Origin: an uncultured bacterium | Lineage (GTDB): Bacteria; Hydrogenedentota; Hydrogenedentia; Hydrogenedentales; JAEUWI01 | Length of the DNA: 64,000 nt | NCBI GenBank assembly: GCA_963977445.1 | Contig: CAXBPH010000003.1 | Span: 9,964-73,963 of the forward strand | Direction: 5' to 3' | Shown: positions 1 to 64,000 of the stretch, one piece after another | Layout of the letters: each line of letters opens with the position of its first letter | Numbering within the stretch: the stretch's first letter is position 1 | Notes under the pieces: generated by a model | Database searches by the model: none | Seen by the model: the letters and a program-made list of their open reading frames with translations, nothing else | Told to the model about the DNA's origin: nothing | Made by a program: the position numbers and the translations under genes

Positions 1-2
1 TC

Positions 3-989
3 GTTGTTATCGCGATTATCGGGATACTGGCGGCCATATTACTACCAGCCCTGGCCCGCGCTCGGGAAGCGGCCCGTCGGGCGAGTTGCCAGAACAATCT
101 GAAACAACTGGGGCTCGTGGCAAAAATGTATGCCGACGAGAGCAAAGGCAACCTCTATCCCAACCCACAGGGCAATGAATTCGGGGGACTGGATTGCGAA
201 ACGGGCGGCACAAACGCCAGCTTCACCTACAACAGCCCCTATTCAGCTGCGGCCTTCTTCATGCGGATGAAAGAGATCTACCCCGAATATCTGACGGACC
301 AGAATGTTATCTATTGTCCGTCTGATCAGGAGCCCAATGTCTTAAAGAACCCCAATACCGGTGAGGCCTGGGCCCACCTCCCCTGTTCCGACAATGACTT
401 TGGCATTGGCAAAGCCGACATCAGCTACGCCTACACCGCCTGGGTCTATGACGATATCGAAGAAGAAACCATGTCGGTCACGTTCATGAACCCGGACATT
501 CCGGCCGATTGGCTCGCGGCGCCTCAGGTTGTCGGCTACCTTGCGGTCTTACTGGTAGCTGCACCGACACGCAATGTCATCGAAGGCGGTGGCGACCCGG
601 AAACGGCCGTCGGCATCCAGTTTAAGCATACCCAAGAGGACATCAAGTTTTCGGACTATATTCCCTACGACAGTTCCGGCGGCATCAACATGGCCATCAC
701 GGCCAATGGCGGGCCCATAGGTAATGGCGGCAGTGATACCATGTTGCGTTTGCGGGATGGTATTGAACGCTTCCTCATTACCGACATAAACAATGCCGCC
801 GGCTCAGCCCAGGCCCAGAGCAATATCCCGATCATCTATGATCAGGTAAGCGGCACCACCATCGCCTACTACAACCACATCCCCGGCGGCAGCAACGTGC
901 TGTTTATGGATGGTCACGTGGAGTTCCAGAAGTATGGCTCGGGCGGTGTCACTTCGAAAGGCTTCGCGGCGGCCTCTTCAATTCCGTAA
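3..989 (+). CDS. DUF1559-type prepilin-like N-terminal cleavage/methylation protein with C-terminal H-X9-DG motif (5' partial)
   Basis: Frame open from window edge: [37 protein letters not shown]...; C-terminal [18 protein letters not shown]. Confidence 0.9.
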
Positions 990-1018
990 GCGCAAATCAG
1001 GCCCATTAAGGTCGTTTC

Positions 1019-1052
1019 GACGCCCCGGAGCAAATTTCGGCTCCGGGGCGTC
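1019..1052 (+). terminator. GC-rich hairpin after the DUF1559 gene, probable terminator
   Basis: GACGCCCCGGAGC-8nt-GCTCCGGGGCGTC perfect 13-bp stem; weak U-tract. Confidence 0.55.
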
Positions 1053-1193
1053 CTCCGTTTACAGGGCCCACGGCGCACACGTGGAACGCTGAAAAAGAAT
1101 GTCCGCGCCCCCAGTGCGCAATTGAAAAAAAACCGTGGGAGGGGTATCCTTAAGGTTGGACTGTACTTAGCACCCGTCAGGTAATTTAAATCG

Positions 1194-4100
1194 ATGAAAC
1201 TTGCCATACATAAGATAGCCGGCCTTTCCTTGGGGATTTTTTCGTCCCTGGCCGTTGGTCAACCCGCACCCGATCCCGATTTTTTCACAACGGCCGTCAA
1301 ACCTGTCCTGGAAGCCAACTGCTTCAAGTGCCATGGCGGACGGCCCGCGATTAAAGGAGAATTTCGCATCACAAGCCAGGAAGGCCTTGCCCGGGGCACG
1401 ACCCGGGGCCCTGCGATTGACGTGGAGAACCCGGCAGAGAGCGCCCTGCTCCAGATGATCAGCTACAGCGATGAGCAACATCAGATGCCGCCATCGGGCA
1501 AGCTGTCGCAGGAAGACATTGACACCCTCACAAAATGGGTGACGATGGGTGCCCCATGGGCCCCTGAAGGCGAAGACTTCGGGGTACCGCCTGAGGAACA
1601 TCATGGACCGACAGACAAGGGCAAGGACCACTGGGCGTATCAGCCCGTGACCCGTCCCGACGTGCCCCAGGTAGCCGACCCGAACTGGCAGGCCAATCCT
1701 ATTGATGCCTTCGTCCGGGCCCGACTCGATGGGGCGGGCTTTACCCCGGCCGAACCGGCCTCCCGACAGGTCATGATTCGCCGCCTCTACTATGATCTTA
1801 CCGGCCTCCCCCCCGCCCCCGAAGCGGTGGAAGCCTTTATTCACGACGAACGGCCAGACGCCTATGAACAGCTGGTGGATGCCCTGCTTGCCAGCCCCCA
1901 CTATGGCGAGCGATGGGCCCGGCACTGGCTCGATGTGGTGGGCTATGCGGAAACCCATGGCTTTGAGCGAGATTCCGACAAGCCCTTCATGTGGCGCTAC
2001 CGTGACTATGTCATCGATGCCCTCAATAAAGACAAGCCCTACGACCAATTTGTCCGTGAACAGATTGCGGGCGATGAGATGCCCGAAGCCGGCCCCGAAC
2101 AGTATATCGCGACGGGACTTTATCGCCTTGGCATCTGGGACGATGAGCCCGCCGACAAGGCCCTCGGTCGCTACGATGAGTTGGATGGCATGGTACAAAC
2201 GGTAACCGCTACCTTTCTGGGCTCGACCCTCGGTTGCGCCCGGTGCCACGATCATAAAATCGACCCCTTCCCCACGGTCGACTACTACAGCATGATCGCC
2301 TTCTTCCAGGGCATCAAGTCAACCCAGCGTCAGTCAGAATTAACGCCCGTCATGACGAAAGAAGAACAGGCCGCCTACGACGCCGGGGTGGCCCAGAAGA
2401 ATGCCGATGTCGCCCATATCAATGACCAGATCTATCAGGAGGAGCAGCAATTTCTCACCGCCCTGAATGCCAAGGCGGGCACCGATGCCCCCCCCATTCG
2501 GCGGAGCGATCTCGTCGACCTGAACTTCCGCTTTTACCGTGATACGTGGGAAACACTCCCCGCCTTTGACACCCTCCGGGCCGAAACCGAGGGCAAGCTG
2601 GCCCACAATTTTGTAACCCTGTCGGCCGCGAGTCGTAAGGATGCCATGGGGCTGGTCTTCCAGGGCAAGTTGCGGGTCACAGAAGAAGGCGAACACCAAT
2701 TCAAGATAAAGGCCAAGGATGGCATCCGCCTCACTATCGGCGAGAAGGTCGTCTATGAAGCCGTGGGTACCGGCACCCATGAAGAGACGGTTTCACTCCC
2801 CCTCTGGCCGGGCCAACACGCGTTCCGCGTTGACTATTTCAACACCTATGACGGGCCACTCCTCGACCTCCAGTGGTCCGGGCCCTCCTTCGAGCTTCGC
2901 CCCCTGTCGCTGGACGCACCAACGGCGGAAACGCCCGATGTGCCCAAGCTCATCGCGGCACGTGGTGCTGAAGTCCTCAGTGAAGAAGCCCGCACCCACT
3001 ATGACCAACTCAAAAAAGACCTCAAGGCGACCCAGGACCGACACGTACCGGGTCAGTGGGGCACGACCGTAATTTCCACGGGCCCCCAGGTTGCCGATAC
3101 CCATGTCCTCCTTCGCGGCAACCCCCATGTGGAAGGTGAGCTGGTCCAACCGAATTTCCCGGGCATCTTGAGCCAGGGTGCCGCAGTCGTTCCTCCGGCA
3201 AATTCAGACGCAAAATCGCCGGGCCGTCGTCTCGTCCTCGCCAACTGGCTGGCCAGCACAGAAAATCCCATGACCGCACGGGTGATGATGAATCGAATCT
3301 GGCAATACCATTTTGGACGTGGCATCGTGCGGACCTCCAATGATTTTGGCACCATGGGCGAGCCGCCGACCCACCCCGAATTGCTCGACTGGCTCGCCAG
3401 TGAGTTCGTCGCCCGGGATTGGTCCATAAAATCCATGCACCGCCTGATCTTACTGTCGAACACCTATCGCATGTCGTCCAAGGGCGACGAAACCGCCCTG
3501 GCAAAAGATCCCCGAAACAATCTGCTGTGGCGCTTCGACGTGCGACGTCTGGAAGCCGAAGAAATTCGGGACTCCATGCTCGCTGTAAATGGCAGCCTCA
3601 ATTCCAAAATGGGGGGCCCACAGGTCTTCCCGCCCATGCCGGCCGCCGTGCTGGCCACGTCGTCTACGCCGGATCACGTCTGGGGCAATTCCCCCGTAGA
3701 GGAGCACACCCGTCGCAGCATCTACACCCATGTGAAGCGTTCACTGAAGGACCCTCTGCTGGCCGATTTTGATATGGCCGACACGGAATCGAATTGTGCC
3801 GTGCGCTTTACGACGACCCAGCCTACCCAGGCACTCAACATGCTGAACAGCGACTTCGTAAACACCCAGGCCGAACGACTGGCCACGGAGATCACCGAAG
3901 AAAATGCCGCCAACCTGCAAACGAAGGTGTGGCTGGTCCTGAATAAAGTCACCCAGCGCACGCCGGACAACAGCGAAGTGGATATGGGCCTCGCCTTTAT
4001 CGCCGAGGTCCAGGAGCGCTATGGCTATGATGAGGCCCAGGCCTTTGAGCGATTCTGCCTCCTGGCATTGAATCTGAATGAATTCTTATACGTTGACTAA
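1194..4100 (+). CDS. Planctomycete-type cytochrome c / DUF1549 / DUF1553 protein with an inserted PA14-like domain
   Basis: Signal peptide, CFKCH and CARCHDHK heme motifs, 'HYGERWARHWLDVVGYAET', 'RVMMNRIWQYHFGRGIV', 'PTHPELLDWLA'; central beta-rich PA14-like segment. Confidence 0.9.
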   Translation: MKLAIHKIAGLSLGIFSSLAVGQPAPDPDFFTTAVKPVLEANCFKCHGGRPAIKGEFRITSQEGLARGTTRGPAIDVENPAESALLQMISYSDEQHQMPPSGKLSQEDIDTLTKWVTMGAPWAPEGEDFGVPPEEHHGPTDKGKDHWAYQPVTRPDVPQVADPNWQANPIDAFVRARLDGAGFTPAEPASRQVMIRRLYYDLTGLPPAPEAVEAFIHDERPDAYEQLVDALLASPHYGERWARHWLDVVGYAETHGFERDSDKPFMWRYRDYVIDALNKDKPYDQFVREQIAGDEMPEAGPEQYIATGLYRLGIWDDEPADKALGRYDELDGMVQTVTATFLGSTLGCARCHDHKIDPFPTVDYYSMIAFFQGIKSTQRQSELTPVMTKEEQAAYDAGVAQKNADVAHINDQIYQEEQQFLTALNAKAGTDAPPIRRSDLVDLNFRFYRDTWETLPAFDTLRAETEGKLAHNFVTLSAASRKDAMGLVFQGKLRVTEEGEHQFKIKAKDGIRLTIGEKVVYEAVGTGTHEETVSLPLWPGQHAFRVDYFNTYDGPLLDLQWSGPSFELRPLSLDAPTAETPDVPKLIAARGAEVLSEEARTHYDQLKKDLKATQDRHVPGQWGTTVISTGPQVADTHVLLRGNPHVEGELVQPNFPGILSQGAAVVPPANSDAKSPGRRLVLANWLASTENPMTARVMMNRIWQYHFGRGIVRTSNDFGTMGEPPTHPELLDWLASEFVARDWSIKSMHRLILLSNTYRMSSKGDETALAKDPRNNLLWRFDVRRLEAEEIRDSMLAVNGSLNSKMGGPQVFPPMPAAVLATSSTPDHVWGNSPVEEHTRRSIYTHVKRSLKDPLLADFDMADTESNCAVRFTTTQPTQALNMLNSDFVNTQAERLATEITEENAANLQTKVWLVLNKVTQRTPDNSEVDMGLAFIAEVQERYGYDEAQAFERFCLLALNLNEFLYVD

Positions 4101-4165
4101 ACGCCCCACGGCCCCCCGTATCGGTGGCTGGCCAACGAGGGCGCGTAAGACAGGAGTAAAAAGCG

Positions 4166-5638
4166 ATGGCTGACAATAAACCACGCGGTTCATTTTGCGG
4201 GCGTACCCGCCGGGAATTTCTCACCACCATGGGCGGCGGATTTACCTCCCTGGCCCTGACCGGACTGCTCGCGAAGGATGGCTTCCTGAACAATCAGGCT
4301 TTCGCGGCCGATGGGGTATCTTCCTTTGAAAGTCCCCTCGCCTCAAAGATTGCCATGGCCGCCCCCAAAGCCAAGAGTGTCATCTTCCTCTTCATGTATG
4401 GTGGCCCCAGCCATGTGGATACCTTCGACTACAAGCCCGAGCTGTTCAAGCTGGACGGAAAGACCATTCAGGTTAAAACAGCCGGACGAGGCGGCAAGAA
4501 AAACGAAGGTCGCGTCGTCGGCCCCAAATGGCGATTCAAGCAATATGGCCAATCGGGTGCCTGGGTGTCGGAACTCTTCCCCCATGTCTCCACCTGCGTG
4601 GATGACATCACCTTCCTGAAATCCATGACGGCCGACTCCCCCATTCACGGCTCGGCCATGCTCATGATGAATTCGGGACGCATCCTCAGTGGCAACCCGT
4701 CCATGGGTTCGTGGGTCAACTATGGCCTGGGCTCCATGAACGAAAACCTCCCCGGCTATGTGGTCATGCTCGACAAGACCGGCGGCCCTATCAGCGGTGC
4801 CCAGAACTGGAGCAGCGGCTTCATGCCCGCCAACTACGAGGCCACCGTATTCCGTCCCCAGGGCGACCCCATCCTCAACCTCTCCAATGATCGTGGCATG
4901 TCGCGGGAAGAGCAACGAACGCTCCTGAACCACCTCAACCACTTCAATGACCAGCATCTGGCCGACCGGGTCGACAACAGCGATCTCGCCGCCCGCATCG
5001 CAAGCTATGAGCTGGCCTATAACATGCAAGTCACCGCCCCGGAAGCCGTTGACCTGGCCCAGGAACCGGAGCACGTTAAACGGCTCTACGGCATGGATCA
5101 CGACCGGACGGAAGACTTTGGACGAAAGTGCCTCATGGCCCGGCGCATGGTCGAGCGGGGTGTGCGCTTTGTTCAGCTCTACTCCGGTGGCGCCCACAAC
5201 GACGCCAACTGGGATGCCCACGCCGATCTGCAGGACAACCACAATTACCACGCAGGCAATACGGACAAACCCATTGCCGGCCTCTTGAAAGATCTTAAAC
5301 AGCGGGGACTGCTGGACGAGACCCTGGTCATCTGGGGCGGCGAATTTGGCCGTCAGCCCACGGCGGAATATGAAAAGGGCACGGGCCGCGACCACAATTC
5401 CATGGGCTTCACCATGTGGATGGCCGGTGGCGGCATCAAAGGCGGCATGTCTTACGGCGAGACCGACGAGCTCGGCAGCACCGCCGTAACCAACCGCCTC
5501 CACGTGAAACGTCTCCACGCCACCGTACTCCATCAGATGGGCCTGGACCCCAACCACCTGAGCTATTTCTACAACGGCCTCGATCAGAAGCTCGTCGGTG
5601 TAGAAGGTGCCGAGCCGATCTGGGATATTATCGCGTAG
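4166..5638 (+). CDS. DUF1501 domain-containing protein (Tat-type signal)
   Basis: TRREFL, 'KSVIFLFMYGGPSHVDTFDYKP', 'GGEFGRQP', 'GRDHN'; usual partner of DUF1553 genes. Confidence 0.9.
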   Translation: MADNKPRGSFCGRTRREFLTTMGGGFTSLALTGLLAKDGFLNNQAFAADGVSSFESPLASKIAMAAPKAKSVIFLFMYGGPSHVDTFDYKPELFKLDGKTIQVKTAGRGGKKNEGRVVGPKWRFKQYGQSGAWVSELFPHVSTCVDDITFLKSMTADSPIHGSAMLMMNSGRILSGNPSMGSWVNYGLGSMNENLPGYVVMLDKTGGPISGAQNWSSGFMPANYEATVFRPQGDPILNLSNDRGMSREEQRTLLNHLNHFNDQHLADRVDNSDLAARIASYELAYNMQVTAPEAVDLAQEPEHVKRLYGMDHDRTEDFGRKCLMARRMVERGVRFVQLYSGGAHNDANWDAHADLQDNHNYHAGNTDKPIAGLLKDLKQRGLLDETLVIWGGEFGRQPTAEYEKGTGRDHNSMGFTMWMAGGGIKGGMSYGETDELGSTAVTNRLHVKRLHATVLHQMGLDPNHLSYFYNGLDQKLVGVEGAEPIWDIIA

Positions 5639-5987
5639 GATCGACCTCGTATAGCCCGGCCCCTTCTCGATACGTTGTTTTTTTAACCACAAAGAACGCA
5701 AAGAACACAGAGAAGAGGTAGCCGCAGGGGCGCACAAAACGTCCCTGTGTCTGTTAATTCTTTTAAGTCGTTCCGCGCGATCGGGTTTTGGACGCGACGC
5801 AGGCGCTCCAAAACGCGTTCGTGCGTGGGGACTCGAAATCTGCCGACACCCTGTCACTACTTTCCCCCACCGACGACACCTTCCCTGCAACAACGACAAA
5901 CGCCGCTCCCAGCGGCACGAAAAACCGGGAGCGACGTTTGTTTTGCTTTCCCAGTGATTCACCTTCTCTGGGAATATGGGTTCGAAG

Positions 5988-8921
5988 TCAGCAGGCGGCG
6001 GCGCAGTCCTTTTTCACCTGTCCGATGGCACCGGCCAATTCTTCGGCAGGGGGCAGGTGCAGATAGACAAAGCCGTCGTTAACTTTTACGTCAAAGGTCG
6101 CCACCCGAAGGTTGTCGCCTGAGACGCAAGAGCCGTCTTCGAGAGAGAACTGTTTCTTATGCATGGGGCAGGCCACCTTCGGCACGCCCTCGTCGTCACC
6201 GAGTAATCCACGGGCAAGAACCATGTCTTGCTTGTGGGGACACATATTCTGGGTGGCATACCATTTATCTTCTTCGCCATAACGAAATACGGCTAACTGC
6301 ACCCCGCCGTAGCTGACCGCCATGCCCCCCTCTTCCGGGAAGGTACCCACACGTCCGGCTTTCCACCAGGACTGGGTCGACCATTCAAAGCCATCGGACG
6401 ATTTCGCCACAACAGGCCAGTCCACGGGACGTTTCTGGTCGCGCTCTTCCACGTAGCCGATGGTGGGGTCAGCCTCATCAACGTTGGCAAAGTGCCGGAA
6501 CAAGGCCCGTTTTTCTGGGTTATTCACCACTTCAGCCCATTCGCACTGGTAGGTATCCACCAGTCGGGCCATGTCGGCCTCCAGCACTTCGCACAATCCG
6601 AGCACATCGCCAATAACGACGTCTTTCAGATGGGCGACGCCACCTTCCAACTTTTCCAACCAGACAGAAGTTCGCTGAAGGGGGTCGGCCGTCTGAATGT
6701 AATACATGAGAAAGCGGTCGATGTATTTAATGGCCGTTTCCGTGTCGATTTCCGAGGCAAACAAGTCGGCATGACGGGGTTTGGTACCGCCATTACCGCA
6801 GAGGTAAAGATTCCAGCCTTTGTCGGTGGCAATCAGGCCCACATCCTTGCACTGGGCCTCGGCACACTCTCGGACGCAGCCGGACACGGCAAACTTGAGC
6901 TTGTGGGGCGAGCGAATGCCGCGATAGCGCTCTTCGATCTCGACAGCGAAGGCGGTGGAGTCCTGGACGCCATACCGGCACCAGGTCTGGCCTACGCAAC
7001 TCTTTACGGTACGCACCGACTTACCATAGGCATGACCACTTTCGAAGCCCGCCTCGATGAGCTCTTCCCAAATGTCAGGAAGCTGCTCCACCCGGGCTCC
7101 GAGGAGGTCTACACGCTGGCCGCCGGTAATCTTACAGTAGAGATCATATTTCTTTGCCACCTTACCGATGACGATGAGTTTATCGGGGGTTATTTCCCCA
7201 CCGGGAACGCGGGGTACGACCGAGTAGGTACCCCCTCGTTGGATATTGGCAAGATAACGATCATTGGTATCCTGAATGGTGGCGTGCTTCACAATGTGGT
7301 CATTCCAAAGACTCGCCAGGATGGAGGCCACCACGGGCTTGCAGACTTCGCAGCCCTCGCCGCCGGTGCCACACCCGGCGAGAATCATCCGAAAGTTTGT
7401 GAGCTTCTTCACCTTGACGCTATGGAACAATTCCTGACGACTCATGGGAAAATGGGAGCAGACTACCTTCTTCACCACCACACCGGCCCGCTTGAACTCC
7501 TCGGCCATAATATCTTTCACCAGGGGAATGCAGCCACCGCAGCCCGTACCAGCGCAGGTAGCACTCTGCACATCGCCCAAATCACTGAGTTTGTGTTTCC
7601 GGATGGCGGTGCAAATTGCCCCTTTACTCACATTATTACAGGAGCAAACCTGGGCGTCATCGGGCAGAGATGCGGCGCCAGCAGCGCCGTCTCCCCCACT
7701 CCCCAGGAGCAGGGTCTTGGGTTCTCCCACAATGCCGTCGAGGCTTCGATAGGTGTGCAGCAATTTGGCGTAGTCGGAAGTATCCCCCACCAGAATGCCC
7801 CCAAGAATCTGGCGGCGGTCCTCGGAGAGAATTATTTTCTTATACACGCCACTGACCGTATCCTTCACCACCACCGTGTCACTCTTCGGGCCCTCCGTAT
7901 CAATCGATCCCAGGCTCGCCACTTCCACACCCATCAACTTCAACTTGGTGGACATGTCCGCGCCGGTAAAGTGGGCCTCATGTCCCATGAGGTTTTCCGC
8001 CAGGGTGTCGGCCATCTGGTAACCCGGGCCCACCAAGCCGTAGATCATGCCACCGTGCAGGGCCAACTCGCCGATAGCAAAAACGTTGGGATCATTGGTC
8101 TGCATCGTATCGTCCACGATGACACCACCCCGTTCGCCTACGGCCAATCCAGACTCCCGGGCCAGTTCATCCCGTGGTCGGATACCAGCAGAAATGATGA
8201 GCATGTCCGTGTCGAGTAAGACATCGTCCATAAAGGTGAGGCCCGTAATCGCGCCGTTCCCTTCGATTCGTTTCGTTTGATGCTGAAGCAACACCTTCAC
8301 GCCGAGGGCTTCAATTTCCCGAACCAACAACTTGGAACCTTCGTCGTCGAGCTGACGGGGCATGAGTCGCGGGGCGAACTCCACCACGTGTACATCCAAC
8401 CCCAGGTCGACTACCGCCTTGGCCGCTTCCAGTCCCAAAAGTCCGCCACCAATTACGGTGGCCGTCTTCGAGTTTTTCGCATAGGCTCTTATGGCATCAA
8501 GGTCTTCAATGGTTCGATAGACGAATACGCCTTTTTTATCGACCCCGGCAATGGGCGGCACAAAAGGTGCCGAGCCCGTAGCAAGTACAAGATAGTCGTA
8601 GTGCTCGATGTCACCATCATCGGTAACGATGGTATGGGATTCCCGATCAATCGAAGCCACCCGCTGACTCGTGTGGAGGGTAACGTCGTTGGCTTCATAC
8701 CACCCGAGACCATCCAACGTAAGATCTTCGATGGTGTTCGTTCCGAAGTAACTGGTGAGCTGGACACGGTCATAGGCCGGCCGAGGCTCTTCGCCATAAA
8801 CGACAATATCGTAGTGACTCTTGCCATCGAGTTCTCGGAGTTTTTTGCAGAAACGATGCCCAACCATTCCGTTCCCCACCACCACAACTTTCTTTCGAAT
8901 TATTTCTACGGTTGCTGACAT
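5988..8921 (-). CDS. nirB: Assimilatory NAD(P)H nitrite reductase large subunit fused to a C-terminal NirD-like Rieske domain
   Basis: VVGNGMVG and GGGLLGLE FAD/NAD motifs, two BFD-like clusters, 'KSCVGQTWCRYG' and 'SGCVRECAEA' siroheme/4Fe-4S ligands, C-terminal CPH...CPMH Rieske motif; start at MSATVE (ATG 8921). Confidence 0.93.
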   Translation of the reverse strand: MSATVEIIRKKVVVVGNGMVGHRFCKKLRELDGKSHYDIVVYGEEPRPAYDRVQLTSYFGTNTIEDLTLDGLGWYEANDVTLHTSQRVASIDRESHTIVTDDGDIEHYDYLVLATGSAPFVPPIAGVDKKGVFVYRTIEDLDAIRAYAKNSKTATVIGGGLLGLEAAKAVVDLGLDVHVVEFAPRLMPRQLDDEGSKLLVREIEALGVKVLLQHQTKRIEGNGAITGLTFMDDVLLDTDMLIISAGIRPRDELARESGLAVGERGGVIVDDTMQTNDPNVFAIGELALHGGMIYGLVGPGYQMADTLAENLMGHEAHFTGADMSTKLKLMGVEVASLGSIDTEGPKSDTVVVKDTVSGVYKKIILSEDRRQILGGILVGDTSDYAKLLHTYRSLDGIVGEPKTLLLGSGGDGAAGAASLPDDAQVCSCNNVSKGAICTAIRKHKLSDLGDVQSATCAGTGCGGCIPLVKDIMAEEFKRAGVVVKKVVCSHFPMSRQELFHSVKVKKLTNFRMILAGCGTGGEGCEVCKPVVASILASLWNDHIVKHATIQDTNDRYLANIQRGGTYSVVPRVPGGEITPDKLIVIGKVAKKYDLYCKITGGQRVDLLGARVEQLPDIWEELIEAGFESGHAYGKSVRTVKSCVGQTWCRYGVQDSTAFAVEIEERYRGIRSPHKLKFAVSGCVRECAEAQCKDVGLIATDKGWNLYLCGNGGTKPRHADLFASEIDTETAIKYIDRFLMYYIQTADPLQRTSVWLEKLEGGVAHLKDVVIGDVLGLCEVLEADMARLVDTYQCEWAEVVNNPEKRALFRHFANVDEADPTIGYVEERDQKRPVDWPVVAKSSDGFEWSTQSWWKAGRVGTFPEEGGMAVSYGGVQLAVFRYGEEDKWYATQNMCPHKQDMVLARGLLGDDEGVPKVACPMHKKQFSLEDGSCVSGDNLRVATFDVKVNDGFVYLHLPPAEELAGAIGQVKKDCAAAC

Positions 8922-9047
8922 GGTTTGAAGTTTTCCCGCCCAAGCGACTATGGAAAACACCGCATTTCGCCTAAGAAAGCGTTTCGGTGATTTACCCATT
9001 CAGGAGATCTTCCGACATTTCCGTCATATCGGGATTTGATCGAGAAA

Positions 9048-9064
9048 TGCAATTCTCGTGCCAA
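9048..9064 (-). promoter_or_regulatory. sigma-54 (-24/-12) promoter for nirB
   Basis: Minus strand TTGGCACGAGAATTGCA matches consensus TGGCACG-N4-TTGCW exactly. Confidence 0.85.
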
Positions 9065-9564
9065 TGAGGCCACACGATTCCGGTTTGAGCTGTTTTCCTG
9101 GCTCTCGGAATGGGGCAGTTTGAAAACAATCCACATAAACTAAGGCGTTTACGCACAAAATATGCCAGTTCGCGCCCACCGGGCTTCCTGTCGAAGTCAC
9201 TTCCTCTTGTATTTTGCAATGCTGCGGCCACCGCTAGCCGCCCAGTATCGTCGACAAAAAAACTACATTTCCGTAGGCATAACTCAAAACCATAACCAAT
9301 AGGTACTTTTAAAATCCCCCCACCTCAACGACAAGCAGCATGTGCCAGGAATACAAACTACGTGGTCCATTGTACGCAATCAAGTAACTTTTTACGTATC
9401 TAGATACGTGCTTCTACCCATATCAATAAAGAATATCACCCAATAAAACAAGCAATTTTCATGCAGATTATGCGCCCACCTTTCCGGTAGAAACCGTCGA
9501 CCGATGACGACAATCGCTATCCGTTACCGGGGCGTCAAGGGGCATCCGGGGACCTATTACGCCT

Positions 9565-9580
9565 TTGGCACAGATTTCGC
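9565..9580 (+). promoter_or_regulatory. Candidate sigma-54 promoter for the narK-nasA operon
   Basis: TTGGCACAGATTTCGC, GG-N10-GC spacing, ending 47 bp before the transporter start. Confidence 0.65.
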
Positions 9581-9627
9581 GTTCATAGAGAAAATTTCCT
9601 GGCCTCCCTTACTGAAAGGAATCCTCT

Positions 9628-10974
9628 GTGGATATCAAGCACAAAGCTACCCGGATCGAACTATTTAACTTTAGAACGGTCCAGATGCGAGCCTTCCATA
9701 TGTCGTGGTTTGCTTTCTTTCTTTGCTTTTTTGCCTGGTTCGGCATTGCTCCCATGATGGTTATCGTGCGAGACGAATTGTCCCTCACGAAGGCACAGAT
9801 CGGAAACACGATCATCGCGTCGGTCGCCATCACCATCATTGCGCGCCTGTTTATCGGGTGGCTCTGTGATCGCATCGGCCCCCGTTTAACCTACACGTGG
9901 TTACTCGTTTTCGCGTCGATTCCAGTTATGGGTATCGGGCTGGCCCAGAGTTACGAAACCTTTCTTCTCTTTCGTCTGGGAATTGGTGCCATCGGTGCCT
10001 CATTCGTTATTACCCAATACCACACATCCGTCATGTTTGCACCCAACTGTGTGGGAACGGCCAATGCCACCACGGCCGGCTGGGGCAATCTTGGCGGTGG
10101 TGTTACGCAGATGGTCATGCCCCTGCTTTTCAGCACCCTGCTGGTCATCGGCCTGAGTGAATTCTGGGCGTGGCGAACGGCCATGGTTATCGCTGGCGTA
10201 GTTTGCATGCTTACGGGTGTCGCCTATTATTTTGTTACGCAGGATACGCCGGACGGCAACTTCAAGGACCTCCGTGAACGGGGCCTGATGAGCTCGGCGA
10301 AGGACAACAAAGGTGCCTTTCTGGAGGCGGCGAAAGACTATCGCGTCTGGGCTTTGTTTTTTGTCTATGGCGCGTGTTTCGGCGTAGAACTCACCATCAA
10401 CAACGTCATCGCCCTCTACTACACGGATTACTTCGGCATGGGTATGAAGGCCGCCGGTGCGTTGGCTGCCTGCTTCGGTCTCATGAACTTATTTGCCCGC
10501 ACCCTGGGTGGCTTCTTTGGCGACAAACTTGGCATCAAGTATGGCCTGAAAGGACGGGTCCACTGGCTCACCGTCGCCCTCTTCATCGAAGGTCTTGCCC
10601 TCATGCTCTTCTCGCAGATGACCTTCCTCCCCCTGGCCCTGGGCACCATGATCATTTTCAGCCTCTTCGTGCAGATGTCGGAAGGCGCAACCTTCTCAGT
10701 CGTTCCCTTCATCAACAAACGGGCCCTTGGCGCGGTAGCCGGCATTGTCGGTGCCGGTGGAAACTTTGGTGCCGTATGCGCGGGCTTCCTCTTCAAGTCC
10801 GGTGCCATCACCTGGCCCCAGGCGCTACTTATTCTGGGCGTCATGGTAACCCTCTGTTCTGGGCTTACCGTGTTCGTCCGTTTCAGCGAAGCCGACGAAC
10901 GGGCTGCCGAAGCCGCAAATGAACTCGCTCGGGACATGGAAGACGGGGCTGTTGCGGAACCCGCATCCGCCTAG
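9628..10974 (+). CDS. narK: MFS nitrate/nitrite transporter (NarK/NRT2 family)
   Basis: About 12 TM segments; nitrate signatures 'GTANATTAGWGNLGGG' and 'GIVGAGGNFGA'; nitrate cluster context. Confidence 0.9.
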   Translation: MDIKHKATRIELFNFRTVQMRAFHMSWFAFFLCFFAWFGIAPMMVIVRDELSLTKAQIGNTIIASVAITIIARLFIGWLCDRIGPRLTYTWLLVFASIPVMGIGLAQSYETFLLFRLGIGAIGASFVITQYHTSVMFAPNCVGTANATTAGWGNLGGGVTQMVMPLLFSTLLVIGLSEFWAWRTAMVIAGVVCMLTGVAYYFVTQDTPDGNFKDLRERGLMSSAKDNKGAFLEAAKDYRVWALFFVYGACFGVELTINNVIALYYTDYFGMGMKAAGALAACFGLMNLFARTLGGFFGDKLGIKYGLKGRVHWLTVALFIEGLALMLFSQMTFLPLALGTMIIFSLFVQMSEGATFSVVPFINKRALGAVAGIVGAGGNFGAVCAGFLFKSGAITWPQALLILGVMVTLCSGLTVFVRFSEADERAAEAANELARDMEDGAVAEPASA

Positions 10975-11029
10975 ACATTGTGTTTTCCTGAAATGGGTTA
11001 ACACCAGTAAAAGACCTCTTAATGTCGGG

Positions 11030-11060
11030 ACGGATGGCAGCCAACGTGGCTACCATCCGT
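11030..11060. repeat. Intergenic palindrome between narK and nasA
   Basis: ACGGATGGCAGCCA-ACG-TGGCTACCATCCGT, 14-bp stem with one mismatch. Confidence 0.55.
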
Positions 11061-11105
11061 TGCGACGTTAAACTCAAGCGCGACGAATGCGAAAAGAGTT
11101 ACATT

Positions 11106-14100
11106 ATGGCACCCTCTGCAAAAGAAGCTATTAAGACCACATGTTCCTACTGTGGTGTGGGTTGCGGCATGGAGGTTACGCAGGATCACCTCGGACGGCT
11201 GAATCTCGAAGGCGATCCGTCCCACCCCGTCAGTCGCGGCATGCTCTGCACCAAAGGGCGCACCCTGCACCATGTTGTGCAGAATCAGCAGGACCGGTTG
11301 CTCCATCCCATGATGCGGCGTAGTCGCGCCCATCCGCTGGAACAGGTCAGCTGGGATGCTGCCCTGGAACGGGCCGCTGGTGTCTTTCGCTCTATCCTCA
11401 ATCGTTTCGGGCCGGAATCGGTAGGGTTTTATGTGTCCGGACAGTGCCTTACGGAAGAATATTATATCGCCAACAAGCTGATGAAAGGGTTTATCGGCAG
11501 CAACAACATCGACACCAATTCACGACTCTGTATGAGTTCTGCCGTGGTCGGCTACAAGCTCTCACTGGGCGACGATGCCTGTCCCATCAGTTATGAAGAC
11601 ATCGAGCTGGGCTCCTGCTTCCTCATCGCCGGTGCCAATCCGGCCTGGTGCCATCCCATTCTTTTTCGGCGCCTTGAACAACACAAGGAAGCCAATCCCG
11701 ACACCAAAATCATTGTGGTGGACCCCCGGCGTACCCAGACCTGCGCCCAGGCGGATTTACATCTTCAAATTAAGCCCGGCACCGACGTGGTCGTATTCAA
11801 TGCCATCGCCCGAGAACTCCACGAGCACGGCCATTGGGATGACGCCTTCATTCGGGATCACTGCAATGGTGTCGAATCGCTGATCGATGCCGCCTACGCC
11901 ATGACCGTTGCCGAGGCCGCCGAAGTCTGTGCCGTCCCAGCCGACGACATCCGGGCGGCAGCGCGACTCATTGGGGAGAGCAACGCCTTTCAATCCTGGT
12001 GGGCCATGGGACTCAACCAATGCAGCAACGGCGTGGACAAAAATATCGCCCTCCTCAACCTGTCTCTGGTAACGGGCCAAATCGGAAAACCCGGTGCAGG
12101 TCCCTTCTCCCTCACGGGACAACCCAATGCCATGGGCGGCCGGGAAGTGGGTGGGCTATCCAACCTACTGGCAGCCCACCGGGATCTGGCCGATCCGAAA
12201 GAGCGCGCCTTTGTGCAAAACCATTGGGATTCGGGCCCCATCGCCGCAAAGCCGGGCCTGACGGCGACGGAAATGTTTGCCGCGCTCGAGTCGGGCACCA
12301 TGAAGGCCATTTGGGTCATCTGCACCAATCCGGCCGTTTCCATGCCCAACTTGAGTCAAATCGAGCGGGCCCTGAAGAAGGCGCGCTTCGTCGTGGTCCA
12401 GGATATTTCCTCCCTGTCGGACACCGTTGAATACGCGGATCTGGTGTTGCCTGCTGCGGGCTGGCTCGAAAAACAGGGGACCATGACCAATTCGGAGCGT
12501 CGGGTGACCCACCTGCCCAAGTTACTGACACCGCCGGGTGAGGCCTTGCCGGATGTCGATATCTTGTGTCGATTCGCAAAGAAAATGGGCTGGTCGAAGC
12601 AGTTCACCTATGGCAGCGAAAGCGACATCTTTGATGAGCACTGCGCCCTGACCCGGGGCACCAATATCGACATGAGCGGTATGTCCTATGACCGCCTTAA
12701 AGCCGCTGGCAGCCTGCAATGGCCTTGTCCGACTGCAGACCACCCTGGCACCCCACGCCTCTTCAGCGACAAACGTTTTTTCACACCGGACCAACGGGCC
12801 GCGCTCCACGGTATTCTCCACGAGCCACGGTCGGAGGCCTTGAGTGAGGCCTACCCGATTGTGCTGACTACCGGTCGTATTCGTGATCAGTGGCATACCA
12901 TGACGCGCACGGGCAAGGTGGCCAAGCTGCGGCAGCACCTGGACACGCCTTTCGTAGAAATTCATCCCGACGATGCGCAGGCCCAATCCATCGCGGAAGG
13001 GGACACGGTCACGATTTATAATGACCGCGGTGCCGTGCGTGCACGCGCCCATATTTCCGACGCCATCAAACAGGGCGTTGTCTTCCTGCCCATGCATTGG
13101 GGCAAGTCTCTCCAACGGGGCGCGGCCCGCGCCAATCTCGTGACGAGCACCCACGTGGATCCCAAATCGAAAGAGCCCGACTTCAAGTTTGCTGCGGTGG
13201 CTCTGAGCAAGGCACCGGCGACCCGACTGCAAATCCTGATTGTGGGTGGTGGCACGGCGGCCCTGGCCTTTGTGCAGGAATACCGAAAACTGAACAACGA
13301 CGATGAGCTCATTGTCTTTGGGAAAGAGGGCCACGGATTTTATAATCGCATACTTCTGCCCGACCTTATTGGCGGCGAGTGTACGTGGGATTCCATGCAG
13401 ACCGCATCGGCGGAACGCCTCGCCCTGGATCGTATTCATTTTCACCCCGGCGTGCGAATCGATTCCATCAACCGGGACAAGCGGCTTATTATCGACAACA
13501 CCGGTGCGTCTCATCCCTACGACCGTCTGGTCCTGGCAACGGGCAGCAGCCCCAGTCTACCCCCAGAAGCCCCCCGCAAATTGGATGGGGTCTTCACGCT
13601 ACGCACGAAGAGTGATGCCGATAAGGTAATGGACCACGTCAAACCGGAACACCGGTGTATCGTTGTAGGGGGTGGGCTGCTCGGCCTCGAGCTGGTTGCA
13701 GCCCTTCGTCAGCGAGGTGCCTCCTGCCACCTCATCCACCGTTCCTCCCAGTTGATGGGCCGCCAATTGGATGGCATGGCCGCGCAACTCCTCGCCGAAG
13801 AGCTCGCGGAACGTGGTATTACGTTGCACCTGAACGAATCGATTGCCTCCGTACACGGTCAACGTCACGTAGAGGGATTGCGCACGCGCAACGGCCACTA
13901 TCTGCCCTGCGACGCCTTATTTTTCGCCACGGGCACGACACCCAATATAACCCTCGCCCGGCAGGCCAGTCTCCCCTGCGGCCACGGGGTGCATGTAGAC
14001 GACACGATGGGCACGGTAGACCCCCATATATTTGCCATCGGAGAAATCGCGGAACACCGGCATCGCTGTTACGGCACCACCCCTGCCGCACAAGAACAGG

Positions 14101-14627
14101 CCCGGGTCGCGGCTGCCCAGATTTCCGGCGATCCGTGGACGCATTACGAAGGCAATATCCCTTTCAATGTATTGAAATTGAGCGGCCTGGCCCTGTGCAG
14201 TATGGGCCAGATCGAAGTAAAACGCGAGGATGGAAACTTTGAGGAGATTACCCTCCTCGACCGGGCAGAGCGGTATTACCAGAAGTGTATTGTCTATAAG
14301 AACCGTTTGGTGGGTGCCCTGCTATTTGGTGATATGAGTCAGATGGCCACCCTGAAAGATCTCATTGCAACGGGCATCGAGCTAGATGACCGACGGCGGG
14401 AATTGCTCCGCGCGGGAAGCGCGACGACCCAGGTGCCTTTACAGGGGGCCTTGGTGTGCAGTTGCAACCAGGTGGGCAGGGGCAATTTGGAAGGTGCCCT
14501 CGCATCGGGATGCAGCAGCGTCGAGGAACTCTGTAATGCCACCGGAGCCGGACTTGGGTGTGGCAGCTGCAAACCGGAGGTGAGTGCCCTGTTTGAAGAA
14601 CACAGCGCCGTAGTCACGGCAGGATAG
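11106..14627 (+). CDS. nasA: Assimilatory nitrate reductase (Mo-bisPGD) fused to FAD/NAD(P)H oxidoreductase and BFD-like [2Fe-2S] domains
   Basis: TTCSYCGVGCG...C 4Fe-4S motif, 'NNIDTNSRLCMSS', 'TGRIRDQWHTMTRT'; then IVGGG and GGGLLGLE flavoprotein part; CSCN...CGSC terminus. Confidence 0.9.
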   Translation: MAPSAKEAIKTTCSYCGVGCGMEVTQDHLGRLNLEGDPSHPVSRGMLCTKGRTLHHVVQNQQDRLLHPMMRRSRAHPLEQVSWDAALERAAGVFRSILNRFGPESVGFYVSGQCLTEEYYIANKLMKGFIGSNNIDTNSRLCMSSAVVGYKLSLGDDACPISYEDIELGSCFLIAGANPAWCHPILFRRLEQHKEANPDTKIIVVDPRRTQTCAQADLHLQIKPGTDVVVFNAIARELHEHGHWDDAFIRDHCNGVESLIDAAYAMTVAEAAEVCAVPADDIRAAARLIGESNAFQSWWAMGLNQCSNGVDKNIALLNLSLVTGQIGKPGAGPFSLTGQPNAMGGREVGGLSNLLAAHRDLADPKERAFVQNHWDSGPIAAKPGLTATEMFAALESGTMKAIWVICTNPAVSMPNLSQIERALKKARFVVVQDISSLSDTVEYADLVLPAAGWLEKQGTMTNSERRVTHLPKLLTPPGEALPDVDILCRFAKKMGWSKQFTYGSESDIFDEHCALTRGTNIDMSGMSYDRLKAAGSLQWPCPTADHPGTPRLFSDKRFFTPDQRAALHGILHEPRSEALSEAYPIVLTTGRIRDQWHTMTRTGKVAKLRQHLDTPFVEIHPDDAQAQSIAEGDTVTIYNDRGAVRARAHISDAIKQGVVFLPMHWGKSLQRGAARANLVTSTHVDPKSKEPDFKFAAVALSKAPATRLQILIVGGGTAALAFVQEYRKLNNDDELIVFGKEGHGFYNRILLPDLIGGECTWDSMQTASAERLALDRIHFHPGVRIDSINRDKRLIIDNTGASHPYDRLVLATGSSPSLPPEAPRKLDGVFTLRTKSDADKVMDHVKPEHRCIVVGGGLLGLELVAALRQRGASCHLIHRSSQLMGRQLDGMAAQLLAEELAERGITLHLNESIASVHGQRHVEGLRTRNGHYLPCDALFFATGTTPNITLARQASLPCGHGVHVDDTMGTVDPHIFAIGEIAEHRHRCYGTTPAAQEQARVAAAQISGDPWTHYEGNIPFNVLKLSGLALCSMGQIEVKREDGNFEEITLLDRAERYYQKCIVYKNRLVGALLFGDMSQMATLKDLIATGIELDDRRRELLRAGSATTQVPLQGALVCSCNQVGRGNLEGALASGCSSVEELCNATGAGLGCGSCKPEVSALFEEHSAVVTAG

Positions 14628-14632
14628 TGAAA

Positions 14633-16078
14633 ATGGCCAAGCGAAATGCAAGCATGATTTATCAATCCCAAGGCGGTCGGATAAGTTTTGGGCTCCTTCG
14701 GGAACTGGCCGAGTGCGCCTTGGTTCATGGTGCAGGAACCGTAGCGCTCGGAGGGCGACAGGAGATCATATTAAATGGGATAGTTCCCGATGCCCATCGA
14801 CATGTGCGCCACATTATTGGTTCCCGTCTCGCCGAACACCAACCCCGACGGCCCAATATTGTTACCACCCGCGCCGTCTGCGCCCGCGCCCACCGCACGG
14901 GTTGGTTGAGTGAAGGAAGCTACGACACCGTTCTCGAAAAATTTCGTAGTGCCCCATTACTGGCCATTGATATTGTAGACCCCCAGCAAGACTATGTCCC
15001 GTTGTTTTGTGGTGATGTACATTTTCTGGCCACCCCGGAGCCCGACTTCTGGATGGTCTACCTGAACGAGGGTAACCAGCCCAATCGGGTTTCCATTTCC
15101 CGCCCCATTCACAGTGCGGATATTGCTGATGTTGTATCGCTCATTCAGGAAATACACGTCGAACACAATGATTTTAACTTGCCCCTCTTGCAAACCCGAC
15201 TCGAGGAGCGTTTTGGCGACCGGCTCAAAGCCCATGACGTGGCCACGCCCCCCTTTCCCACGCAGACGCGACCGCTGGTTGGATTTGTGCTTGACCCGAA
15301 GAACGATACCTACTCGCTCGGTATCTCCGTGCAACTGCGTTCCCTCTCGAGCGCCTTCCTCGTCGACCTAAGCCTGCTCGCCGATCGATTTGGACTTGCG
15401 ACTGCCCACATCAGCACCTGGAAAAGCCTCTTGCTCCACGGCATTCCGCGGACGGAGCGTATCGCCTTTGAAAAGTTGCTCCTTCGCCATCGAATCGATC
15501 TCTTCCCCGGTGCGTGGAGCCAGGTGTGTGTCAACCAATGGGCCCATAGCGCCCTGGCACCCTATGCCCGCAAGCTCATCGGTACGTTGAATGAAACAAT
15601 ACCCCACGTCGGCTCCCTGGGCATCTCTCTGGTAACGGCGGATAAACGTGCCTTTCCCGACACCCCCATAATCGTCCACGCCGAGCCCGCCCGAGGTGCC
15701 TTGTCATTTTTACGGCCACGCTATCGCTTTTCCCTCTTTGGGCGGGAGGACTTCGGACGGCACAGCCCGACACTCCTGTCCTATGGTCGCAACATCACGG
15801 CATCAGCCCTTGCCGAACAGGTCATCGCGTTGATCGACCGGTACAGCGAGTCAGAAGGTGCCTACAGGAGTACAGCGGGTAACAGGAAGCGTCCAACGCG
15901 CACCCTCCATGCCCACCGTTGCGTATCCTGTGGCACCGAGTACAGCGAGCTTTATGGTGACCCCATAAGCAACGTGAGCGCGGGTACGCCCTTTATCGAA
16001 TTACCCGACGCCTGGTGTTGCCCCACCTGTGAAGCCCCCCGGAGCGCCTTCGCCGCAAGCGTCCGGGAGGTCGCCTGA
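14633..16078 (+). CDS. Rubredoxin-domain protein with an N-terminal nitrite/sulfite-reductase ferredoxin-like region
   Basis: C-terminal CVSCGTEY...GTPFIELPDAWCCPTC rubredoxin; N-terminal 'GGRIS...GGRQEIIL' half-ferredoxin-like motif; coupled to nasA. Confidence 0.75.
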   Translation: MAKRNASMIYQSQGGRISFGLLRELAECALVHGAGTVALGGRQEIILNGIVPDAHRHVRHIIGSRLAEHQPRRPNIVTTRAVCARAHRTGWLSEGSYDTVLEKFRSAPLLAIDIVDPQQDYVPLFCGDVHFLATPEPDFWMVYLNEGNQPNRVSISRPIHSADIADVVSLIQEIHVEHNDFNLPLLQTRLEERFGDRLKAHDVATPPFPTQTRPLVGFVLDPKNDTYSLGISVQLRSLSSAFLVDLSLLADRFGLATAHISTWKSLLLHGIPRTERIAFEKLLLRHRIDLFPGAWSQVCVNQWAHSALAPYARKLIGTLNETIPHVGSLGISLVTADKRAFPDTPIIVHAEPARGALSFLRPRYRFSLFGREDFGRHSPTLLSYGRNITASALAEQVIALIDRYSESEGAYRSTAGNRKRPTRTLHAHRCVSCGTEYSELYGDPISNVSAGTPFIELPDAWCCPTCEAPRSAFAASVREVA

Positions 16079-16187
16079 AAGGCCACGGAAACGGCACTCA
16101 CGTTCACCAACAGAGGCCCATTGGGCTCGCAGGATACACGTGACATATCCTTGTGCCTTTATCTTATTCCTGGATTCTGATCGCCCC

Positions 16188-16625
16188 TCAGCGCATTCCC
16201 GGCTCAATGCTTGCTGCCGAGAAATCCTCCCCCGCAATAGGGAATCCACTTAATCGACTCAGCATGGCGAGTTGTCCAACATGGGCAAGCATATCCGCTA
16301 TTGGCCCCTGCAGGATGCGCCGGGCCCCATTTTCCGCAATATTCCGGTGGACCAATACATCGTCCAGCGCGGTTAACGTTTCCAAAAACCGTTCCACTTC
16401 CTGTGAAAATTCACACACCGTAGCGGTGTAGCCCTCGAAACGCTCTTCTTCGATATAGACTTGAGTGGCATGGGAGACTTCATACATATGGCGAACAATC
16501 TCACGGGGCGTTCTCGTACCCGAACCCGCAGAGAAATCTCCAAAATCTACGCCGGAGTTCTGCAGCACATTCTGAAATCGATACACTATTGTGGCAACAC
16601 TATGCCGCAGAAATTCATTGTTCAC
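16188..16625 (-). CDS. DinB/YfiT-like four-helix-bundle protein
   Basis: 'RTPREIVRHM' and 'DMLAHVGQLAMLSRL' His pattern; GGAG RBS. Confidence 0.6.
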   Translation of the reverse strand: MNNEFLRHSVATIVYRFQNVLQNSGVDFGDFSAGSGTRTPREIVRHMYEVSHATQVYIEEERFEGYTATVCEFSQEVERFLETLTALDDVLVHRNIAENGARRILQGPIADMLAHVGQLAMLSRLSGFPIAGEDFSAASIEPGMR

Positions 16626-16670
16626 TACTTCTCCTTACAACCTACACGCTGCCTATGCGAAAAGCCCGCC

Positions 16671-18122
16671 CTACTTCTTACTCGCCTCGAGCAAGGCACC
16701 CAGGGCATCGACTTTTTCTGGCATAGCAGACCAGAGATTTGTCGTCTCGCCAATATCGTCAGTCAGATTATAGAGTTGAACGCGGGGCGCGTCGGGACCC
16801 GGCGCGCTTTTTCCATTACTACTCCAACCACCACTGCCGGCGCTATCAATAAATTTCCAGGGCCCTTGACGCACCGCAAAAACACCGTCAATCGAGTGGT
16901 GAATCGTGTAGTCCCGCAACGCATCCGCCCCAGCCTTACCCTCCAACGCGGAGAGCATACTCACACTGTCCGGGCCCGCTCCGTCAGGCAGGGGCGCACC
17001 CACGATGTCGGCTACGGTGGCGAGTAAATCGGTGAGGGTGGTCACTTCCGTTGATGCGCTGCCCGCCTTAACATGATCGGGCCACCGCACGAAGAAGGGC
17101 ACGTGGTGTCCCCCTTCCCACACATCGGATTTTCGCCCACGAAAGATATAGTTGGGCCGATGATTAAATTGTTTGACCATAGCACCCGTCGGCATGGTAG
17201 AGCCGTTGTCGCTCGTAACAATCACGAGGGTGTTTTCGGCCAGCCCGGCTTCGTCGAGGGCATCCAGCACCGCGCCTACCGTATAGTCCACTTGCGCCGT
17301 AAAGTCACCGTACTCGCCCGCCTCACTCCAACCCTTGACGAAGGGAGCGGGTACTACCGGTGTGTGGGGCGCCGTCAGGGGAAAATAGAGGAAGAAGGGC
17401 TCTCCCGGGCTCATTTCTTTTCGTCCCGCAATGTAGGAGACCGCCTTTTCGGTGAGGGTAGGCAACACATCGACTGTTTCGAAGCCCTCGGCCGTGAGGC
17501 CCGACCGGAAGGTGGTGTCCTTCACCTCCGTAGGCACCGCCGTGGCGCGATCATTCTCGATATAGACGTAGGGCGGCATGTCTAAGGATGCGGAGATTCC
17601 GTAGAAATAATCGAAGCCCAGATTACGGGGTCCATGGGTCAGGGGCTGATCGAAGGCCACCTTTTCTCCCGTAAGTTTCATCTCATCGCTCAGGGACGAG
17701 CCATCTTTGGTCTGCCACCCCAATCCCAGGTGCCATTTACCAATACAGGCCGTGGCATAGCCCTGCCCCTTCAAAAAACCGGCCACTGTAAGCTCACCCT
17801 GGTCGATAAGGGGCGGCGAATAGCCCCAGAGCACCCCCGACTTCAGCCGGGTCCGCCAGGCGTAACGCCCCGTCAACACACCATAGCGGGTAGGCGTGCA
17901 AACCGCCGACGGTGAATGGGCATCGGTGAAGGTCATCCCCGCTGCGGCCAGGCGATCCATATGGGGCGTGGGGATCTTGGACTCCGGATTCAGGCAACGG
18001 ACATCGCCATAGCCGAGGTCATCCGCCAGGATATAAACGATGTTGGGCCGTTCTGCCGCACCTGCGATGCATGTCAGGGCCAACGTGAGACTGAGTACTG
18101 TTGTTCGTATCGTGTTCATCAT
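16671..18122 (-). CDS. Arylsulfatase (FGly-type)
   Basis: PNIVYILADDLGYGD, CTPTR signature, GKWHLG; signal peptide. Confidence 0.92.
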   Translation of the reverse strand: MMNTIRTTVLSLTLALTCIAGAAERPNIVYILADDLGYGDVRCLNPESKIPTPHMDRLAAAGMTFTDAHSPSAVCTPTRYGVLTGRYAWRTRLKSGVLWGYSPPLIDQGELTVAGFLKGQGYATACIGKWHLGLGWQTKDGSSLSDEMKLTGEKVAFDQPLTHGPRNLGFDYFYGISASLDMPPYVYIENDRATAVPTEVKDTTFRSGLTAEGFETVDVLPTLTEKAVSYIAGRKEMSPGEPFFLYFPLTAPHTPVVPAPFVKGWSEAGEYGDFTAQVDYTVGAVLDALDEAGLAENTLVIVTSDNGSTMPTGAMVKQFNHRPNYIFRGRKSDVWEGGHHVPFFVRWPDHVKAGSASTEVTTLTDLLATVADIVGAPLPDGAGPDSVSMLSALEGKAGADALRDYTIHHSIDGVFAVRQGPWKFIDSAGSGGWSSNGKSAPGPDAPRVQLYNLTDDIGETTNLWSAMPEKVDALGALLEASKK

Positions 18123-18206
18123 CAAACTTTCCCAGGGTACAATGTTCCGCCATTAATCTGCGGTTCTTACCGACGACGGTGACCACGAGGCTCACGCATC
18201 GGCAGG

Positions 18207-19670
18207 TCACGCACCATCCTTTCCGAGCAGTCGCTTTTCCCAATAGGCCACATGTTCGGCGGGCGTCGACTCCAGGGTCAACCCTCGGGATTCCAAGGCT
18301 TTTTTGTGACGCCCCCGGGCCTCCTCCATCCAATAGTCGGTTATTTCCTTCGATTCGGGGATGGCCCCCATGTCGCCCGTGCTTTCGCTCCAACCCTGGA
18401 GGGTTTCGCGGAGGTTTTTCAGTATTTCGCTGTGCGCGGCATCCCCTGCGATATTGTTCACCTCCCAGGGGTCGGCGCTCAGGTCATAGAGCTCTTCTTC
18501 GGGACGTGTCGTCGCCATGAAGGGCTTTTGGGCTTCCGTGAGCTTGCCTTCGGCCTGCCATTGCTCCAGGACCGATACGGCGGGGTACTGCTTCTTCTTG
18601 TAGGCATTAAATTGAAGGTAGGGACGGTCGGGAAAATAGTTTTTGATGTATTTGTACCGGTGGGTCCGCACACAGCGAATACGGTCCACGGTTTCATCAC
18701 AGCGGTCCCGGGCACACACCACATACTCCCTGGGTGTGCCAGAGTCAATGGGCTGCCCCTGCAGATGCGATGGTGGCGAGATGCCCGCCCACGTCATCAT
18801 GGTGGGTGCCAAATCGATGAGCGAAACCAGCGACTCCGAAACCGTACCCCCATCTTCCCCCTGGGGTTTCCGAACAATCAGTGGTACGCGGATGCCCCCT
18901 TCATAAAGCCACTGTTTGCCGCGAACCTGGGGACGGCCATGGTCGCCGTGATAGACCACGATGGTATTTTCCGCCAGCCCATCCTCTTCCAATCGCTTGA
19001 GAAGCACACCAATTTGTCCATCCAGCACTTGCAGCGATTCGAGATAATCAGCCCAATCCCGGCGCAACAATGGCGTGTCTGGATAATAGGGCGGCAGGGT
19101 TACCGCATCGGAATCAATGGGTTGAGCAGGGTCCCGTTTGAAATCCCGGTGGGTCAGGGAAAAATTAAATTGGGCAAAGAAGGGCTGGCCCTCCTTGCGT
19201 TGCCGCCAGTCCGTTCCGTCGAAAGGTTGCTCTCTGGGTGAAAAGTTCCAGTCCGTTTTTCCTGGCTTTTCCGGATTTGTCCCATTGCCATTGCTCACAA
19301 AATAGCCCGCATCGCGAAAGTAGGACGTAATGACCGCTACGGGCTCGGGCAGGTGGTAATTGTCATCCCGGTGGCTGCGATGGTTCTGAACGCCAATGCT
19401 CGTCTGATACATGCCCGTCATCATGGCCGATCGGGCCGGTGAGCAAACGGGACAGGTGGCAAAGGCGTTGTCATAGCGAACGCCCTCCGCCGCAAGTGCA
19501 TCAAGATGGGGCGTTTTTACGAGGGGATCGCCATAACATGCGATATCGGGCGAGGTATCTTCAGAGATTATCCAAAGAATATTGGGACGTGTCGCCGAGG
19601 CCGCGTGATGGCAATAGGCGTAGCCCAGTGCGGCCGTTCCTGCGGCGGCGAGGAAGGTTCTTCGTTTCAT
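18207..19670 (-). CDS. Sulfatase, Tat-exported
   Basis: MKRRTFL signal, PNILWIISED, CSPAR signature, GDHG. Confidence 0.9.
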   Translation of the reverse strand: MKRRTFLAAAGTAALGYAYCHHAASATRPNILWIISEDTSPDIACYGDPLVKTPHLDALAAEGVRYDNAFATCPVCSPARSAMMTGMYQTSIGVQNHRSHRDDNYHLPEPVAVITSYFRDAGYFVSNGNGTNPEKPGKTDWNFSPREQPFDGTDWRQRKEGQPFFAQFNFSLTHRDFKRDPAQPIDSDAVTLPPYYPDTPLLRRDWADYLESLQVLDGQIGVLLKRLEEDGLAENTIVVYHGDHGRPQVRGKQWLYEGGIRVPLIVRKPQGEDGGTVSESLVSLIDLAPTMMTWAGISPPSHLQGQPIDSGTPREYVVCARDRCDETVDRIRCVRTHRYKYIKNYFPDRPYLQFNAYKKKQYPAVSVLEQWQAEGKLTEAQKPFMATTRPEEELYDLSADPWEVNNIAGDAAHSEILKNLRETLQGWSESTGDMGAIPESKEITDYWMEEARGRHKKALESRGLTLESTPAEHVAYWEKRLLGKDGA

Positions 19671-19869
19671 GGATCGCTCCAAAATAAGCGTTGGTGGAAG
19701 GCTGTACTATAGCGATATACGGAAAGATCTACAAGATCTCGGGGTATGTCCAGCGGTCCCCTCGGCAACCGTCTGCGTCGACGGCGGGTCGACCTGGACC
19801 TTGAAGACCACCGCCGTCCTCGTCAATACTCTATCCAGTTTCAATCACCACCAACACAAAGGACGCCAC

Positions 19870-21300
19870 ATGAACTGTCCAGCATTCCTTCGGGGCGCAC
19901 TGGTCCTCTGCACGCTATTCGCCATGGCTGCCAATGCCGCAGACCAGCCCAATATCCTATTCCTCTTCGCTGATGACCAGACCTACGCGTCGATTCACGC
20001 GATGGGCAATGAGGAAATCCAGACGCCCAACCTGGATCGCCTGGTGAAGGAAGGCACGACCTTTACCCATGCCTACAATCAGGGGGGATGGCACGGTGCC
20101 GTATGTGTGGCCAGCCGGACTATGTTGAATACGGGCCGATTTCTCTGGCACGCACGGGACCGGGAGGACCATCTCGCAGAAGAACAGGCCCAGCGCAATT
20201 TCTGGCCCCAACTCCTCCACGACGGGGGCTACGACACCTATATGTCGGGGAAGTGGCATGTAAAGGGCATCGATCCCGTCAACGTCTTCGACCATGTCCG
20301 CCATGTCCGCGCGGGGATGCCTCGTGACAACTATGGCACGACGAAACTCGGTTACAATCGTCCTCTGGAGCAGGAGGAAGACCTGTGGAAACCCTGGGAC
20401 ACCTCCCAGGGCGGTTATTGGGCCGGTGGCAAACATTGGAGTGAAGTTCTCGGCGACGATGGCGTAGACTTTCTCAATCAGGCGTCAAAAGAGGAAAAGC
20501 CCTTCTTCATGTATCTGGCCTTTAACGCCCCCCACGATCCGAGGCAGTCGCCAAAGGAATATGTGGACCGGTATCCGCTGGAGGGTATCGCCGTTCCTGA
20601 GAATTTTATTCCCCGCCATCCCAACGATGTGGCCATGGGCTGTGGTCCCGGCTTGCGCGACGAAGACCTGGCACCCTTTCCACGCACCCCGCAGGCGGTC
20701 AAAGTCCATCGTCAGGAATACTACGCCATTATCACCCACATGGACGCCCAGATTGGCCGCATTCTTGACGCGTTGACGCAGAGTGGAAAGGCGGACAACA
20801 CCTACATCGTTTTTACCGCCGATCACGGACTGGCGGCCGGGAACCACGGCCTGCTGGGCAAGCAGAACATGTATGACCACAGTGTACGCGTACCCCTCAC
20901 CCTGGTGGGTCCAGGCATCGCCGCCGACCAACGCATCAACACGCCCATCTACCTGCAGGACGTCATGCCCACAAGTCTCCAGTGGGCGGGTCTGAATATT
21001 CCCGAACAAGTGGAATTCAAGCCCCTCACTCCGCTCCTCAACGAGGGCCAGCAAAGCCATTATGACGCCATCTACGGGGCTTATATGGAACGTCAACGAA
21101 TGGTGACGCAAGATGGATTCAAATTGATTTACTACCCGAAGAGCGACACAACCCTGCTCTTCGACCTCGTAAAGGACCCCCAGGAGATGAATAATCTGTC
21201 GGAAAACAGCGCCTATCAAGGGAAAAAGGAAACACTCTGGGCAGCCCTTGCAAAGGAACAGACACGGGTAGGTGATTCATTGAAGCTCGCGGCGAAGTAA
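19870..21300 (+). CDS. Sulfatase-like hydrolase (choline-sulfatase-like)
   Basis: PNILFLFADDQ, CVASR variant signature, GKWH, APHDP, ADHG. Confidence 0.88.
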   Translation: MNCPAFLRGALVLCTLFAMAANAADQPNILFLFADDQTYASIHAMGNEEIQTPNLDRLVKEGTTFTHAYNQGGWHGAVCVASRTMLNTGRFLWHARDREDHLAEEQAQRNFWPQLLHDGGYDTYMSGKWHVKGIDPVNVFDHVRHVRAGMPRDNYGTTKLGYNRPLEQEEDLWKPWDTSQGGYWAGGKHWSEVLGDDGVDFLNQASKEEKPFFMYLAFNAPHDPRQSPKEYVDRYPLEGIAVPENFIPRHPNDVAMGCGPGLRDEDLAPFPRTPQAVKVHRQEYYAIITHMDAQIGRILDALTQSGKADNTYIVFTADHGLAAGNHGLLGKQNMYDHSVRVPLTLVGPGIAADQRINTPIYLQDVMPTSLQWAGLNIPEQVEFKPLTPLLNEGQQSHYDAIYGAYMERQRMVTQDGFKLIYYPKSDTTLLFDLVKDPQEMNNLSENSAYQGKKETLWAALAKEQTRVGDSLKLAAK

Positions 21301-21379
21301 GGTTTCAGCCCCGATCAATAGTCTGCACAGAGTTAAAAGCCAGAAATGCATCGGCGAAGTAATCGATGAGTTCAAAGGC

Positions 21380-21508
21380 CAACGTCTGGGTGGCACGGAC
21401 AAGTCCGCAAGACTTGCCCGTGGGATAGCACCCACATCGGTGTCTCCCTCGGACAACGTCGGGGTGGCACGGACAAGTCTGCAAGACTTGCCCGTGGGGT
21501 AGCACCCA
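21380..21508. repeat. Tandem pair of 55-bp REP-like palindromic units (74-bp period)
   Basis: CAACGTCtGGGTGGCACGGACAAGTCcGCAAGACTTGCCCGTGGGaTAGCACCCA at 21380-21434 and a near-identical copy at 21454-21508. Confidence 0.85.
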
Positions 21509-21587
21509 TGTCGAGGCCTCCATCTAGAAACAAAAAATCGAGAGCGAACCAAGTCCGCTCCCGAATTTATTTCGCAGGCTTTAGTAC

Positions 21588-22256
21588 CTACTTAAGCTCT
21601 TTAATCTTGATGTTCTTCCACATGACCGAATAGGGGCCCGTGCCACCTTTGATCCCATGGACCTGAAGGCCGATAAAACCGGTAGGATGGCTCTTGGCCT
21701 TCTCTTCGTCGACCAGGTCTTCTATGGCTTCGCCGTTGATCCAGGTCTGGATGCGTGCACCCTTGGCCACAATCTTGTAGTGATTCCACTCGCCATCTTT
21801 GAAGGCTTTGCTGCGCTTGGCTTCCGCATCGGGGGACATCCATCCACCACAGGCCTCGCCGTAGATATAGCCGGACTGGGCACCTTCGGCACCGGCCGCT
21901 TCGATCTCAACCTGCGGACCGTTAACGCGACCATACTTCGCGTCGCCTTCGGGAGCCGCGGTGGTCGAGCGAATCTGGATGCCGGAGTTGAGCTCATTGT
22001 CCATCAACATCACGTCGACTTCCAGCTCAAAATCGCCGTAGTCTTTGTCGCTGCACAAGAAGGAGTTCGGGCTACCTTCTGCCGTCGTGCCCACAATGGC
22101 ACCGTCTTTTACTTCATAGGAAGCGGTGCCATTTTTCTGGGTCCACCCGCTGAGGGTCTTTCCGTCAAAAATGGATACCGCGTCATCGGCCGCCATGACA
22201 GACAGGGGCAGAGCGAGCAGGCCAAGTGCGGCCACGGCGATAGTTTTCTTCATCAT
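21588..22256 (-). CDS. DUF1080 / 3-keto-disaccharide hydrolase family protein
   Basis: Signal peptide, 'IFDGKTLSGW', 'NSGIQIRS', 'GFIGLQVHG...WKNIKIKEL'; AGGAG RBS. Confidence 0.9.
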   Translation of the reverse strand: MMKKTIAVAALGLLALPLSVMAADDAVSIFDGKTLSGWTQKNGTASYEVKDGAIVGTTAEGSPNSFLCSDKDYGDFELEVDVMLMDNELNSGIQIRSTTAAPEGDAKYGRVNGPQVEIEAAGAEGAQSGYIYGEACGGWMSPDAEAKRSKAFKDGEWNHYKIVAKGARIQTWINGEAIEDLVDEEKAKSHPTGFIGLQVHGIKGGTGPYSVMWKNIKIKELK

Positions 22257-22385
22257 ACTTTTCTCCTGAGTTCGAGGGGGAGTTGCCGCACACCCGCGAA
22301 AGAAAACCCAGGGCGGGGAAGGCAGCAACGGTGAATCCGTGCAATTTAATCAGATAAATGCTTTTCGATCAAGAACGAAGTCAAT

Positions 22386-24800
22386 TTAGTCAACGGACCA
22401 ATCGGCCGCCTGGACCAGTTTCCAGTCCGTACCGCCCGATGAACTCGTCATCAGGGCACGACGGGTCTCCCGTCGATCCGTCCGATAGAACCAATAAGTA
22501 GGCCAATAATCGTAGGAGAGAAAGAGACTACCCTTACGATCAATAGTTAGACGATGGTAGAAGACACTATATTCAGAAAAAGCAGAAACCACGAGGGGGC
22601 GGGGCGCAGACCAGGGCTCTCCGGGCTTCTTTTCCATATAGGAAAGGCTCGCATACAGGCTCGCAGGAAAGTACGTCGTGTCTGAATTCCAGAGCCGAAA
22701 CACCACGTGGAGGGTGTCGTCGGGACCACAAACGAACCCCACGTAGGTCTGGCGCAAGTCGGCCCCGAGGGGCTCGGGCTCCGTCCAGCCGCTGCCGGCA
22801 TCGTTGGGCGCAAGGGAGCGGGCATAGAGAAAAGTGCTGCCGTGGGTGCCCACCAGAACGTGGAGGTAGCCCTGGCTGTCCATCGTGATGCTGGGCGTAT
22901 TGTGGACGTCGTTGGCGGGCGGCCCATAGCCGACCAGGGCGGGCTCGGACAAGATACCGCTATCCCGGTCATAGGTCGCCACGTAGGTCGGCACCCCCGG
23001 CACCGTAACCGCCGGCTCGGTGGCCTCCCCCCAGGTTACGTGCACCTTGGAACCCCGCGACGCAATCGTGGAGGGAATGCCCGAGTGGCTGGAGATCCCG
23101 ATACACGATTCGGAGAGGCGTATGGGCTCACCAAGACTAAGCGTACCATCGGCATTTTTCGTGGGCACAAACAGGTCGAGATCATGGACACGACGCCATT
23201 TCAATTTGGGATCCACTTGGGTCCGCGTATACCGGACAATCGGCGGTGGACCATCCGGACGGTTATGTCCCGAAAATTGCTCCAACTCAATGGCACCCTT
23301 ACCGGGAACGGCGGTGGACGAAAAAGTCTTCCCGCCATCTTGGGAATGCTCTAAGGCGACGTTGCCGTCCGATGTGGCCAGCATGTAGATGTCGTTCTCA
23401 CCGTCAAAGGCAATCTTGCTGTTCACGACCTTCCCGACAGACGTCTCGTTCCACTCACCATCACGTTGGGTAAATATGCCGTTTTCAGACAAAATGAACG
23501 GACGATTATCGTTGTCAAAGTAGACTTCTTCGGTGACGGGATAGTCGGGCGCATAACCGAACTGTGCGTTCTCATGGCGATAGGGCTGGAGCACCAGGGG
23601 CAAATCCAAGGGGGCGTTCACCGCATCCAGCCCCGGTATCACGCGCAACGTCGACCACGTGGTAAAACCCGACGGCGTGGTGGCGCGAAGATGTACCTGG
23701 CCTTCAACGTCCGCCCCGACAAAGCGCACCCTCACCGAAGCGGACCTACCCGGCCCCATCGTCACCGTATCCGCCGACAGGGAACAGTCCAACGATTGTC
23801 CGTCCGGGAATACCAGATCCAACGCGACTTCCTTGGATGCCGGCCCGTTGTTGTGTAACTCGAATTGGACTTCACCGGATTCGCCCGCCGCCACATTTCT
23901 TCGCTGGGTGTAGGGCGTGAGGAGCCAGCGATTCTCATAGAAAGGAAACCAGGTCGACGCCCGTGGGGACCAGAGAGAAAGATCACGAAATTCTCCATCC
24001 CATCGGGTCACCCCGTCGATGTTTATTGTACCCTGCGCCTTGGAGAAGCTAAGTTGCCAGGGCACATTCTCCCGTTGCTCCGATGGGGCGACGGTGTACT
24101 GTCCTTTTCCATCCGTCCCCACCGGTATCACCGCAATAACACCCCCGACAGCGTCGAGCAGTTGGAGTTCCGCCCCCGTAAAACCCGCCACATCCAGGGT
24201 CAACGCTTCGTTGCGTGGCACAAAACATACCGCCCCAGGCTGGTCTCCCCCGTGCAACACCAGCGGCTCCTGGTGGCGCTCATCTTTGTGTCCCCGCGAC
24301 GTCTCCACGAGATAGCGGGGGCTATTGGTGCGGATGCCCCAGACCATATCCTGACCATAGCGATCTTCTGACGCCGTGATATTAACGCCATAGACGCCCT
24401 TGAGGGGGACGTCGACTGAAAAGCGATGGCGCTGAACGGATGCCGCGCCACTTCCCTTTTCCTGTCCCTGAAAGGGGAGATAGGTTTCGGCAAGAACAGC
24501 ACGATCGGGCCCGAAAAATATCGCGCGCACGTGGGTCTTACGGCCAATACGGTTCAGGTCCTGCTTCTCTACCTCAATCCAGAGTTCCCCCGGCTCCGCA
24601 AGCACATAAACACCGCCGCAACCTTCGATACGGAAATCGCTGCTCCAATCAAGGTCCTCGCCATGGGCCGCTGGGGATAACAATCCGCCTATCACGGTCA
24701 ACAGGAGCACCAGACTCGGAAAAAAACCCGCGCCAATCCCCTTGCAAAAAAAGGCCTCGTGCAAACAACGATTTCTCTGGGTACTTCTGGACATCTTCAT
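22386..24800 (-). CDS. Secreted BNR/Asp-box repeat beta-propeller protein
   Basis: Asp-boxes SQDGGKTF and SSSGGTDW; 'DVHNTPSITMDSQGYLHV' BNR_4-like segment. Confidence 0.7.
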   Translation of the reverse strand: MKMSRSTQRNRCLHEAFFCKGIGAGFFPSLVLLLTVIGGLLSPAAHGEDLDWSSDFRIEGCGGVYVLAEPGELWIEVEKQDLNRIGRKTHVRAIFFGPDRAVLAETYLPFQGQEKGSGAASVQRHRFSVDVPLKGVYGVNITASEDRYGQDMVWGIRTNSPRYLVETSRGHKDERHQEPLVLHGGDQPGAVCFVPRNEALTLDVAGFTGAELQLLDAVGGVIAVIPVGTDGKGQYTVAPSEQRENVPWQLSFSKAQGTINIDGVTRWDGEFRDLSLWSPRASTWFPFYENRWLLTPYTQRRNVAAGESGEVQFELHNNGPASKEVALDLVFPDGQSLDCSLSADTVTMGPGRSASVRVRFVGADVEGQVHLRATTPSGFTTWSTLRVIPGLDAVNAPLDLPLVLQPYRHENAQFGYAPDYPVTEEVYFDNDNRPFILSENGIFTQRDGEWNETSVGKVVNSKIAFDGENDIYMLATSDGNVALEHSQDGGKTFSSTAVPGKGAIELEQFSGHNRPDGPPPIVRYTRTQVDPKLKWRRVHDLDLFVPTKNADGTLSLGEPIRLSESCIGISSHSGIPSTIASRGSKVHVTWGEATEPAVTVPGVPTYVATYDRDSGILSEPALVGYGPPANDVHNTPSITMDSQGYLHVLVGTHGSTFLYARSLAPNDAGSGWTEPEPLGADLRQTYVGFVCGPDDTLHVVFRLWNSDTTYFPASLYASLSYMEKKPGEPWSAPRPLVVSAFSEYSVFYHRLTIDRKGSLFLSYDYWPTYWFYRTDRRETRRALMTSSSGGTDWKLVQAADWSVD

Positions 24801-24845
24801 TCGCTTCCATTCGTTTTCAGGTGAGTCAGTTGATGTAATGTTATT

Positions 24846-25619
24846 TCATCGCGTATATCGCCCATTGAAGGCGTGATGAATCGATTTGTCGTGATAGGGA
24901 TCCGAAGGGTCAGCCAGGTCATCAGGCGTATAACCGGATAAGATACACCCTATCGTAACGTGACGCTCATCGGGGGCCGTGGTGAACGTGGCACGCCAGG
25001 TGCGATACGCGATTTCCCACGTCCCTTCCCCAAGGTCGCGCAAGCGCTTGCGCTTTCCATTGAGCGGCTCATCGCCCAGTTGCTGGTGCAAGAAACCAGC
25101 CACGCCTTCGACACCGTGTGCGCCGAGCCATTCCAGTTGCTCCGTAGCGAACGTCGACAGGGTAACCTTCCATGCTTCACCCTGCAGCGCATCGGTCCAA
25201 CCACCATTCGCCTCGGGAAAACAATCCGCATAGGGGATATAGGGTTTGATATCGAGAATCGGTGTGCCATCGAGGAGATCGTGTCCCGCGACTTCGATAC
25301 GTCGGCCCGACACACGGACAAGTTGGACACAGGACATGCCGATGGCGTTGGGGCGATAGGGTGCCCGCGAGGCAAATACCCCCACTTTCTTGTCACCCCG
25401 GGGCGGCTGAACGCGGGGCTTCCAGTGGCTATTCTTGTGAAATTGGAAGATCAGCCAGATGTGAGAAAAACCGTCCAGGTCTTGTAGCGCCTGCTCGAAA
25501 TTGTGTCCCCCATCGAGCTCAACGACCCCGGTGCTTTCTTCCGCGAGCACCCCTTGACGGGGCGCGTCGTAGGTATATTTTTCATTGCAGCGAAACAGGC
25601 CGATGGGAATAATTTCCAC
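24846..25619 (-). CDS. trmO: tRNA (t6A37-N6) methyltransferase TrmO/TsaA
   Basis: 'APRQG', 'GFSHIWLIFQFH', 'GVFASRAPYRPNAIGMS', 'DLLDGTPILDIKPY'. Confidence 0.92.
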   Translation of the reverse strand: MEIIPIGLFRCNEKYTYDAPRQGVLAEESTGVVELDGGHNFEQALQDLDGFSHIWLIFQFHKNSHWKPRVQPPRGDKKVGVFASRAPYRPNAIGMSCVQLVRVSGRRIEVAGHDLLDGTPILDIKPYIPYADCFPEANGGWTDALQGEAWKVTLSTFATEQLEWLGAHGVEGVAGFLHQQLGDEPLNGKRKRLRDLGEGTWEIAYRTWRATFTTAPDERHVTIGCILSGYTPDDLADPSDPYHDKSIHHAFNGRYTR

Positions 25620-25982
25620 GAGAATTCTCTATCGTGTGTCTGGTGTAGCGGGGTTCAATACGGGTATCCACCCGACCAACCCGTTACGGATTCGAAAGGA
25701 CAGGGTAAGCGAGAATCCGTACTATACCATACGCCCCCGTGCGGTCCCATCAGTGTCCCGCGAACGGAATGGTTCGGACTTTCAGCCCCAATCGTATCTT
25801 GAAAACCTTGTTCCTGGTGCACCACGGGTGCCACCCTCAAACGGAGGAGTGAAGCGGAGGAAGTTTGAGGGTGAGGAGGTGTCAGCCAAGGAGAGTCCTA
25901 CCAACGCCAAAACAAACTGAACCTATCAACCGTTCCGCACGTCCATGGCTTGTCGTTGCCCGTGATGGGGAGAATGACGCAT

Positions 25983-27401
25983 TTACGGCATGGCACACCC
26001 GGTTACAACCGTTCCACTGCCGCCACCACCACCTGTTCCGCCTCCGCCCCCACCACCTTCACCCTCTCCTTCGCCTTCTCCCTCCCCTTCACCTTCACCA
26101 CCGGTGGCCGAGCCGGGATTCAGGTTAACAAAGGGGGCCAGGGCCATACCCGCCGGAATTTTGAAGATAGGATCATTGAAATCTGCGCCGAAGACCGCCG
26201 AGGCGTCTTCGCCAAACCAGTCCGCAATTACATTGGAATAAATGGCCCGAAAGTCGACTTTGTGGTTCAGGTTTCCCCGAATCAAATTATCCGGGTTGAG
26301 ATTGGGCTGTCCACCGTAGACACCTCCATTGACCCCGCCACCGAAAGCCATGAGACAGTTGGCACCACCATGGTCGGTACCGGCACTGCCATTTTCCTCG
26401 ACGCGACGTCCAAACTCGCTGAAGGTAAGTACGAGCACCTTGTCCAGGTTGCCCGTGGCATCCATATCACCGAGAAATGCGTTCATGGAACCGTTGAATT
26501 CGCTCATCAGGTTACCATGGTCCCGACTCTGCCCGGCGTGGGTGTCATAGCCACCCTGACTGCAATAATAAACTTTCGTTTCCCGACCGGAGCGAATTAA
26601 CTTGGAAATATTGCGCAATCCCTGCCCGAAACGACCGTTGGGGTACGAGCGCAAATCCTGGGTGTTGCTGGCTTCGTCAAACTCGGCCACCGTCGCCTCC
26701 GCCACATTCTCCACCCGCTGGATGTAGTCCAGGTCATTGTTGGGCACATTGAGGCGGTTCAGGGCCGTCAGATACTTTGCCCGCAAGTCCGTTCCCGCAC
26801 GCAGGCTGAAATCATCCAGGTTGCTCACGCGGGCCGGGAGGTAGTTTTCACTTCCACTCAGTGCATCGGGCAGCTGACTGGTGTTAAGGGCCAATATAGA
26901 GAGGGCGGGAATATCTTCCGGGGCAACACCCGCGCAAGCGTTGTCGAAGAATCGCATAATCCAGCCCTTATCACCAGGCTGAACGGCGCTGCCCGGTGAC
27001 GCACCGAATTCAAAGTAGTCGGTAGAAAGGAAGTGAGACAGGTTGGGGTTGGGGTAACCCACATTCTGCAGCAGGGCCATATAGCCTTCGTCATACCAGC
27101 GCTTCAAATCGCCCAACTGGGGGTGGAGGGCGTTGAGGTTATCCCCAAGTTCGTGGTAACCGGAGCGCTGGGCCAGCACCGGGCGGGCATTATAATACCG
27201 GTCATCCGCATAGGGAATGACTGTATTCAGGCCGTCATTCCCGCCGCCCATTTGAACAATGACCAGAATGCGATCATCGAATTGCGTTGCCGAAAGGCCA
27301 TGGGCCGATTTGGCGACCCAGGCAGGAACCGCCGCCGAAGCACTCAAATAGGCAAAACCACCCAAACCCGCTTTTATAAAATCACGTCGCGTAAGTTTCA
27401 T
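25983..27401 (-). CDS. DUF1501 protein (Tat signal) with a Gly-Glu/Gly-rich tail
   Basis: TRRDFIK, 'GGGNDGLNTVIP', 'SEFGRRVEENGSAGTDHG'; GEGEGE tail. Confidence 0.88.
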   Translation of the reverse strand: MKLTRRDFIKAGLGGFAYLSASAAVPAWVAKSAHGLSATQFDDRILVIVQMGGGNDGLNTVIPYADDRYYNARPVLAQRSGYHELGDNLNALHPQLGDLKRWYDEGYMALLQNVGYPNPNLSHFLSTDYFEFGASPGSAVQPGDKGWIMRFFDNACAGVAPEDIPALSILALNTSQLPDALSGSENYLPARVSNLDDFSLRAGTDLRAKYLTALNRLNVPNNDLDYIQRVENVAEATVAEFDEASNTQDLRSYPNGRFGQGLRNISKLIRSGRETKVYYCSQGGYDTHAGQSRDHGNLMSEFNGSMNAFLGDMDATGNLDKVLVLTFSEFGRRVEENGSAGTDHGGANCLMAFGGGVNGGVYGGQPNLNPDNLIRGNLNHKVDFRAIYSNVIADWFGEDASAVFGADFNDPIFKIPAGMALAPFVNLNPGSATGGEGEGEGEGEGEGEGGGGGGGTGGGGGSGTVVTGCAMP

Positions 27402-27456
27402 AGTTCGTTCCTCCGTCCAATCCCATCGGCAGTCGTCCAGGCCATCATTGCCATCT

Positions 27457-29130
27457 TCACTTCATTTGCCACATGGGCAAGGACATCAGCAGGAAGATGA
27501 GGCCGCGCACCTGACGTCTGAATCGCCGATCTTTATTGTTTTCATCCGCAGCCACTTCATTCATATATTTGTCCAATTGACTGAGAGAACCGGGGGCCCA
27601 GACTTCGATGTCATCTTGAATAATGACCGTCACGAAATAATCAACAATGCCACGGTGAACGCTCGGATCGATAAACCCACCATTCAGGATCTTGAGATCG
27701 TCGATGTCCTGATCGCTCAGACCCCAGCCATCCTGGTTGCGCACAATCCGTTCCAGGAAGTAATAGCGGGTCAGCAGGTATTCGGCATTGATCCACGGCC
27801 GTCCCTGGCGCCAGCCCGAGACATCCGGCGGATTGAACAACTGCATGCCCATGCCACGCATAAGGTTTATGGGCGCGTCGCCATAGATTCCGCGATTGTA
27901 ATCAAAATCTTCCGGCGCGATGCCGATGGCCGCCTGGCTGAGCCGCAGGGCAGATACGCAAAAGTCGGCAGGACTTTTCGTGATGGAGAAATAATTGTCC
28001 ACATCATAAAAACACTGGGACGTAAAAACCTTACGCAGGCAGGCCCGAAGGTCGTAAGGATAGCGACGTAGGGGGTATTCGGCGTCATCGCTGCCACGCA
28101 TGTAGTCGGCCAGTTCCAGGACCGCTTGGTCGGGTGGGTCAAGGCTGATGTTCTGATTCAGAAACCACCGCAACAGTTTCCACGACATGTAAACCGCTGC
28201 TGCAGGCAAGTCATTGTAGGGTGCCGCGAGACCACTCACATCGGGCTGTACGCTTCGCTTGCTAAGTATGAGATCGATTATTTGAATCAGCTCGCCACCG
28301 TCGTCAGCTTCCGTAACAACCTGACCAAACACGGTCTTATTTCCCGTTACGTGATTGCCACTGCGGAAACGGTGGTCGAAGGCATCGTTTGAGCCGTCAT
28401 CGCGAAAACCATCGAGGGTCTCTCCCGTAATGCTCTTGGCAATTTCCCGAACGTCCTCTTCGCTGTAGTTATTGACGCCCATGGAAAACAGTTCCATGAC
28501 TTCCCGCGCATAGTTTTCCTGGGCACGCCCATCCCCGGCACCATTAATCCAGTTGTCGAGATAGAGCAACATGGCCGCATTGCGAGAGACTTCCCGAAGT
28601 GTGTCGCTGAAGCGTTCCAGGCCTATTTCCCGAAACAGACGATTTTGCACCAGCAATTGTTCGCAGGTCGCCGCGCGACGATCAATGCTCCGTTGGTAAT
28701 CACCGATAATCTGCTCTACCTTGGGAAACTCCGAGACAAAGTGGTCCTGAAAGAATAGACCGATTTGCTCTTGGAAAGGCTGGCTGGAATAGAAGAGCCG
28801 ATAGAAGAGGTGCGCCTCCAGGCGGCGATCAGAGCGGGGACGTTTGGTCTGGCCCTCATTCGTGTCGTTGTCGTTAATTTCATCGATGAGGTCGTCGGGA
28901 AGACCGGCAATGGGTCCACCCCACGGACCGGGGCCCGACGGCCCATCCAGGTTGGGGTCTTCTGGCAACACATCAACCAGCCCATCGACGGCATCGAGCA
29001 TCGCCTGGACGCTTCCATCGCCCACGGCGGTTTCGAGTTCTGCGGGCGTACCGCCAAAGGCAGCGCGGCGCCAGAGGTGGGCCGCCTCCATCGTTGACCA
29101 CGTTCCGTTATATTCATCGAGTAACGCCAT
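27457..29130 (-). CDS. DUF1800 family protein
   Basis: 'AAHLWRRAAFG', 'MLLYLDN', 'ENYAREVMELFSMG', 'PPDVSGW'; adjacent to DUF1501. Confidence 0.88.
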   Translation of the reverse strand: MALLDEYNGTWSTMEAAHLWRRAAFGGTPAELETAVGDGSVQAMLDAVDGLVDVLPEDPNLDGPSGPGPWGGPIAGLPDDLIDEINDNDTNEGQTKRPRSDRRLEAHLFYRLFYSSQPFQEQIGLFFQDHFVSEFPKVEQIIGDYQRSIDRRAATCEQLLVQNRLFREIGLERFSDTLREVSRNAAMLLYLDNWINGAGDGRAQENYAREVMELFSMGVNNYSEEDVREIAKSITGETLDGFRDDGSNDAFDHRFRSGNHVTGNKTVFGQVVTEADDGGELIQIIDLILSKRSVQPDVSGLAAPYNDLPAAAVYMSWKLLRWFLNQNISLDPPDQAVLELADYMRGSDDAEYPLRRYPYDLRACLRKVFTSQCFYDVDNYFSITKSPADFCVSALRLSQAAIGIAPEDFDYNRGIYGDAPINLMRGMGMQLFNPPDVSGWRQGRPWINAEYLLTRYYFLERIVRNQDGWGLSDQDIDDLKILNGGFIDPSVHRGIVDYFVTVIIQDDIEVWAPGSLSQLDKYMNEVAADENNKDRRFRRQVRGLIFLLMSLPMWQMK

Positions 29131-29435
29131 GGCAAAACTCCCCTCCTGGTCCATCTTGAATAAAAAGTACTTCCGGAACCCTGCGTTCAGTCCAGGGAAC
29201 CTTCACGGAAATGCGGGATAATCAGTTGACATCCATAAGTAATCATAAGGGTAAACGGGAAAAAGTCAATCCATGAATACTGCGCTATTCGATTTAAACG
29301 GTGCGGCACGTGACCCGCGCGGGTGACGGAATACTGTCGATGGAAGTATAAGTCGTTGAACGGGTTGCGGTTGTCCCGCTGTCAAATTTCTGCCAGCTTG
29401 CACCATGGCGTCGTAAAAAACAGGGGGAAATTCGA

Positions 29436-31073
29436 CTATAACCGGGAAATTCGCACGTCGTGAAAATAGTGCTGTAAAATGGCGTCGTAACCTTGGTTGG
29501 CCTGGGCCATCCCACAGGCACCCTGTTGGCAAAGTCCCACCCCATGCCCCCGACCGGCACCGCGCACCCGAATCACACTATTTTTACGATCGACGTCAAT
29601 GGTGCACAGGGCACTGGGGAGATTGTCGAAGGCGCGGCGAATATTCAGTTCTTTCCGCACGACCTCGCTTTTCCGCGAGCCGACCAGTCGAATTTCTTTC
29701 AATCGCCCACTCACGCCGCGCTCCATCATCTCGACCCGTTGAAGCGTTCCAATGCCATACTGGTTGTTCAGTTGCTTGGATACGGAGGCAAGTGACAGGG
29801 ACCGGTTCCACCGAAAGTATTCCTTGTCGTGGGAACAGTAGGACGCGGGATTGTCTCGAATCCAGGACTCGACCGATCCGTTGCCCTGAAGTCGCTCGCC
29901 CCCAACCTGGTCGCTGTGACCCCGCAACGCGGCCGCCGGCGCACCATCCCAGACATTCTCATTGTGCTCGGTCCAGCCGCCGCAGTTGGCAGAGAACACG
30001 GTCGGTACAATGGCATTCTCGCGGTCCACAAGCACTTGATCGGTGGTCTCATGGACAGCCTCATCGGTGCGCGCATGATGCCCTTCTTCTCCCGAAAAAG
30101 CCCGACAGTGTTGTTCGATACAAAAATCAAAACCCTCAAAAAAATGCTTTCCACCAGCGTGGGCAATGATTTCGCTTCGCGCGGCCACCGCCTGGGCCTT
30201 GAGGGCTTCGAGGGGCCAGTCCGGATACATTTCTGCAGGTAGAATTCCCTGGAGATAGCTTTCCAGCGGGAGCGACCCACAGACCGACAGATTGCCCTTG
30301 GTATTCAGTTCAAACTCAATTGGAGCCGTTGTGCGCAAGGGCGGCTTACCGGATCGGGCCCCTTCCAGGGAAACAGGACCTGCCGACCGAATCCGCGCCG
30401 GCGAGGGCGAGACCAACTGGGTCGTGCCACTGGCATCGATGAAGGACAGTTTTCCTTCGGCAGGCGAGCGGACTTCGGGACGGATCCAGGCCCAAATTTT
30501 TTCGTTTTGTAGCGTACCCTTTAAGGCAAGGGCATCCCGCTCTGTAGGACAGCGGTCTATACCGAGCCAGTACTTCCGGCCATCGTAGACGGTGCCATCG
30601 GATGCGGTAATCGCCCGCCCCATGGTCGTCACAAAAGTCGCATAGCCTTCCCCACGCCACTGTTCCCGCTCCTCGGCAAGGAGTTTGGTTTCATGGTGTT
30701 CGAAGGCCTTTACATATACGGAATAGGCAATCGTTGCCGGGCGGCTTTGCTGGAAGCTGACCTTCCAGTCTCCCTCGGGCAATCGTTTCAGCCCCGCATC
30801 GGGCGTGGTCACGACCAAACTCTCCGAAGCGTGGAAGCGTTGTGGCGTAATGGTTTCCAGGTATTGCAATCGCACCAGAAAGGGCTCGTTCGGAGACGTG
30901 CGTTCAATGCGTGTAGCCTCTATCGGCTGCGATTCATCCACGGGCATCGGCGCAGACGTGGGTGTACCCACGGGTGCCACTCCTGTCGATGTTGTGTGGG
31001 TACATCCGGGTACCAGCAACAGCAGTAGCCCAACAAAGACCGGGCACCAGACCCGCGTAGATAGACCAATCAT
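29436..31073 (-). CDS. SpoIID/LytB-domain lytic transglycosylase-like lipoprotein
   Basis: Lipobox-like VPGC; 'LESYLQGILPAEM...EALKAQAVAARS'; 'GRGHGVGLCQQGA...ILQHYF'. Confidence 0.88.
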   Translation of the reverse strand: MIGLSTRVWCPVFVGLLLLLVPGCTHTTSTGVAPVGTPTSAPMPVDESQPIEATRIERTSPNEPFLVRLQYLETITPQRFHASESLVVTTPDAGLKRLPEGDWKVSFQQSRPATIAYSVYVKAFEHHETKLLAEEREQWRGEGYATFVTTMGRAITASDGTVYDGRKYWLGIDRCPTERDALALKGTLQNEKIWAWIRPEVRSPAEGKLSFIDASGTTQLVSPSPARIRSAGPVSLEGARSGKPPLRTTAPIEFELNTKGNLSVCGSLPLESYLQGILPAEMYPDWPLEALKAQAVAARSEIIAHAGGKHFFEGFDFCIEQHCRAFSGEEGHHARTDEAVHETTDQVLVDRENAIVPTVFSANCGGWTEHNENVWDGAPAAALRGHSDQVGGERLQGNGSVESWIRDNPASYCSHDKEYFRWNRSLSLASVSKQLNNQYGIGTLQRVEMMERGVSGRLKEIRLVGSRKSEVVRKELNIRRAFDNLPSALCTIDVDRKNSVIRVRGAGRGHGVGLCQQGACGMAQANQGYDAILQHYFHDVRISRL

Positions 31074-32890
31074 GGTGTAGCGCTTTCCTTAATCATTTCG
31101 TCTAACCGACCTTCGGATTTTTGATAGCGTTGACGAGCCACAGAGGCGTCCACGGCATGCCAGGCCATGATCAACGCAATGGGTATGTCATACTTCGCAT
31201 CTTCCAGAAGCTTCGCACTGCGGGCTTCAGACACGTCGGCGAGGGCCGCGACCATGCGGACCGCCCGGGCACGAAGTTTTATATTGGAGGCCCTCATCTT
31301 GACCATGCAACCGGCATACACGTACCCCGATTGGGCCATCGCGCCCGTCGTGATAATATTCAGGGCGACCTTGGTGGCCGTACCCGCATTCAGCCGCGTC
31401 GAACCCGGTAGCACCTCCGGGCCGGTGGCCAAGGCAATTACATGGTCGACTGGGTGCCCGGCCATCTGTGGGTTGCAACACAGCAATACCGTCGTGCAGC
31501 CAAGTTTCCGACCATGATCCAGCGCTGCGAGGACATAGGGTGTCGTCCCCGATGCGGCAATCCCGATAAGGATATCCTGTGTTTCGGGGGACTGGGCCTG
31601 AAGGTCAGCCACGCCCTGAACCTCGTCGTCTTCGGCACCTTCTACGGCGTCCCGCAGGGCCCGCTCGCCGCCCGCAATAATGCCCACCACCTGGCTGGGG
31701 TCCGTGCCGAAGGTTGGCGGACACTCGGAGGCATCCAACACCCCCAAACGCCCACTGGTGCCTGCGCCCATATAAAGAATACGTCCACCCGCACGGAGAG
31801 CCGCACCGGCCTTGTCCACGACCTTCGTGAGCGCACCGTGTTGCTGCTGCAACGACCGCACGACGTGGCGCTGGTGGTCTACCATGGACGTCACAAAGGT
31901 GGCCGTATCGACCTGGTCTATGGGCGCCACATTTTCGCTTTGCCCTTCCGTAGAAGAAAGGGTGGGACTATCCACACCAATCTCATGGCACCAGGGGGCT
32001 GCCCCGTTCACGCCACGAAGGGATAGCACGGCCTCGTGGCCCCGCACGCGTAGTGCTTCATGGGTCAGGCGCGGTGTGCCGCTGAGATAATCGAAATAAT
32101 AACGTCGAAACAATTCACTGTGTTCAATTACCCCCCCCTGGACAAACAGGGGAATGGTGCCGTCCCCGGCGATGGTGCCTGCCGCTGCTGCCGTCAATCG
32201 GGCATGGAGGCGCGCCTGGGTCTGAACGCATTCAAGGGCAACTCGGTCGCCCCCCTCGGCTGCCTCCGACACGACGGAGGCGAGGGCCGCCACAGACTGC
32301 TTGGTGGCCGCCAGGGACCACGGCACGAGGGCTGCCGCATCGGCCAATCCAAGCGCTTCGGGCACGCCATGCTGCAGGGACGTGGGCGGTGCAATGCCAT
32401 CTTCCCCATGGGCAATGGCCTGCAAGGCGGCGCAGCCCAGTTTGTAACCACTGCCGTCATCACCCATAACCTGACCACGCCCACCAAAGCGACGAAAGCC
32501 GCCCTGTCCGTCATGAACCAGTATGGAGCTGCCCGTGCCCGCAATGGCGAGGATGCCGGGGCGGTCGGGAACATGGGCGTAGAGTAGTGGGTGCAAGTCG
32601 GTCGTGATCGATGCATGACGTAATCCCGGCAGGGTCGTGAGTTGCCCAACCATATCCCGCGCAAGTTCCTCCGACATCATGCCGGCAATACCGGCGAGGA
32701 GCGTGTAGGCTTCCACCCCGGGCGTGACCAGGCGAGTGGCCAATTCACTGATGACGCCGGCCGCAGCCGCGGTTCCATAGGCCAACGGATTGGAAGGTCC
32801 CGCCGTCGCTTCGGCAAGAAGCGTCGTGTCGTCATAGAAGCCACCCACGGTGCGGGTTCCGCCACCTTCTATCGCAAGGTAAAAGGCCAT
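31070..32890 (-). CDS. murQ: BadF-type N-acetylhexosamine/MurNAc kinase fused to MurNAc-6-phosphate etherase
   Basis: N-terminal 'IEGGGTRT', 'IAGTGS', 'GDDGSG'; C-terminal 'GAGTSGRLGVLDASECPPTFG', 'GPEVLPGSTRLNAGTATK'. Confidence 0.88.
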   Translation of the reverse strand: MAFYLAIEGGGTRTVGGFYDDTTLLAEATAGPSNPLAYGTAAAAGVISELATRLVTPGVEAYTLLAGIAGMMSEELARDMVGQLTTLPGLRHASITTDLHPLLYAHVPDRPGILAIAGTGSSILVHDGQGGFRRFGGRGQVMGDDGSGYKLGCAALQAIAHGEDGIAPPTSLQHGVPEALGLADAAALVPWSLAATKQSVAALASVVSEAAEGGDRVALECVQTQARLHARLTAAAAGTIAGDGTIPLFVQGGVIEHSELFRRYYFDYLSGTPRLTHEALRVRGHEAVLSLRGVNGAAPWCHEIGVDSPTLSSTEGQSENVAPIDQVDTATFVTSMVDHQRHVVRSLQQQHGALTKVVDKAGAALRAGGRILYMGAGTSGRLGVLDASECPPTFGTDPSQVVGIIAGGERALRDAVEGAEDDEVQGVADLQAQSPETQDILIGIAASGTTPYVLAALDHGRKLGCTTVLLCCNPQMAGHPVDHVIALATGPEVLPGSTRLNAGTATKVALNIITTGAMAQSGYVYAGCMVKMRASNIKLRARAVRMVAALADVSEARSAKLLEDAKYDIPIALIMAWHAVDASVARQRYQKSEGRLDEMIKESATP

Positions 32891-34167
32891 CAGATAACTT
32901 CCCGAGCGGTAGTTTGCCAACCCGCCGCAAAACGGGACACGGCGCCTGGATGTATCACACCCGTCCGAATAATATCCTGATAGAGAAAAGCACTCGGATT
33001 GGGTGTGCGCGTGAGGCTCTTCCAATCCACGTGGACCAGGCCATAGCGTTGCTGGTAACCCTGTTCCCAGGCAAAGCCATCCAGAAGGGCGTTGTAGCAA
33101 AATCCAAGCACCTTCACCCCCGTATCACGGAGATGGAGGGTTCGTTCGACATGGTCGAGCAAATGGTGACATCGCAGCCCGTCGTCTTCTGTGGCCACAC
33201 CGATGCCGGTCATCAACAATGGTACCTTCCACGGGGCCAGGTGCGATGCCATTTCCTCCAGCGTATCGCTATCGGGTTCCGCCTGATCGGGAGCACAGGC
33301 CACACCCTGAGCGTTCGCATATTGGACAAACCCGTTGCGCGGCCGCAGAAGCGCCCCATGGACCTGAAGTTGGCCGGGGCTGGAAAGAGCGATAAAGGAA
33401 AATGGGGGTGCATCCCGGTCCGTACCACACAAGGTGTCGGGGTACGTTTCAAGAAACCACTTGGATTGCTTTTGCTCAAGGCGCTTGTCCCAGGGACTGT
33501 GAATATCCCGCGAGACAATGCGGGGTGCATAAATTGAGGCACCAATCTGGTTACGCTGATCTACTTCCCGCAAAAACGTCGCGACCTCACGATGGGCAGC
33601 GGCCATGCCTTTGATGGCCCGTGAGGCACGTCGGGCTTGCTCGGGTTTGGGCCAGCATCCTTCGCCGTAGGCCATGGCAATCCAGCGCATGGGCTCCAAA
33701 TGGGGAATCCACCACTGGCACGTGGATCCCAGGGCGTCATAGAGTCGTTTCACATAGGCCAGGAAGTGGTCGGGACCATCGGGATGCTCCCAGCCGCCCC
33801 GTTTGCTGAACCAGGCAGGCAGCGTGCATTCCTGCAATACGCAGACAGGCGTCATGCCCTGCCGGGTCATCGCACGAAACACAGAAGCGTAGTGGGCCAA
33901 GGCGGCCGTATCAAACTCGCCGGGCTCGGGCTCAACACGGGCCCAGGAAACGCCGTATTGAAGGGCATTGAGCCCGATCTTCTTGGCAAGTTCCAAATCG
34001 GTCTTGTAGCGCTTCAGGTGGTCGGCGGCCACTTCCGACGTTCCACCGCCCCGGATATGGGCAGGTCGTTGCTCCCACCGCCACCAGTCGGCGTGAAAAT
34101 CGGTGCCTTCCACCGCGTGGGCGCTCACCGTGGCACCCCACAGAAAGGTATTTTCGACGTCAACCAC
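32890..34167 (-). CDS. Glycoside hydrolase family 1-like protein with degenerate catalytic motifs
   Basis: 'FLWGATVSAHAVEG', 'SWARVEPEPG', 'RYGLVHVD'; NEP reads LEP and TENG reads TGIG; GTG start after GGAG. Confidence 0.8.
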   Translation of the reverse strand: MVDVENTFLWGATVSAHAVEGTDFHADWWRWEQRPAHIRGGGTSEVAADHLKRYKTDLELAKKIGLNALQYGVSWARVEPEPGEFDTAALAHYASVFRAMTRQGMTPVCVLQECTLPAWFSKRGGWEHPDGPDHFLAYVKRLYDALGSTCQWWIPHLEPMRWIAMAYGEGCWPKPEQARRASRAIKGMAAAHREVATFLREVDQRNQIGASIYAPRIVSRDIHSPWDKRLEQKQSKWFLETYPDTLCGTDRDAPPFSFIALSSPGQLQVHGALLRPRNGFVQYANAQGVACAPDQAEPDSDTLEEMASHLAPWKVPLLMTGIGVATEDDGLRCHHLLDHVERTLHLRDTGVKVLGFCYNALLDGFAWEQGYQQRYGLVHVDWKSLTRTPNPSAFLYQDIIRTGVIHPGAVSRFAAGWQTTAREVI

Positions 34168-34262
34168 AGTATCTCCGACCAGACATAGGAACACTACACA
34201 CCATATTGTATAGGCTCATTGTAACGTACAGAGATACGCCCCGTGCAAAAAACTGAATAACC

Positions 34263-34305
34263 CAAAAAAAATAAACGGAGAAGTGCGCATTGACGCACTT
34301 CTCCG
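34263..34305 (-). terminator. Rho-independent terminator of the ferredoxin gene
   Basis: CGGAGAAGTGCG-6nt-CGCACTTCTCCG followed by a T-run on the minus strand. Confidence 0.8.
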
Positions 34306-34328
34306 CAGGAGACGATGTCTAAAAGCTA

Positions 34329-34670
34329 TCAGGCGCTTTCGCCGGGCTCCGGGCTGAATTCGCCCTTCTTATCTTCAACGTCTTTAAAATCGTCGGCGGA
34401 ATCAAGGGGCTCTTTGCCCTCTTCGATTACGGGCCATTCCGCCGCATACTTGGCGTTGAGCTCGATGTAGCCCTGCCACTTCTCCGGCACTTCGTCCTGG
34501 GAGAAGATGGCCGTCACGGGGCATTCATCAACACACACGCCACAATCGATGCACTCTTCCGGATCGATGGTAAGCATGTTTTCGCCTTCGTGAAAACAGG
34601 CAACGGGACATACATCCACACAATCGGTGTATTTGCATTTGATGCAGGGTTCGGTGACTACGAATGCCAT
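34329..34670 (-). CDS. fdxA: FdxA-type (7Fe/8Fe) ferredoxin
   Basis: '[14 protein letters not shown]...[12 protein letters not shown]' plus acidic C-terminal extension. Confidence 0.9.
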
Positions 34671-34875
34671 GGGTCTAGCTCCTTTTTACGGTACCTTCGC
34701 ACCGATACTATGTAGTACATCACTGTCGCACACCCGGTCGGTGTTTGACTCGTTGGGGATTCTAGCAATGGAGCAGGCGATCCGTCAACGGACGACGTAT
34801 ACACTTGTATACGCCCTATAACAATATCATGCGCACCCCACGAAGTGTCCAGACCGCTAAGGGTAGGCAATTCCG

Positions 34876-36000
34876 CTAGTTATGACCTTTTTCCGCGTCG
34901 GCATGAAATTTTTCTTGATTGGGATAGGTCTTGCCCTCGGCAAGATCGTCAAACTCTTTCAGCAAATCTTTCTGCTTTCGGCTGAGTTTTACCGGTGTCT
35001 CCACAATCACGCGAACGATTTGATCCCCCTGGCGATAGCCGCGCAGGTCGGGCATACCCATGCCACGCAGGCGAAGCTGCGTGCCCGTCTGGGACCCGGC
35101 AGGGATTTTCAATTCCGCTTCCCCTTCCAGGGTGGGCACGCGAATGGACGCGCCCAGCGTGGCCTGGCTCAAGGTAATCGGAACTTCACAGACAATCGTG
35201 GTGCCATCCCGCTCAAAGAGGGCATGCTCTGCAATATCGATGAAGATATACAGGTCGCCACGACGTCCGCCGCGGTGTCCTGCTTCGCCTTCACCCGTAA
35301 CCCGAAGGCGGGATCCGGAATCGACACCCGCAGGCACATCGACCGAAAGCTCCCGGGCATTCTTGGTCTGGCCTTTACCGGCGCAGGTCGTGCACGGCTT
35401 GGAAATGGTCTTGCCCGCACCCTGACACTGGGGACAGGTGCGTGTGACGCTGAAAAAGCCGTGGGCAACCCGAACCTGACCCTGGCCCTGGCATTGGGAG
35501 CAGACTTCCGCTTTTGAACCGGGGGACGCGCCGGAACCGCTGCAGTCGCCACAATTTTCGCGTCGGTTATAGCGGATTTTCTTCTTGGTACCAAAAGCGG
35601 CATCTTCAAGGGTGATGCTGAGGCGCAATTCGAGGTCATTCCCCGCTTTGGCACCGCCGCTGCCACCCCGTTTGCCGCCCTGCCCAAAAAGCATGTCGAA
35701 AAAGTCTTCGAAGGGCGCTTCAAAGCCCTGGCCGCCAGCACCAAAACCACCACCGCCGCCAAAACCGCCACCCTGGGCGTCGGTACTGCCAAAACGATCA
35801 TACTGGGCACGCTTTTCGGCATTCTTGAGAATATCGTAAGCCCCATTGATCTGCTTCAGCTTATCTTCCGCTTCTTTATCCCCACCCGTCTTATCGGGGT
35901 GATACTTGTGTGCCAGTTTCAGATAGGCTTTGCGAATTTGGTCTTGCGGGGCATCCCGGGGGACGCCTAACAATTCATACAGATCGATCGACTGTGCCAT
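34876..36000 (-). CDS. dnaJ: Chaperone DnaJ
   Basis: HPD J-domain, G/F region, four CxxCxGxG repeats. Confidence 0.96.
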   Translation of the reverse strand: MAQSIDLYELLGVPRDAPQDQIRKAYLKLAHKYHPDKTGGDKEAEDKLKQINGAYDILKNAEKRAQYDRFGSTDAQGGGFGGGGGFGAGGQGFEAPFEDFFDMLFGQGGKRGGSGGAKAGNDLELRLSITLEDAAFGTKKKIRYNRRENCGDCSGSGASPGSKAEVCSQCQGQGQVRVAHGFFSVTRTCPQCQGAGKTISKPCTTCAGKGQTKNARELSVDVPAGVDSGSRLRVTGEGEAGHRGGRRGDLYIFIDIAEHALFERDGTTIVCEVPITLSQATLGASIRVPTLEGEAELKIPAGSQTGTQLRLRGMGMPDLRGYRQGDQIVRVIVETPVKLSRKQKDLLKEFDDLAEGKTYPNQEKFHADAEKGHN

Positions 36001-36036
36001 TTGGTTCCGGCTCCATAGGGCGGTATGAGATAGTAT

Positions 36037-36068
36037 CCCCATGCCCCGGTAAAACCGGGGTCATGGGG
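36037..36068. other. Stem-loop between dnaK and dnaJ
   Basis: CCCCATG-CCCCGGT-AAA-ACCGGGG-T-CATGGGG. Confidence 0.6.
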
Positions 36069-36103
36069 AGTGAAACTTTATTGTACTATAGGGATAGAGA
36101 CGC

Positions 36104-38026
36104 TTACTTGTCTTCTTCTTCGTCGTCGTCCACCACGGTGAAATCAGCATCAACGGCGTCGCCATTGGATTCGTCGTCATCGGCAGGTGCTTCACCACCG
36201 GCGGCCGCTGCGGCTGCGGGATCGGCACCGGCATCCTTGTACATGGCTTCGGCAAGCTTATGGGAGGCCTTGGTCAGGTTTTCTACCGACTGTTCGATGG
36301 CGGCGATGTCGTCCCCTTCCAGGGCTTTTTTCAAATCAGCGATGGCCGCTTCGATGCTTTTCTTTTCGCCTTCGTCGATCTTTTCCGCGTTTTCAGTCAG
36401 CAGTTTCTCGGTCTGGTAGATCATGCTGTCTGCATTGTTGCGTACTTCGATTTTCTTCCGGCGAGACTTATCTTCATCAGCATGGGTCTCGGCTTCGTTG
36501 ACCATCTTCTCGATTTCGTCTTCGGAGAGGCCACTGGACGTTTCGACTTTGAGCTTCTGCTCTTTTCCGGTCGCCAGGTCTTTTGCCGATGCGTGGAAGA
36601 TACCGTTGGCATCCAGATCAAAGGAAACCTGAATCTGAGGGACCCCACGGGGCGCTGGGGGAATACCCATCAGGTCGAAATGCGCGAGAGTCCGGTTGTC
36701 GCCGGCCATTTCCCGCTCACCCTGCAGCACGTGAATCGTAACGGCAGTCTGATTATCGGCTGCCGTGGAGAAAATCTGCTGCTTCGTAACGGGGATCGTC
36801 GTATTGCGTTCAATCAGTTTCGTGCAGACGCCGCCTAAGGTCTCAATACCCAGAGAGAGGGGCGTGACGTCGAGAAGGAGTACATCCTTCACGTCGCCGG
36901 ACAGCACACCGGCCTGAACCGCGGCACCAATGGCAACCACTTCGTCGGGATTCACGCCACGGTGGGGCGTCTTTCCGAAGATTTCTTCGACAACCGCGCC
37001 AACGGCGGGCATGCGGGTCATACCACCCACAAGAATGACTTCGTTGATTTCGGAAGCCGCAAGACCGGCATCTTCCAGAGCGCGGTGGCAAGGATTCTTG
37101 CTGCGCTGAAGAAGGTGGTCTGCCAACTGCTCAAACTTGGAGCGGGTCAACGTGTAGTTCAGGTGCTTGGGACCGGAAGCATCGGCCGTGATGAATGGCA
37201 GATTGACGTCGGTCGACATGGCACTGGAAAGCTCGCACTTCGCCTTTTCACCGCCCTCTTTCAAGCGCTGAAGGGCCATGGGATCTTTACGCAGGTCGAT
37301 GCCCTGTTCTTTTTGAAATTCTTCGGCCAGCCAATCGATGATTACCTGGTCAAAATCGTCACCACCAAGGTGCGTGTCGCCACTGGTGCTGAGCACTTCA
37401 AAGCTGTCATCACCGATGGCCAGGATGGATACGTCGAAGGTACCGCCGCCGAGATCGTAGACCGCTACTTTTTCGTCCCGCTTCTTATCAAGACCATAGG
37501 CCAACGCGGCTGCGGTGGGCTCGTTGATAATGCGCAGCACTTCCAGACCAGCGATTTTACCGGCGTCTTTGGTCGCCTGGCGCTGAGAATCGTTGAAATA
37601 CGCCGGCACCGTCACCACGGCCTGGGTCACTTCCGTGCCCAGATAGGACTCGGCCGTTTCCTTCATCTTCTGCAGAATCATGGCAGAGATTTCAGGGGGA
37701 CGGTAAGAGTTGCCCATGATTTCGACCTGGCAGTCTCCCGTGGAGGTCTCGCCGATCTTATAGGGGACGATTTTTTCTTCAGTGGAGACTTCGTCGTGAC
37801 GACGTCCCATGAAGCGCTTGATTGAAAAGATGGTGTTGGTCGGGTTGGTCACGGCCTGACGCTTGGCGACAGCGCCGATAAGGCGTTCCCCGTCCTTGTT
37901 GAAGGCCACCACGGATGGAGTCGTGCGGTTACCTTCGGCATTGGCTATGACCACAGGTTCGCCGCCCTCCATGACAGCAACGCAGGAGTTGGTGGTGCCC
38001 AGGTCAATTCCAATTACTTTGCCCAT
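36104..38026 (-). CDS. dnaK: Chaperone DnaK
   Basis: '[10 protein letters not shown]', '[18 protein letters not shown]', '[10 protein letters not shown]'. Confidence 0.98.
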
Positions 38027-38137
38027 TGTATTTATTCCTCCTGATAGTACAACCCGACGGGGGCTGCCTGGCTCGTGGTATGAACGACGCTCCGCTCGGG
38101 AAGCGATGTGTAACGGTATAACTTCAGTTCGTCAGTT

Positions 38138-38833
38138 TTATTCGGCAGTATCGGAAGCCGGGGCCTCCGTTGATGTTGTTTCTTCGGCAACGTTGCCATC
38201 TTTCGTGGCGGCAGGTCCGCTGCTCACGACCACCTGGGCCGGTCGCAGGACGAAGTCACCCAGGCGATAGCCCCGCTGAAATTCTTCCATGACCGTGTCG
38301 GCTGGAAATTCATCCGACGGCTGGTGGGTCAGGGCTTCGTGTATGTTGGGGTCGAAGGGTTCACCCTTGGCGGGTATGGGCTCCAGCCCCTTGCCGCTCA
38401 ATATGTCGGAAAATTGGCGTACCACCATCTCCACACCCAGCGCCAAACCGTCACTCTTGTCTTCCACGTGGCTCAGGGCACGTTCCAGATTGTCGACAAT
38501 GGGGAGCAGGTCACGCAACAGACCTTCGGCGGCCGTCTTGCGAATTCGCTCGCTCTCCCGCGCCATACGTTTCCGATAGTTATCGAATTCCGCACGGGCA
38601 CGAAGGGCCTGATCCTTGAGCTCATCGCGCTCGGCCCGCAGGGCAGCATTTTCGGCCTCCAACGGATCGACATCAGCGTCGTCGTCGCTCAATTCCATAT
38701 CGGGAAGGGCGTCACCATCTTCGGGCATTACGCCTTCCGCTGTGGACACATTATCTTCGTCCACCGCACTTCCTTCGATTATTTCGACCTCTTCGTTCAC
38801 CTGAACCTCTTCTTTATGATTGTTTTTTTTCAT
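38138..38833 (-). CDS. grpE: Nucleotide exchange factor GrpE
   Basis: 'RARAEFDNYRKR', 'FDPNIHEA', 'GYRLGDFVLRPAQVVV'. Confidence 0.96.
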   Translation of the reverse strand: MKKNNHKEEVQVNEEVEIIEGSAVDEDNVSTAEGVMPEDGDALPDMELSDDDADVDPLEAENAALRAERDELKDQALRARAEFDNYRKRMARESERIRKTAAEGLLRDLLPIVDNLERALSHVEDKSDGLALGVEMVVRQFSDILSGKGLEPIPAKGEPFDPNIHEALTHQPSDEFPADTVMEEFQRGYRLGDFVLRPAQVVVSSGPAATKDGNVAEETTSTEAPASDTAE

Positions 38834-38917
38834 AGTTAGTCGTACTTCTATAAGTCAGATTGAATTGGCACTGCAAACGCCGTTTGGGGGCATAGGCTAT
38901 GCGGCCCCGGTTGGGGT

Positions 38918-39970
38918 CTAGCGTGCCAGACGCGTCAGCATCCGGCTAACCATGCCTGCCGTATAGTCCACGATTGAGGTCAATCGCGAATAGGGCATAC
39001 GCCGGGGACCGAGTATCCCAATCATGCCAATGGGCTCATCTTTGCAATAGTAAGGCGAGGCCACTACGCTGATATCTTCCAGTCCTTTGGACCCATCGAT
39101 TCGTCCGATGTGAATTGAACAGCTGATTCGTTTCTCATCGAGGAGTGCGTTCCTCAACATATCTGTCAGGACCGTTCGCTCTTCAAACAGGTCGAAGACC
39201 TCACGGGCACGATCCACACCCTGAAACTCAGGCTGGGCAAACAAGTGTCCTGCACCTTCCAGAAACAATTGCGTCCGGCCGTGCTGTGGTGCCAGACCCA
39301 AGAGGCGTAAGGCCAGTTCAGCCGTCTTCCGACGCTCATCCAGGAAAGTCTTCAGCCGTTCTTCAATGGCCTGGCTCAGACCGTCCAGTCGAACGCGATA
39401 TAGATGGTCATTTAAGAACTGGCTGAGCGACTGCAACTGCTCCGGCCCGACCGTTTCATTCAGATTCACGGTCTGCGTCCGCACCCGACCGTAGTTATCT
39501 ACGATCAGCATAACCACCCGATGGGGCCCGACCGCCATTACCTCGATACGATTTACATAGGCATGTGAATCGCCCGGCGCTTCGGCCAAACCCGCCTGAT
39601 TGGATATGAGCGCCAGCAATTGGCTGGTGTGCTGCAGCACCTCATCGGCATCATTCAATTTTTCGGTGAACTCATGCTCGATACGATTGCGCTCACGCAA
39701 GGTAAGCTCCTGCACGTGCATGAGGTAGTTCACATAATAGCGGTAGCCGGCATCCGTTGGAATACGGCCAGAGCTGGTATGAATCTGCTGGAGAAAGCCC
39801 ATCTCTTCGAGGTCGGCCATTACATTGCGCACGGTCGCGGGGCTTAACCCCAACTCGAAACGTTTAACGACAGAACGAGAACCCACCGGATCCGCCGTGG
39901 TAATGTAACTATTTACTACCGCTTGGAGGATTCGTTGTTCACGTTCGTTAAGATCACGGGCATCCGTCAT
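38918..39970 (-). CDS. hrcA: Heat-inducible transcription repressor HrcA
   Basis: 'PVGSR', 'SPATVRNVMADLE', 'HTSSGRIPTDAGYRYYV', 'GPRRMPY'. Confidence 0.96.
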   Translation of the reverse strand: MTDARDLNEREQRILQAVVNSYITTADPVGSRSVVKRFELGLSPATVRNVMADLEEMGFLQQIHTSSGRIPTDAGYRYYVNYLMHVQELTLRERNRIEHEFTEKLNDADEVLQHTSQLLALISNQAGLAEAPGDSHAYVNRIEVMAVGPHRVVMLIVDNYGRVRTQTVNLNETVGPEQLQSLSQFLNDHLYRVRLDGLSQAIEERLKTFLDERRKTAELALRLLGLAPQHGRTQLFLEGAGHLFAQPEFQGVDRAREVFDLFEERTVLTDMLRNALLDEKRISCSIHIGRIDGSKGLEDISVVASPYYCKDEPIGMIGILGPRRMPYSRLTSIVDYTAGMVSRMLTRLAR

Positions 39971-39988
39971 GGGCTTGCATCCACACAC

Positions 39989-40015
39989 TTAGCACTCAGC
40001 CAGCGGGAGTGCTAA
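39989..40015. promoter_or_regulatory. CIRCE operator (HrcA site)
   Basis: TTAGCACTC-AGCCAGCGG-GAGTGCTAA, exact consensus. Confidence 0.97.
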
Positions 40016-40026
40016 CAGGTGCCCAA

Positions 40027-40055
40027 AGTCTAACACACCCATGGGGTCGTGTCAA
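40027..40055 (-). promoter_or_regulatory. sigma-70 promoter of the hrcA operon
   Basis: Minus strand TTGACA-17bp-TAGACT just upstream of CIRCE. Confidence 0.85.
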
Positions 40056-40167
40056 GTTGGCGACCGTTGCAAGTACCATGCCCCGAAGTATATAACGGGG
40101 CCGTACCCGTGGTGTCCTTGTTGTATCGCGCCGCTGGGTAAATTCGAATTTCAGGAAGGGTTGCGGA

Positions 40168-41319
40168 GTGAATGACGTAGGAGCCATGCAGAAATCAATG
40201 GGGGTCACCGGTTCCCCCCGCGACACGATATTGACCCTTCTCGAGATCATCGATGTGCAGGAAAATGGCGACCGACCCTGGGACATACAAATCAAGCAAC
40301 CCACGGCATACCAACGTTTTATGAGCGAAGGACGCCTCGGTCTCGGCGAAGCCTATATGGATGGCGACTGGGATTGTGACGATCTCGCCGAATTCTTCCA
40401 TCGCATCCTTTCTGCCAATTTCACCGACCGGGTGGACTGGTGGCGCATGATTATCCCGTATCTCCGGGCCCGACTCCTCAATCTCCAGAGTGTACACCGC
40501 TCGCGGGAAGTTGCGGAGCGCCATTATGATCTCGGCAATGGCTTGTATGAAAAAATGCTCGACAAGCGCATGGTATATTCCTGTGGTTACTGGAAAGATG
40601 CGACCGACCTGGAAACGGCCCAGGAACACAAGCTCGACCTGGTTTGTCGTAAACTTGGGCTAAAACCCGGCATGAAAGTCCTCGATGTGGGCTGTGGCTG
40701 GGGCTCCTTTGCCCGGTTCGCCGCCGAGCGCTATGGCGTTGAGGTCGAGGGCATCACTATCTCGAAGGAGCAGTTGAGCCTGGCCAGGGAACATTGTGCC
40801 GGCCTCCCGGTCAACCTCCATCTCAAAGATTACCGCGATCTGACGGGCCAGTGGGACCGGGTGGTCTCCATCGGCATGCTGGAGCACGTCGGCCGAAAGA
40901 ACTACGATGGATTCATGACCCAACTGCGCGATTGGCTCACCCCGGATGGCCTGGCCCTCGTCCACACCATCGTGGGGCGCTATCCCGTGCGGCGGAGCGA
41001 CCCATGGATTACGAAATACATCTTCCCCGGTGGCATGTTGCCCACGCCCGGTCAATTGGGCGCATCCTTCGAGGGCAAACTGGTCCTGGAAGACCTTCAC
41101 AATATCGGCGCGGATTATGACAAGACGATCATGGCGTGGTGGGCCAATTTTGAGAAGGCCTGGCCCGAATTGGAGGCGGAATATGGGGAGCGTTTCTATC
41201 GGATGTGGCGCTACTACCACCACTACTGTGCCGGCTCCTTTCGCGCACGGTACAATCACGTGTTTCAAATGGTTTTGTCGCGACACGGCGTGCCCGGTGG
41301 TTATGAAGCCGTTCGATAG
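40168..41319 (+). CDS. cfa: Cyclopropane-fatty-acyl-phospholipid synthase
   Basis: 'LGLGEAYMDGDW', 'HYDLGN', 'YSCGYW', 'VLDVGCGWG', 'KYIFPGG'; start may be 40186. Confidence 0.93.
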   Translation: MNDVGAMQKSMGVTGSPRDTILTLLEIIDVQENGDRPWDIQIKQPTAYQRFMSEGRLGLGEAYMDGDWDCDDLAEFFHRILSANFTDRVDWWRMIIPYLRARLLNLQSVHRSREVAERHYDLGNGLYEKMLDKRMVYSCGYWKDATDLETAQEHKLDLVCRKLGLKPGMKVLDVGCGWGSFARFAAERYGVEVEGITISKEQLSLAREHCAGLPVNLHLKDYRDLTGQWDRVVSIGMLEHVGRKNYDGFMTQLRDWLTPDGLALVHTIVGRYPVRRSDPWITKYIFPGGMLPTPGQLGASFEGKLVLEDLHNIGADYDKTIMAWWANFEKAWPELEAEYGERFYRMWRYYHHYCAGSFRARYNHVFQMVLSRHGVPGGYEAVR

Positions 41320-41389
41320 CAGCCCGTGGCCCCCACGGATTGCCCACCACCAATCCAATTCCATCTAACCGAAGCAGGAGACGACCGGA

Positions 41390-42490
41390 GTGCGAGTCCT
41401 CTTCAATGCCATGCAGGCAGGCAACCAGAGCGGCACCGGGCGCTATGTGGAGGAACTCCTCCCTGCCCTCGCGGCCCTGGAGGATGCGCCCGAGTTCACG
41501 GTCGTCTGGCCGGAAGACGTGCCCCTGCCCGCAGGAAGCGACCGGCTGGAAATACGCCTCCAGCCCCGGGGACTGCGCCACCGTTTGGCCCTGGAGCGAC
41601 GTCTTTACACGATGGCGGGGCAATTTGATGTCGTCCACTACCCCGCGACCATCGGCCCCCTGTGGCGCAAACCCAACCTGGTCATCACGGTACACGATTG
41701 TATTTTTCTCCACCACCCCGAGTGGTTCCGCAGAGAACGGGCTCTCTATTATCGATGGGCCGGAGCCTGGAGCATAGGGCGGGCCGCCCACCTTATTGCA
41801 GATTCAACGCATACCGCCCGGGATCTGGAGGCTTGGCTGTCCCCTCCCCCACCGAATATCACCACCATTCCCCTGGGCGTAAGCGAGTCCTTTCGGCCGC
41901 AGGGCGCGGATGCTGTGGAGCGCGTCCGGAAACGCTATCAACTTCCTGAACGCTTCTTCCTCTACGTCGGCACCCTCGAACCCCGCAAAAATCTTGCCCG
42001 TATCGTCCGCGCCTGGGATCAGGTTGCCGCCACCCTGCCCGAAGACCTGGTTATCGCGGGGCGGATCGGTTGGAAAACCGGCGAACTGGAGGGAGCCATA
42101 GCCGCTGCGACGCACCAGGACCGCATCCACTGCCCCGGCTTCATTGAGTCCTCCGACCTGCCCGCGCTACTCTCCGCCGCCCACGCCTTCGTCTGGCCCA
42201 GCCTCTACGAAGGCTTCGGCCTGCCCGTGCTGGAGGCCATGGCCTGCGGCACCCCGGTCATCACCGCCAACACCACGAGCCTCCTGGAAATTGCAGACGG
42301 CGCGGCTCTCACTGTAGATCCTCGGGATGAAGGAGCCCTCGCCCGGGCGTTAACCCAAATCTCGACGGATGGGGACCTTCACCGCACACTCGGAACGGCG
42401 GGACGTAAACGGGCTGATGAATTCACCTGGCAGCGTTGTGCCCAGGAAACCCGGGCGGTCTATGCCACGGTGGCCAACGCCCGCATCTGA
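41390..42490 (+). CDS. Glycosyltransferase family 4
   Basis: 'YVGTLEPRKN', 'PSLYEGFGLPVLEAMACGTPV'. Confidence 0.92.
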   Translation: MRVLFNAMQAGNQSGTGRYVEELLPALAALEDAPEFTVVWPEDVPLPAGSDRLEIRLQPRGLRHRLALERRLYTMAGQFDVVHYPATIGPLWRKPNLVITVHDCIFLHHPEWFRRERALYYRWAGAWSIGRAAHLIADSTHTARDLEAWLSPPPPNITTIPLGVSESFRPQGADAVERVRKRYQLPERFFLYVGTLEPRKNLARIVRAWDQVAATLPEDLVIAGRIGWKTGELEGAIAAATHQDRIHCPGFIESSDLPALLSAAHAFVWPSLYEGFGLPVLEAMACGTPVITANTTSLLEIADGAALTVDPRDEGALARALTQISTDGDLHRTLGTAGRKRADEFTWQRCAQETRAVYATVANARI

Positions 42491-42724
42491 GCCCCACACG
42501 GGCCATCCGGAGCCCTTGGGCGGACCCCAAGTCGTCCTGCATGCCGCCAACGTGGGATATCTACAGAAGAAACGAATCCCGGCCTATCACAGATTTTTTG
42601 CCGCAAGAGAACGCAAAGAGCGCAAAGGATTCACTTCTTTGCGATCGCTTGCGGCCAATACCATTGTCCCTGCGTTTATAATCGCCAAGGGTGTCGGCTT
42701 CAACGGTATTAGTCCATGAACCCC

Positions 42725-42775
42725 AAAAAAAAACGACGCGCTTCGGAGGGCCAAGGCTCTCACAAAGCGCGTCGT
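42725..42775 (-). terminator. Terminator of the Cys-repeat gene
   Basis: ACGACGCGCTT...AAGCGCGTCGT stem followed by about 9 T on the minus strand. Confidence 0.7.
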
Positions 42776-42798
42776 AGAATTACGAACCGATATTGAAA

Positions 42799-43608
42799 TT
42801 AGACGGCGTCGGAAACGATTTTCTTTCCGGTAACCGGGCAAACTTTGGCTTCACCTTCGGAAGAAGCGGCTTTGGCCTTGTCACACTCAGACTTGGCTTT
42901 GTCGCAGGTCTTGGCTTCGCCTTCGGAAGAAGCAGCCTTGGCCTTGTCACACTCAGCTTTCGCTTTGTCACAAGTCTTGGCTTCACCTTCGGAAGAAGCA
43001 GCCTTGGCCTTGTCACAAGCGGACTTGGGGCATTCGCCTTCAGAGGAAGCAGCCTTCGCTTTGTCACAGGTCTTGGCTTCACCTTCAGAAGAAGCGGCTT
43101 TGGCCTTGTCACACTCAGACGTGGCTTTGTCACAGGTCTTGGCTTCGCCTTCGGAAGAAGCAGCCTTGGCCTTGTCACAGGTCTTGGCTTCACCTTCGGA
43201 AGAAGCGGCCTTCGCTTTATCGCACTGCTTCGCTTCACCTTCGGAGGAAGCAGCCTTGGCTACCTTCGTCTTGCAGCAGCTGGACGCTTCACCTTCAGAG
43301 GAAGCCGCCAACGCCTTATCGAAGGTCGCCTGCCGGTCGGCGATCAGCTTGGCTTTCTTTTCGCATGGCTGAAAGGCATCTTCATTCGCTGCGGAAACCG
43401 TCTGCATGCCGAAGAAGGAGGCAACACTGTTCTTAGCACTCGTGATGGCGCAGGAACCTGATGCTCCGTTGTTCGCAACAACGCCAGCAGTCGCCACGCC
43501 GGATACGACGACCATAGCAGCAACGAAGGATGCCCATTTGCCTTTGTTACGTTTCGGTGCTTGAGCCGTTTCTTCGGTCACAAGCTCTTCCTGATGTTCT
43601 TCGTTCAT
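42799..43608 (-). CDS. Membrane-anchored Cys/Ala/Lys/Glu-rich repeat protein
   Basis: One N-terminal hydrophobic helix, nine AASSEGE-containing units, 16 Cys; GGAG RBS before ATG 43608; own terminator. Confidence 0.75.
   Translation of the reverse strand: MNEEHQEELVTEETAQAPKRNKGKWASFVAAMVVVSGVATAGVVANNGASGSCAITSAKNSVASFFGMQTVSAANEDAFQPCEKKAKLIADRQATFDKALAASSEGEASSCCKTKVAKAASSEGEAKQCDKAKAASSEGEAKTCDKAKAASSEGEAKTCDKATSECDKAKAASSEGEAKTCDKAKAASSEGECPKSACDKAKAASSEGEAKTCDKAKAECDKAKAASSEGEAKTCDKAKSECDKAKAASSEGEAKVCPVTGKKIVSDAV
42846..43305 (-). repeat. Coding tandem repeat (45-bp units with 21-bp interspersed units)
   Basis: Recurrent ...ttggcttcaccttcggaagaagcagccttggccttgtcaca..., varying mainly at codon third positions. 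Confidence 0.85.
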
Positions 43609-44127
43609 TGAATATTGCTCCACAAGTGTTTAAATAAGTTACCCATGCAATCTACACGATAAACATAGATTCAAAATTGACCCGATTTCATGTCAAAACC
43701 TGGAATTATTCGTAGGGTTCAGCATAACAAAAACTCCGCCACTTCGCAATCCTGTCGAAGCGCGCATTTCCACGAACCCGAAAGAAATGAAAACAACCTA
43801 ACCATCTCAATTTAAAGGCGTTACATAAAGTGTGTCTTTAACCCACAATCGCTGGAACGGCTACGTCGTCAGCTCACCAAGTTTCAATGCAGTGCAATTT
43901 GTCCGAAAAATCGCTGAAAACAGGTTGGTTGGCCGAGAACATTCATGAAATAACTGCCCCATAGGCCATGCCCCCACGAAGCCCCGACTCAACCGGTATT
44001 TTGCCGACTTCCGACGATGTTGCCGATGTTTTTGAGGAAGTGGTGGCGGAGTCTTGTGCGGGTGTCTTGGTGGCTTGGGTCGTTGTCGGTCATCGTCGGC
44101 TGCCTTTTAAGATTGCCGAAAAGGGGC

Positions 44128-44331
44128 CTACTCTGCGGGATGCGCAGCCGTGATCGCGACGGGCTCCGAGGCCTCGCGGCTCTTGCGCATGAGTTCCTGG
44201 TCGATCATGCCAAGTTCGGCGGCCAAACCGGCTGCGGCTACGGACAGGCAGGTTTCTTCCACTTCCGCCGCGTGGCGCATCCATTCGGGAAAAGGAAACG
44301 CATCACTTGTGCTATTCATATCCATGGTCAT
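44128..44331 (-). CDS. Small hypothetical protein coupled to the GNAT gene (possibly truncated)
   Basis: ATGA overlap with the upstream GNAT stop; 67 aa. Confidence 0.45.
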   Translation of the reverse strand: MTMDMNSTSDAFPFPEWMRHAAEVEETCLSVAAAGLAAELGMIDQELMRKSREASEPVAITAAHPAE

Positions 44332-44894
44332 AGGTGCCTTTCCAGAATTCTCTCTGCATTGTCGCGCGAAAGTTCAAAGTACGTCAAGTTTTCGAAATCC
44401 ACGTCAGGGCCCAACGGTGTCATCCAACACGCCCCTCCGTAGAAGGGTACGGACTGCGGCAAGGCATGTAGGCCCACTCGACCTCCAAAGCCTTCGTCCC
44501 AGCTTTGCCGGACGGCGCGCTCGAACAGGTGGGGACCAATCAGGCCGTATTTTCGCGTTTGCCCGATACCTGGAATGGTCCAGTTCCAAGGGGCGACTTC
44601 CAGGAAGTCTATATATACCAGCGGCTTGCCATGATCTTCGCCGAGTTGGGAGAAATGTGTCCCAGACTTGGTCAGCATGGCACCCTGCCATTCGTCGTCA
44701 CAGACCACGGCGAATCCAGATGCAGGAACCAGGCGCAGGTGCTGCGCCTTGGCCCGCCAGTTCCAGTTGAGGCTCTGGGGTCGCTCGGAATAGGGAAGAC
44801 CCGCGCGGGCTATTTCGAGAAGGATGCGGGAGCGTTCTGGAGTCCACACCGATTCCAGTGTCAGCAGGTCTTCAGGCGCGACGAGGAGGGCCAA
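44328..44894 (-). CDS. GNAT-fold acetyltransferase-like protein, probably 5'-truncated
   Basis: 'LVYIDFLEVAPWN...GLIGPHLFERAVRQS...GRVGLHALPQSVPFY'; TTG start without RBS and an in-frame stop just upstream. Confidence 0.6.
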   Translation of the reverse strand: MALLVAPEDLLTLESVWTPERSRILLEIARAGLPYSERPQSLNWNWRAKAQHLRLVPASGFAVVCDDEWQGAMLTKSGTHFSQLGEDHGKPLVYIDFLEVAPWNWTIPGIGQTRKYGLIGPHLFERAVRQSWDEGFGGRVGLHALPQSVPFYGGACWMTPLGPDVDFENLTYFELSRDNAERILERHL

Positions 44895-44913
44895 GCTGTT
44901 CTGCCTTCACGGC

Positions 44914-45297
44914 CTACTCACCCGTTGCGATGGCACTGGCGAAAGCGATTCCGCTCGAATAGCTAATACTCACATGCCAATCTAAGATACCGAGCTCATC
45001 AGAAAACTTTGCCACGTCATGATTTAGCCTTACATATGGAGCCCCGTTCTTCCCCCGAAGAATTTCTATTCCATGCCACGTTATTTTTCCAGAAAACCCA
45101 GTACCAAGAGCCTTTGCGATGGCCTCCTTTGCGGCGTATCTACCTGCATAGTAACGATAGTGGGCTGGGGGAGGGTCGGCGGCTTCTCGCTCGTCTATTG
45201 AGCAAAAGCAATTGACCCAGCTATTCGTACCTGAGTCAATTTCATTTCTTATACGTTGAATTCTTTCAATATCGATTCCGTGACCAATGATTCGCAT
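44914..45297 (-). CDS. acpS: AcpS-type 4'-phosphopantetheinyl transferase
   Basis: 'IIGHGIDIERIQRI', 'AGRYAAKEAIAKALGTG', 'GAPYV', 'VSISYS'. Confidence 0.88.
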   Translation of the reverse strand: MRIIGHGIDIERIQRIRNEIDSGTNSWVNCFCSIDEREAADPPPAHYRYYAGRYAAKEAIAKALGTGFSGKITWHGIEILRGKNGAPYVRLNHDVAKFSDELGILDWHVSISYSSGIAFASAIATGE

Positions 45298-45305
45298 GCA
45301 TCCCC

Positions 45306-47189
45306 CTATTTTATTTCTCGAACTACGATATCTCTCTTGTCAAGATCCAGGTCAACAGTTCCGCCTCCACGAGATTTCAACTCTCTCCAAACTTTGAAGC
45401 CCTGCAGGATAGCGCGTTCCCATTCTCCCGTTGTGCATGCTGACACCTCAAGATGAAGGACGGTATTCTTTATCATTCGTAACAATTCACTACTGACCGA
45501 CAATTTACCCTCTAGGAAGTTGTAGTCACGAGCGTAGGCAAAAATCATTGCCGATAGTGCCTCTTCCGTGACAATCGCCCTTGCACCATCTTCCACTTCG
45601 TCAACTTTCGGATCACTCTTTCGCTTCGCTGTGAACATTTTCCTGACGAGTGGAGACCAACCTAGAACCGCAGCGAAAGACAAATGGATTACATCGTGGA
45701 GTCCGTAACCATCGTTCTCGTAAGCGTTGTCAGTCAAGTCATCACCAAACTGCTGACCCTTGTACATCACCCGTATTTTTGGGTTGTTGAATTCGTCATG
45801 GTATGTGCTGAAATCGAGTGAAAAACTACGTGGAAATTGTTCATTTTCGGGATATCCTGCATCGAACGGAGTTCGCGAAGGTAACGTGCCCCACCGTTCA
45901 TCACATTTCGCCAAGTTAAGCTCGGCGATCTCCTTCAGATCGAGATTAAACTTCGTGGCGACGTTTGCCACATACCACAGCAAGTCTCCGAGTTCCTCGC
46001 TTAAGCGGTCCTTAAACAATTTATGCGTGTCACCGTCCCGAAGATATTTCTTGTATTCACTCAACAATTCACCGGATTCGCTTGCGAGGCCCAACAGAGG
46101 AATCGTTAGCGAAGACTCGTCCACACCGGGATTTTGATCTGTCCCGGCAACTTTCTCTTGGTATTTGCCCATATCCATGGCTCTTGTCTCCAGGTTCACC
46201 CCCGTACTCGATCGATTTTCTTCGTTTGAGCTGGTACGGCTGATTAATTCGTTTATGCCCCACTTGGGTGGGTACCAATAGTCGATTGGTTCTAAAATAG
46301 GCTTCAGCTTCTGCTTTATGCGACTTCGCCCTGATTTTCCGACGAATTCTGGATGTACAACTCGCGCGTACTTGTCTACTTCACAAAACAGGTTTTGGCA
46401 ATCAATCAATTGAAGCGGCCTTCCCCATAAGTCGGAAAAATCTATGCCCAGTCGATTAAATTCCTCATCCTGCCTCTCGGTCACCCACCGGATTATTTGT
46501 GCAGTATCCTTCTTTCCCGGGTTTAGAAAGCACTTCTGGATTCCATCGAGTGCTCCGGGGCCTGCGACCACAAAGTCCATTTCAGAGAAGTTAATGATGG
46601 TGCTGTAGTTCAAATCGGTAACATACTGATAGGCTAGAAAGTTGCCTATCCCAGGTGATGACCGCATTGATTCGAACGCCTCTTCCATGGACTCCGAATC
46701 AGCAATTCGTTTCGGTAGCTCCGAAGACATCATGTATTCAAGTAACTTAAGATGGTTCTGGTGTTTGAATGTTAGCGAAAATTTTCGGACGGAGGGCATT
46801 ATATAGGCTGCGGAATAGATCCGCTGGCCTCGCGTCATCGCCTGACTTAAGACACGGTCATATGCCTTGTATGAGTAATCGGCGTATGTGAGATGGCCAA
46901 GCTCATTCTCAAGTAGTTTCCATGTATCGATGCGATTGAAAAGTTTGAATAGAATTATGCGAAAAAACACTTCAGCTGGATGAGTCGGGAGGTCTTCGTT
47001 GTATATTACGTTCCTAATGAGATATTGGCTCACTCTGTCAGAGGCTCTGTAGGCGTTCGTGAATTTGTGGTTTTGAAGCACAGCGTCATCCGTCCACGGA
47101 AGAGGGCGCTTACTTATTCGTCGAAAGAAGATTCTCTGTCGCTCGGCGGCGAATTTCCAATACGTATCGTATACAGGAGTAGTTTTCAT
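45306..47189 (-). CDS. aGPT-Pplase1 / 5-hmdU DNA kinase-like helical domain fused to MazG-like NTP pyrophosphatase and MazG C-terminal domain
   Basis: N-terminal 'YWKFAAERQRIF...PWTDDAVLQNHKFTNAYRASDRVSQYLI', HhH-like 'PGIGNFLAYQYVTDLNYS', 'GPGALDG', 'DCQNLFCEVDKY'; C-terminal 'LGLASESGELLSEYKK...EELGDLLWYVANVA', 'GDDLTDNAY..DGY..HDVIH', 'DEVEDGARA...EE'. Confidence 0.8.
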   Translation of the reverse strand: MKTTPVYDTYWKFAAERQRIFFRRISKRPLPWTDDAVLQNHKFTNAYRASDRVSQYLIRNVIYNEDLPTHPAEVFFRIILFKLFNRIDTWKLLENELGHLTYADYSYKAYDRVLSQAMTRGQRIYSAAYIMPSVRKFSLTFKHQNHLKLLEYMMSSELPKRIADSESMEEAFESMRSSPGIGNFLAYQYVTDLNYSTIINFSEMDFVVAGPGALDGIQKCFLNPGKKDTAQIIRWVTERQDEEFNRLGIDFSDLWGRPLQLIDCQNLFCEVDKYARVVHPEFVGKSGRSRIKQKLKPILEPIDYWYPPKWGINELISRTSSNEENRSSTGVNLETRAMDMGKYQEKVAGTDQNPGVDESSLTIPLLGLASESGELLSEYKKYLRDGDTHKLFKDRLSEELGDLLWYVANVATKFNLDLKEIAELNLAKCDERWGTLPSRTPFDAGYPENEQFPRSFSLDFSTYHDEFNNPKIRVMYKGQQFGDDLTDNAYENDGYGLHDVIHLSFAAVLGWSPLVRKMFTAKRKSDPKVDEVEDGARAIVTEEALSAMIFAYARDYNFLEGKLSVSSELLRMIKNTVLHLEVSACTTGEWERAILQGFKVWRELKSRGGGTVDLDLDKRDIVVREIK

Positions 47190-47237
47190 ATTAACCGGCC
47201 GAAAGTATACGAGTACAGTGGAGTCATTTTTGTCTTT

Positions 47238-48062
47238 CTAAAAATCGTCATGAATAGGCTCGGAAACTGTGCTCGTCACAGATTTGCAAAGTATTTTGTT
47301 AGAGCGCGTGATCAAGTCACGTGCATTGCGTACCCCCCAAGGAAATTGTTTTGAATCCTTAATTCTGGCTGGGCCTTTATCAATTTCGGCATGTGTGGAG
47401 ACACAGGTGAGCGAACCGACGGTTAGGCCAGCTCGCTCTGCCACAAACGCCTGAAGTTGCCCCAAACCGATTAGATTGCCAAGGCACCGAGATATGTACG
47501 TGTGGTTACGGTACATTGCTGTAAGCATCAAGCCCTTGTTTGGATGACATTTAAAGCTCAAAAAACTGAGGCATTGTCCCCCCCATCGACTACGCCCATC
47601 CTCCAAGGGATCGTAAACCGCTAGCTCATATGCCGACTTGAACTTCTGACCACCATTCTCGCGTTCTTGTAGCTTACCGATCAGCTGTTCTAGTGGATTG
47701 TATGTCTTGCCGAGCCTAGTCTGATGCCTGGTCATTCGCTCAAAGTACCTACCCCAGCGCCGGGTCTTCGTCAGTCTATCGAACGCTTCATGGTATTTCT
47801 CGTAGAACACCGGAGCCCCGTGCTGATTGTAGAGTGATTGGGGAAAAATCGTGTTACAGACCGTGGATATGGGGTAGCAATCGTACTTTCGTAGAAAATC
47901 GTCTACCTCTGAAATGATTTCATTGTCAGTTGAATCGAACGATACGGGATTTTCTACATCAACAATAACGTTGTATCCCTCATCATTGTGCTTCATGATC
48001 TCCATTGCAGCCGCTACCCACGCTCGCGCACAACTCTTCTGTGTCGGGATGGCGATGTACAT
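47238..48062 (-). CDS. Divergent thymidylate-synthase-fold protein
   Basis: 'GGQCLSFLSF' (catalytic Cys position), 'LMLTAMYRNH', 'LGNLIGL', 'GSLTCVSTHAEI' in TS motif order. Confidence 0.72.
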   Translation of the reverse strand: MYIAIPTQKSCARAWVAAAMEIMKHNDEGYNVIVDVENPVSFDSTDNEIISEVDDFLRKYDCYPISTVCNTIFPQSLYNQHGAPVFYEKYHEAFDRLTKTRRWGRYFERMTRHQTRLGKTYNPLEQLIGKLQERENGGQKFKSAYELAVYDPLEDGRSRWGGQCLSFLSFKCHPNKGLMLTAMYRNHTYISRCLGNLIGLGQLQAFVAERAGLTVGSLTCVSTHAEIDKGPARIKDSKQFPWGVRNARDLITRSNKILCKSVTSTVSEPIHDDF

Positions 48063-48074
48063 AGAAAGGTCTCC

Positions 48075-48722
48075 CTAATGCGTAATAAATGCGGAAAAGA
48101 TTCGCGACCCGAGATAACGTTTGCTCAACCAGGCGTAGCCATGAAGGCCCCAGGATTCACCCCAACTGTTTCTGATAGCGATATACTTTTCGCTGTTTTT
48201 CGTAGCTGTTGCGACGGCAACAACAGCGTGTCGTCGAACCGGGTCGATAGGCTCAGTTGAATCAACGATTCCAACGTTGTCCGGGGTATAGAACGCATCT
48301 GAGAACGACATCGCGAGGACGACGGGCTTGTCGGTTTGGATGCAGTCCCAAACGGCGTCAAATGTGGCGGTTAAGGCGCTAGTATGGCATTGGAAAAGTT
48401 GCCCTACGTTGTTGGGAGGCTTCCAGTGCGAAATTGGGCTTGGCAATGCCTTGAGGTAGGGCCAGGCGAGTTCGTTCGGTTGCCCGTCCCCAGTTAATGC
48501 AGAGCATACCCCCGGAATGGAAACACCCAAATCTGGAGAGCTTCTCTCCCACTTTATCGCGTAGTAGTATAGGTACTCACACGACAAGGGTTGCCAATTC
48601 CTCTCCAGTGCGGCGGAATGTGCGTCGCTCGTGGCGAACGCCAGGCATGTCGGGCGCGCTCCTTGATCGCGAGCGCTGCCAAAATATGGTCGTAGGTCGT
48701 GACGGATAATCATCGAACTCAT
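48075..48722 (-). CDS. Papain-like (C1) cysteine peptidase, no signal peptide
   Basis: 'RDQGARPTCLAFA' (Gln, Cys), 'RHAVVAV' (His), 'IRNSWGESWGLHGYAW' (Asn). Confidence 0.88.
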   Translation of the reverse strand: MSSMIIRHDLRPYFGSARDQGARPTCLAFATSDAHSAALERNWQPLSCEYLYYYAIKWERSSPDLGVSIPGVCSALTGDGQPNELAWPYLKALPSPISHWKPPNNVGQLFQCHTSALTATFDAVWDCIQTDKPVVLAMSFSDAFYTPDNVGIVDSTEPIDPVRRHAVVAVATATKNSEKYIAIRNSWGESWGLHGYAWLSKRYLGSRIFSAFITH

Positions 48723-49732
48723 GGGCGACTCAACATTGCTTGGCGTTGAGCTGGCAGGAGGCCGGTTTGTAGTGGTCCTGTCAAGTTTACATCAAATTCG
48801 AGCGACTGTAGAGATTCATCATCTGAGAGCCATGGTCGCTGTTCACGAAGATTCACGTGACCGAGTGCCGACTGCTCCGGTTCAGCCACGATCTTACGTT
48901 CGACAATACTACCGATTGCATTTTCAGTCGAGCGGGCCTCTCGGATGTCCTCAACTATTTTGAGGCCGACTTTGGAGAGACTGTCAAACGACCACATGTA
49001 CCCTGATGAAGCGTGTTCGATCAGCTCGAGAATCACGATGTCGTGCGCGCTTCCTTCAATTAGGAGCCTTTGATCGCCCATGCCAAGCACCCATATATCC
49101 GCATACCATGATTCTGGGGTGTGCTGTTTGGTGAGCTGCTGCTTGATAGATTTTGGTTGGGTTTTGAGCAGGGAGTCTCGTACTGATTTCGAAATCGCAT
49201 TGTGCTTGAGGAGCGCATGACAAGTCGCCGCATAGCTTGACCCCATCCGTAAGGCCAATTGGTAGACTATTTTCGGAGACGTTAGGTCTGAGCTCGCCCA
49301 CCCTTGTTGACCCATGTGGTGCGTGATTAGCCATTTCGGTGTAAGCAGTTCGGAGGCAAACGCATTTGCCTGCAGTTCTATGAGATCAAGAGCTGCCCCG
49401 CTCTCAAACGGAGTTCGGTTTAGCCTGGATTCGTCATCTAGACTAGACGAGTGCCCCATGACCGCGTGACCCAATTCGTGTGCTGCCGTGAAGCGCTGTA
49501 CGGAAAGGGGGCGTTGTGTGGTCAACAGAACTCCAGATCCATTTTCTTCCAAATAGCATCCGAGCAGCCCCTTCATCGGTTGGAACATGACAGGTATGTC
49601 GAGAGCTGCGAGAAGTCCAAACACATCGATGCGTCCCACCCCACTCTTTACCTTTTTTTTGACACCATGGCTAGCATGTAATCGGTTAGCAGCAAGAGCC
49701 GCCTCGAGTATAGCCTTACGAACGTCTGGCAT
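48719..49732 (-). CDS. ImmA/IrrE-family Zn metallopeptidase with a C-terminal chagasin (I42)-like domain
   Basis: 'QRFTAAHELGH', 'ELQANAFASELL'; C-terminal 'LELIEHASSGYMW...IGS...LREQRPW'. Confidence 0.82.
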   Translation of the reverse strand: MPDVRKAILEAALAANRLHASHGVKKKVKSGVGRIDVFGLLAALDIPVMFQPMKGLLGCYLEENGSGVLLTTQRPLSVQRFTAAHELGHAVMGHSSSLDDESRLNRTPFESGAALDLIELQANAFASELLTPKWLITHHMGQQGWASSDLTSPKIVYQLALRMGSSYAATCHALLKHNAISKSVRDSLLKTQPKSIKQQLTKQHTPESWYADIWVLGMGDQRLLIEGSAHDIVILELIEHASSGYMWSFDSLSKVGLKIVEDIREARSTENAIGSIVERKIVAEPEQSALGHVNLREQRPWLSDDESLQSLEFDVNLTGPLQTGLLPAQRQAMLSRP

Positions 49733-49735
49733 AGG

Positions 49736-50116
49736 TCAGCCCCCTTTTTGCGCTTTCCTCGATTTCAAGAATTCTGCGAATCTGGCGAGTTCGCTGCGAT
49801 CTTCCGGGGCCAATTCAGATACCTGCCGTGCCAGATGAGCGACTTCCTTGTCAACTGGATGCGTGTCAGCGGTTTCACCGGTAAAAAAGTTCAGAGACCT
49901 CCCGTAGAGTTCGGCTAATTTCTTGAGTTCAAACACTTCAACTTTCCTCAGCCCTGCTTCCATCAAAGATAGCGCGGAACGAGAAGTACCTACTTTCGTG
50001 GCTATTTCGTTCTGGGAGAATCCAACATACTCTCGGGCTTCACGTAGCCGGTCACCAAGTACCTTTCTATCGCTATCACCTTCAACTTTTTTATTGTTGG
50101 GAGCTCTACTACTCAT
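49736..50116 (-). CDS. XRE-family HTH transcriptional regulator
   Basis: 'LGDRLREAREYVGFSQNEIATKVGTSRSALSLMEAGLRKV'; ATGA overlap with the upstream gene. Confidence 0.9.
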   Translation of the reverse strand: MSSRAPNNKKVEGDSDRKVLGDRLREAREYVGFSQNEIATKVGTSRSALSLMEAGLRKVEVFELKKLAELYGRSLNFFTGETADTHPVDKEVAHLARQVSELAPEDRSELARFAEFLKSRKAQKGG

Positions 50117-50433
50117 TTGCTTCCCTTTCTTTTTTCCTCTTCTTGGCACAATTTATCTATACGCAGCATCATATCGTCAATTGCTTCATCAACACTTTGA
50201 TAGCCGCCTTTTCGTATAGTCTTGTCTGGAGGTAGTCGAAAACCAACGATTGGCTCGATGGCTAACAAAGTGCTTACGACGGCAAAGGAGTCCAAAAGTG
50301 GCTCCCAAACCTTGCGCAACAGAGCCCCCTCATCCACAATCTCGTCAAGCTTGTCAGTCAAAACTGCCCGAATTTCGCAAGAAGTCAAATGAACATCTTC
50401 GTCGATTTGAAACGCTGTGGATGTGTTTGCCAT
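50113..50433 (-). CDS. Acyl-carrier-protein-like small acidic protein
   Basis: 106 aa; 'LLDSFAVVSTLLAIEPIVGFRLP...SVDEAIDDM' resembles the ACP DS(Ppant)-helix II-loop-helix IV pattern; AGGAG RBS; PPTase in the same operon. Confidence 0.6.
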   Translation of the reverse strand: MANTSTAFQIDEDVHLTSCEIRAVLTDKLDEIVDEGALLRKVWEPLLDSFAVVSTLLAIEPIVGFRLPPDKTIRKGGYQSVDEAIDDMMLRIDKLCQEEEKRKGSK

Positions 50434-50458
50434 ACCGAATCTCCTGTGCTACTTGGTT

Positions 50459-50487
50459 AGGATACCAAAATTCAGTTGGAAAATCAA
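50459..50487 (-). promoter_or_regulatory. Candidate sigma-70 promoter of the island operon
   Basis: Minus strand TTGATT-17bp-TATCCT with TG extension, 25 bp before the ACP-like start. Confidence 0.55.
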
Positions 50488-50500
50488 ACACAAAATATCA

Positions 50501-50523
50501 ATATGTTAGATTTTCTAACATAT
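50501..50523. promoter_or_regulatory. Perfect palindrome, candidate XRE operator
   Basis: ATATGTTAGA-TTT-TCTAACATAT. Confidence 0.6.
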
Positions 50524-50525
50524 GG

Positions 50526-50607
50526 TATAGCCCAGGGTTTTGCTTGTTCGCGCTTGGGGCGTGAACTTGCTGCGCCCTGGGCTATAGTGTGTCACCCCGT
50601 TGGGGCT
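50526..50607. repeat. REP-like palindromic element (AGCCCAGGG...CCCTGGGCT family)
   Basis: TATAGCCCAGGG (50526-37) / CCCTGGGCTATA (50575-86) plus CCCCGTTGGGG hairpin; same motif family as 63691-64000. Confidence 0.75.
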
Positions 50608-50850
50608 ATTCAGATCGCCCTGTACGGATTCGCCGAAGAATGACACTTCGCCCGAAGTGGGCGCCAGCAACCCCATGAGCACCTTGATGGTCGTGCTCTT
50701 ACCCGCGCCATTGGGCCCGAGAAGGCCGAAGGCGGCCCCACGCTTTATTTGGAGATTGAGGCCGTGGACACCATCTCCGTGTTCGTAGGTTTTTACGAGT
50801 TCTGAGATTTCGACCACCGACTCGGTCTTCACCGGGGCCTGTTTATCCAT
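50608..50850 (-). pseudogene. 5' fragment of an ABC transporter ATP-binding gene
   Basis: 'FGLLGPNGAGKSTTIKVLMGLLAPTSGEV' Walker A; frame then runs into the REP with no Q-loop, signature or Walker B. Confidence 0.8.
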
Positions 50851-51001
50851 AACCTGCACGAAAACAACTCCCCTTGTTCTTCGCTGCAGAACCTGCGTGC
50901 AGCGGGAAAACTGCCAACGAAATAGCCCGATACGCTATAGTACAAGACATTAATCTATCTGACAATCCCCAAAGATTAACCGGAAAGCCCAATCAAAATT
51001 C

Positions 51002-52330
51002 ATGGCCGAAGATCTATTTGAAAATGCCGCCGCTGAGCGGATGCGGAAGGAAGCCCCGCTGGCCCGCCGTATCGCCCCCCGCACCCTCGATGACTTTGTG
51101 GGGCAGGAGCATATCCTCGGGCATGGCAAACTCTTGCGTCGCGCCATCGAAGCCGATCGCATCACCTCCCTCCTCCTTTATGGTCCCCCGGGCACGGGCA
51201 AGACCGCGCTGGCGCGTATTATCGCCATGCGGACCAAATCGGCCTTTGAACCCTTAAATGCGGTGACGTCGGGCGTGAAAGAGCTGCGGGAACTCCTGGC
51301 CCAGGCCAAGCAACGGCGCATCCACCAACAGAAGCGCACCATCGTTTTCGTGGACGAAATTCACCGATTCAATAAGGCCCAGCAGGACGCCCTCCTCCCC
51401 GATGTGGAGAATGGCAACATCACCATGATCGGTGCCACCACGGAGAACCCCTTCTTCTCCGTCGTCGCGCCTCTCCTCTCCCGTTCCCAGATTTTTGAAT
51501 TCAAACGTCACACGGAAGAAGCCCTCGTCGGCTTACTGCGCCGCGCCCTCACACATCCCGAGCTGGGGATGGACCCCGAGACCATCACGGTAGACGACGA
51601 CGCCTTCGCTCATATCGCGCGCTATGCCGAAGGGGATGTGCGCCGTTCCCTCAATGCCTTGGAAGTGGCCCTGCTTACCACGCCGGTGGTCGATGAGAAG
51701 ATTCACATCACCGTGGAAGAAGCCCGGGAATCCATCCAGCGCAAACTCCTCCACTACGATGGCACGGGCGATGGCCACTATGACGCGGCCTCGGCTTTTA
51801 TCAAATCCATGCGGGGGAGCAATCCCGATTCGGCCCTCTATTGGATGGCCCGCATGCTGGAAGCCGGTGAAACGCCGCGCTTTGTGGCGCGACGCATCTG
51901 CATCGCCGCGTCGGAAGATGTGGGCAATGCCGACCCCATGGCGCTGGTGCTGGCGAACGCCGCCTTCCAGACCTGTGAGTTCATCGGCATGCCCGAAGCG
52001 CGCATCATGCTCGCCCAGGCCGTGACCTACATCGCCGCCGCCCCCAAGAGCAATGCGTCCTACGCGGCCATCGACGCCGCCATCGCGGCCGTGCGGGAAG
52101 AAAAAACCACCGAAATTCCCAAACACCTCCAGGATGCCCACTACAAGGGGGCCAAACGACTGGGTCACGGGGCCAACTATCAGTATGCCCACGATTTTGA
52201 AGACAACTACGTCACCCAGGACTACGGCATCCCCCGGGGCACCTTCTATCAGCCCACGAAAAATGGCAAGGAAGCCGAAATAAAGGCCTGGATGGATGAA
52301 CTCGACGCCCGGGACCGGGGAGAGAACTAG
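51002..52330 (+). CDS. rarA: Replication-associated recombination protein A (RarA/MgsA)
   Basis: 'GPPGTGKT', '[13 protein letters not shown]', 'GATTENP', '[10 protein letters not shown]', 'ASEDVGNAD'. Confidence 0.95.
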
Positions 52331-52430
52331 TCCACACCGATACGCACTGGACAGCACGACGTCTTCGGGGGTATCGTAGTCGTAGCATCCTACTGCACTG
52401 ACCCCATTGACCGATTGGAGGGCCTTTACC

Positions 52431-52868
52431 ATGCTGACCTATTTTATATTGACGGGCATCATTGTCTTTGGATTTGCCTTTGCCATGTGGCTGGGCACCT
52501 TTCTGCTTAACCGCAGCATAAACACGACCCTGGAAACCGAAGATGAGGCGCGGCACAATGTCGCCGGTCAACTCGGCTATGGCACCCTGCTGCTGGGCGC
52601 TACCATCATTCTCACGGTCGTATTCTTCCAAATGGATCGGGCACCCATCATCCCCCCCATGCCCCCGGGGCTGCAGCCCGAGGGGATACGCCGGGAGGCT
52701 GAAGCGGAAAAAAAGGACACCAAGGCCATCGTCCCGGAGTCCAAGAAAGAAGCAGCGCCCCCTGCACCGGTCAATGGAGCACCCGAGGTCACCCCGCCGA
52801 CCGATATTAAACCGGCGGAGCCGAAAGAAGCCATACAGCCGGAGGCATCATCCGCGCTATCGGTGTAG
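52431..52868 (+). CDS. Hypothetical membrane protein (2 TM, Pro/Glu/Lys-rich tail)
   Basis: GGAGG RBS; two hydrophobic helices. Confidence 0.6.
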   Translation: MLTYFILTGIIVFGFAFAMWLGTFLLNRSINTTLETEDEARHNVAGQLGYGTLLLGATIILTVVFFQMDRAPIIPPMPPGLQPEGIRREAEAEKKDTKAIVPESKKEAAPPAPVNGAPEVTPPTDIKPAEPKEAIQPEASSALSV

Positions 52869-52901
52869 ACGCTGAAGCGCTCAACGACCTTGGAACCTTC
52901 C

Positions 52902-54506
52902 ATGCACAAGTCTACGCGTTTCGCCTTGCTACTCTGCACCCTGCTGTCCTTCGCGGCAGTCGGGAGCCCTACCTTCACGATGGTGCCCATGGACGACGGC
53001 ACCAAACTCGCAACCGATGTCCATCTGCCCGGTGGTGAAGCACCCTGGCCCGCCATTGTCCTCCGCAGTACCTACGGGCGCATGGGTTCCGTGGCCCGCG
53101 AGTGGCTCGAACTGAATTATGCCGTCGTCATTCAGGATGTCCGCGGCATGGGCGACAGCGAAGGTGAAGCCCATGTCTTCTATGCCGATGGATGGCGCGA
53201 GGACCAGCACGATGGGGCCGACACGGTCGCGTGGGTCAAGGCCCAGCCCTGGTGTGACGGCAAGATCGGCACCTGGGGCGGCTCCGCACTGGCCATCACC
53301 GAAATGCTCATGGCACCCACCACGCCGGATATAGCCGTGCAGCACATGGTCGCCACGCCCGCTAACCTCTATTTCGACACGGCCTACCATGGCGGCGTGT
53401 TGCGCAAAATGCTTATCGAAGGCTGGCTGACTTCGATTAGACAACCCCATATGATCGACGTCTACAAAAGTCACCCCCGTTACGACGACTATTGGGCCCA
53501 CTTTGACACCGTGGCAAAGGCGGCTGACATCAACGCACCGGCCCTCTTTGAAAACGGGTGGTATGACATCTTTCAGCAGGGCACCATCGACGGATTTCTC
53601 GCCCGGGAAGGACAGGGCGCAGCCCCGGCAAAAGGCAACAACTTTCTCATCATGAAATGGTCGAGTCATGGCCCCGACGTGGAAGACGATTACAAACTCA
53701 ACGAAAACCGTTTCGACCTCAAAATCAGCAAACTACGCGACCAGATATTTCGACACTACCTCCGGGGCAACGACGACATCAGCGAGATCCCCAAGGTCCA
53801 TTATTACGTCATGGGGGCGGACACCCCCAACGCGCCCGGCAACGAATGGCGCACAGCCAATCAGTGGCCGCCCTACGAAACAACGGCGACGACCTACTAC
53901 TTACATCAGGACAGCACGCTCAGCACGAACACACCGAATGCAGATGGCGTGCGCAGCTATGTCTTCGATCCCGCCAATCCCGTCCCCACCCATGGCGGCA
54001 ACAACCTCCTCATGCCGTCCGGCGCCTTCAACCAGAAAAAGCACACCGAAGGCCGGGCGGATATCCTCCATTTCATGACCGAGCCGCTGGACGCACCAAT
54101 TGAGATTACCGGCCGTGTCACCGTGCGACTGAACATCAGTACCGATGCCCCCGACACCGATTTCACGGCCATGCTCCTCGACATCTATCCCGATGGAGAC
54201 GGCCGGGAGCTGAACATCCTGGACAACATTCGCCGCGTGAAGACGCGCAATGGCTTTGCCGAAGCCGCCCCGCTGTTGACGGGCACCGAGGAAATTGTCA
54301 CCTTGGAAATTGACCTCTGGAGCACGGCATGGGTCTTCGACACGGGCCACCGCATCGGCCTGAACATCTCCAGCAGTAACCACCCCCGCTTTGAAGTGAA
54401 CCCCAACACCGGCGAAGACTTCCCCGGCGAGGAACTGCGCAAAGCGACGAACATCATACACCTGAGCGCCGAACACCCGAGTGCATTGATACTGCCCCTG
54501 CGGTAG
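52902..54506 (+). CDS. CocE/NonD-family serine hydrolase
   Basis: 'DGTKLATDV', 'QDVRGMGDSEG', 'GTWGGSALA', 'SSSNHPRFEVNPNTG'. Confidence 0.9.
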   Translation: MHKSTRFALLLCTLLSFAAVGSPTFTMVPMDDGTKLATDVHLPGGEAPWPAIVLRSTYGRMGSVAREWLELNYAVVIQDVRGMGDSEGEAHVFYADGWREDQHDGADTVAWVKAQPWCDGKIGTWGGSALAITEMLMAPTTPDIAVQHMVATPANLYFDTAYHGGVLRKMLIEGWLTSIRQPHMIDVYKSHPRYDDYWAHFDTVAKAADINAPALFENGWYDIFQQGTIDGFLAREGQGAAPAKGNNFLIMKWSSHGPDVEDDYKLNENRFDLKISKLRDQIFRHYLRGNDDISEIPKVHYYVMGADTPNAPGNEWRTANQWPPYETTATTYYLHQDSTLSTNTPNADGVRSYVFDPANPVPTHGGNNLLMPSGAFNQKKHTEGRADILHFMTEPLDAPIEITGRVTVRLNISTDAPDTDFTAMLLDIYPDGDGRELNILDNIRRVKTRNGFAEAAPLLTGTEEIVTLEIDLWSTAWVFDTGHRIGLNISSSNHPRFEVNPNTGEDFPGEELRKATNIIHLSAEHPSALILPLR

Positions 54507-54621
54507 CCGATTCTTCTGCGGGCGGAGCCATCCGACACACACCGTGCAACCCTCGGACGCTCCACATTGCTTCGCCGTCTTTGCCCGGTTATATTGAATG
54601 CCAACGCGAAAGGGCACGACC

Positions 54622-55875
54622 ATGAGTACCAATTACGGCGACTACCAATTGGGCGTCTATTTCCAGGGCATGATGGGCCACCTACCCGACTTTCCGTTTG
54701 ACATCGACGAAGTGGAAGAACAGGCAAAGGCCTGCCTCGACCCCAGGGCCTATTGGTATGTGGCTGGCGGGGCCGGGGCCAGCGAAACGGTACGCCGCAA
54801 CCGCGTCGCCTTTTCAGGCTGGCAAATCATCCCCCGTATGCTGGCCGACGTGTCGCAACGCGACCACCGCATCGAACTCTTCGGCCAGACCTACAACGCG
54901 CCCCTTTTCCTGGGACCAGTGGGTGTCCAGGAGATCATCCACCCCGAAGGGGAACTGGCCGTGGCCCGGGCCGCCAAGTCTCTGGCCATCCCCATGGTCT
55001 TGTCCACCCTGTCATCCCACCCGCTGGAAGACGTGGCGGAGACCTTGGGCGATTCGCCGAAGTGGTTTCAGCTCTATTGGCCCGGTGACCCCGAATTGGC
55101 CACAAGCCTCATCGAGCGGGCCGAAGCAGCAGGCTACACGGCCATTGTCGTGACCCTGGACACCAAACTCATGGGCTGGCGTGAAAAGGACCTGCAGACG
55201 GCCTACCTTCCCTTTCTGGAAGGCAAGGGCATCGCCAACTACGTCACCGACCCGGTCTTTTGCGACGCCCTCGAAAAGCCCCCCATGGATGATATGCAGG
55301 CCGCCATCGGACACTGGACCCAGGTTTACGCCGACGCCAGCCAGACGTGGAAAAATATTGCCGACCTGCGTAAGGTCACTACGCTACCCATCATCTTGAA
55401 GGGCATCCTCCATCCCGACGATGCACGCCTGGCCTTCGACCACGGTGTCGATGGCATCATCGTCTCCAACCATGGCGGACGTCAGGTAGATGGGGCCATC
55501 GCCGCACTCGATGCCTTGCCTGCCATCGTGGACCGGGTACCGGAATTGCCTGTCTTATTCGACAGCGGCATCCGCCATGGGGCCGACATGGTCAAGGCCC
55601 TGGCCCTCGGTGCGAAGGCCGTCTTACTCGGTCGGCCCTATGTCTACGGCCTGGCGGTGGATGGCGAAAATGGCGTGAAGAATGTGGTGCAGCGCCTCCT
55701 CGCAGAATTTGACGTGACCATGGCCCTCGCCGGTGTCGCGAAGGCGAGTACCTTGACGCGGGAACACATCGTGCGGGGCGAAATCTTGCACCCCACCGTC
55801 GTCGAGAGCCCTGCCCAGCCGCCGCCCACCGATACGAGGTACGCCTACATTCCCGCCATGCCAACCGGCGAATAA
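54622..55875 (+). CDS. FMN-dependent alpha-hydroxy-acid oxidase (lactate 2-monooxygenase-like)
   Basis: 'WFQLYW', 'LKGILHPDDA', 'SNHGGRQVDG', 'DSGIR', 'GRPYVYGLA'. Confidence 0.9.
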   Translation: MSTNYGDYQLGVYFQGMMGHLPDFPFDIDEVEEQAKACLDPRAYWYVAGGAGASETVRRNRVAFSGWQIIPRMLADVSQRDHRIELFGQTYNAPLFLGPVGVQEIIHPEGELAVARAAKSLAIPMVLSTLSSHPLEDVAETLGDSPKWFQLYWPGDPELATSLIERAEAAGYTAIVVTLDTKLMGWREKDLQTAYLPFLEGKGIANYVTDPVFCDALEKPPMDDMQAAIGHWTQVYADASQTWKNIADLRKVTTLPIILKGILHPDDARLAFDHGVDGIIVSNHGGRQVDGAIAALDALPAIVDRVPELPVLFDSGIRHGADMVKALALGAKAVLLGRPYVYGLAVDGENGVKNVVQRLLAEFDVTMALAGVAKASTLTREHIVRGEILHPTVVESPAQPPPTDTRYAYIPAMPTGE

Positions 55876-55945
55876 GCCCGCGAGATGCGCCGTGTTACGT
55901 ACTGGTTCCATGGCGTAAATTCGTATCCGGCGATTGGCGTTGACG

Positions 55946-56021
55946 TTGTCTCAGGCAGGAATGCCCAAGCCCCGTTTGGCGAATCGTCTTTAAGGGGCTT
56001 AGGCATTCCTGCCTGAGACAA
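55946..56021. repeat. Long inverted repeat (28-bp arms, 20-nt loop), REP-like
   Basis: TTGTCTCAGGCAGGAATGCCCAAGCCCC ... GGGGCTTAGGCATTCCTGCCTGAGACAA, one mismatch; between convergent genes. Confidence 0.85.
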
Positions 56022-56086
56022 AGCACATCAAGGGACATGCATGGGCCATCAACGTCATGAAATAGCGAAGGGGAACCTACCCCCCT

Positions 56087-57160
56087 TTACTTCGTCACCA
56101 ACCGCCCCACGGGATAGCCCGCCGAATAGTCAAATGCCCAACACCCATTGGGCGTGGTGTAGCAAATCGTTTCCTTGCGCTCAAAATCGGTCTTGCCCTG
56201 CCGCACCGCCGCATCAGGGCTGTCTGGCAACAACTGGGGATCGGCCACGACTTCCAGCATTTTGGTCGGGTCACCCATCCCATGTCCAGTGCCCGTGAAA
56301 ATGACGCCATCCAAATCTTTTTCTTCCGGATACCGTGCCACCACGGGCAGTCCCGCCGCCTTCATATTGGCAACCACCACCCGCTTGTCCTCGACCGGAC
56401 AGACCTCGTCCGTCGCGCCGTGGACCACAAAAATCTGCGTTTCCTGCCCATAGTCTTTCATTTGCTTGAGGTGGGTGGTCTCCCCGAGATCCCGAAGGAC
56501 CTGGGCATCGGCCGTAAGATAGGCGGGACTCTCGGGGTCCTGCGAATACCCCGCGTTCAGGGGCGAACCCCCTTCGAGATTAAAGGCGATGTCATCGCTC
56601 AACACGGCCATCCCACAGAAATCGATAATGGCGGCAAAGGTGCGTGGGGCCAGTTTGTTCGCCATCTGGGTCACATTGCCTCCGCCCGAATACCCGGTGC
56701 AGTAAATTCGACCGGTATGAAAAGCGATGCGCTCCCGTTCCAGCCCGCTATACATCCAATGAAGAGAACGCAGGGCATCTAAGGCCTGGAGGTAGCCATA
56801 GTCATAGGGCGGCATGGTCGTGCCATCATAGGGACCGCTCTGAAGATAGTCCACGCAAATAGCCACCACATTATAGCGGTCCGCCAGGGTCTGGGGATCG
56901 GGCACGCCGTCCGCATGGGTACCGGTCCAATAATGGAGGGTCAGAAAGAGGCCCGTCTTTTCATTAATATTCGCCTGCTTCATTCCCGGGTAATACACAT
57001 AAGCCCGAATCGTCCGGGGACCTTCCTGAAACGCCCATTCCTGTGCCGGGAGCTCCGCCGTGCCATTTTCGGCAGGCAAGGGCGGCCAGGGGCGATCGTC
57101 GGCGAAGGCACCACAGGCCAGACTCAACACAACAAGGACGATAGGGAATAATGACTTCAT
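56087..57160 (-). CDS. Secreted alpha/beta hydrolase (DUF2920-like), paralog A
   Basis: Signal peptide, GYSGG elbow, 'HGATDEVCP', 'GTGHG'. Confidence 0.78.
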   Translation of the reverse strand: MKSLFPIVLVVLSLACGAFADDRPWPPLPAENGTAELPAQEWAFQEGPRTIRAYVYYPGMKQANINEKTGLFLTLHYWTGTHADGVPDPQTLADRYNVVAICVDYLQSGPYDGTTMPPYDYGYLQALDALRSLHWMYSGLERERIAFHTGRIYCTGYSGGGNVTQMANKLAPRTFAAIIDFCGMAVLSDDIAFNLEGGSPLNAGYSQDPESPAYLTADAQVLRDLGETTHLKQMKDYGQETQIFVVHGATDEVCPVEDKRVVVANMKAAGLPVVARYPEEKDLDGVIFTGTGHGMGDPTKMLEVVADPQLLPDSPDAAVRQGKTDFERKETICYTTPNGCWAFDYSAGYPVGRLVTK

Positions 57161-57271
57161 GGACAAACTCCAAATTGTTTCGACTTAAGACTTCCCGCCT
57201 CAGGAGCTTAAGAAACTGGCCCCTGACGCAGCAAGATCACCGTGACTTATTCTTGTCGGTTTTCTAAATTG

Positions 57272-58462
57272 CTACCGAAGGCGAAACTCACCAATCAATC
57301 CAGGCCGTCGCGCAAGCAAACTCTCTAAGTGACTATCTGCCCACATTTCGATGCGAAGTGCCGAATCTGATTGGTTGTGGTTCTCGATTATTTGAATAGC
57401 ATCTGTGCTGAATCTGCCGGACGTCGCAATAATGTGAACATCAACTCGCGGCGGCTCCCAGAGTTTCATTTGCTCTCTCAAAGTCGCAATTTCCTTAGCA
57501 CCGACGCTTTTCGACAGCCAATGCTTGCATTGAATAATCACTCGCAGGCGAAACGTTCCGCCTAGTTTGTCGAGAAACACTCTTTGGCACGAAAGATCCC
57601 GTCCTCTGTCTGACGCGTTCGTCTTAGTAAGCCACTCCGCATTTTCGTAACCTTCGGTTTGCGATATCAGATTGAAAACCAATCTCTCGAAATCATCCTC
57701 ATCGATGGCTTCCCAGTTTAGCTTGGTTGCGATTTCTCCGACGGGCCTAGCCTTAACTAACTCACCCAAATCGTCGACGGCCACCGGTAATGGGTCGGAA
57801 CTACCGTATAAAATCTCCGTCATCCCCGCGTCGACAGCTGGCCAATCGTGCTTTATTATGTCTCGAAGATCGCCAATCATACCGTAATGAAGGTGCCTTT
57901 TCAGATCACCCCATCTCGGAGGACGCTTGGCACTACTTCCCAAGATAGTATCGATTCTGGAAACACTGGAGACCAATACTTCCCAGTCGTCACCGTCGAC
58001 AGAACCGTTAGCCTCGAGTTTGCTCGGATAGTCTGTGCGAAGACGCGCCAGCGCTAAATTGGCGATACGTATCTCTTCAAGTAATGCGTGACGAAATACC
58101 GTTCTCCGTGACCTATTCAACCGATAACGGTACTCTTTGAGGTCTTTCTCTGGCGAGAATATGTGCTCATCTATTATTACGGCACTCTCAAAGTCGCCAA
58201 TCTCCATGGCGTCAAATCTGAATTGTCCGATTTCATTTAGCTCTAAGAGTGAATCTGGCATTGTCCATCCATCAATCTTAGGAAGAGCTTCACGTACTTG
58301 ACGATAATCTCGGCAGCAATCATCGTACACTCCGTCGGTCATGTCCCCGAACGAAACACTTTCAGGAATCATCGATTTGATCTTTTCCCACAAAGCTTCT
58401 AACTTCACAAGATTGGCTTCGGTTGCTTCAAATTGCTTCAATGCATCGTTCAATGAGCTCAT
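57272..58462 (-). CDS. Mrr-like (PD-(D/E)xK) restriction endonuclease domain protein with a long helical N-terminus
   Basis: 'DFERLVFNL', 'DRGRDL', 'IIQCKHW', 'ATSGRFS'; more AT-rich than flanks. Confidence 0.8.
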   Translation of the reverse strand: MSSLNDALKQFEATEANLVKLEALWEKIKSMIPESVSFGDMTDGVYDDCCRDYRQVREALPKIDGWTMPDSLLELNEIGQFRFDAMEIGDFESAVIIDEHIFSPEKDLKEYRYRLNRSRRTVFRHALLEEIRIANLALARLRTDYPSKLEANGSVDGDDWEVLVSSVSRIDTILGSSAKRPPRWGDLKRHLHYGMIGDLRDIIKHDWPAVDAGMTEILYGSSDPLPVAVDDLGELVKARPVGEIATKLNWEAIDEDDFERLVFNLISQTEGYENAEWLTKTNASDRGRDLSCQRVFLDKLGGTFRLRVIIQCKHWLSKSVGAKEIATLREQMKLWEPPRVDVHIIATSGRFSTDAIQIIENHNQSDSALRIEMWADSHLESLLARRPGLIGEFRLR

Positions 58463-58508
58463 CTAGATTTGCTCCACCCTACAGCTGGCCGCGGTCACCC
58501 AACCCACC

Positions 58509-59582
58509 TTATTTCGTCACCATCCGCCCCACGGGATAGCCCGCCGAATAGTCGATTTCCCAACACCCATTGGGCGTGGTGTAGCAAATCGTTTCCTTGC
58601 GCTCAAAGTCGGCCGTACCCTGCCGCACCGCCGCATCGGGGCTGTCCGCAAGCAACTGGGGGTCGGCCATATGCTGCACAATCTTCGTGCGGTCACCGAG
58701 ACTGTGACCCGTACCCTTGAACACCACGTCGTCCAAGTGCGCATCGGTCAGGAACAACGCCGTCACCGGCATACCCGCCGCCACCATGTTCCGCACCACC
58801 TCTTCCTTGTCCGCCACGGGACAAACGTCGTCGGTTGTTCCATGGACCACAAAAATCTTCGTTTCCTGCCCGTAGTCCACCATCTGCTTCAGGTGGGTGG
58901 GATTGCTGAGATCACGCAGGGCCTGGGCGTCGGGGGAGAGGTATTCGGGAGTTGCCGGGTCCTTACTGTAGCCCGCGTTAAGCCGTGAGCCCCCTTCGAT
59001 ACCAAAGGCGATATCGTCGCTCAGTTTGGCCATGCCGCACATATCGACAATCGCGGCGAAGGTCCGGGGCGCAAGCTTATTGACCATCTGGGTCACGTTA
59101 CCGCCGCCCGAGCCGCCGGTAGAGTAGATACGCCCCGCGTTAAAGGCCGTACCCCCTTCCTGGAGTCCATTGTAGACCCAATACAGGGCACGAAGCGCAT
59201 CAAGCCCTTGCAGATAGCCATAGTCATAGGGCGGCATGTCGTCTTCGTATTTGCCGCTCTGAAGATAGTCCAGGCAGATGGCAACCGTGTTGTAGCGGTC
59301 CGCCAATAGCTGGGGGTCGGCCGTGCCTGACGCATTGGTGCCACCCCAATTGTGGAGGCTGAGGAAAAGACCCGTGTGTTCGTTCACATTGGCGAGGGCC
59401 TTGCCGGGGTAATACACATAGGCCACAAACGTCCGTGGACCGTCCTGAAAGGCCCATTCCTGCGCGGGGAGTTCCGCCGATGCGTTTTCAGCGGGCAACG
59501 CGGGCCAGGGCCGCTCATCGGCGGCATAGGCTGAAATAGAAGCAAGACAGGCCAACAAGGCAAGGGCGATTCGAAAACGCAT
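58509..59582 (-). CDS. Secreted alpha/beta hydrolase (DUF2920-like), paralog B
   Basis: Signal peptide, GGSGG elbow, 'HGTTDDVCP', 'GTGHS'; collinear with paralog A. Confidence 0.78.
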   Translation of the reverse strand: MRFRIALALLACLASISAYAADERPWPALPAENASAELPAQEWAFQDGPRTFVAYVYYPGKALANVNEHTGLFLSLHNWGGTNASGTADPQLLADRYNTVAICLDYLQSGKYEDDMPPYDYGYLQGLDALRALYWVYNGLQEGGTAFNAGRIYSTGGSGGGNVTQMVNKLAPRTFAAIVDMCGMAKLSDDIAFGIEGGSRLNAGYSKDPATPEYLSPDAQALRDLSNPTHLKQMVDYGQETKIFVVHGTTDDVCPVADKEEVVRNMVAAGMPVTALFLTDAHLDDVVFKGTGHSLGDRTKIVQHMADPQLLADSPDAAVRQGTADFERKETICYTTPNGCWEIDYSAGYPVGRMVTK

Positions 59583-59721
59583 TAAATTCTCCTGGTAGAA
59601 CGACTCCGTGGCGAGTCATTTTTACAGTTCTGGAAATATGGGAATGGGCCAGCGTAATCAGCGGACAGCAGGGGGCACCCAGGCCCGGTGGTCCTGGGAA
59701 CGTTATCCGTTGGACACCCAA

Positions 59722-60171
59722 TTAGGCGGTTTTCTTGCTCCCACAGCCGCCCGAGCCACAGCCGCCGCTTCCGCAACCACCGCCGCCGCCACCACTGGCC
59801 GCTGCCGCAACGAGTTGTTCTTCGGTGGGCCGTGCGTTGCGATACCAGACGACTACAAGGCAGGCCATCCAGAGTGCCGCAATGAGTACCCCGCCGCCTT
59901 CGCGGGTCAATTCGCTCTTGAGATAGGGCGCTTCAAAGCTGGGGATGAGATAGGCAAAGCCACCGAGATAGCCCAGCACCCCGGGGATGGCCCAGGGGGA
60001 ATAGAGTCCAAAGATGGCCGGAACGGTCATGAGGATGCTGTAGCCATAGATAAACATCCAGACCACACCGTCGGGGTCGTTGTATTGGACCGCCACCGAC
60101 GCACCGAGGGGCAGGAGCATGAACACGCAGACCGCGCGAAACAGGGGAAAGGTACTTTTTTTCGTAGCCAT
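59722..60171 (-). CDS. TMEM220-like membrane protein with a Gly/Cys tail
   Basis: 'VQYNDPDGVVWMFIYG' and 'ELTREGGGVLI'; about 4 TM. Confidence 0.7.
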   Translation of the reverse strand: MATKKSTFPLFRAVCVFMLLPLGASVAVQYNDPDGVVWMFIYGYSILMTVPAIFGLYSPWAIPGVLGYLGGFAYLIPSFEAPYLKSELTREGGGVLIAALWMACLVVVWYRNARPTEEQLVAAAASGGGGGGCGSGGCGSGGCGSKKTA

Positions 60172-60261
60172 GGGAGATACCTCGTTGGGTTGTATACCCT
60201 GAGTTTACCGCGCATGACCGGCGAATCCAAAATATGCCATCGACCGGGATCGGGCGAATAA

Positions 60262-60909
60262 CTACTCCACGTCGGTCAGCGGTAATTCTGTGGGCAGGGT
60301 TATCTCAAAGAGCCCCATAAACTGGGTCAAAATGCGATAGGTCAGGCCCCAAATCGTGTAGGGGCCGTGGTTAAAGCAGGAAAAGGCACGCTGTTCCGGG
60401 TCCGGCGGGTAATAATACGCCTCGATGTTGTTCACATCGCCCAGATAGCGGAGCGGCACCCACACGGTGGCCGCCACTTCGTAGTTGTGGGTCAAGGGAC
60501 CCGGCGCGGGACAATAATAGACTATCGGACACACGGCCAACTCAAAGGTGCGCAACCGACCACCGGAAATATCACTCAGCCGCCCAATGACCATCTCTTC
60601 GGTGAGCTCCAGGCCCACTTCCTCCAAGGTCTCCCGCCGGGCCGCGGCCTCGATGCTCGCGTCGGTCGTTTCGACATGGCCACCGGGAAAGGCCATATGG
60701 CCGGACCAGGGGTCCTCTTCGCGCTCGGCCCGCTTCATAAACAGGGCCTCCAGCCCACCATCGGTACCATGGCGCAGTATCATGGCCACCGCGGCCACCC
60801 GGTCTACCTGGGCAGAGGGGGTCGTTTCGGGACAAAAGGCCGCCAGGCGCTGCTGAATCTCCGCCACACTATAGGCGTCGATTGGGGGCGGGGGTGGGGT
60901 AGAATGCAC
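60262..60909 (-). CDS. Nudix hydrolase, CoA pyrophosphatase-like
   Basis: 'WSGHMAFPGG...AARRETLEEVGL', 'IWGLTYRIL'; AAGGAG RBS before GTG 60909. Confidence 0.88.
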   Translation of the reverse strand: MHSTPPPPPIDAYSVAEIQQRLAAFCPETTPSAQVDRVAAVAMILRHGTDGGLEALFMKRAEREEDPWSGHMAFPGGHVETTDASIEAAARRETLEEVGLELTEEMVIGRLSDISGGRLRTFELAVCPIVYYCPAPGPLTHNYEVAATVWVPLRYLGDVNNIEAYYYPPDPEQRAFSCFNHGPYTIWGLTYRILTQFMGLFEITLPTELPLTDVE

Positions 60910-61194
60910 ATCGAACTCCTTACACACGCAGGCCCATTGTCTTACAGAAATAAGGGATGACAATCGGACCTTAAGATTGTGTATTATACGATATTGCATA
61001 CGGGGAATGAATCTCCCAGTTGCGTCAACGGTCGAACAATGGTATAAGGGACGCCGTGTTTTGGACGCGATTCTGGAGCGTTTCGCGCTGTGAACGCGTT
61101 TTCCCATGCTTTTTCCAATAGACAGGGCCACGAGATGTCGTCGGTTAGCAGTCTGTTTAAACCAAGGTAGTGTATTGTTTCTAAGGAGTTGACC

Positions 61195-62430
<1,236 letters not shown>

Positions 62431-62436
62431 GTAATA

Positions 62437-62607
62437 GGGACTGCCTTCACGCCCCATAGGATCTCGCGCCTACGAGGAGAGCCTATAGGCGTGAGGCTGT
62501 CCCGGCCAGTGTCCTTGCAATGCGCTACAGAGACAGCAGGGACTTCAAGGACAGCAGAGACGGTTAGAAATCGTCCCTGCCGTCGCTGAAGTCCCTGTCG
62601 TCCCTGA
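62437..62607. repeat. Two intergenic palindromic elements
   Basis: GGGACTGCC..CACGCC / GGCGTG..GGCTGTCCC (62437-62503); 9-bp periodic AG(G/A)GACnnn run facing a GTCCCTnnn run (about 62529-62607). Confidence 0.6.
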
Positions 62608-62725
62608 AAGTTCGTAAGGTCACGGGCTCACCATAAAGAATCAGCCCCCAATGGGGGTGACAACAAATAGCAGATACCAGGAAGCCTGGCCAATAGGCCA
62701 GATAACCCAAAGGACAACATAGATC

Positions 62726-63625
62726 ATGAAAAAAATCTCCATCGGCAGCTGGGCCTACAGCATCGGGCCATACGAAAACGAGCCCATCGCATGGGAAACC
62801 GTGCTCAAGACTCTCAAGGAAATGGATTTTGACGGCGTCGAAGTGGGCGGATTCTCGATCCACCCCAGCCCGGAAAACTGCCCCAACAAAGAAGACCGCG
62901 AAAAGATCGTGGCCCAGGCCAAGGAAATCGGCATCGGCTTCTCCGGCTTCGTGCCCAATCTCTGGGGCGAAAAGCTCATCAACACCGATGACAACTCGGG
63001 CTACATCAAGGCCTTCAAAGAAGCCGCCCAGTTTTCCCAGGACCTCGGCATCAAAGGTATCCGTGTTGACTGCGTACAGCCTCCAACCATCCACGACGAA
63101 ATCGACTATGACACCGCCAAGAAACGTCTGGTCACCACGTGGGCCGAGTGCTGCAAAATCGCCGCCGACAAGGGCTGCTATGTGACCTGGGAATTCGAAC
63201 CCGGATTCGCCTTCAACAAGCCCACCGACATTTTCCGCATCCTCGACGAAGTGAAAGAAGATAACTTCGGCGTTGAATTCGACACCTGCCACGCCGAAAT
63301 GGTCGCTGGTGTAGGTGCCCGTCAACACGGCACCAAAGAAGTCCTCCCCGGTGGCTGCCTCGAACTGGCCCAGAAACTCAAAGGCCAGATCAACCACATC
63401 CACCTCATCGACTCCGACGGCACCCTCCACCACGACGAAACCAGCAGCCACCCGCCCTTCGGCGACGGCTACCTCGATTTCGACGCCATCGTACCGGCTC
63501 TCCTCGACGCAGGCTGCCCCCACGACTGGTGGACCATCGATCTGTGCTTCTGGCCAGACGCCTGGGCAGTGACCGAGCGCTGCAAAGTCAGCATCGACGC
63601 CCTCAACGAAAAGTTCTGCAGCTAA
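62726..63625 (+). CDS. Sugar phosphate isomerase/epimerase (xylose-isomerase-like TIM barrel)
   Basis: 'FDGVEVGG', 'WEFEPG', 'FDTCHA', 'HIHLIDSDG', 'GDGYLDF'. Confidence 0.88.
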   Translation: MKKISIGSWAYSIGPYENEPIAWETVLKTLKEMDFDGVEVGGFSIHPSPENCPNKEDREKIVAQAKEIGIGFSGFVPNLWGEKLINTDDNSGYIKAFKEAAQFSQDLGIKGIRVDCVQPPTIHDEIDYDTAKKRLVTTWAECCKIAADKGCYVTWEFEPGFAFNKPTDIFRILDEVKEDNFGVEFDTCHAEMVAGVGARQHGTKEVLPGGCLELAQKLKGQINHIHLIDSDGTLHHDETSSHPPFGDGYLDFDAIVPALLDAGCPHDWWTIDLCFWPDAWAVTERCKVSIDALNEKFCS

Positions 63626-63635
63626 TATTCCCCGA

Positions 63636-63664
63636 GCCCCCCGGAAACCCGGGGGGCGATTTTT
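63636..63664 (+). terminator. Rho-independent terminator
   Basis: GCCCCCCGG-AAAC-CCGGGGGGC-GATTTTT. Confidence 0.8.
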
Positions 63665-63690
63665 CAGTTGCCAGCGGTGGCGAGCTATAG

Positions 63691-64000
63691 GTCTGCGCTG
63701 CCCTTTCAGGGCGCATGGATACACCGGCAAACCAATACCCAGGGCGTTGCCCTGGGCTAAGCTGCCAAGCCCCTTCGGGGCGCAACAAACAATACGTAAC
63801 CCGCAAACACACGCGGTAGAATAACGGCCCCACAGGTCCCAAAATATTCCGGCCTGAAAGGCCAACACAGCATAGCCCAGGGCAACGCCCTGGGTTAACG
63901 AAGACAAAATTTAAATGAGCCCGGAAAGGGCGACGCAACCCATCGATACGATGTCTGCGCTGCCCTGTCAGGGCGAATAGATAAACCGGCAAACCGAATA
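63691..64000. repeat. REP/BIME-like mosaic array running off the window edge
   Basis: CCCAGGGCGTTGCCCTGGG and inverse CCCAGGGCAACGCCCTGGG; GCCC-tetraloop-GGGC hairpins; direct repeat GTCTGCGCTGCCCT.TCAGGGCG at 63691 and 63953. Confidence 0.8.

Follow-up and report, generated by a model that had tools for sequence, protein, structure and literature searches.

A mobile gene cassette joining a carrier protein, a thymidylate-synthase-fold protein and two proteases: a probable pyrimidine-directed conflict system

Background

The closest validated relative of the cassette presented here is DS-4 ("NTTI"), a DefensePredictor system (PMC13092281) which lowered the plating of lambda by 0.93 log and made the plaques smaller; among the table rows of that report, this protection is a small effect against a single phage. 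The TIR gene of DS-4 could account for the effect on lambda. The text of the same report (PMC13092281) also names aGPT-Pplase, MazG, MazG-C, dUTPase, HTH and UDG in the systems of its Fig. 6F, which are predicted and unvalidated. As for regulators, the GAF domain of CapP is reported to bind ssDNA (bioRxiv 10.1101/2022.04.27.489752, 10.64898/2026.05.16.725639).

In phage thymidine hypermodification, according to the portions of the literature used here, the 5-hmdU DNA kinase is a P-loop protein and the amino acid:DNA transferase (aGPT-Pplase2, or ADDT) has a catalytic Cys with a metal-binding Glu-Thr four and three residues earlier; thiols trap the exocyclic methylene in a related phage transferase (PMC8989533), and homologues of hypermodification proteins exist in cellular organisms too (PMC5889632). 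The role of the clade-1 aGPT-Pplases is left open by these portions of the literature. Iyer et al. in 2013 and Burroughs et al. in 2015 are said to have defined the PF18722, PF18723 and Nmad families, to have noted cellular operons and to have predicted bacterial TS/aGPT-Pplase1/MazG operons.

Results

The window, by which we mean the whole stretch of 64,000 nucleotides that was analysed, holds seven genes (g1 to g7) at 44914..50523, all of them intact open reading frames on the minus strand, as a preliminary description of this DNA had stated. The ATGA overlaps (50113-50116 and 48719-48722) and the gaps of 3, 12, 48 and 8 bp at the remaining junctions are also as described, and so is the richness in AT: the GC content of 44914-50523 is 0.484 versus 0.564 for the genome, of which only 2 of 1020 non-overlapping 5.6-kb segments are equally low. 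That description had moreover placed the genes under one promoter and palindrome. The palindrome stands: it is a 17-bp candidate XRE repressor site (operator 1, 50504..50520, no strand, an exact match to the motif), with a second copy carrying one mismatch 41 bp ahead of the first start codon (operator 2, 50474..50490, no strand). As for the promoter, a consensus scan of the leader 50430-50600 gave no sigma-70 site (the scan finds 4 sites per 7.5 kb where 7.2 are expected). Of 43 papain-type loci, 39 have the motif, with one mismatch or none, upstream of the carrier gene, versus 0 of 1557 control windows; 23 of the 43 have at least two copies (at most two mismatches). Operator 1 is its sole exact match in the 7.1-Mb genome.

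The genes which flank the cassette in the window are housekeeping genes, and the nearest PADLOC-type defence gene is an Mrr-like gene at 57272. A Pfam scan of the 28 further long open reading frames of the window (from 180 aa to 3 kb) found no integrase and no phage structural family, which agrees with the preliminary description, and PADLOC has no model for any core gene of the cassette. The cassette contains neither a nuclease nor an acyl-loading enzyme. A dNMP kinase, a TIR gene and Nmad2 are absent from its seven genes and the two downstream reading frames; the window has no deaminase and likewise no dNMP kinase, so that activation of a product would fall to host enzymes.

The seven genes had been taken for one conserved, mobile unit, and the relatives bear this out. 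The full gene order of the window recurs in 5 of 80 GTDB loci, and the core made of the carrier, XRE and IrrE genes and the gene of a divergent thymidylate-synthase-fold protein (TSL) in 46 of them; the carrier gene is never without the three others, be it in these 46 carrier-bearing loci or in the 39 found among 80 metagenome loci. Every cassette gene is under purifying selection (median dN/dS 0.06-0.23). The distribution is patchy, one of 60 related genomes and none of 8 congeners having the cassette; the insertion site is empty in 4 of 4 congeners, and 23 plasmid records, 13 of them conjugative, carry the family. We concluded that the unit is real, was acquired recently and is shared widely. 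The partner genes of the relatives all concern dU, and a canonical thymidylate synthase (TS) occurs in 23 of the 80 GTDB loci. Defence genes are modestly enriched beside the relatives: 13 of 125 flanking reading frames (11 of 36 loci) match PADLOC at E <=1e-20 versus 2 of 64 in controls, some of the matches being generic.

The operon opens with g1 (50113..50433, minus strand, 106 aa), an acyl-carrier-protein-like protein whose Ser49 belongs to a D-S motif and whose profile matches solved ACPs at E 7e-9. Ser49 is the single invariant column among 34 relatives of 11-40% identity, and D48-S49 is invariant in 30 papain-type rows. It closes with g7 (44914..45297, minus strand, 127 aa), an AcpS-type phosphopantetheinyl transferase (PPTase; PF01648, ACPS, E 3e-16; TIGR00516 above cut-off), a second PPTase lying elsewhere in the genome, unlinked to the cassette. 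AcpS is present in 26 of the 46 GTDB and 14 of the 39 metagenome carrier-bearing loci, and missing from the other 20 and 25. With an invariant Ser and a linked PPTase, g1 and g7 fit an acyl carrier protein/AcpS pair, and phosphopantetheinylation of the carrier is predicted. Neither g1 nor g5 has a Pfam match, so both were assigned from profile and structure.

The switch is made of g2 (49736..50116, minus strand, 126 aa), an XRE repressor (PF01381 E 3e-11), and g3 (48719..49732, minus strand, 337 aa), an IrrE/ImmA-type Zn peptidase (Peptidase_M78 E 9e-11) with a chagasin (I42)-like domain. The resemblance to CapH/CapP that had been noticed holds, with matches to the PADLOC models capH (E 3.5e-15) and capP (E 4.7e-16) and a conserved operator in front. 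The longest reading frame of g2 begins at 50149; the ATG inside the ATGA overlap, which gives 126 aa, is most likely the start, as it agrees with the starts of the relatives in the alignment. H85, E86, H89 and E119 of g3 are unchanged across 33 alignment rows; solved IrrE/CapP structures match the peptidase part only, g3 itself being judged from sequence. The inhibitor chagasin acts through three loops, and papain has a catalytic Gln/Cys/His/Asn set. The I42 match of g3 (E 6e-5) is below the Pfam cut-off (23.7 vs 27.2 bits); its loops G244-Y245-x-W247, G274 and P300-W301 are kept in 47 of 47 papain-type proteins, and such loops are restricted to relatives with a papain protease. Here, this protease is g4 (48075..48722, minus strand, 215 aa), of the papain family (C1; PF00112, Peptidase_C1, E 2e-11), with Q20, C26, H165 and N185 invariant in 32 rows. 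Together, g4 and the C-terminal domain of g3 match a papain (C1)/chagasin (I42) pair, a putative protease with its inhibitor. Both pairs of the preliminary description, carrier/PPTase and protease/inhibitor, are thus real, given Ser49, the ACP profile match, the papain residues and the chagasin loops.

The TSL is g5 (47238..48062, minus strand, 274 aa), which has the TS fold by model (pLDDT 92; Foldseek E 2e-8). Its best structural match is 9iqc (Z 17.1, rmsd 3.1, 198 aligned), by its PDB title a flavin-dependent dCMP hydroxylase, and this means that folate-free TS folds are possible; Z is 15.3 against MilA and 14.7 against ThyA. In TS, a catalytic Cys and a uracil-selecting Asn stand with conserved Glu, R-S-x-D and H-x-Y motifs. 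C164, Y106 and N196 of g5 are invariant across both 42-row alignments, C164 being aligned with C159 and N196 with N190 of the canonical family. Where the sister loci's canonical TS has an invariant Glu, R-S-x-D and H-x-Y, g5 has Q75, R185-N-H-T188 and E226-x-D228. A canonical dUMP hydroxymethylase, as first proposed for g5, was rejected on these grounds, although the fold, the Cys and the Asn of TS are kept. In the non-papain subtype, the phosphate-binding Arg is mostly lost (R in 6 of 42 alignment rows), so that dUMP fits badly as a substrate. The TSL profile matches 1270 clusters (50% identity; E <=1e-10) from many phyla and from plasmids; nothing among 50,697 phage records or in a viral contig scan matches the TSL.

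A fusion of 627 aa, g6 (45306..47189, minus strand; model pLDDT 93), joins a helical HhH-like domain (HMUDK_hel, PF18723, residues 4-282, E 2.5e-114) to MazG (about 336-435, E 5e-6) and MazG_C (440-625, E 8e-70). As these domains cover g6 fully and none is a P-loop kinase, the initial assignment as a 5-hmdU DNA kinase was dropped; the kinase of the relatives is a thymidylate-kinase-family domain, fused or adjacent to PF18723. The structural neighbours of the N-domain are a queuine-salvage glycosylase (Z 9.9), the phage amino-acid:DNA transferase gp46 (Z 9.6, rmsd 4.3, 229 aligned, a middling fold similarity) and HhH glycosylases. C269 is invariant in 42 of 42 rows, and Q265-N266 sit four and three residues before it, a matter of spacing only, as a profile comparison of PF18723 with the phage transferase gave no residue-level alignment; PF18724 is absent from g6 according to Pfam. 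The C-terminal part is a MazG-type NTP pyrophosphatase of predicted activity, all-alpha and with acidic metal ligands (E371, E378 and D402, invariant in 21 of 21).

In some relatives, the PF18723 domain is replaced by a uracil-DNA glycosylase (UDG). Among the papain-type loci which extend 2.5 kb or more downstream, 42 in number, PF18723 is present in 25 and UDG in 17; none has both and none has neither. The label changes three times on the TSL tree.

Discussion

The cassette is probably a regulated pyrimidine-directed conflict system, and its role is most likely against phages, by a chemistry still to be worked out. The inducible defence-type module of the preliminary description finds support in DS-4, a relative which gave protection against lambda in the table rows mentioned above.

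For the way in which it works, we tentatively prefer a route in which a mobile, inducible anti-phage cassette puts an altered uracil in replicating DNA and then acts on it. An XRE dimer would bind the two operators, which were recognised by their conservation, and hold the operon low. Upon a presumed signal of stress or infection, the Zn peptidase would cut the XRE protein, like IrrE and CapP; in the papain subtype, its chagasin-like domain may bind and restrain the papain protease, for which a target is likewise presumed. AcpS would produce the holo-carrier, the invariant Ser and the linked PPTase being observed. Cys164 of the TSL would attack C6 of a uracil nucleotide, and the phosphopantetheine arm of the carrier may give or take up the C5 group, the folate-side residues being lost. 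This TSL-carrier chemistry is the weakest step. MazG would trim the pool of dUTP and dTTP, or else the altered triphosphate. A base-flipping enzyme (the PF18723 domain here, UDG elsewhere) would presumably excise or covalently attack the altered DNA base; phage replication would be harmed, and probably the cell too. In a more precise and somewhat unlikely form of this route, the TS-fold enzyme works without folate, and the phosphopantetheinylated carrier places an acyl-type group, or itself through its thiol, on uracil C5; the new DNA base or DNA-protein adduct would be a mark made on demand against phages, for interchangeable glycosylase-fold enzymes to read, and governed by a two-protease switch.

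It is unlikely that the cassette attacks phages with U or 5-hydroxymethyluracil (hmU) DNA, MazG destroying (hm)dUTP, UDG or PF18723 attacking U/hmU, and TSL with holo-carrier trapping dUMP/hmdUMP or poisoning a phage TS-family enzyme, while a host with normal DNA stays unharmed. This would explain the interchange of UDG and PF18723, and also that the switch often does not share a transcription unit with MazG and the glycosylase-fold gene: in all 22 UDG loci, and in 16 of the 28 PF18723 loci, the opposite strand carries one or both of these two. Relatives of PF18723 are present in 494 phage records (identity about 22-37% among the 30 of 494 matches listed), many of which we take to be genera or families known for thymidine hypermodification; the host has ThyX, ThyA not being found in a genome 94% complete, so a TS decoy would spare the host. 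However, the dCTP-deaminase-like gene of the relatives (27 of 80 GTDB loci, 15 of 80 metagenome loci) and the thymidylate kinase of several of them would make dU nucleotides, not remove them, tight repression would be superfluous, and lambda, on which DS-4 worked in the rows considered, has ordinary, unmodified DNA.

Where they stand on the other strand, outside the unit under operator control, MazG and the glycosylase-fold gene fit an antidote role equally well. The induced carrier and TSL, with the papain protease where present, would then be an abortive toxin, and MazG and the glycosylase-fold enzyme a host clean-up of the dut/ung kind. One glycosylase-fold partner is indeed kept in all 42 complete papain-type loci, and in locus L062 the carrier-XRE-IrrE-TSL unit has moved and been inverted as a block. 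We do not think this explanation likely, as all genes are co-oriented in 12 of 28 PF18723 loci, the window included, and as the fusions of PF18723 to a nucleotide kinase or to the TSL in relatives suggest one pathway and not an antidote.

Quite improbable is a regulatory carrier, the holo-protein being a ligand or decoy for the peptidase, the repressor or papain, with a TSL that uses folate or another small cofactor and makes, for example, 5-hmdUMP. The TSL is without the Glu, Asp and His-x-Tyr which the sister loci's canonical TS retains, and a canonical TS accompanies it in 8 of 46 carrier loci, so the same job is unlikely, although the operon begins with the carrier gene, which overlaps the start of the XRE gene, and no ligase, acyltransferase or ketosynthase recurs across the loci of the relatives. 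A role outside defence, be it self-DNA modification or addiction for a mobile element or stress-induced nucleotide salvage, is very improbable: the plasmids, the housekeeping neighbours and the cassette's lack of a nuclease suit it, but the related DS-4 protected against a phage in the table rows cited, and TIR, Nmad2, SLOG, Argonaute, Lamassu and RM genes adjoin the relatives.

New here are the 17-bp operator present twice, the invariant carrier Ser, the papain-linked chagasin loops and the replacement of PF18723 by UDG. The family is large, found in many phyla and on plasmids, with a core for which PADLOC has no model. Should the carrier supply the TS-fold enzyme, this is new nucleobase chemistry; were the base-modification reading true, fatty-acid-style carrier chemistry would be joined to nucleobase modification, and the clade-1 aGPT-Pplases would have a first function, on which the PF18723/UDG swap is a direct, testable lead. 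The conserved operator and catalytic residues allow a clean series of reporters and mutants.

Comparison with described systems

Like the cassette, DS-4 (in the parts of its report considered here) has a PF18723 helical domain next to a TS-fold gene, and g6 as a query recovers loci that have the genes of DS-4 (kinase, PF18723, TS, TIR, Nmad2) at about 55-62% identity in the PF18723 domain. A dNMP kinase, TIR and Nmad2 accompany the TS-family gene of DS-4 and are missing from the cassette, whereas DS-4 has none of the cassette's carrier, PPTase, XRE/IrrE, papain protease and MazG.

CapH/CapP, DdrO/IrrE as well as ImmR/ImmA, as partly described in their sources, share with the cassette an XRE repressor and an HExxH...E Zn peptidase at the head of what is putatively a defence operon. 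However, capH and capP are divergent in all the cases reported there, whereas the regulators of the cassette lie inside the operon, co-oriented and overlapping. Moreover, the C-terminal GAF domain of CapP is replaced in g3, which has no GAF match in Pfam, by the I42-like domain with its conserved loops; control by DNA damage, as it was first worded, is therefore unsupported.

Like phage thymidine hypermodification, the cassette combines a TS fold with an NTP pyrophosphatase and with an HhH-like domain akin to the clade-1 aGPT-Pplases; in structure, the g6 N-domain is related to gp46 of that pathway. The phages, in the passages considered, have a P-loop DNA kinase and a clade-2 transferase, neither of which is in the cassette, whereas the cassette has a carrier protein, absent from these pathways as described in parts of PMC5889632, PMC8989533, PMC11472151 and PMC13458397. 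A literature search found no description of the carrier arm, Iyer 2013, Burroughs 2015 and DefensePredictor Fig. 6F lying outside its reach; the text and legend of Fig. 6F, by which alone we compared it, name no carrier, PPTase, chagasin or papain. Finally we must note that the system, announced as undescribed, is so only in part: the theme of TS, PF18723 and MazG is already named in the DefensePredictor text considered here, and it is the architecture of carrier, PPTase and papain protease which sets the cassette apart.

Conservation and mobility of the cassette

The seven open reading frames of the cassette (44914..50523, minus strand), with the overlaps and gaps reported in the preliminary description, were confirmed at their positions in the window sequence, and their grouping held up in a neighbourhood check of other genomes. 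We used two samples of relatives: 80 of the 111 GTDB matches to g6 (the PF18723-MazG-MazG_C fusion) and 80 of the 110 metagenome matches to g5 (the divergent thymidylate-synthase-fold protein, or TSL). All 46 carrier-bearing loci among the 80 GTDB loci also have the XRE, IrrE and TSL genes, and 26 of the 46 have AcpS; the exact seven-gene order occurs in 5 of the 80 (L001, L003, L017, L020 and L024, the TSL being split in L017). By record title, the GTDB matches belong to Planctomycetota, Cyanobacteria, Bacteroidota, Acidobacteria, Chloroflexota, Verrucomicrobia and others. Among the metagenome loci the papain gene is found in 74 of 80, five of the other six being cut by contig ends and the sixth possibly too; the chagasin domain is found in 50, papain being present in each, the carrier in 39, where XRE, IrrE and papain always accompany it, and MazG_C in 56. 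The cassette exists in two subtypes, one with papain and chagasin, which is that of the window, and one without. Purifying selection was seen in all gene families, for pairs that are not independent. Matches were also found in 23 plasmid records, of which 13 are conjugative and one archaeal, and the three plasmid loci examined have the gene order of the cassette.

Every cassette gene of the window is single-copy in the assembly. The GC content of the cassette is 0.484 (genome, 0.564), a value equally low in only 2 of 1020 genome windows of 5.6 kb. The anchor genes of the site, which encode a repeat protein (42799-43623) and a RarA-like ATPase (51002), lie 7.4 kb apart here and about 0.35 to 3.5 kb apart in four congeners, where the cassette is absent, and the g5 query matched 1 of 60 related genomes and none of 8 congeners. 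We concluded that the cassette was inserted recently, at a site that is variable.

Several features surround it. At its upstream edge, a truncated ABC-ATPase ORF of 114 aa (50515-50859, minus strand) is ended by an inverted repeat (50526-50586), which is imperfect and has arms of 28 bp. The genome has no second copy of the repeat, and the congeners' site lacks both the repeat and the ORF fragment; they are possibly a scar of insertion. Downstream, a 188-aa ORF (44328-44894, minus strand), which belongs to an unnamed family and gives a GNAT-like lead (ESM Atlas 0.96-0.98), shares an ATGA overlap with a 67-aa ORF (44128-44331, minus strand). We rejected both as members, since they occur in 0 of 80 GTDB loci and have a GC of 58-60%; the longer one is also missing from all 80 metagenome loci. 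The pair, which may be small and toxin-antitoxin-like, lies within the inserted stretch and outside the conserved cassette. The repeat protein (minus strand, 274 aa) has an N-terminal hydrophobic segment, many short Cys-containing repeats and no Pfam family; it is kept in the four congeners with a varying number of repeats. Further away, two DUF2920/S9 hydrolase paralogues flank a patch of lower GC that encodes a protein with an Mrr_cat restriction-endonuclease domain (57272-58462, minus strand). No Rfam family was found at 43000-51500.

The carrier, the switch and the operator

The protein g1 is predicted to be a carrier protein, as Ser49 is the sole invariant column across 34 relatives and its profile matches solved ACPs (E 7e-9). 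By sequence, g7 is assigned to AcpS, and it would convert g1 to the holo form; outside the cassette, the host genome encodes a further PPTase and more carrier domains. In the protease g4, Q20, C26, H165 and N185 are conserved throughout an alignment of 32 rows. In g3, an IrrE-type Zn peptidase with HExxH...E intact, the C-terminal part is chagasin-like, with a Pfam I42 score below the cut-off. Its three loop motifs, which we take to be the chagasin inhibitor loops, hardly vary among 47 proteins, whereas none of 41 proteins of the papain-less subtype has the GYxW and RPW patterns. No GAF domain was seen in g3; the ssDNA trigger of CapP is reported to require a groove between the peptidase and GAF domains (bioRxiv 10.1101/2022.04.27.489752, 10.64898/2026.05.16.725639).

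Upstream of the carrier gene, 39 of 43 papain-type loci have a 17-bp palindrome with at most 1 mismatch, which none of 1557 control windows has; the count for the loci is partly circular because the operator motifs were derived from the very loci counted. The window has copies at 50504-50520 and 50474-50490, the exact form being unique in the genome. Of two held-out papain-type plasmid loci, one has the exact operator and the other a degenerate site only; the single held-out non-papain plasmid locus gave no operator match. Of 41 loci of the papain-less subtype, 33 have another palindrome instead. Autorepression is well supported, if indirectly, by a site that differs between the repressor subtypes. 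The repressor g2, identified by its sequence as an XRE protein, would bind the 17-bp site until a signal led the peptidase to cleave it. A scan for sigma-70 promoters gave no more matches than chance.

The thymidylate-synthase-like protein and its partners

The preliminary description called g5 TS-like, against a background of TS-fold dUMP hydroxymethylases. The fold was recovered, the model being that of a thymidylate synthase (pLDDT 92; Z 17.1, rmsd 3.1, 198 aligned), but g5 has no Glu, S-x-D or H-x-Y, all of which the canonical TS of sister loci keeps without exception, and the canonical His column aligns with E226. C164, Y106 and N196 are present in all rows of two 42-row alignments; R185 is kept in the papain subtype only. 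A sequence search of g5 against the PDB gave no match. A search with the TSL profile retrieved 1270 clusters with E-values of 1e-10 or better, and no TSL was found in phages and viral contigs. In one relative, P0103 (624 aa), TSL and the PF18723 domain are naturally fused in a single protein. Dominant-negative action on a host ThyA was rejected, the host having ThyX and no ThyA that we could find.

The same description called g6 5-hmdU-kinase-like; this had to be abandoned, as g6 consists of PF18723, MazG and MazG_C and has no kinase domain. The structures closest to its N-domain are a queuine-salvage glycosylase, the phage gp46 transferase and HhH glycosylases, with a middling Z of 7 to 10, and C269 is invariant (42/42). 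Foldseek found nothing for full-length g6 at E 0.001 or better, in fold searches that barely cover MazG_C, and the PF18723 profile did not align with a phage ADDT protein.

Of the 42 papain-type loci in which the sequence continues for at least 2.5 kb downstream of TSL, 25 have PF18723 and 17 a UDG-superfamily gene; none has both and none neither. On a tree of 55 TSL rows this label switches three times, perhaps through a single gain plus two losses, so that independent swap events are few. Where MazG is present, MazG and UDG are both on the opposite strand in 22 of 22 UDG loci, and 12 of 28 PF18723 loci are fully co-oriented like the window. The UDG partners form a tight family (L123:5990-6637 and relatives) whose nearest solved structure by sequence is only a weak match (E 0.016); their motifs resemble those of SMUG-type enzymes. 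Other GTDB partners are dCTP-deaminase-like (27/80), canonical TS (23/80), TIR (19/80), Nmad2 (19/80), DUF1643 (13/80) and a thymidylate-kinase domain. DUF1643 is usually next to AcpS on the opposite strand (cyanobacterial L004-L012, L025, L035 and L036). All the nucleotide-handling partners point to deoxyuridine.

Possible mechanism and role

The route that we tentatively favour, though its odds are well short of even, is that on derepression TSL and the holo-carrier would make a C5-altered uracil nucleotide, which would enter replicating DNA, where the glycosylase-fold enzyme would excise or attack the altered base. A new carrier-dependent nucleobase chemistry as such is doubtful. Phage SP-15 was rejected as a precedent for it, as only the label 'acyl carrier protein reductase' is available and its function is not stated.

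Close rivals of the favoured route are an attack on phages containing U or hmU, which is unlikely, and a toxin-antidote layout, which is unlikely to the same degree. It is rather improbable that the role of the carrier is regulatory.

A role in defence is suggested indirectly, by analogy with DS-4, a DefensePredictor system, and by the flanking genes of relatives. One supplementary table row of PMC13092281, the one naming DS-4, gives lambda plating down 0.93 log with smaller plaques. In the flanks of 36 loci, which were picked by hand for their diversity and for the length of those flanks, PADLOC matched 13 of 125 mechanically called ORFs; it matched 2 of 64 controls. A non-defence role is very improbable.

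PF18723 loci often have ThsB-type TIR, Nmad2 and SLOG/STALD genes (L030, L032, L067, L071, L077 and L078), and some loci with TIR, Nmad2 or SLOG also hold the carrier cassette; hence DS-4-like and carrier-type modules mix. On a Leptolyngbya contig, a long Argonaute and a Cas4-like nuclease directly follow the cassette (L018:10033-13061).

Comparison with known systems

We found no description of the carrier-XRE-IrrE-TSL cassette in a full-text literature search reaching a minority of subscription papers, nor of its carrier/PPTase or papain/chagasin arms; the literature covered includes PMC8989533, PMC5889632, PMC13092281, PMC5977210, PMC11472151, PMC13458397 and PMC7824862. The DefensePredictor text names predicted systems with aGPT-Pplase, MazG, MazG-C, HTH and UDG domains (PMC13092281 and its preprint). 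The g5 protein falls outside the ThyA-type enzymes and g6 outside 5-HMUDK, the phage 5-hmdU DNA kinase. The cassette shares PF18723 and the TS fold with DS-4 without being a DS-4 system, and has a switch similar to CapH/CapP without being CapH/CapP in the strict sense. By analogy, it would work as a relative of DS-4 that is switched by a CapH/CapP-like pair and draws its parts from the toolkit of phage thymidine modification.

Follow-up and report, generated by a model that had tools for sequence, protein, structure and literature searches.

The seven minus-strand genes at 44914-50433 of the 64,000-nucleotide stretch of DNA analysed here (the window) form one compact, foreign-looking operon, which is not unique to this genome and represents a minority variant within a very widespread family. 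With a probability of roughly 55%, we read it as an anti-phage operon that was acquired horizontally and represses itself, and in which the effector half modifies pyrimidine (deoxy)nucleotides or diverts them. This reading builds on observed gene content, conservation of catalytic-type residues, linkage across phyla, and neighbouring defence genes; the biochemical steps, the trigger, and the phage phenotype are those we infer. An initial annotation of the same DNA, which had proposed an inducible nucleotide or DNA modification module, is partly supported.

Operon layout and distribution

All seven ORFs are intact, with coordinates checked against the sequence (Table 1). Genes overlap by ATGA at 50113-50116 and 48719-48722, the other intergenic gaps being 3, 12, 48, and 8 bp, and GC content is 0.44-0.53 over 45000-50499 versus 0.57-0.62 in the flanks. 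The co-orientation, close spacing, and AT-richness described in the initial annotation are borne out by these data, as is the palindrome that it placed above the operon; by our own estimate, ~0.003 such palindromes would be expected by chance in 221 bp. This palindrome is a candidate operator of the XRE repressor, which would bind there; none like it was found 5' of the operon in five relatives (L001, L002, L004, L023, and L057). The promoter read by eye is absent from the consensus scan list because its score is under the 9-of-12 threshold. Just past the palindrome, where a truncated ABC ATPase ORF meets the island, lies a hairpin that could be a terminator/insulator or the end of the island, and RNA folding of the leader (50434-50620) gave z = -5.26. 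As initially reported, neither phage structural genes nor an integrase were seen, a result that covers 15 flank ORFs scanned with Pfam and 15 with PADLOC.

Table 1. Features of the operon and its upstream region in window coordinates.
Feature	Position	Strand	Evidence or description
AcpS-type 4'-phosphopantetheinyl transferase, 127 aa	44914..45297	-	Pfam ACPS 2.9e-16
HMUDK_hel-MazG-MazG_C protein, 627 aa	45306-47189	-	three Pfam domains
MazG_C domain	45315..45872	-	Pfam MazG_C 8.3e-70
MazG all-alpha NTP pyrophosphohydrolase domain	45894..46094	-	Pfam MazG 5.4e-6
HMUDK_hel (aGPT-Pplase clade-1-like helical domain)	46344..47180	-	Pfam 2.5e-114, residues 4-282
Thymidylate-synthase-superfamily (TS-like) enzyme, 274 aa	47238..48062	-	NCBIfam, PDB profile, Atlas look-alikes
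Papain-family (C1) cysteine peptidase, 215 aa	48075..48722	-	Pfam Peptidase_C1 1.7e-11
M78-chagasin fusion protein, 337 aa	48719-49732	-	M78 domain and C-terminal I42 domain
Chagasin-family (I42) cysteine-peptidase-inhibitor domain	48794..49108	-	C-terminal in M78 protein; motifs SGYxW, IGG, RPW conserved
M78 (IrrE/ImmA/CapP-type) zinc-metallopeptidase domain	49211..49600	-	Pfam Peptidase_M78 9.2e-11, residues 45-174; PADLOC capP 4.7e-16
XRE-family HTH repressor, 126 aa from ATG	49736..50116	-	Pfam HTH_31 5.4e-12, HTH_3 2.7e-11; PADLOC capH 2.8e-15
Carrier-protein-like gene, 106 aa	50113..50433	-	weak ACP-type matches; conserved Ser49
Leader and promoter region	50434..50500	-	by eye: TTGATT, 17 nt, TATCCT; AGGAGA 8 nt ahead of ATG
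Perfect 10+3+10 palindrome, ATATGTTAGA-aaa-TCTAACATAT	50501..50523	.	arms 100% complementary; 5' of first gene
Imperfect hairpin, 12-bp perfect stem TATAGCCCAGGG...CCCTGGGCTATA	50526..50586	-	inverted-repeat search

The anchor protein has 595 relatives in species genomes, and linkage was counted in 80 loci kept from relatives. The initial annotation had named a lack of co-occurrence in other genomes as grounds for its refutation; the complete core of seven parts (carrier, XRE, M78, TS-like, HMUDK_hel, MazG/MazG_C, and AcpS) was present in 51 of the 80 loci. Individually, TS-like genes were present in 74 loci, MazG_C in 72, XRE and M78 in 67 each, AcpS in 57, and a carrier-like small ORF in 66 (61 of a common type and 5 of the window type). 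A dCTP-deaminase/dUTPase-fold gene occurs in 28 loci; the nearest relatives carry a dCTP-deaminase-like gene, whereas the window lacks it. All four loci with AcpS and no carrier are ended by a contig edge, and in 13 loci with a carrier AcpS was not found within the fetched flank. Parts are fused (12 loci) or split in some loci, their order is permuted in L057, and one copy (L035) is plasmid-borne. The phyla represented include Planctomycetota, Cyanobacteriota, Pseudomonadota, Bacteroidota, Acidobacteriota, and Chloroflexota.

The putative regulatory genes

The ATG of the XRE gene overlaps the stop of the carrier gene, the ORF list having placed the start at an upstream GTG (50149). The M78 motif HELGH occupies residues 85-89, with H85, E86, and H89 conserved in the alignments, and the family profile matched an IrrE ortholog (8slm, 4e-10), IrrE (3dte, 8e-9), and CapP (7t5t, 2.3e-8) in the PDB. 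The pair is similar in sequence to CapH/CapP, where, according to the excerpts of the literature available, CapP responds to ssDNA by cleaving CapH and a GAF domain is thought to be the ssDNA sensor of CapP/IrrE. However, the window M78 protein is without the GAF domain that CapP and IrrE have, and the XRE/M78 genes lie inside the operon, whereas the CapH/CapP module is upstream and divergent. For these two reasons the DNA-damage control claimed initially is an analogy and not a finding, although the resemblance to CapH/CapP on which it drew does hold.

The window protein matches Inhibitor_I42 at 5.8e-5 (23.7 bits, under the Pfam cut-off of 27.2), and 48 of 56 family members match that model. 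Positions 209-315 of the family profile matched amoebiasin-2 (3m86, 2.1e-14), ICP (2wgn, 5.6e-10), and chagasin (2nnr, 9.8e-8), and hence the chagasin assignment made earlier stands for the family profile, whereas the window protein alone falls under the Pfam cut-off. The papain-type peptidase has neither a prodomain nor a signal peptide and holds the Gln/Cys/His/Asn catalytic set (RDQ..TCLAF, RHAV, RNSWG). In its alignment (A6), H165, N185, S186, and W187 are invariant and the Cys is kept in all rows covering that column. It has 1658 homologs at E<=1e-3, of which the best 120 are nearly all 214-216 aa.

The predicted nucleotide-processing genes and the putative carrier

The TS-like ORF has zero Pfam matches and matched the NCBIfam model for archaeal thymidylate synthase, thy_syn_methano, at 1.7e-10 (40.8 bits, under the cut-off of 174.55), and the look-alike clusters found for it in the Atlas carry the name thymidylate synthase (score 0.97). 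Its catalytic-type Cys164 is invariant in 59 sequences (consensus FPCLQ). The best PDB match of the 59-sequence profile was the CMP 5-hydroxymethylase 5b6d (E 0.0032, with the Cys aligned), which we take to be MilA of mildiomycin biosynthesis.

Across 16 sequences of the HMUDK_hel-MazG-MazG_C protein, the motif IDCQNLFCE and residues C264, C269, and E270 of HMUDK_hel are invariant, C269 and E270 being adjacent, as are the MazG acidic residues E371, E398, E399, and D402. The MazG part matched 5ie9 in a PDB profile search (9e-4) and MazG structures in Foldseek (probability 1.00, TM by target 0.65). MazG_C is well modelled (pLDDT about 80-92), the PDB matches listed having fallen on the MazG part, and the AF2 model is poor, with low confidence, in HMUDK_hel. 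Pfam agreed with the initial domain calls for HTH, M78, C1, MazG, and ACPS, and NCBIfam and the PDB profile with that for TS. The domain called kinase-like is instead HMUDK_hel, a helical aGPT-Pplase-clade-1-like domain, and its identification as a P-loop 5-hmdU kinase was rejected. The enzyme proven to be a 5-hmdU DNA kinase belongs to the P-loop kinases (PMC8989533, in the part available), and Pfam found no such domain in the operon proteins; any kinase role would fall to MazG_C, which others have predicted to be a kinase, "predicted nucleotide kinase (MazG-C)" being a name used in the accessible text of PMC13092281 and also in NCBI names. One study found the other aGPT-Pplase paralogue not to be needed in vitro; this is presumably clade 1, a name that the paper does not use.

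The 106-aa ORF gave a weak match to NCBIfam ACP (E 0.013) and none to Pfam PP-binding, and its family of 414 homologs is without any Pfam domain. ACPs were the best matches in a profile search of the PDB (E 0.17-0.8), with E-values of 0.09-0.3 for the carrier assignment over two such searches. In the AF2 model (pLDDT 73.9), which comprises four helices, S49 sits at the N-terminal end of helix 2, and carrier proteins made up 9 of the model's top 10 Foldseek matches in the PDB, for which the best E, 0.49, is not significant. W43, P45, L47, D48, and S49 are invariant among 40 window-type sequences (alignment A4) and the Ser also across 45 common-type sequences, homology between the two types not being detectable by hhalign (probability 1.5%). 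Ser49 is a candidate phosphopantetheine attachment site. Taken together, these weak but convergent signals from sequence and model point to the ACP-like protein named in the initial annotation. The AcpS ORF matched TIGR00516 acpS at 64.3 bits (cut-off 59.8) and TIGR00556 at 72 bits (cut-off 45.35), and the putative carrier/PPTase pair points to unknown chemistry.

Defence context, proposed mechanism, and alternatives

In 13 of 20 loci, one or more flank ORFs had a PADLOC match at E<=1e-10, a count without a background-rate control, and 7 had no such match. The matches include type I R-M, DISARM, QatABC, Gabija, AbiE, and dGTPase, and some of them rest on generic models (kinase, HEAT repeat, E1-E2, cysteine desulfurase). 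The single match in the window flanks was to the candidate model PDC-M58A (4.5e-11; ORF 57272-58462, about 7 kb off). No PADLOC model exists for the carrier, the C1 peptidase, the TS-like protein, HMUDK_hel-MazG, or AcpS, five proteins out of the seven, and because the effector genes lack models, defence is not established for the window-operon family. This gap agrees with the initial view of the operon as a candidate undescribed system, but a relative has already been validated. DS-4 (DefensePredictor) consists of TS, an adenylate-kinase-like protein, an HMUDK_hel protein, TIR, and Nmad2, and is among 42 validated defence units, having been plasmid-tested in E. coli with a panel of phages (PMC13092281, portions available). 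It is the nearest validated relative, TS, kinase, and HMUDK_hel being its parts. The same portions list aGPT-Pplase, MazG, MazG-C, and dUTPase domains in predicted, unvalidated systems, and parts of the window-operon family have previously been flagged as predicted defence genes.

In the proposed mechanism, the XRE repressor on the palindrome would keep the operon near-silent until stress or infection supplies a cue that switches on the M78 metallopeptidase; the peptidase would then cleave the repressor after the manner of IrrE/DdrO, ImmA/ImmR, and CapP/CapH. The invariant Cys of the TS-like enzyme would attack C6 of a uracil or cytosine nucleotide and a one-carbon group would be put on C5, after which the HMUDK_hel-MazG-MazG_C protein would process the C5-modified nucleotide: MazG would hydrolyse a (d)NTP, MazG_C may phosphorylate, and the aGPT-Pplase-like domain may work on the C5 substituent via its invariant Cys-Glu pair. 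AcpS would bring the small carrier into the holo form, with the phosphopantetheine thiol serving as acceptor or carrier of an activated C5-methylene intermediate. Precedent comes from aGPT-Pplase2, which works with a Cys and an adjoining Glu and allows beta-mercaptoethanol, a thiol, to add at the C5 methylene (PMC8989533, in the part available). The thymidine pool would then be depleted or poisoned, or DNA marked, and phage replication would stop.

The genes could instead replace or decorate thymidine in host or mobile-element DNA, giving protection from nucleases or self-marking and not phage killing, which we consider unlikely. It is true that 500 phage records, among them 164 from Salmonella and 69 from Pseudomonas phages, contain relatives of HMUDK_hel, which share 27-37% identity and in some cases carry the annotation aGPT-Pplase clade 1, and the island GC is foreign. 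Phages modify thymidine with TS-type hydroxymethylases, MazG/dUTPase, and aGPT-Pplase enzymes, their 5-hmdU DNA being made via TS-type enzymes and (d)NTP pyrophosphatases (PMC8989533 and PMC7824862, as far as available), and the literature excerpts also place prophages and ICEs under XRE/M78 control. However, the operon has by Pfam neither the P-loop 5-HMUDK nor the clade-2 transferase, the two enzymes shown in the available part of PMC8989533 to be required and to suffice for the first step of hypermodification, no mark-reading partner nuclease is conserved among the 80 loci, and the scanned flanks showed no phage genes for structural or replication proteins or an integrase. Tight repression would also be expected of a toxic effector more than of a mark made constitutively.

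Quite improbable, in our judgement, is a small gene cluster that would make a secondary metabolite of nucleoside type, with a CMP/dUMP hydroxymethylase-like start, carrier-bound intermediates, and a product that is extracellular or a signal. The CMP 5-hydroxymethylase structure matched best by the TS-like family would suit it, as would the aminoacyl-carrier proteins and polyketide ACPs among the top Foldseek matches of the carrier model, and a dedicated carrier and PPTase are a hallmark of natural-product pathways. Nevertheless, the conserved set in the 80 loci has no exporter and lacks genes for adenylation, condensation, ketosynthase, or thioesterase functions, and hence no conventional way to load or unload the carrier; the XRE/M78 switch and frequent defence-gene neighbours are atypical of metabolite clusters. 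We see very little chance that the target is phage DNA bearing 5-hmdU or hypermodified thymidine, with the aGPT-Pplase-like domain binding the base and the carrier thiol or the enzymes forming a replication-blocking adduct. The retained Cys-Glu pair favours it, and the available text of PMC8989533 reports that the aGPT-Pplase family works on bases derived from 5-hmdU within DNA polymers and that the C5 methylene intermediate can take up a thiol. On the other side, TS-like, MazG, and dCTP-deaminase-like genes point to the nucleotide pool and not to pre-existing DNA, and no DNA-binding or nuclease domain is conserved. To our knowledge, lambda is without 5-hmdU. The assays of DS-4 used coliphages such as lambda (PMC13092281 supplement, portions available), which also argues against such a target.

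Within the preferred reading of an anti-phage operon acting on pyrimidine nucleotides, the minority variant (5 of 80 loci) has a chagasin-type domain in place of the usual M78 C-terminal domain and an added papain-type peptidase gene. The peptidase may be a latent protease restrained by the fused inhibitor, which would provide a second proteolytic step in the switch.

Architecture and conservation of the operon

The initial annotation had described seven co-oriented genes joined by ATGA overlaps or short gaps and visibly richer in AT than their flanks, and this picture holds. The interval 44914-50433 is filled by seven minus-strand ORFs (numbered 1 to 7 in transcription order in the table), with ATGA overlaps at 50113-50116 (stop of the carrier-like gene, start of the XRE gene) and 48719-48722 (stop of the M78 gene, start of the peptidase gene) and gaps of 3, 12, 48 and 8 bp at the remaining junctions. 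GC content is 0.44-0.53 over 45000-50499 vs. 0.57-0.62 on either side, and the edges are sharp. The ORF just beyond the upstream edge encodes only an N-terminal fragment of an ABC transporter ATPase, its tail entering the hairpin at the island edge, and six-frame translations of 43500-44960 showed no remainder of this ATPase downstream of AcpS. The seven genes therefore form a single compact block of foreign composition, whose insertion site seems to lie within or next to an ABC transporter gene; the island may have interrupted this gene. No tRNA was found in the window and no Rfam match in 42000-52000. The palindrome upstream of gene 1 had no equivalent in five relatives searched with the same settings as the window (L001, L002, L004, L023, and L057).

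Coordinates of the operon genes and of neighboring features in the window
Feature	Position	Strand	Description
Gene 1	50113-50433	-	carrier-like protein
Gene 2	49736-50116	-	XRE protein
Gene 3	48719-49732	-	M78-chagasin protein
Gene 4	48075-48722	-	C1 peptidase
Gene 5	47238-48062	-	TS-like protein
Gene 6	45306-47189	-	HMUDK_hel-MazG-MazG_C protein, 627 aa
Gene 7	44914-45297	-	AcpS
Palindrome	50501-50523		perfect, 10+3+10; upstream of gene 1
Strong hairpin	50526-50586		beyond the palindrome
Partial ABC ATPase ORF	50515-50859	-	114 aa; ABC_tran positions 2-66 of 137
Mrr-type nuclease ORF	57272-58462	-	Mrr_cat 2.3e-12; PADLOC candidate PDC-M58A 4.5e-11
188-aa ORF	44328-44894	-	directly 3' of AcpS; flank-like GC
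274-aa repeat ORF	42799-43623	-	tandem repeats at 42822-43321

A scan of one genome per species returned at least 595 relatives of the 627-aa gene 6 protein, and the best 80 loci were examined, their parts being counted with HMMs built on clusters of the loci's own ORFs. The genes keep company in other genomes, as the proposal of a single system had implied: all seven core parts were present in 51 of the 80 loci. Individually, HMUDK_hel was found in all 80, the TS-like gene in 74, MazG_C in 72, XRE and M78 in 67 each, a small ORF just upstream of XRE in 66, AcpS in 57, a dCTP-deaminase/dUTPase-fold gene in 28 and the C1 peptidase in 5, and these counts are lower bounds because several loci end at contig ends; the four loci with AcpS and no carrier are all such cases. 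The arrangement of the parts is fluid. HMUDK_hel and MazG-MazG_C form a single protein in 12 loci and are encoded separately in the others, AcpS is co-oriented with the rest in 18 loci and opposed in 39, and a locus from Geminicoccaceae (L057, 7785-16182) carries HMUDK_hel, MazG-MazG_C and one or two unassigned ORFs followed by an opposite-strand AcpS, beyond which lie carrier, XRE, M78/chagasin, C1 peptidase, TS-like and DCD genes. In at least six phyla the genes stay linked even where they have been fused, split, inverted or reordered, which is strong evidence for a joint function.

The dCTP-deaminase/dUTPase-fold gene encodes about 280 aa (Pfam DCD 2.1e-13 for L025:10304-11143). It starts at 10288 in L001, 10336 in L002, 10279 in L004, 3342 in L005, 2082 in L021 and 15403 in L057, and it occurs in 22 further loci. 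It comes after AcpS in the nearest relatives and is absent from the whole window, where its position is held by the 188-aa ORF; the latter has no Pfam or PADLOC family and no match to the dCTP-deaminase-like family.

One copy of the core system (L035) is carried on a 79.7-kb plasmid (Muricoccus radiodurans plasmid unnamed3), and the HMUDK tree contains cross-phylum placements, such as a Gemmatimonadota copy inside an alphaproteobacterial clade; both point to horizontal spread.

Enzymes of the operon and the putative carrier

The earlier assignment of gene 6 as a 5-hmdU-kinase-like/MazG protein stands in its MazG part and fails in its kinase part. Pfam resolves three domains, HMUDK_hel (2.5e-114), MazG and MazG_C (8.3e-70), the first of which is a helical domain and no P-loop kinase, the class to which the experimentally proven 5-hmdU DNA kinases belong (PMC8989533). 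No P-loop kinase family in Pfam matched any of the seven operon proteins, and at E<=0.1 HMUDK_hel was the sole aGPT-Pplase match among them, none being of clade 2. Among the phage relatives of HMUDK_hel (500 records, 27-37% identity), those with a name are annotated as aGPT-Pplase clade 1. A second aGPT-Pplase paralogue was dispensable in an in vitro reconstitution (PMC8989533), and we infer that this paralogue was clade 1. The domain carries an invariant IDCQNLFCE motif, whose adjacent Cys and Glu recall, as a resemblance in sequence only, the essential Cys with neighboring Glu of the clade-2 transferase aGPT-Pplase2 (PMC8989533). The acidic residues of the MazG domain are retained, and the domain matches MazG structures. 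In the AF2 model of the 627-aa protein (mean pLDDT 61) HMUDK_hel falls mostly below 50 and MazG_C is well modeled; a Foldseek search with this model listed MazG structures alone, with no solved counterpart of MazG_C among the matches listed, and the "kinase" label attached to MazG_C is a prediction by others (PMC13092281). Homologs of the 627-aa protein at 60-69% identity number at least 8000, and NCBIfam has no family for it.

Gene 5 matched neither Pfam Thymidylat_synt nor any other Pfam family, and its score against the NCBIfam model of archaeal thymidylate synthase (thy_syn_methano, 1.7e-10, 40.8 bits) is well under the cut-off of 174.55. With a profile of 59 gene 5 sequences the best solved relative in PDB was CMP 5-hydroxymethylase (5b6d, E 0.0032), and look-alike clusters in the Atlas are named thymidylate synthase (score 0.97, TM 0.79-0.84). 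C164, which stands in the P-C-x motif of the catalytic cysteine, is invariant in the 59 sequences (consensus FPCLQ) and aligns with the Cys of 5b6d; it also aligns with the PCH of E. coli ThyA in a weak hhalign alignment, whose probability of 0.55% is too low for mapping the residues that bind folate or specify the base. The protein probably belongs to the thymidylate synthase superfamily.

Gene 7 encodes an AcpS-type phosphopantetheinyl transferase (PPTase), at 64.3 bits vs. a cut-off of 59.8 for TIGR00516 in NCBIfam and 2.9e-16 for Pfam ACPS. Gene 1, its presumptive partner, is the weakest identification among the seven: it has no Pfam domain and no PP-binding match, and its family of 414 homologs carries no name. 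Nevertheless, D48-S49 is invariant in 40 sequences, the model (pLDDT 73.9) is a four-helix bundle with S49 at the N-terminus of helix 2, nine of the ten top Foldseek matches are carrier proteins (none significant; best E 0.49), and carrier proteins also head the PDB profile search at non-significant values (E>=0.17). The carrier reading is made credible by the dedicated PPTase in the same operon. The small ORF upstream of XRE exists in two types, with an invariant Ser in a GFDS-like motif in the common type (61 loci) and PLLDS in the window type (5 loci), which share their position and both look like carriers. No homology between the two was detected (hhalign probability 1.5%, with the DS motif alone aligned), and they are treated as positional analogues.

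Regulatory genes and the papain variant

A CapH/CapP-like pair had been read from the sequence of genes 2 and 3, and this likeness proved partial. Gene 2 encodes an XRE HTH protein (Pfam HTH_31 5.4e-12; PADLOC capH 2.8e-15), next to which gene 3 encodes an M78 peptidase with a conserved HELGH motif of the HExxH type (Peptidase_M78 9.2e-11; PADLOC capP 4.7e-16). In CapH/CapP, IrrE/DdrO and ImmA/ImmR a DNA-damage-activated M78 metallopeptidase cleaves an HTH repressor, and pairs of the CapH/CapP type control immune operons (10.1101/2022.04.27.489752; 10.64898/2026.05.16.725639). Cleavage of the repressor in the CapH/CapP type is stimulated by ssDNA. CapP and IrrE end in a GAF domain, and capH/capP lie upstream of, and divergent from, the operon that they regulate (10.1101/2022.04.27.489752). 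In contrast, gene 3 has no GAF match, the corresponding position being taken by a chagasin-type domain in the window and by a different domain in the common form, and the pair lies within the operon and on its strand, as genes 2 and 3 of 7, behind the carrier gene; related loci show the same internal, co-oriented placement.

The C-terminal third of gene 3 scores 23.7 bits against Inhibitor_I42, under the Pfam cut-off of 27.2, in the window protein itself. In the family, for which 56 full-length relatives were aligned out of 1665 representatives found, Peptidase_M78 is recognized in all 56 and Inhibitor_I42 in 48, and the family profile retrieves amoebiasin-2 (3m86, 2.1e-14), a bacterial ICP (5.6e-10) and chagasin (9.8e-8) from PDB. 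The chagasin-family match covers positions 209-315 and the N-terminal part matches IrrE and CapP structures, so that an I42 (chagasin-type) domain can be assigned to gene 3. The neighboring gene 4 encodes a 215-aa papain-family peptidase (Peptidase_C1 1.7e-11) whose Gln, Cys, His and Asn catalytic set is intact and conserved in the alignment; since its length leaves space for neither prodomain nor signal peptide, the enzyme is probably cytoplasmic. An I42 domain beside a C1 peptidase with an intact catalytic set resembles the known chagasin/ICP (MEROPS I42) pairs, from which this one differs in that the inhibitor domain is fused to an M78 metallopeptidase, the peptidase is without prodomain or signal peptide, and both lie inside an operon of nucleotide enzymes. 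The two look like a latent protease with its keeper.

This peptidase belongs to a distinct form of the operon. All five loci that carry it have the window-type carrier and a chagasin-fused M78, and none of the 61 common-type loci has it; because peptidase, carrier type and M78 fusion vary together, the two forms are distinguished by the whole 5' half of the operon, which varies as a unit. The co-variation with carrier type also makes the carrier a candidate substrate of the peptidase. A single origin of the papain variant was rejected on the HMUDK-domain tree, which requires four changes, at least three of them forced by supported branches. The tree left out one locus, presumably L021, through a 240-residue filter, and its window branch is long (0.68) and unresolved. 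In this tree the peptidase variant does not form one clade, reflecting either exchange of the regulatory block or insufficient resolution.

The family of M78-chagasin fusions is itself large, with 215 representatives at E<=1e-30 (P0361-P0510), mostly aligned end to end and with identity falling to about 30% in some. It looks larger than 5 of 80 loci would suggest, and other effector operons may therefore use this regulatory block too. Common-type M78 proteins (e.g., L070:6180-7070) have a conserved C-terminal domain of about 130 aa whose consensus includes PLxVADxHW and GRLFRAxRPG and which has no Pfam match; similarity to the chagasin domain was rejected (hhalign probability 0.1%), and in the common form this domain may act as the sensor.

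Proposed function, rival readings and defense context

Our main proposal, with a probability of about 0.55, is a repressed antiviral operon whose action falls on either the pyrimidine nucleotide pool or thymidine in DNA. The repressor would sit on the palindrome and the neighboring metallopeptidase would remove it on cue, by analogy with IrrE/DdrO, ImmA/ImmR and CapP/CapH; given that the GAF domain is absent and the pair is internal to the operon, this cue need not be ssDNA. The effector half would comprise parts of a pyrimidine C5 pathway, in which the deaminase/dUTPase-fold enzyme of many relatives could supply dUMP, the TS-type enzyme would add a one-carbon unit, and a pyrophosphohydrolase step and possibly a kinase step would accompany HMUDK_hel, a relative of enzymes that substitute the C5-methylene of 5-hmdU. 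The outcome, phage DNA synthesis starved or poisoned, would be that of dCTP deaminase and dGTPase defense, to which the deaminase-fold gene of 28 of the 80 related loci is a further likeness; those systems are single enzymes, whereas the operon would be a multi-step pathway with a carrier and, in the window, without a deaminase-like gene.

The same enzymes could instead serve a mobile element in hypermodifying its own DNA, a reading that we hold to be unlikely. Phage thymidine hypermodification employs a dUMP hydroxymethylase, a P-loop 5-HMUDK and the amino-acid:DNA transferase aGPT-Pplase2 (PMC8989533), and the operon shares with it a putative TS-superfamily enzyme, an aGPT-Pplase/HMUDK_hel member with conserved Cys-Glu, and the (d)NTP pyrophosphatase that goes with such pathways. 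However, it lacks a P-loop 5-HMUDK, a clade-2 transferase, and PLP, radical-SAM and FAD tailoring enzymes (Pfam), it is cellular, presumably repressed and, it seems, associated with defense islands and not part of a phage replication module, and a carrier protein and a PPTase come in addition. The rival reading of an attack on 5-hmdU phage DNA would draw on the kinship of HMUDK_hel with 5-hmdU-substituting enzymes; we regard it as the most improbable of the rivals. The carrier and its PPTase could also belong to a nucleoside natural-product cluster, which we consider somewhat less plausible than self-modification: no carrier-loading enzyme (adenylating enzyme, acyltransferase, or ketosynthase) is found in the operon or in the conserved set of the 80 loci.

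Within the antiviral reading, this lack of the usual loading enzymes, together with the published addition of a simple thiol to a C5 methylene made by an aGPT-Pplase (PMC8989533), raises by analogy the possibility that the phosphopantetheine thiol may itself be the nucleophile, the boldest step that we take and a doubtful one. A joint reading, which we offer as a long shot, is that a non-acyl carrier tethers a C5-methylene pyrimidine nucleotide via a thioether and that a chagasin-held cytoplasmic protease licenses the system. The TS-like enzyme or the aGPT-Pplase-like domain would make the C5-methylene, the protein-bound nucleotide would be the true substrate of MazG/MazG_C and would be antiviral itself or the immediate precursor of the antiviral agent, and the inhibitor domain fused to the sensor peptidase would hold the cysteine protease latent. 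If so, a protein-tethered modified nucleotide would be a new use of phosphopantetheine and the proteolytic licensing step would be of a kind not described for any defense system.

As to what is already known, the domain families, one validated related operon and, as a kind, HTH/M78-controlled nucleotide-modifying defense have been described; the carrier/PPTase pair and, in the window variant, the papain/chagasin pair have no described counterpart. The initial annotation had recognized no named system here, and PADLOC-DB 2.0.0 likewise gives 0 families at E<=0.1 for the five proteins outside the switch (carrier, C1 peptidase, TS-like, HMUDK_hel-MazG and AcpS). In the literature we found no description of an operon combining a carrier/PPTase pair with TS-like and HMUDK_hel-MazG proteins, although an earlier mention in comparative genomics is possible. 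The DefensePredictor study counts aGPT-Pplase, MazG, MazG-C and dUTPase domains among its predicted, unvalidated systems and reports as validated DS-4, an operon of TS, adenylate-kinase-like, HMUDK_hel, TIR and Nmad2 proteins (PMC13092281). DS-4 is the sole relative that we found with an experimental anti-phage phenotype and, by domain family, its operon likewise brings together a TS-superfamily enzyme, a (predicted) nucleotide kinase and an HMUDK_hel protein. It has a P-loop kinase in place of MazG-MazG_C, its adenylate-kinase-like, TIR and Nmad2 families match none of the seven operon proteins (Pfam), and it is without the XRE/M78 switch, the carrier, the PPTase and the papain/chagasin pair.

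If the antiviral reading is correct, the family, with at least 595 species-level genomes in at least six phyla from one scan, would be among the most widespread predicted defense-type operons, and its chemistry, in which a TS-like enzyme and a phage-type base-hypermodification domain meet a dedicated carrier and phosphopantetheinyl transferase, has no characterized counterpart. Its study could bring to light an antiviral nucleotide of a new class, a novel role of phosphopantetheine and the role of the aGPT-Pplase clade-1/HMUDK_hel domain that phages also carry, and the papain/chagasin variant would provide a naturally occurring switch of protease plus inhibitor, fused to a sensor peptidase. 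The significance rests with the family, of which the window copy is one intact, ordinary member.

The genomic surroundings of the family were surveyed through flanking ORFs of 200 aa or more, up to 4.5 kb from the system (327 in 66 loci), PADLOC being run on the first 102 of these (20 loci) and on 15 window ORFs. At E<=1e-10 a flanking match was obtained in 13 of the 20 loci, a raw count uncorrected for the background rate, and none in the other 7. The matches comprise type I restriction-modification (L003, L007), DISARM (L010, L013), QatABC (L013), Gabija (L015), AbiE with DpdF and IetA (L018) and a dGTPase (L019), and several others are to generic models. An association of the system with defense genes is suggested by these matches and agrees with the reports of others. 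Among the 15 window ORFs the Mrr-type nuclease, about 7 kb from the island, is the sole defense-type match. On the other side of the island, the 274-aa repeat ORF, which has no Pfam or PADLOC family and is overlapped by an opposite-strand ORF, contains imperfect tandem units of 45-66 nt in 7-9 copies at 60-90% identity.

Follow-up and report, generated by a model that had tools for sequence, protein, structure and literature searches.

Staphopain and staphostatin, as well as SpeB and Spi, are co-transcribed pairs of a protease and its inhibitor. In both pairs, the protease is a zymogen that carries a propeptide and is secreted; its inhibitor is a small protein in its own right, with a fold that is not that of the chagasins. 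Staphostatin complexes are among the known structures, and chagasin-papain complexes have also been solved (2OUL, 2NQD, 3E1Z). The binding of chagasins to their targets is very tight, in the pM to nM range. According to the text of PMC7863939, the endogenous C1 target of T. cruzi chagasin is cruzipain. The bacterial chagasin-family proteins described in 10.64898/2026.06.02.729523 are either exported or located at the cell surface and are directed against proteases of the host; those of Pseudomonas act on such proteases.

Three further groups of systems are related to the locus analysed here. In IrrE and CapP, the C-terminal domain is a GAF domain that forms an ssDNA groove, and an ssDNA-binding Arg (R90 in CapP, R85 in IrrE) precedes the first His by seven residues (PMC13228613). 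The three-component, toxin-antitoxin-like COG2856-Xre modules, as outlined in the text of Makarova 2009 (PMC2701414), combine an Xre protein and a zinc protease beside a putative third effector. DS-4 (NTTI, DefensePredictor) has been validated as anti-phage and contains domains of a thymidylate synthase and of a 5-hmU kinase; the five genes named for it in PMC13092281 code for a thymidylate synthase, an adenylate kinase, a base hypermodification protein, a TIR protein and a hypothetical protein.

The window, i.e. the whole analysed stretch of 64,000 nucleotides, contains an operon in the order operator palindrome, carrier protein, XRE, IrrE-I42, C1, thymidylate-synthase-like (TS-like) protein, 5-hmU kinase/MazG and AcpS (Table 1). 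The earlier note had dealt with IrrE-I42 and C1 and was silent on the larger operon around the pair, from the operator, the carrier protein and XRE to the TS-like and kinase/MazG genes. An XRE gene was found at 51/51 non-redundant operon loci; in the window, its translation probably begins with the ATG at 50116, which overlaps the stop of the carrier gene. The C1, TS-like and kinase/MazG proteins matched no PADLOC model, a scan for sigma-70 promoters and terminators gave counts not above those of shuffles, and a search of the island ends for att-like direct repeats found none. No description of an IrrE-I42 fusion with C1 was found in the literature searched, at the level of listings and the beginnings of abstracts and outside subscription journals and bioRxiv supplements, nor any item with the whole word 'chagasin' together with 'IrrE'. 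The neighbourhoods of the kinase and of MazG_C were reportedly defined by Iyer et al. 2013 (NAR 41:7635), whose survey may show the operon.

Table 1. Features of the operon and of the proteins it encodes; positions refer to the window.
Feature	Position	Strand	Evidence or remark
Candidate palindromic operator, TGTYNGAWWWTCNRACA type	50504..50520		upstream of first operon gene
Second operator copy, imperfect	50474..50490		matrix score 16.2
Acyl-carrier-like protein, 106 aa, LDS motif	50113..50433	-	NCBIfam acyl carrier protein E 0.013
XRE-family repressor, CapH/ImmR/DdrO-like	49736..50149	-	Pfam HTH_31 E 6.7e-12; PADLOC capH E 3.5e-15
IrrE-I42: ImmA/IrrE (M78) zinc peptidase, HTH-like linker, chagasin (I42) domain and short tail, 337 aa	48719..49732	-	
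Chagasin/I42 domain, residues 208-318	48779..49111	-	Pfam, profile, fold
Inhibitory loop 1, residues 239-247, EHASSGYMW (chagasin NPTTGY-W loop)	48992..49018	-	
Inhibitory loop 2, Gly loop, residues 272-277	48902..48919	-	
Inhibitory loop 3, RPW, residues 299-301	48830..48838	-	
C1: papain-family (C1A-like) cysteine peptidase, 215 aa, without signal peptide or propeptide	48075..48722	-	
Thymidylate-synthase-like protein, 274 aa, conserved Cys	47238..48062	-	TIGR03283 E 1.7e-10, below cut-off
Fusion of 5-hmdU DNA kinase helical domain, MazG and MazG_C, 627 aa	45306..47189	-	
AcpS-type phosphopantetheinyl transferase, 127 aa	44914..45297	-	PF01648 E 2.9e-16

The IrrE-I42 protein contains HELGH at residues 85-89, LELIEHASSGYMW at 235-247, AIGS at 272-275 and QRPW at 298-301. 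Pfam assigned Peptidase_M78 with E 9e-11; among divergent members, H85, E86, H89 and H94 are invariant (114/114), and E119 is present in 113. Inhibitor_I42 (PF09394) was matched with E 5.8e-5 and 23.7 bits, which misses the gathering cut-off of 27.2. The match is nevertheless not a chance event, because 113/121 close homologues also match PF09394 at E<=0.01. Comparing a profile of 114 divergent members with PDB sequences yielded EhICP2 (E 6.8e-13), P. aeruginosa ICP (E 1.4e-10) and chagasin (E 7.5e-7), and the profile alignment places the three loops in register with those of EhICP2 and P. aeruginosa ICP. EhICP2 was also the best Foldseek match (E 1.8e-8, TM 0.84 over target) of an AlphaFold2 model with a pLDDT of 88.7. 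Superposition of residues 208-318 on EhICP2 (3M86) gave a Z of 14.2 and an rmsd of 2.5 for 110 aligned residues; the domain scored Z 11.7 against chagasin 2H7W and at best 7.2 against a non-chagasin Ig domain. Residues 9-192 correspond to CapP 7T5T (Z 14.8). Fold, profile and Pfam thus agree with the earlier note, which had described an IrrE metallopeptidase with a chagasin-like domain of Ig-like I42 fold after HELGH, and the family-wide results rule out a chance motif match. The domain does not, however, follow the peptidase directly, since an HTH-like linker (about 133-200) separates the two. A GAF domain is absent from IrrE-I42, the C-terminal domain being positively identified as chagasin-type; in the model, the chagasin-type sandwich occupies the position that the GAF domain has in IrrE and CapP. 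Some members bear the automatic RefSeq name 'I42'.

The three inhibitory loops are kept although the identity within the family is only about 30%. Among 119 divergent representatives, loop 1 contains G244 in 116 and W247 in 105, loop 2 contains G274 in 112, and loop 3 contains R, P and W in 99, 96 and 109, respectively. For 114 members, the conservation values are 0.99 (G244), 0.94 (G274), 0.92 (W301), 0.89 (W247), 0.84 (R299) and 0.81 (P300), compared to a domain median of 0.29; some of the best-conserved residues of the domain are thus those of the loops. Loop 1 is of the chagasin type, as had been claimed, but it reads HASSGY instead of the canonical NPTTGY. The Asn-Pro-Thr-Thr part has diverged (pattern HxSxGY), and the canonical Asn-Pro is lacking, with a His in 47/119 and an Asn in 18/119 representatives. 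In loop 2, the window protein has GS instead of the GG of close homologues (G275 in 98% of 121).

A model of the complex of C1 with residues 190-337 of IrrE-I42 reached a score of 0.91, and the best of three controls scored 0.00; the mark applied to this score is reached by 116/157 solved complexes and by 2/215 mismatched pairs. The runs showed 100% contact agreement, and the partner pLDDT was at least 75. In the modelled complex, the three loops lie over the active site of C1, on Q20, C26, H165 and W187. Residues 240-246 of loop 1 contact C26, Q20, H165 and W187, residues 271-277 (loop 2) belong to the interface, and loop 3 contacts W187, W191 and Y145. As chagasin-papain complexes have already been solved, the model may recall them. 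The I42 domain is very probably the cognate inhibitor of the neighbouring C1; that the sensor peptidase binds and blocks the adjacent protease by means of this domain, as the earlier note had proposed, is well supported by fold, loop conservation, complex model, coupling and co-occurrence.

The C1 reading frame overlaps that of IrrE-I42 by ATGA and matches Peptidase_C1 (E 1.7e-11). Its catalytic set Q20, C26, H165 and N185 is invariant in 120 aligned homologues, and the profile, which resembles general endopeptidases, matches cathepsins (cathepsin K) and ficin with a best E of 2.7e-14. The start of C1 is located -8 to +7 nt from the IrrE stop in 43/44 non-redundant loci. In all 44, a distance of 20-43 codons separates this stop from the codon of the catalytic Cys, and there is therefore no space for a signal or a propeptide. 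The signal-less C1 peptidase that had been noticed in the next, overlapping gene is thus present with its Q/C/H/N residues. The gene order would suit a type II toxin-antitoxin system, the I42 gene lying upstream of and overlapping the C1 gene; binding of I42 to C1 is predicted by the model.

The loops and C1 occur together. A C1 gene follows the IrrE gene at 80/80 genome loci, 16/16 plasmid matches of C1 adjoin an IrrE match, and C1 is always placed after the regulator and before the TS-like gene. Among 117 loci with a TS-like gene, which were collected mostly by IrrE similarity and comprise many near-copies, 107 have both the loops and C1 and nine have neither; the remaining one (L123) is a divergent form with C1 and an expanded domain. 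The nine C1-less operons keep the XRE, IrrE and TS-like genes, and five of them are located on annotated plasmids, together with a carrier-sized gene and kinase and MazG-type genes. Because such versions exist, C1 is regarded as an accessory layer. Their C-terminal domain is shrunken and loop-less; loops are also absent from 120 homologues of the C1-less form, which were considered as sequences only, without gene context. The best beta-sandwich matches of this domain are EhICP2 (Z 6.5, 76 aligned, rmsd 2.8) and P. aeruginosa ICP (Z 5.9), in a Z range that is commonly seen according to the structure-comparison tool. Foldseek gave E 0.04, and the profile alignment of the C1-less form ends where the domain begins. 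This domain may have a chagasin ancestry. The tree requires two changes for the loss of loops and C1, and 0/200 bootstrap trees give one; the starred branches force only one change, and the AU test of a single clade gave p 0.38, so that loops and C1 may have been lost in one event. Several independent co-losses are therefore not claimed.

The best explanation, to which we incline slightly, is that IrrE-I42 acts as a switch protein with two functions, encoded in a mobile operon that represses itself. In a first step, an XRE dimer bound to the palindrome that precedes the carrier gene would repress the operon, and the zinc peptidase domain would cleave XRE upon a stress or invader signal; by analogy to IrrE/DdrO, CapP/CapH and ImmA/ImmR, this step as a whole is likely. 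Secondly, the chagasin domain would act as the cognate cytoplasmic inhibitor of C1, the product of the following gene, whose translation is coupled. The domain would replace the propeptide that the papain does not have, and C1 would therefore be capped from its synthesis onwards. Such inhibition is indicated by the fold, the conservation, the model and the co-occurrence, and we hold it with considerable confidence. Thirdly, C1 would be a latent accessory effector, set free by the firing of the switch or by loss or displacement of IrrE-I42; it would then cut host, invader or operon proteins, backing up the base-modifying enzymes. For this release and an effector role, which would most probably serve defence against phage or other mobile DNA, the chances appear evenly balanced. 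No release mechanism or substrate for C1 was found in the analysis. Induction alone would not free C1, because chagasins bind very tightly and inhibitor and protease are co-transcribed. The triggered release cascade, the toxicity of C1 and the ssDNA dependence of the switch, which the earlier note had put forward, may be properties of the system, as we infer.

For the first step, TGT-N11-ACA was found in 30/43 non-redundant type I upstream regions, compared to a mean of 2.6 and a maximum of 8 in 500 resamplings, and the two sites of Table 1 are the only matches to the operator matrix at >=11 bits in the window. In the C1-less loci, the count of 3/7 is not significant (null mean 0.68, maximum 4). 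By analogy, XRE would bind this palindrome. The position equivalent to CapP R90/IrrE R85 is V/I/L in 98/114 members, and the Arg is likewise missing in the C1-less operons. A Cys occurs anywhere in the loop 90-118 in 15/114 members, i.e. there is no conserved cysteine switch. Given the replaced GAF domain and the hydrophobic residue in place of R90, a different input is plausible, and the signal might even run in reverse: C1 would then serve the metallopeptidase as a subunit for regulation or sensing, with the I42-C1 complex in the GAF place, and an invader protein, such as a phage papain-like protease that competes for the loops or a protein that engages C1, would change the state of the complex and switch on XRE cleavage in the manner of a guard or decoy. 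This fits the exact replacement of GAF by I42, the abundance of papain-like relatives in viral contigs (403 confirmed stretches) and the virus-rich clusters among the next-nearest to C1 in the Atlas. The best 80 of these 403 stretches are 25-30% identical to C1, and no IrrE or I42 gene was found near them. However, IrrE, XRE and the enzymes are retained in the C1-less operons, also without the Arg, which argues that the switch works without C1, and the invariant catalytic set of C1 argues that proteolysis matters; a reversed signal is thus unlikely. A phage origin of the IrrE-I42 gene was rejected, as the best 80 viral-contig matches listed are short peptidase-domain matches; among them, only L181 has a TS-like neighbour, and this is the C1-less form.

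The remaining genes suggest that the chemistry of the operon concerns pyrimidines or DNA bases. The Cys of the TS-like protein is invariant across 19 aligned relatives, and the kinase/MazG protein matches PF18723 (E 2.5e-114), PF03819 (E 5.4e-6) and PF18722 (E 8.3e-70). Of the 44 type I loci, some of them on contigs that end early, 34 contain MazG and 19 the kinase domain. AcpS occurs at 11/44, and a carrier homologue, in most cases with the DS motif, at 38/44 non-redundant type I loci; the carrier of type II relatives bears the RefSeq name 'acyl carrier protein'. The system is patchy (3/135 genomes of the phylum, 0/8 others of the genus), and 12/18 plasmid records were typed conjugative; the operon is widespread and mobile. 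Papain folds serve also as deconjugases and acyltransferases. C1 could accordingly be a pathway enzyme, a hydrolase or transacylase acting on a carrier-borne or protein-DNA adduct from the TS-like enzyme, or it could mature or degrade operon proteins and reset the response, with I42 as a safety catch for timing. Its location between regulator and TS-like gene, the carrier and sometimes AcpS in the operon, and the missing export signal are in line with such a role, but the nine loci without C1 indicate that the core chemistry can do without it, and its profile is that of general endopeptidases, which makes the role improbable. It is very improbable that I42 is a structural or foreign-protease-binding module without inhibition of C1, its gene order being inherited linkage: the Pfam score below cut-off, the non-canonical loop 1, a complex model that is maybe memory and the action of Pseudomonas chagasin-like proteins on host proteases (10.64898/2026.06.02.729523) would allow this, but the loops are conserved only where C1 occurs, with none in the seven non-redundant C1-less operons (7/7), the fusion lacks a signal for export, and the translational coupling is kept.

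Returning to the two-function switch, a defence reading of it is possible, albeit doubtful: a single protein would be the sensor that cleaves the repressor and, at the same time, the antitoxin to an executioner of the papain type, with the loops as a tripwire and a second arm derepressed. Loss, conformational change or displacement of the loops, for example by phage papain-like proteases, would free C1, and the same event would derepress the carrier-protein-dependent pyrimidine- or DNA-modifying arm. If this were true, bacteria and archaea would be using a chagasin-papain pair as an immune switch inside the cell. IrrE-I42 has a cytoplasmic I42 domain on a DNA-damage-type switch protease, with its presumed cognate papain encoded behind it, and points to an endogenous role of I42 domains in bacteria that can be tested directly, and to a means of keeping a propeptide-less papain latent. 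The natural operon versions with and without the module of C1 and loops are a pair for dissecting the system. Furthermore, the operon joins a carrier protein to TS-like and 5-hmU-kinase/MazG enzymes, and related domains have recently been tied to phage defence (PMC13092281).

Compared to known systems, the locus shares thymidylate-synthase-type and base-hypermodification/kinase genes with DS-4, from which it is set apart by the gene list, that of DS-4 having no annotated XRE, IrrE, C1 or carrier protein. With the COG2856-Xre modules it has in common an Xre protein and a zinc protease next to a third component; there, however, the third components named are RelE/PIN nucleases, and the words 'papain', 'chagasin' and 'thymidylate' are absent from the text of PMC2701414. 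As in IrrE(PprI)/DdrO, CapP/CapH and ImmA/ImmR, a HExxH...E zinc peptidase with an HTH-like linker is found beside an adjacent XRE, with an operator upstream of the regulated operon. In contrast to these systems, a chagasin domain stands for GAF, there is no conserved cysteine switch, the R90/R85 equivalent is hydrophobic, the regulators are located within the operon, and CBASS is absent. Like staphopain-staphostatin and SpeB-Spi, the locus places a papain-clan protease gene beside a cognate cytoplasmic inhibitor, but C1 has neither signal nor propeptide, and its inhibitor would be a domain of a regulator that is encoded first. With the chagasin/ICP family (MEROPS I42, PF09394; E. histolytica EhICP2, P. 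aeruginosa ICP and P. putida Cpi1 besides T. cruzi chagasin), IrrE-I42 shares the Ig-like sandwich, the three-loop face, the modelled binding across the papain active site and, presumably, an endogenous C1 target, as for chagasin and cruzipain. It differs from the chagasins, which are stand-alone or lipoproteins, by its fusion to an M78 metallopeptidase, its cytoplasmic location, the HxSxGY instead of NPTTGY in loop 1, and a gene that is directly upstream of, and coupled to, that of the presumed target.

The C-terminal domain of IrrE-I42, the ImmA/IrrE (M78) peptidase encoded in the window, is a chagasin. The earlier note had placed such a domain in an IrrE peptidase overlapping the next gene; both reading frames are present and share the sequence ATGA, and the domain was borne out by Pfam across homologues, by a family profile and by the fold. 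The Inhibitor_I42 match of IrrE-I42 itself (E 5.8e-5) lies below the Pfam cut-off, and PF09394 is matched by 113 of 121 close homologues at E<=0.01. Built from 114 divergent members with a mean column identity of 31%, a family profile matched EhICP2, a chagasin-family inhibitor of E. histolytica, at E 6.8e-13 from sequence alone, with the three inhibitory loops in register. For the locus counts below, scoring members with the I42 profile is circular, because it was derived from the same family; the independent support consists of the Pfam, PDB and fold results. For the AlphaFold2 model (pLDDT 88.7, pTM 0.88), Foldseek ranked EhICP2 first, followed by IrrE, chagasin and CapP. A wide structural search matched residues 9-192 to CapP (Z 14.8) and residues 208-318 to EhICP2 (Z 14.2); chagasin reached Z 11.7 and ordinary Ig domains at most 7.2.

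At 50% identity, 430 clusters reach E<=1e-30; loop conservation was counted in 119 full-length representatives drawn from the best 150. Conserved are G244 (116/119) and W247 (105/119) of the first loop, G274 (112/119) of the second, and R299 (99/119), P300 (96/119) and W301 (109/119) of the third, RPW loop, compared to a median of 29% over the domain positions. In the first loop, other residues mostly stand in place of Asn-Pro (His in 47/119, Asn in 18/119), which departs from a perfect chagasin match.

Several variant forms were observed. Long IrrE proteins of 430-470 aa retain the first loop (ENRTTG), contain long insertions and carry YxxA(F/Y)DP at the expected RPW position. A C1 gene follows in L083 and L123; in L083, a Mycobacterium plasmid, it is split by an IS630 element. 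XRE-IrrE-I42 fusions exist (P0247, P0292, P0294, P0329, P0348). In P0348, IrrE is cut past the first loop and joined to TS-like (thymidylate-synthase-like) and MazG parts, without RPW loop or C1 sequence; a deletion or an assembly artefact may explain it. A haloarchaeal operon copy (L081, Haloarcula marina plasmid) has intact loops and C1, and additionally a dTMP kinase, a kinase-domain gene, a phosphopantetheinyl transferase and a neighbouring restriction endonuclease.

Features of the window and of the loci with long IrrE forms
Feature	Position	Strand	Description
IrrE-I42 ORF	49732-48719	-	337 aa; Peptidase_M78 E 9e-11 (Pfam)
C1 ORF	48722-48075	-	215 aa; Peptidase_C1 E 1.7e-11 (Pfam)
Carrier protein	50113-50433		GGY motif after DS serine motif
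ABC-transporter ATPase fragment	50515-50859	-	truncated; ends at operator region
Inverted repeat	50526-50586		28 nt, imperfect; at the junction of ATPase fragment and operator region
188-aa ORF and 67-aa partner	44128-44894	-	GNAT-like by eye; downstream of AcpS
274-aa repeat protein	42799-43623	-	hydrophobic N-terminal segment; about ten Cys-containing CDKAKAASSEGEAK-type repeats
Mrr-like restriction endonuclease	57272-58462	-	PF04471 E 2e-12; PADLOC PDC-M58A E 4.5e-11; ~7 kb from operon
Long IrrE form, L083	7917-9209
Long IrrE form, L123	7956-9368
Long IrrE form, L126	318-1650

Judged by its sequence, C1, the product of the next gene, appears to be a papain that is intact and carries no cap. 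None of Q20, C26, H165 and N185 varies across 120 aligned sequences, and cathepsin K, ficin and mite proteases are among the matches of its profile; the catalytic residues of IrrE-I42 are likewise intact. The two genes are translationally coupled: the C1 start codon lies -8 to +7 nt from the IrrE stop in 43 of 44 non-redundant loci, and the gene order puts the inhibitor domain ahead of C1 in translation. In these 44 loci the catalytic Cys codon follows 20-43 codons past the IrrE stop, a distance too short for a signal peptide or propeptide. The earlier note's description of a signal-less peptidase with a Q/C/H/N set is confirmed. The suggested modelling of IrrE with C1 was performed for C1 and IrrE-I42 residues 190-337, with three runs and three controls. 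The score was 0.91 in all three runs (best control 0.00), with 100% contact agreement and a partner pLDDT of at least 75. In the tool's calibration, which is only roughly valid for the alignments used, 116 of 157 solved complexes but also 2 of 215 mismatched pairs attained that score. The loops are predicted to sit on the active site: residues 240-246, 264-269, 271-277 and 299-302 would contact Q20, C26, H165, W187 and W191 of C1. As chagasin-papain complexes have already been solved, according to passages of PMC7863939, the model indicates likeness, not binding.

A C1 gene lies behind the IrrE gene in all 80 genome loci compared (the best 80 of 517 confirmed, by IrrE similarity), and in a reciprocal plasmid search with C1, 16 of 16 records adjoin an IrrE match. 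After removal of 19 truncated loci from 250 with an IrrE-like gene, 231 remained: 115 combine I42 with an adjacent C1 and 113, mostly unrelated ImmA-type genes, have neither. Two have I42 without a called C1 neighbour, namely a split gene with C1 after its second half (L039) and a frameshift at a contig end (L128); in one (L123), C1 accompanies an expanded domain that retains the first loop. The informative contrast is within the operon family. The TS-like gene is present in 117 loci, of which 107 have loops and C1, nine have neither, and L123 is the remaining one. Thinned to <70% identity, I42 occurs in 43 of 44 C1-bearing loci and in none of seven C1-less ones.

Streptomyces plasmids, cyanobacterial plasmids and metagenomes contain the C1-less form, as does one genome of the window's order. 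Its IrrE proteins (about 285-310 aa) keep the domain start (DVW...GD) and the GL tail; all three loops are absent, as in 120 database homologues of one of them, known from protein sequence alone. In a model (pLDDT 90.9) the sandwich is smaller; EhICP2 (Z 6.5) and P. aeruginosa ICP (Z 5.9) match it best, which is only suggestive of a chagasin. The peptidase-linker tree gives two changes for the C1-less state; a single origin is not rejected.

The operon comprises, in order, a candidate operator, an acyl-carrier-like protein, XRE, IrrE-I42, C1, the TS-like protein, a 5-hmdU-kinase/MazG/MazG_C fusion and AcpS. In 44 C1-containing (type I) loci, chosen for the TS-like gene, XRE was found 44 times, the carrier 38, MazG 34, the kinase domain 19 and AcpS 11 times. 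Relatives additionally contain uracil-DNA glycosylase-like, dCTP deaminase or dTMP kinase genes. A convergent pair of uracil-DNA-glycosylase-like and MazG genes takes the place of the co-oriented kinase/MazG gene in L082, L084 and many alphaproteobacterial loci; a Shedu nuclease gene adjoins L084. The GGY motif of the carrier is typical of type I, and both aligned carriers from C1-less loci lack it; C1 or the TS-like enzyme could make contact with this motif. The candidate operator, a palindrome TGT-N11-ACA chosen as the most frequent among many gapped words, was present in the upstream region of 30 of 43 type I loci (null mean 2.6, maximum 8 of 500); its inner positions (GA...TC), unused in discovery, are likewise conserved. 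A matrix built with the window's own sites included finds only two sites in the 64-kb window, and the carrier gene lies downstream of both.

The operon region has a low G+C content (46.6% at 46-48 kb versus mostly 55-60%) and is absent from eight other genomes of the genus, where the flanking genes are closer together. The TS-like gene is present in 3 of 135 phylum genomes; relatives occur in Planctomycetota, Pseudomonadota, Acidobacteriota, Armatimonadota, Gemmatimonadota, Actinomycetota and on one haloarchaeal plasmid. The junction of ATPase fragment and operator region, which bears the inverted repeat, is likely the right edge of the island. The module at the AcpS end is probably a separate, small toxin-antitoxin-like one: its 188-aa ORF has no Pfam, NCBIfam or PADLOC match, the module has none within the 80 genome loci compared, and DNA matches occur in three other genomes of the genus, all without the operon. 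The 274-aa repeat protein is kept across the genus.

By analogy with IrrE/DdrO, CapP/CapH and ImmA/ImmR, XRE repression would be relieved through cleavage. The I42 domain likely caps its cognate C1; that C1 might be freed as a back-up effector is uncertain. Two points temper the cascade proposed in the earlier note. The inhibitor is co-transcribed with the protease, and binding by chagasins is in the pM to nM range (passages of PMC7863939); therefore, induction alone should not free C1, and its release would need degradation, conformational change or a competitor. Furthermore, the GAF domain is gone and the position equivalent to CapP R90/IrrE R85 is hydrophobic in 98 of 114 members, so that the ssDNA groove of IrrE/CapP is not preserved in that form. 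The signal might instead be reversed, with C1 occupancy controlling IrrE; in favour of this, phage papains are common, and none of those in the 80 viral loci examined had an I42 neighbour. C1 might also have a role as a pathway enzyme, or I42 and C1 might merely be linked.

The IrrE-I42/C1 pair is real, well supported and, as a variant, new, and its function is a prediction. Automatic annotation already picks up the fusion: 2 of 18 plasmid matches are named 'protease inhibitor I42 family protein' in RefSeq, and Atlas clusters contain both families. The literature searched, mostly as listings, yielded no published description of fusion or pair and no paper with whole-word chagasin together with IrrE; Iyer 2013 may show the neighbourhood. 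Term searches found neither papain nor chagasin in Makarova 2009 (PMC2701414) and no 'peptidase' in PMC8989533; the passages of the ParA preprint concern other systems.

Both halves of the architecture are of known kinds. In PADLOC, the peptidase best matches capP and the upstream HTH gene capH. DefensePredictor DS-4, as described in parts of PMC13092281, has a theme in common with the window operon but a different gene set. According to passages of PMC13228613 and 10.1101/2022.04.27.489752, a GAF domain occupies the equivalent place in IrrE and CapP; these combine it with the R90/R85 Arg, whereas members of the IrrE-I42 family have the chagasin domain and mostly a hydrophobic residue.
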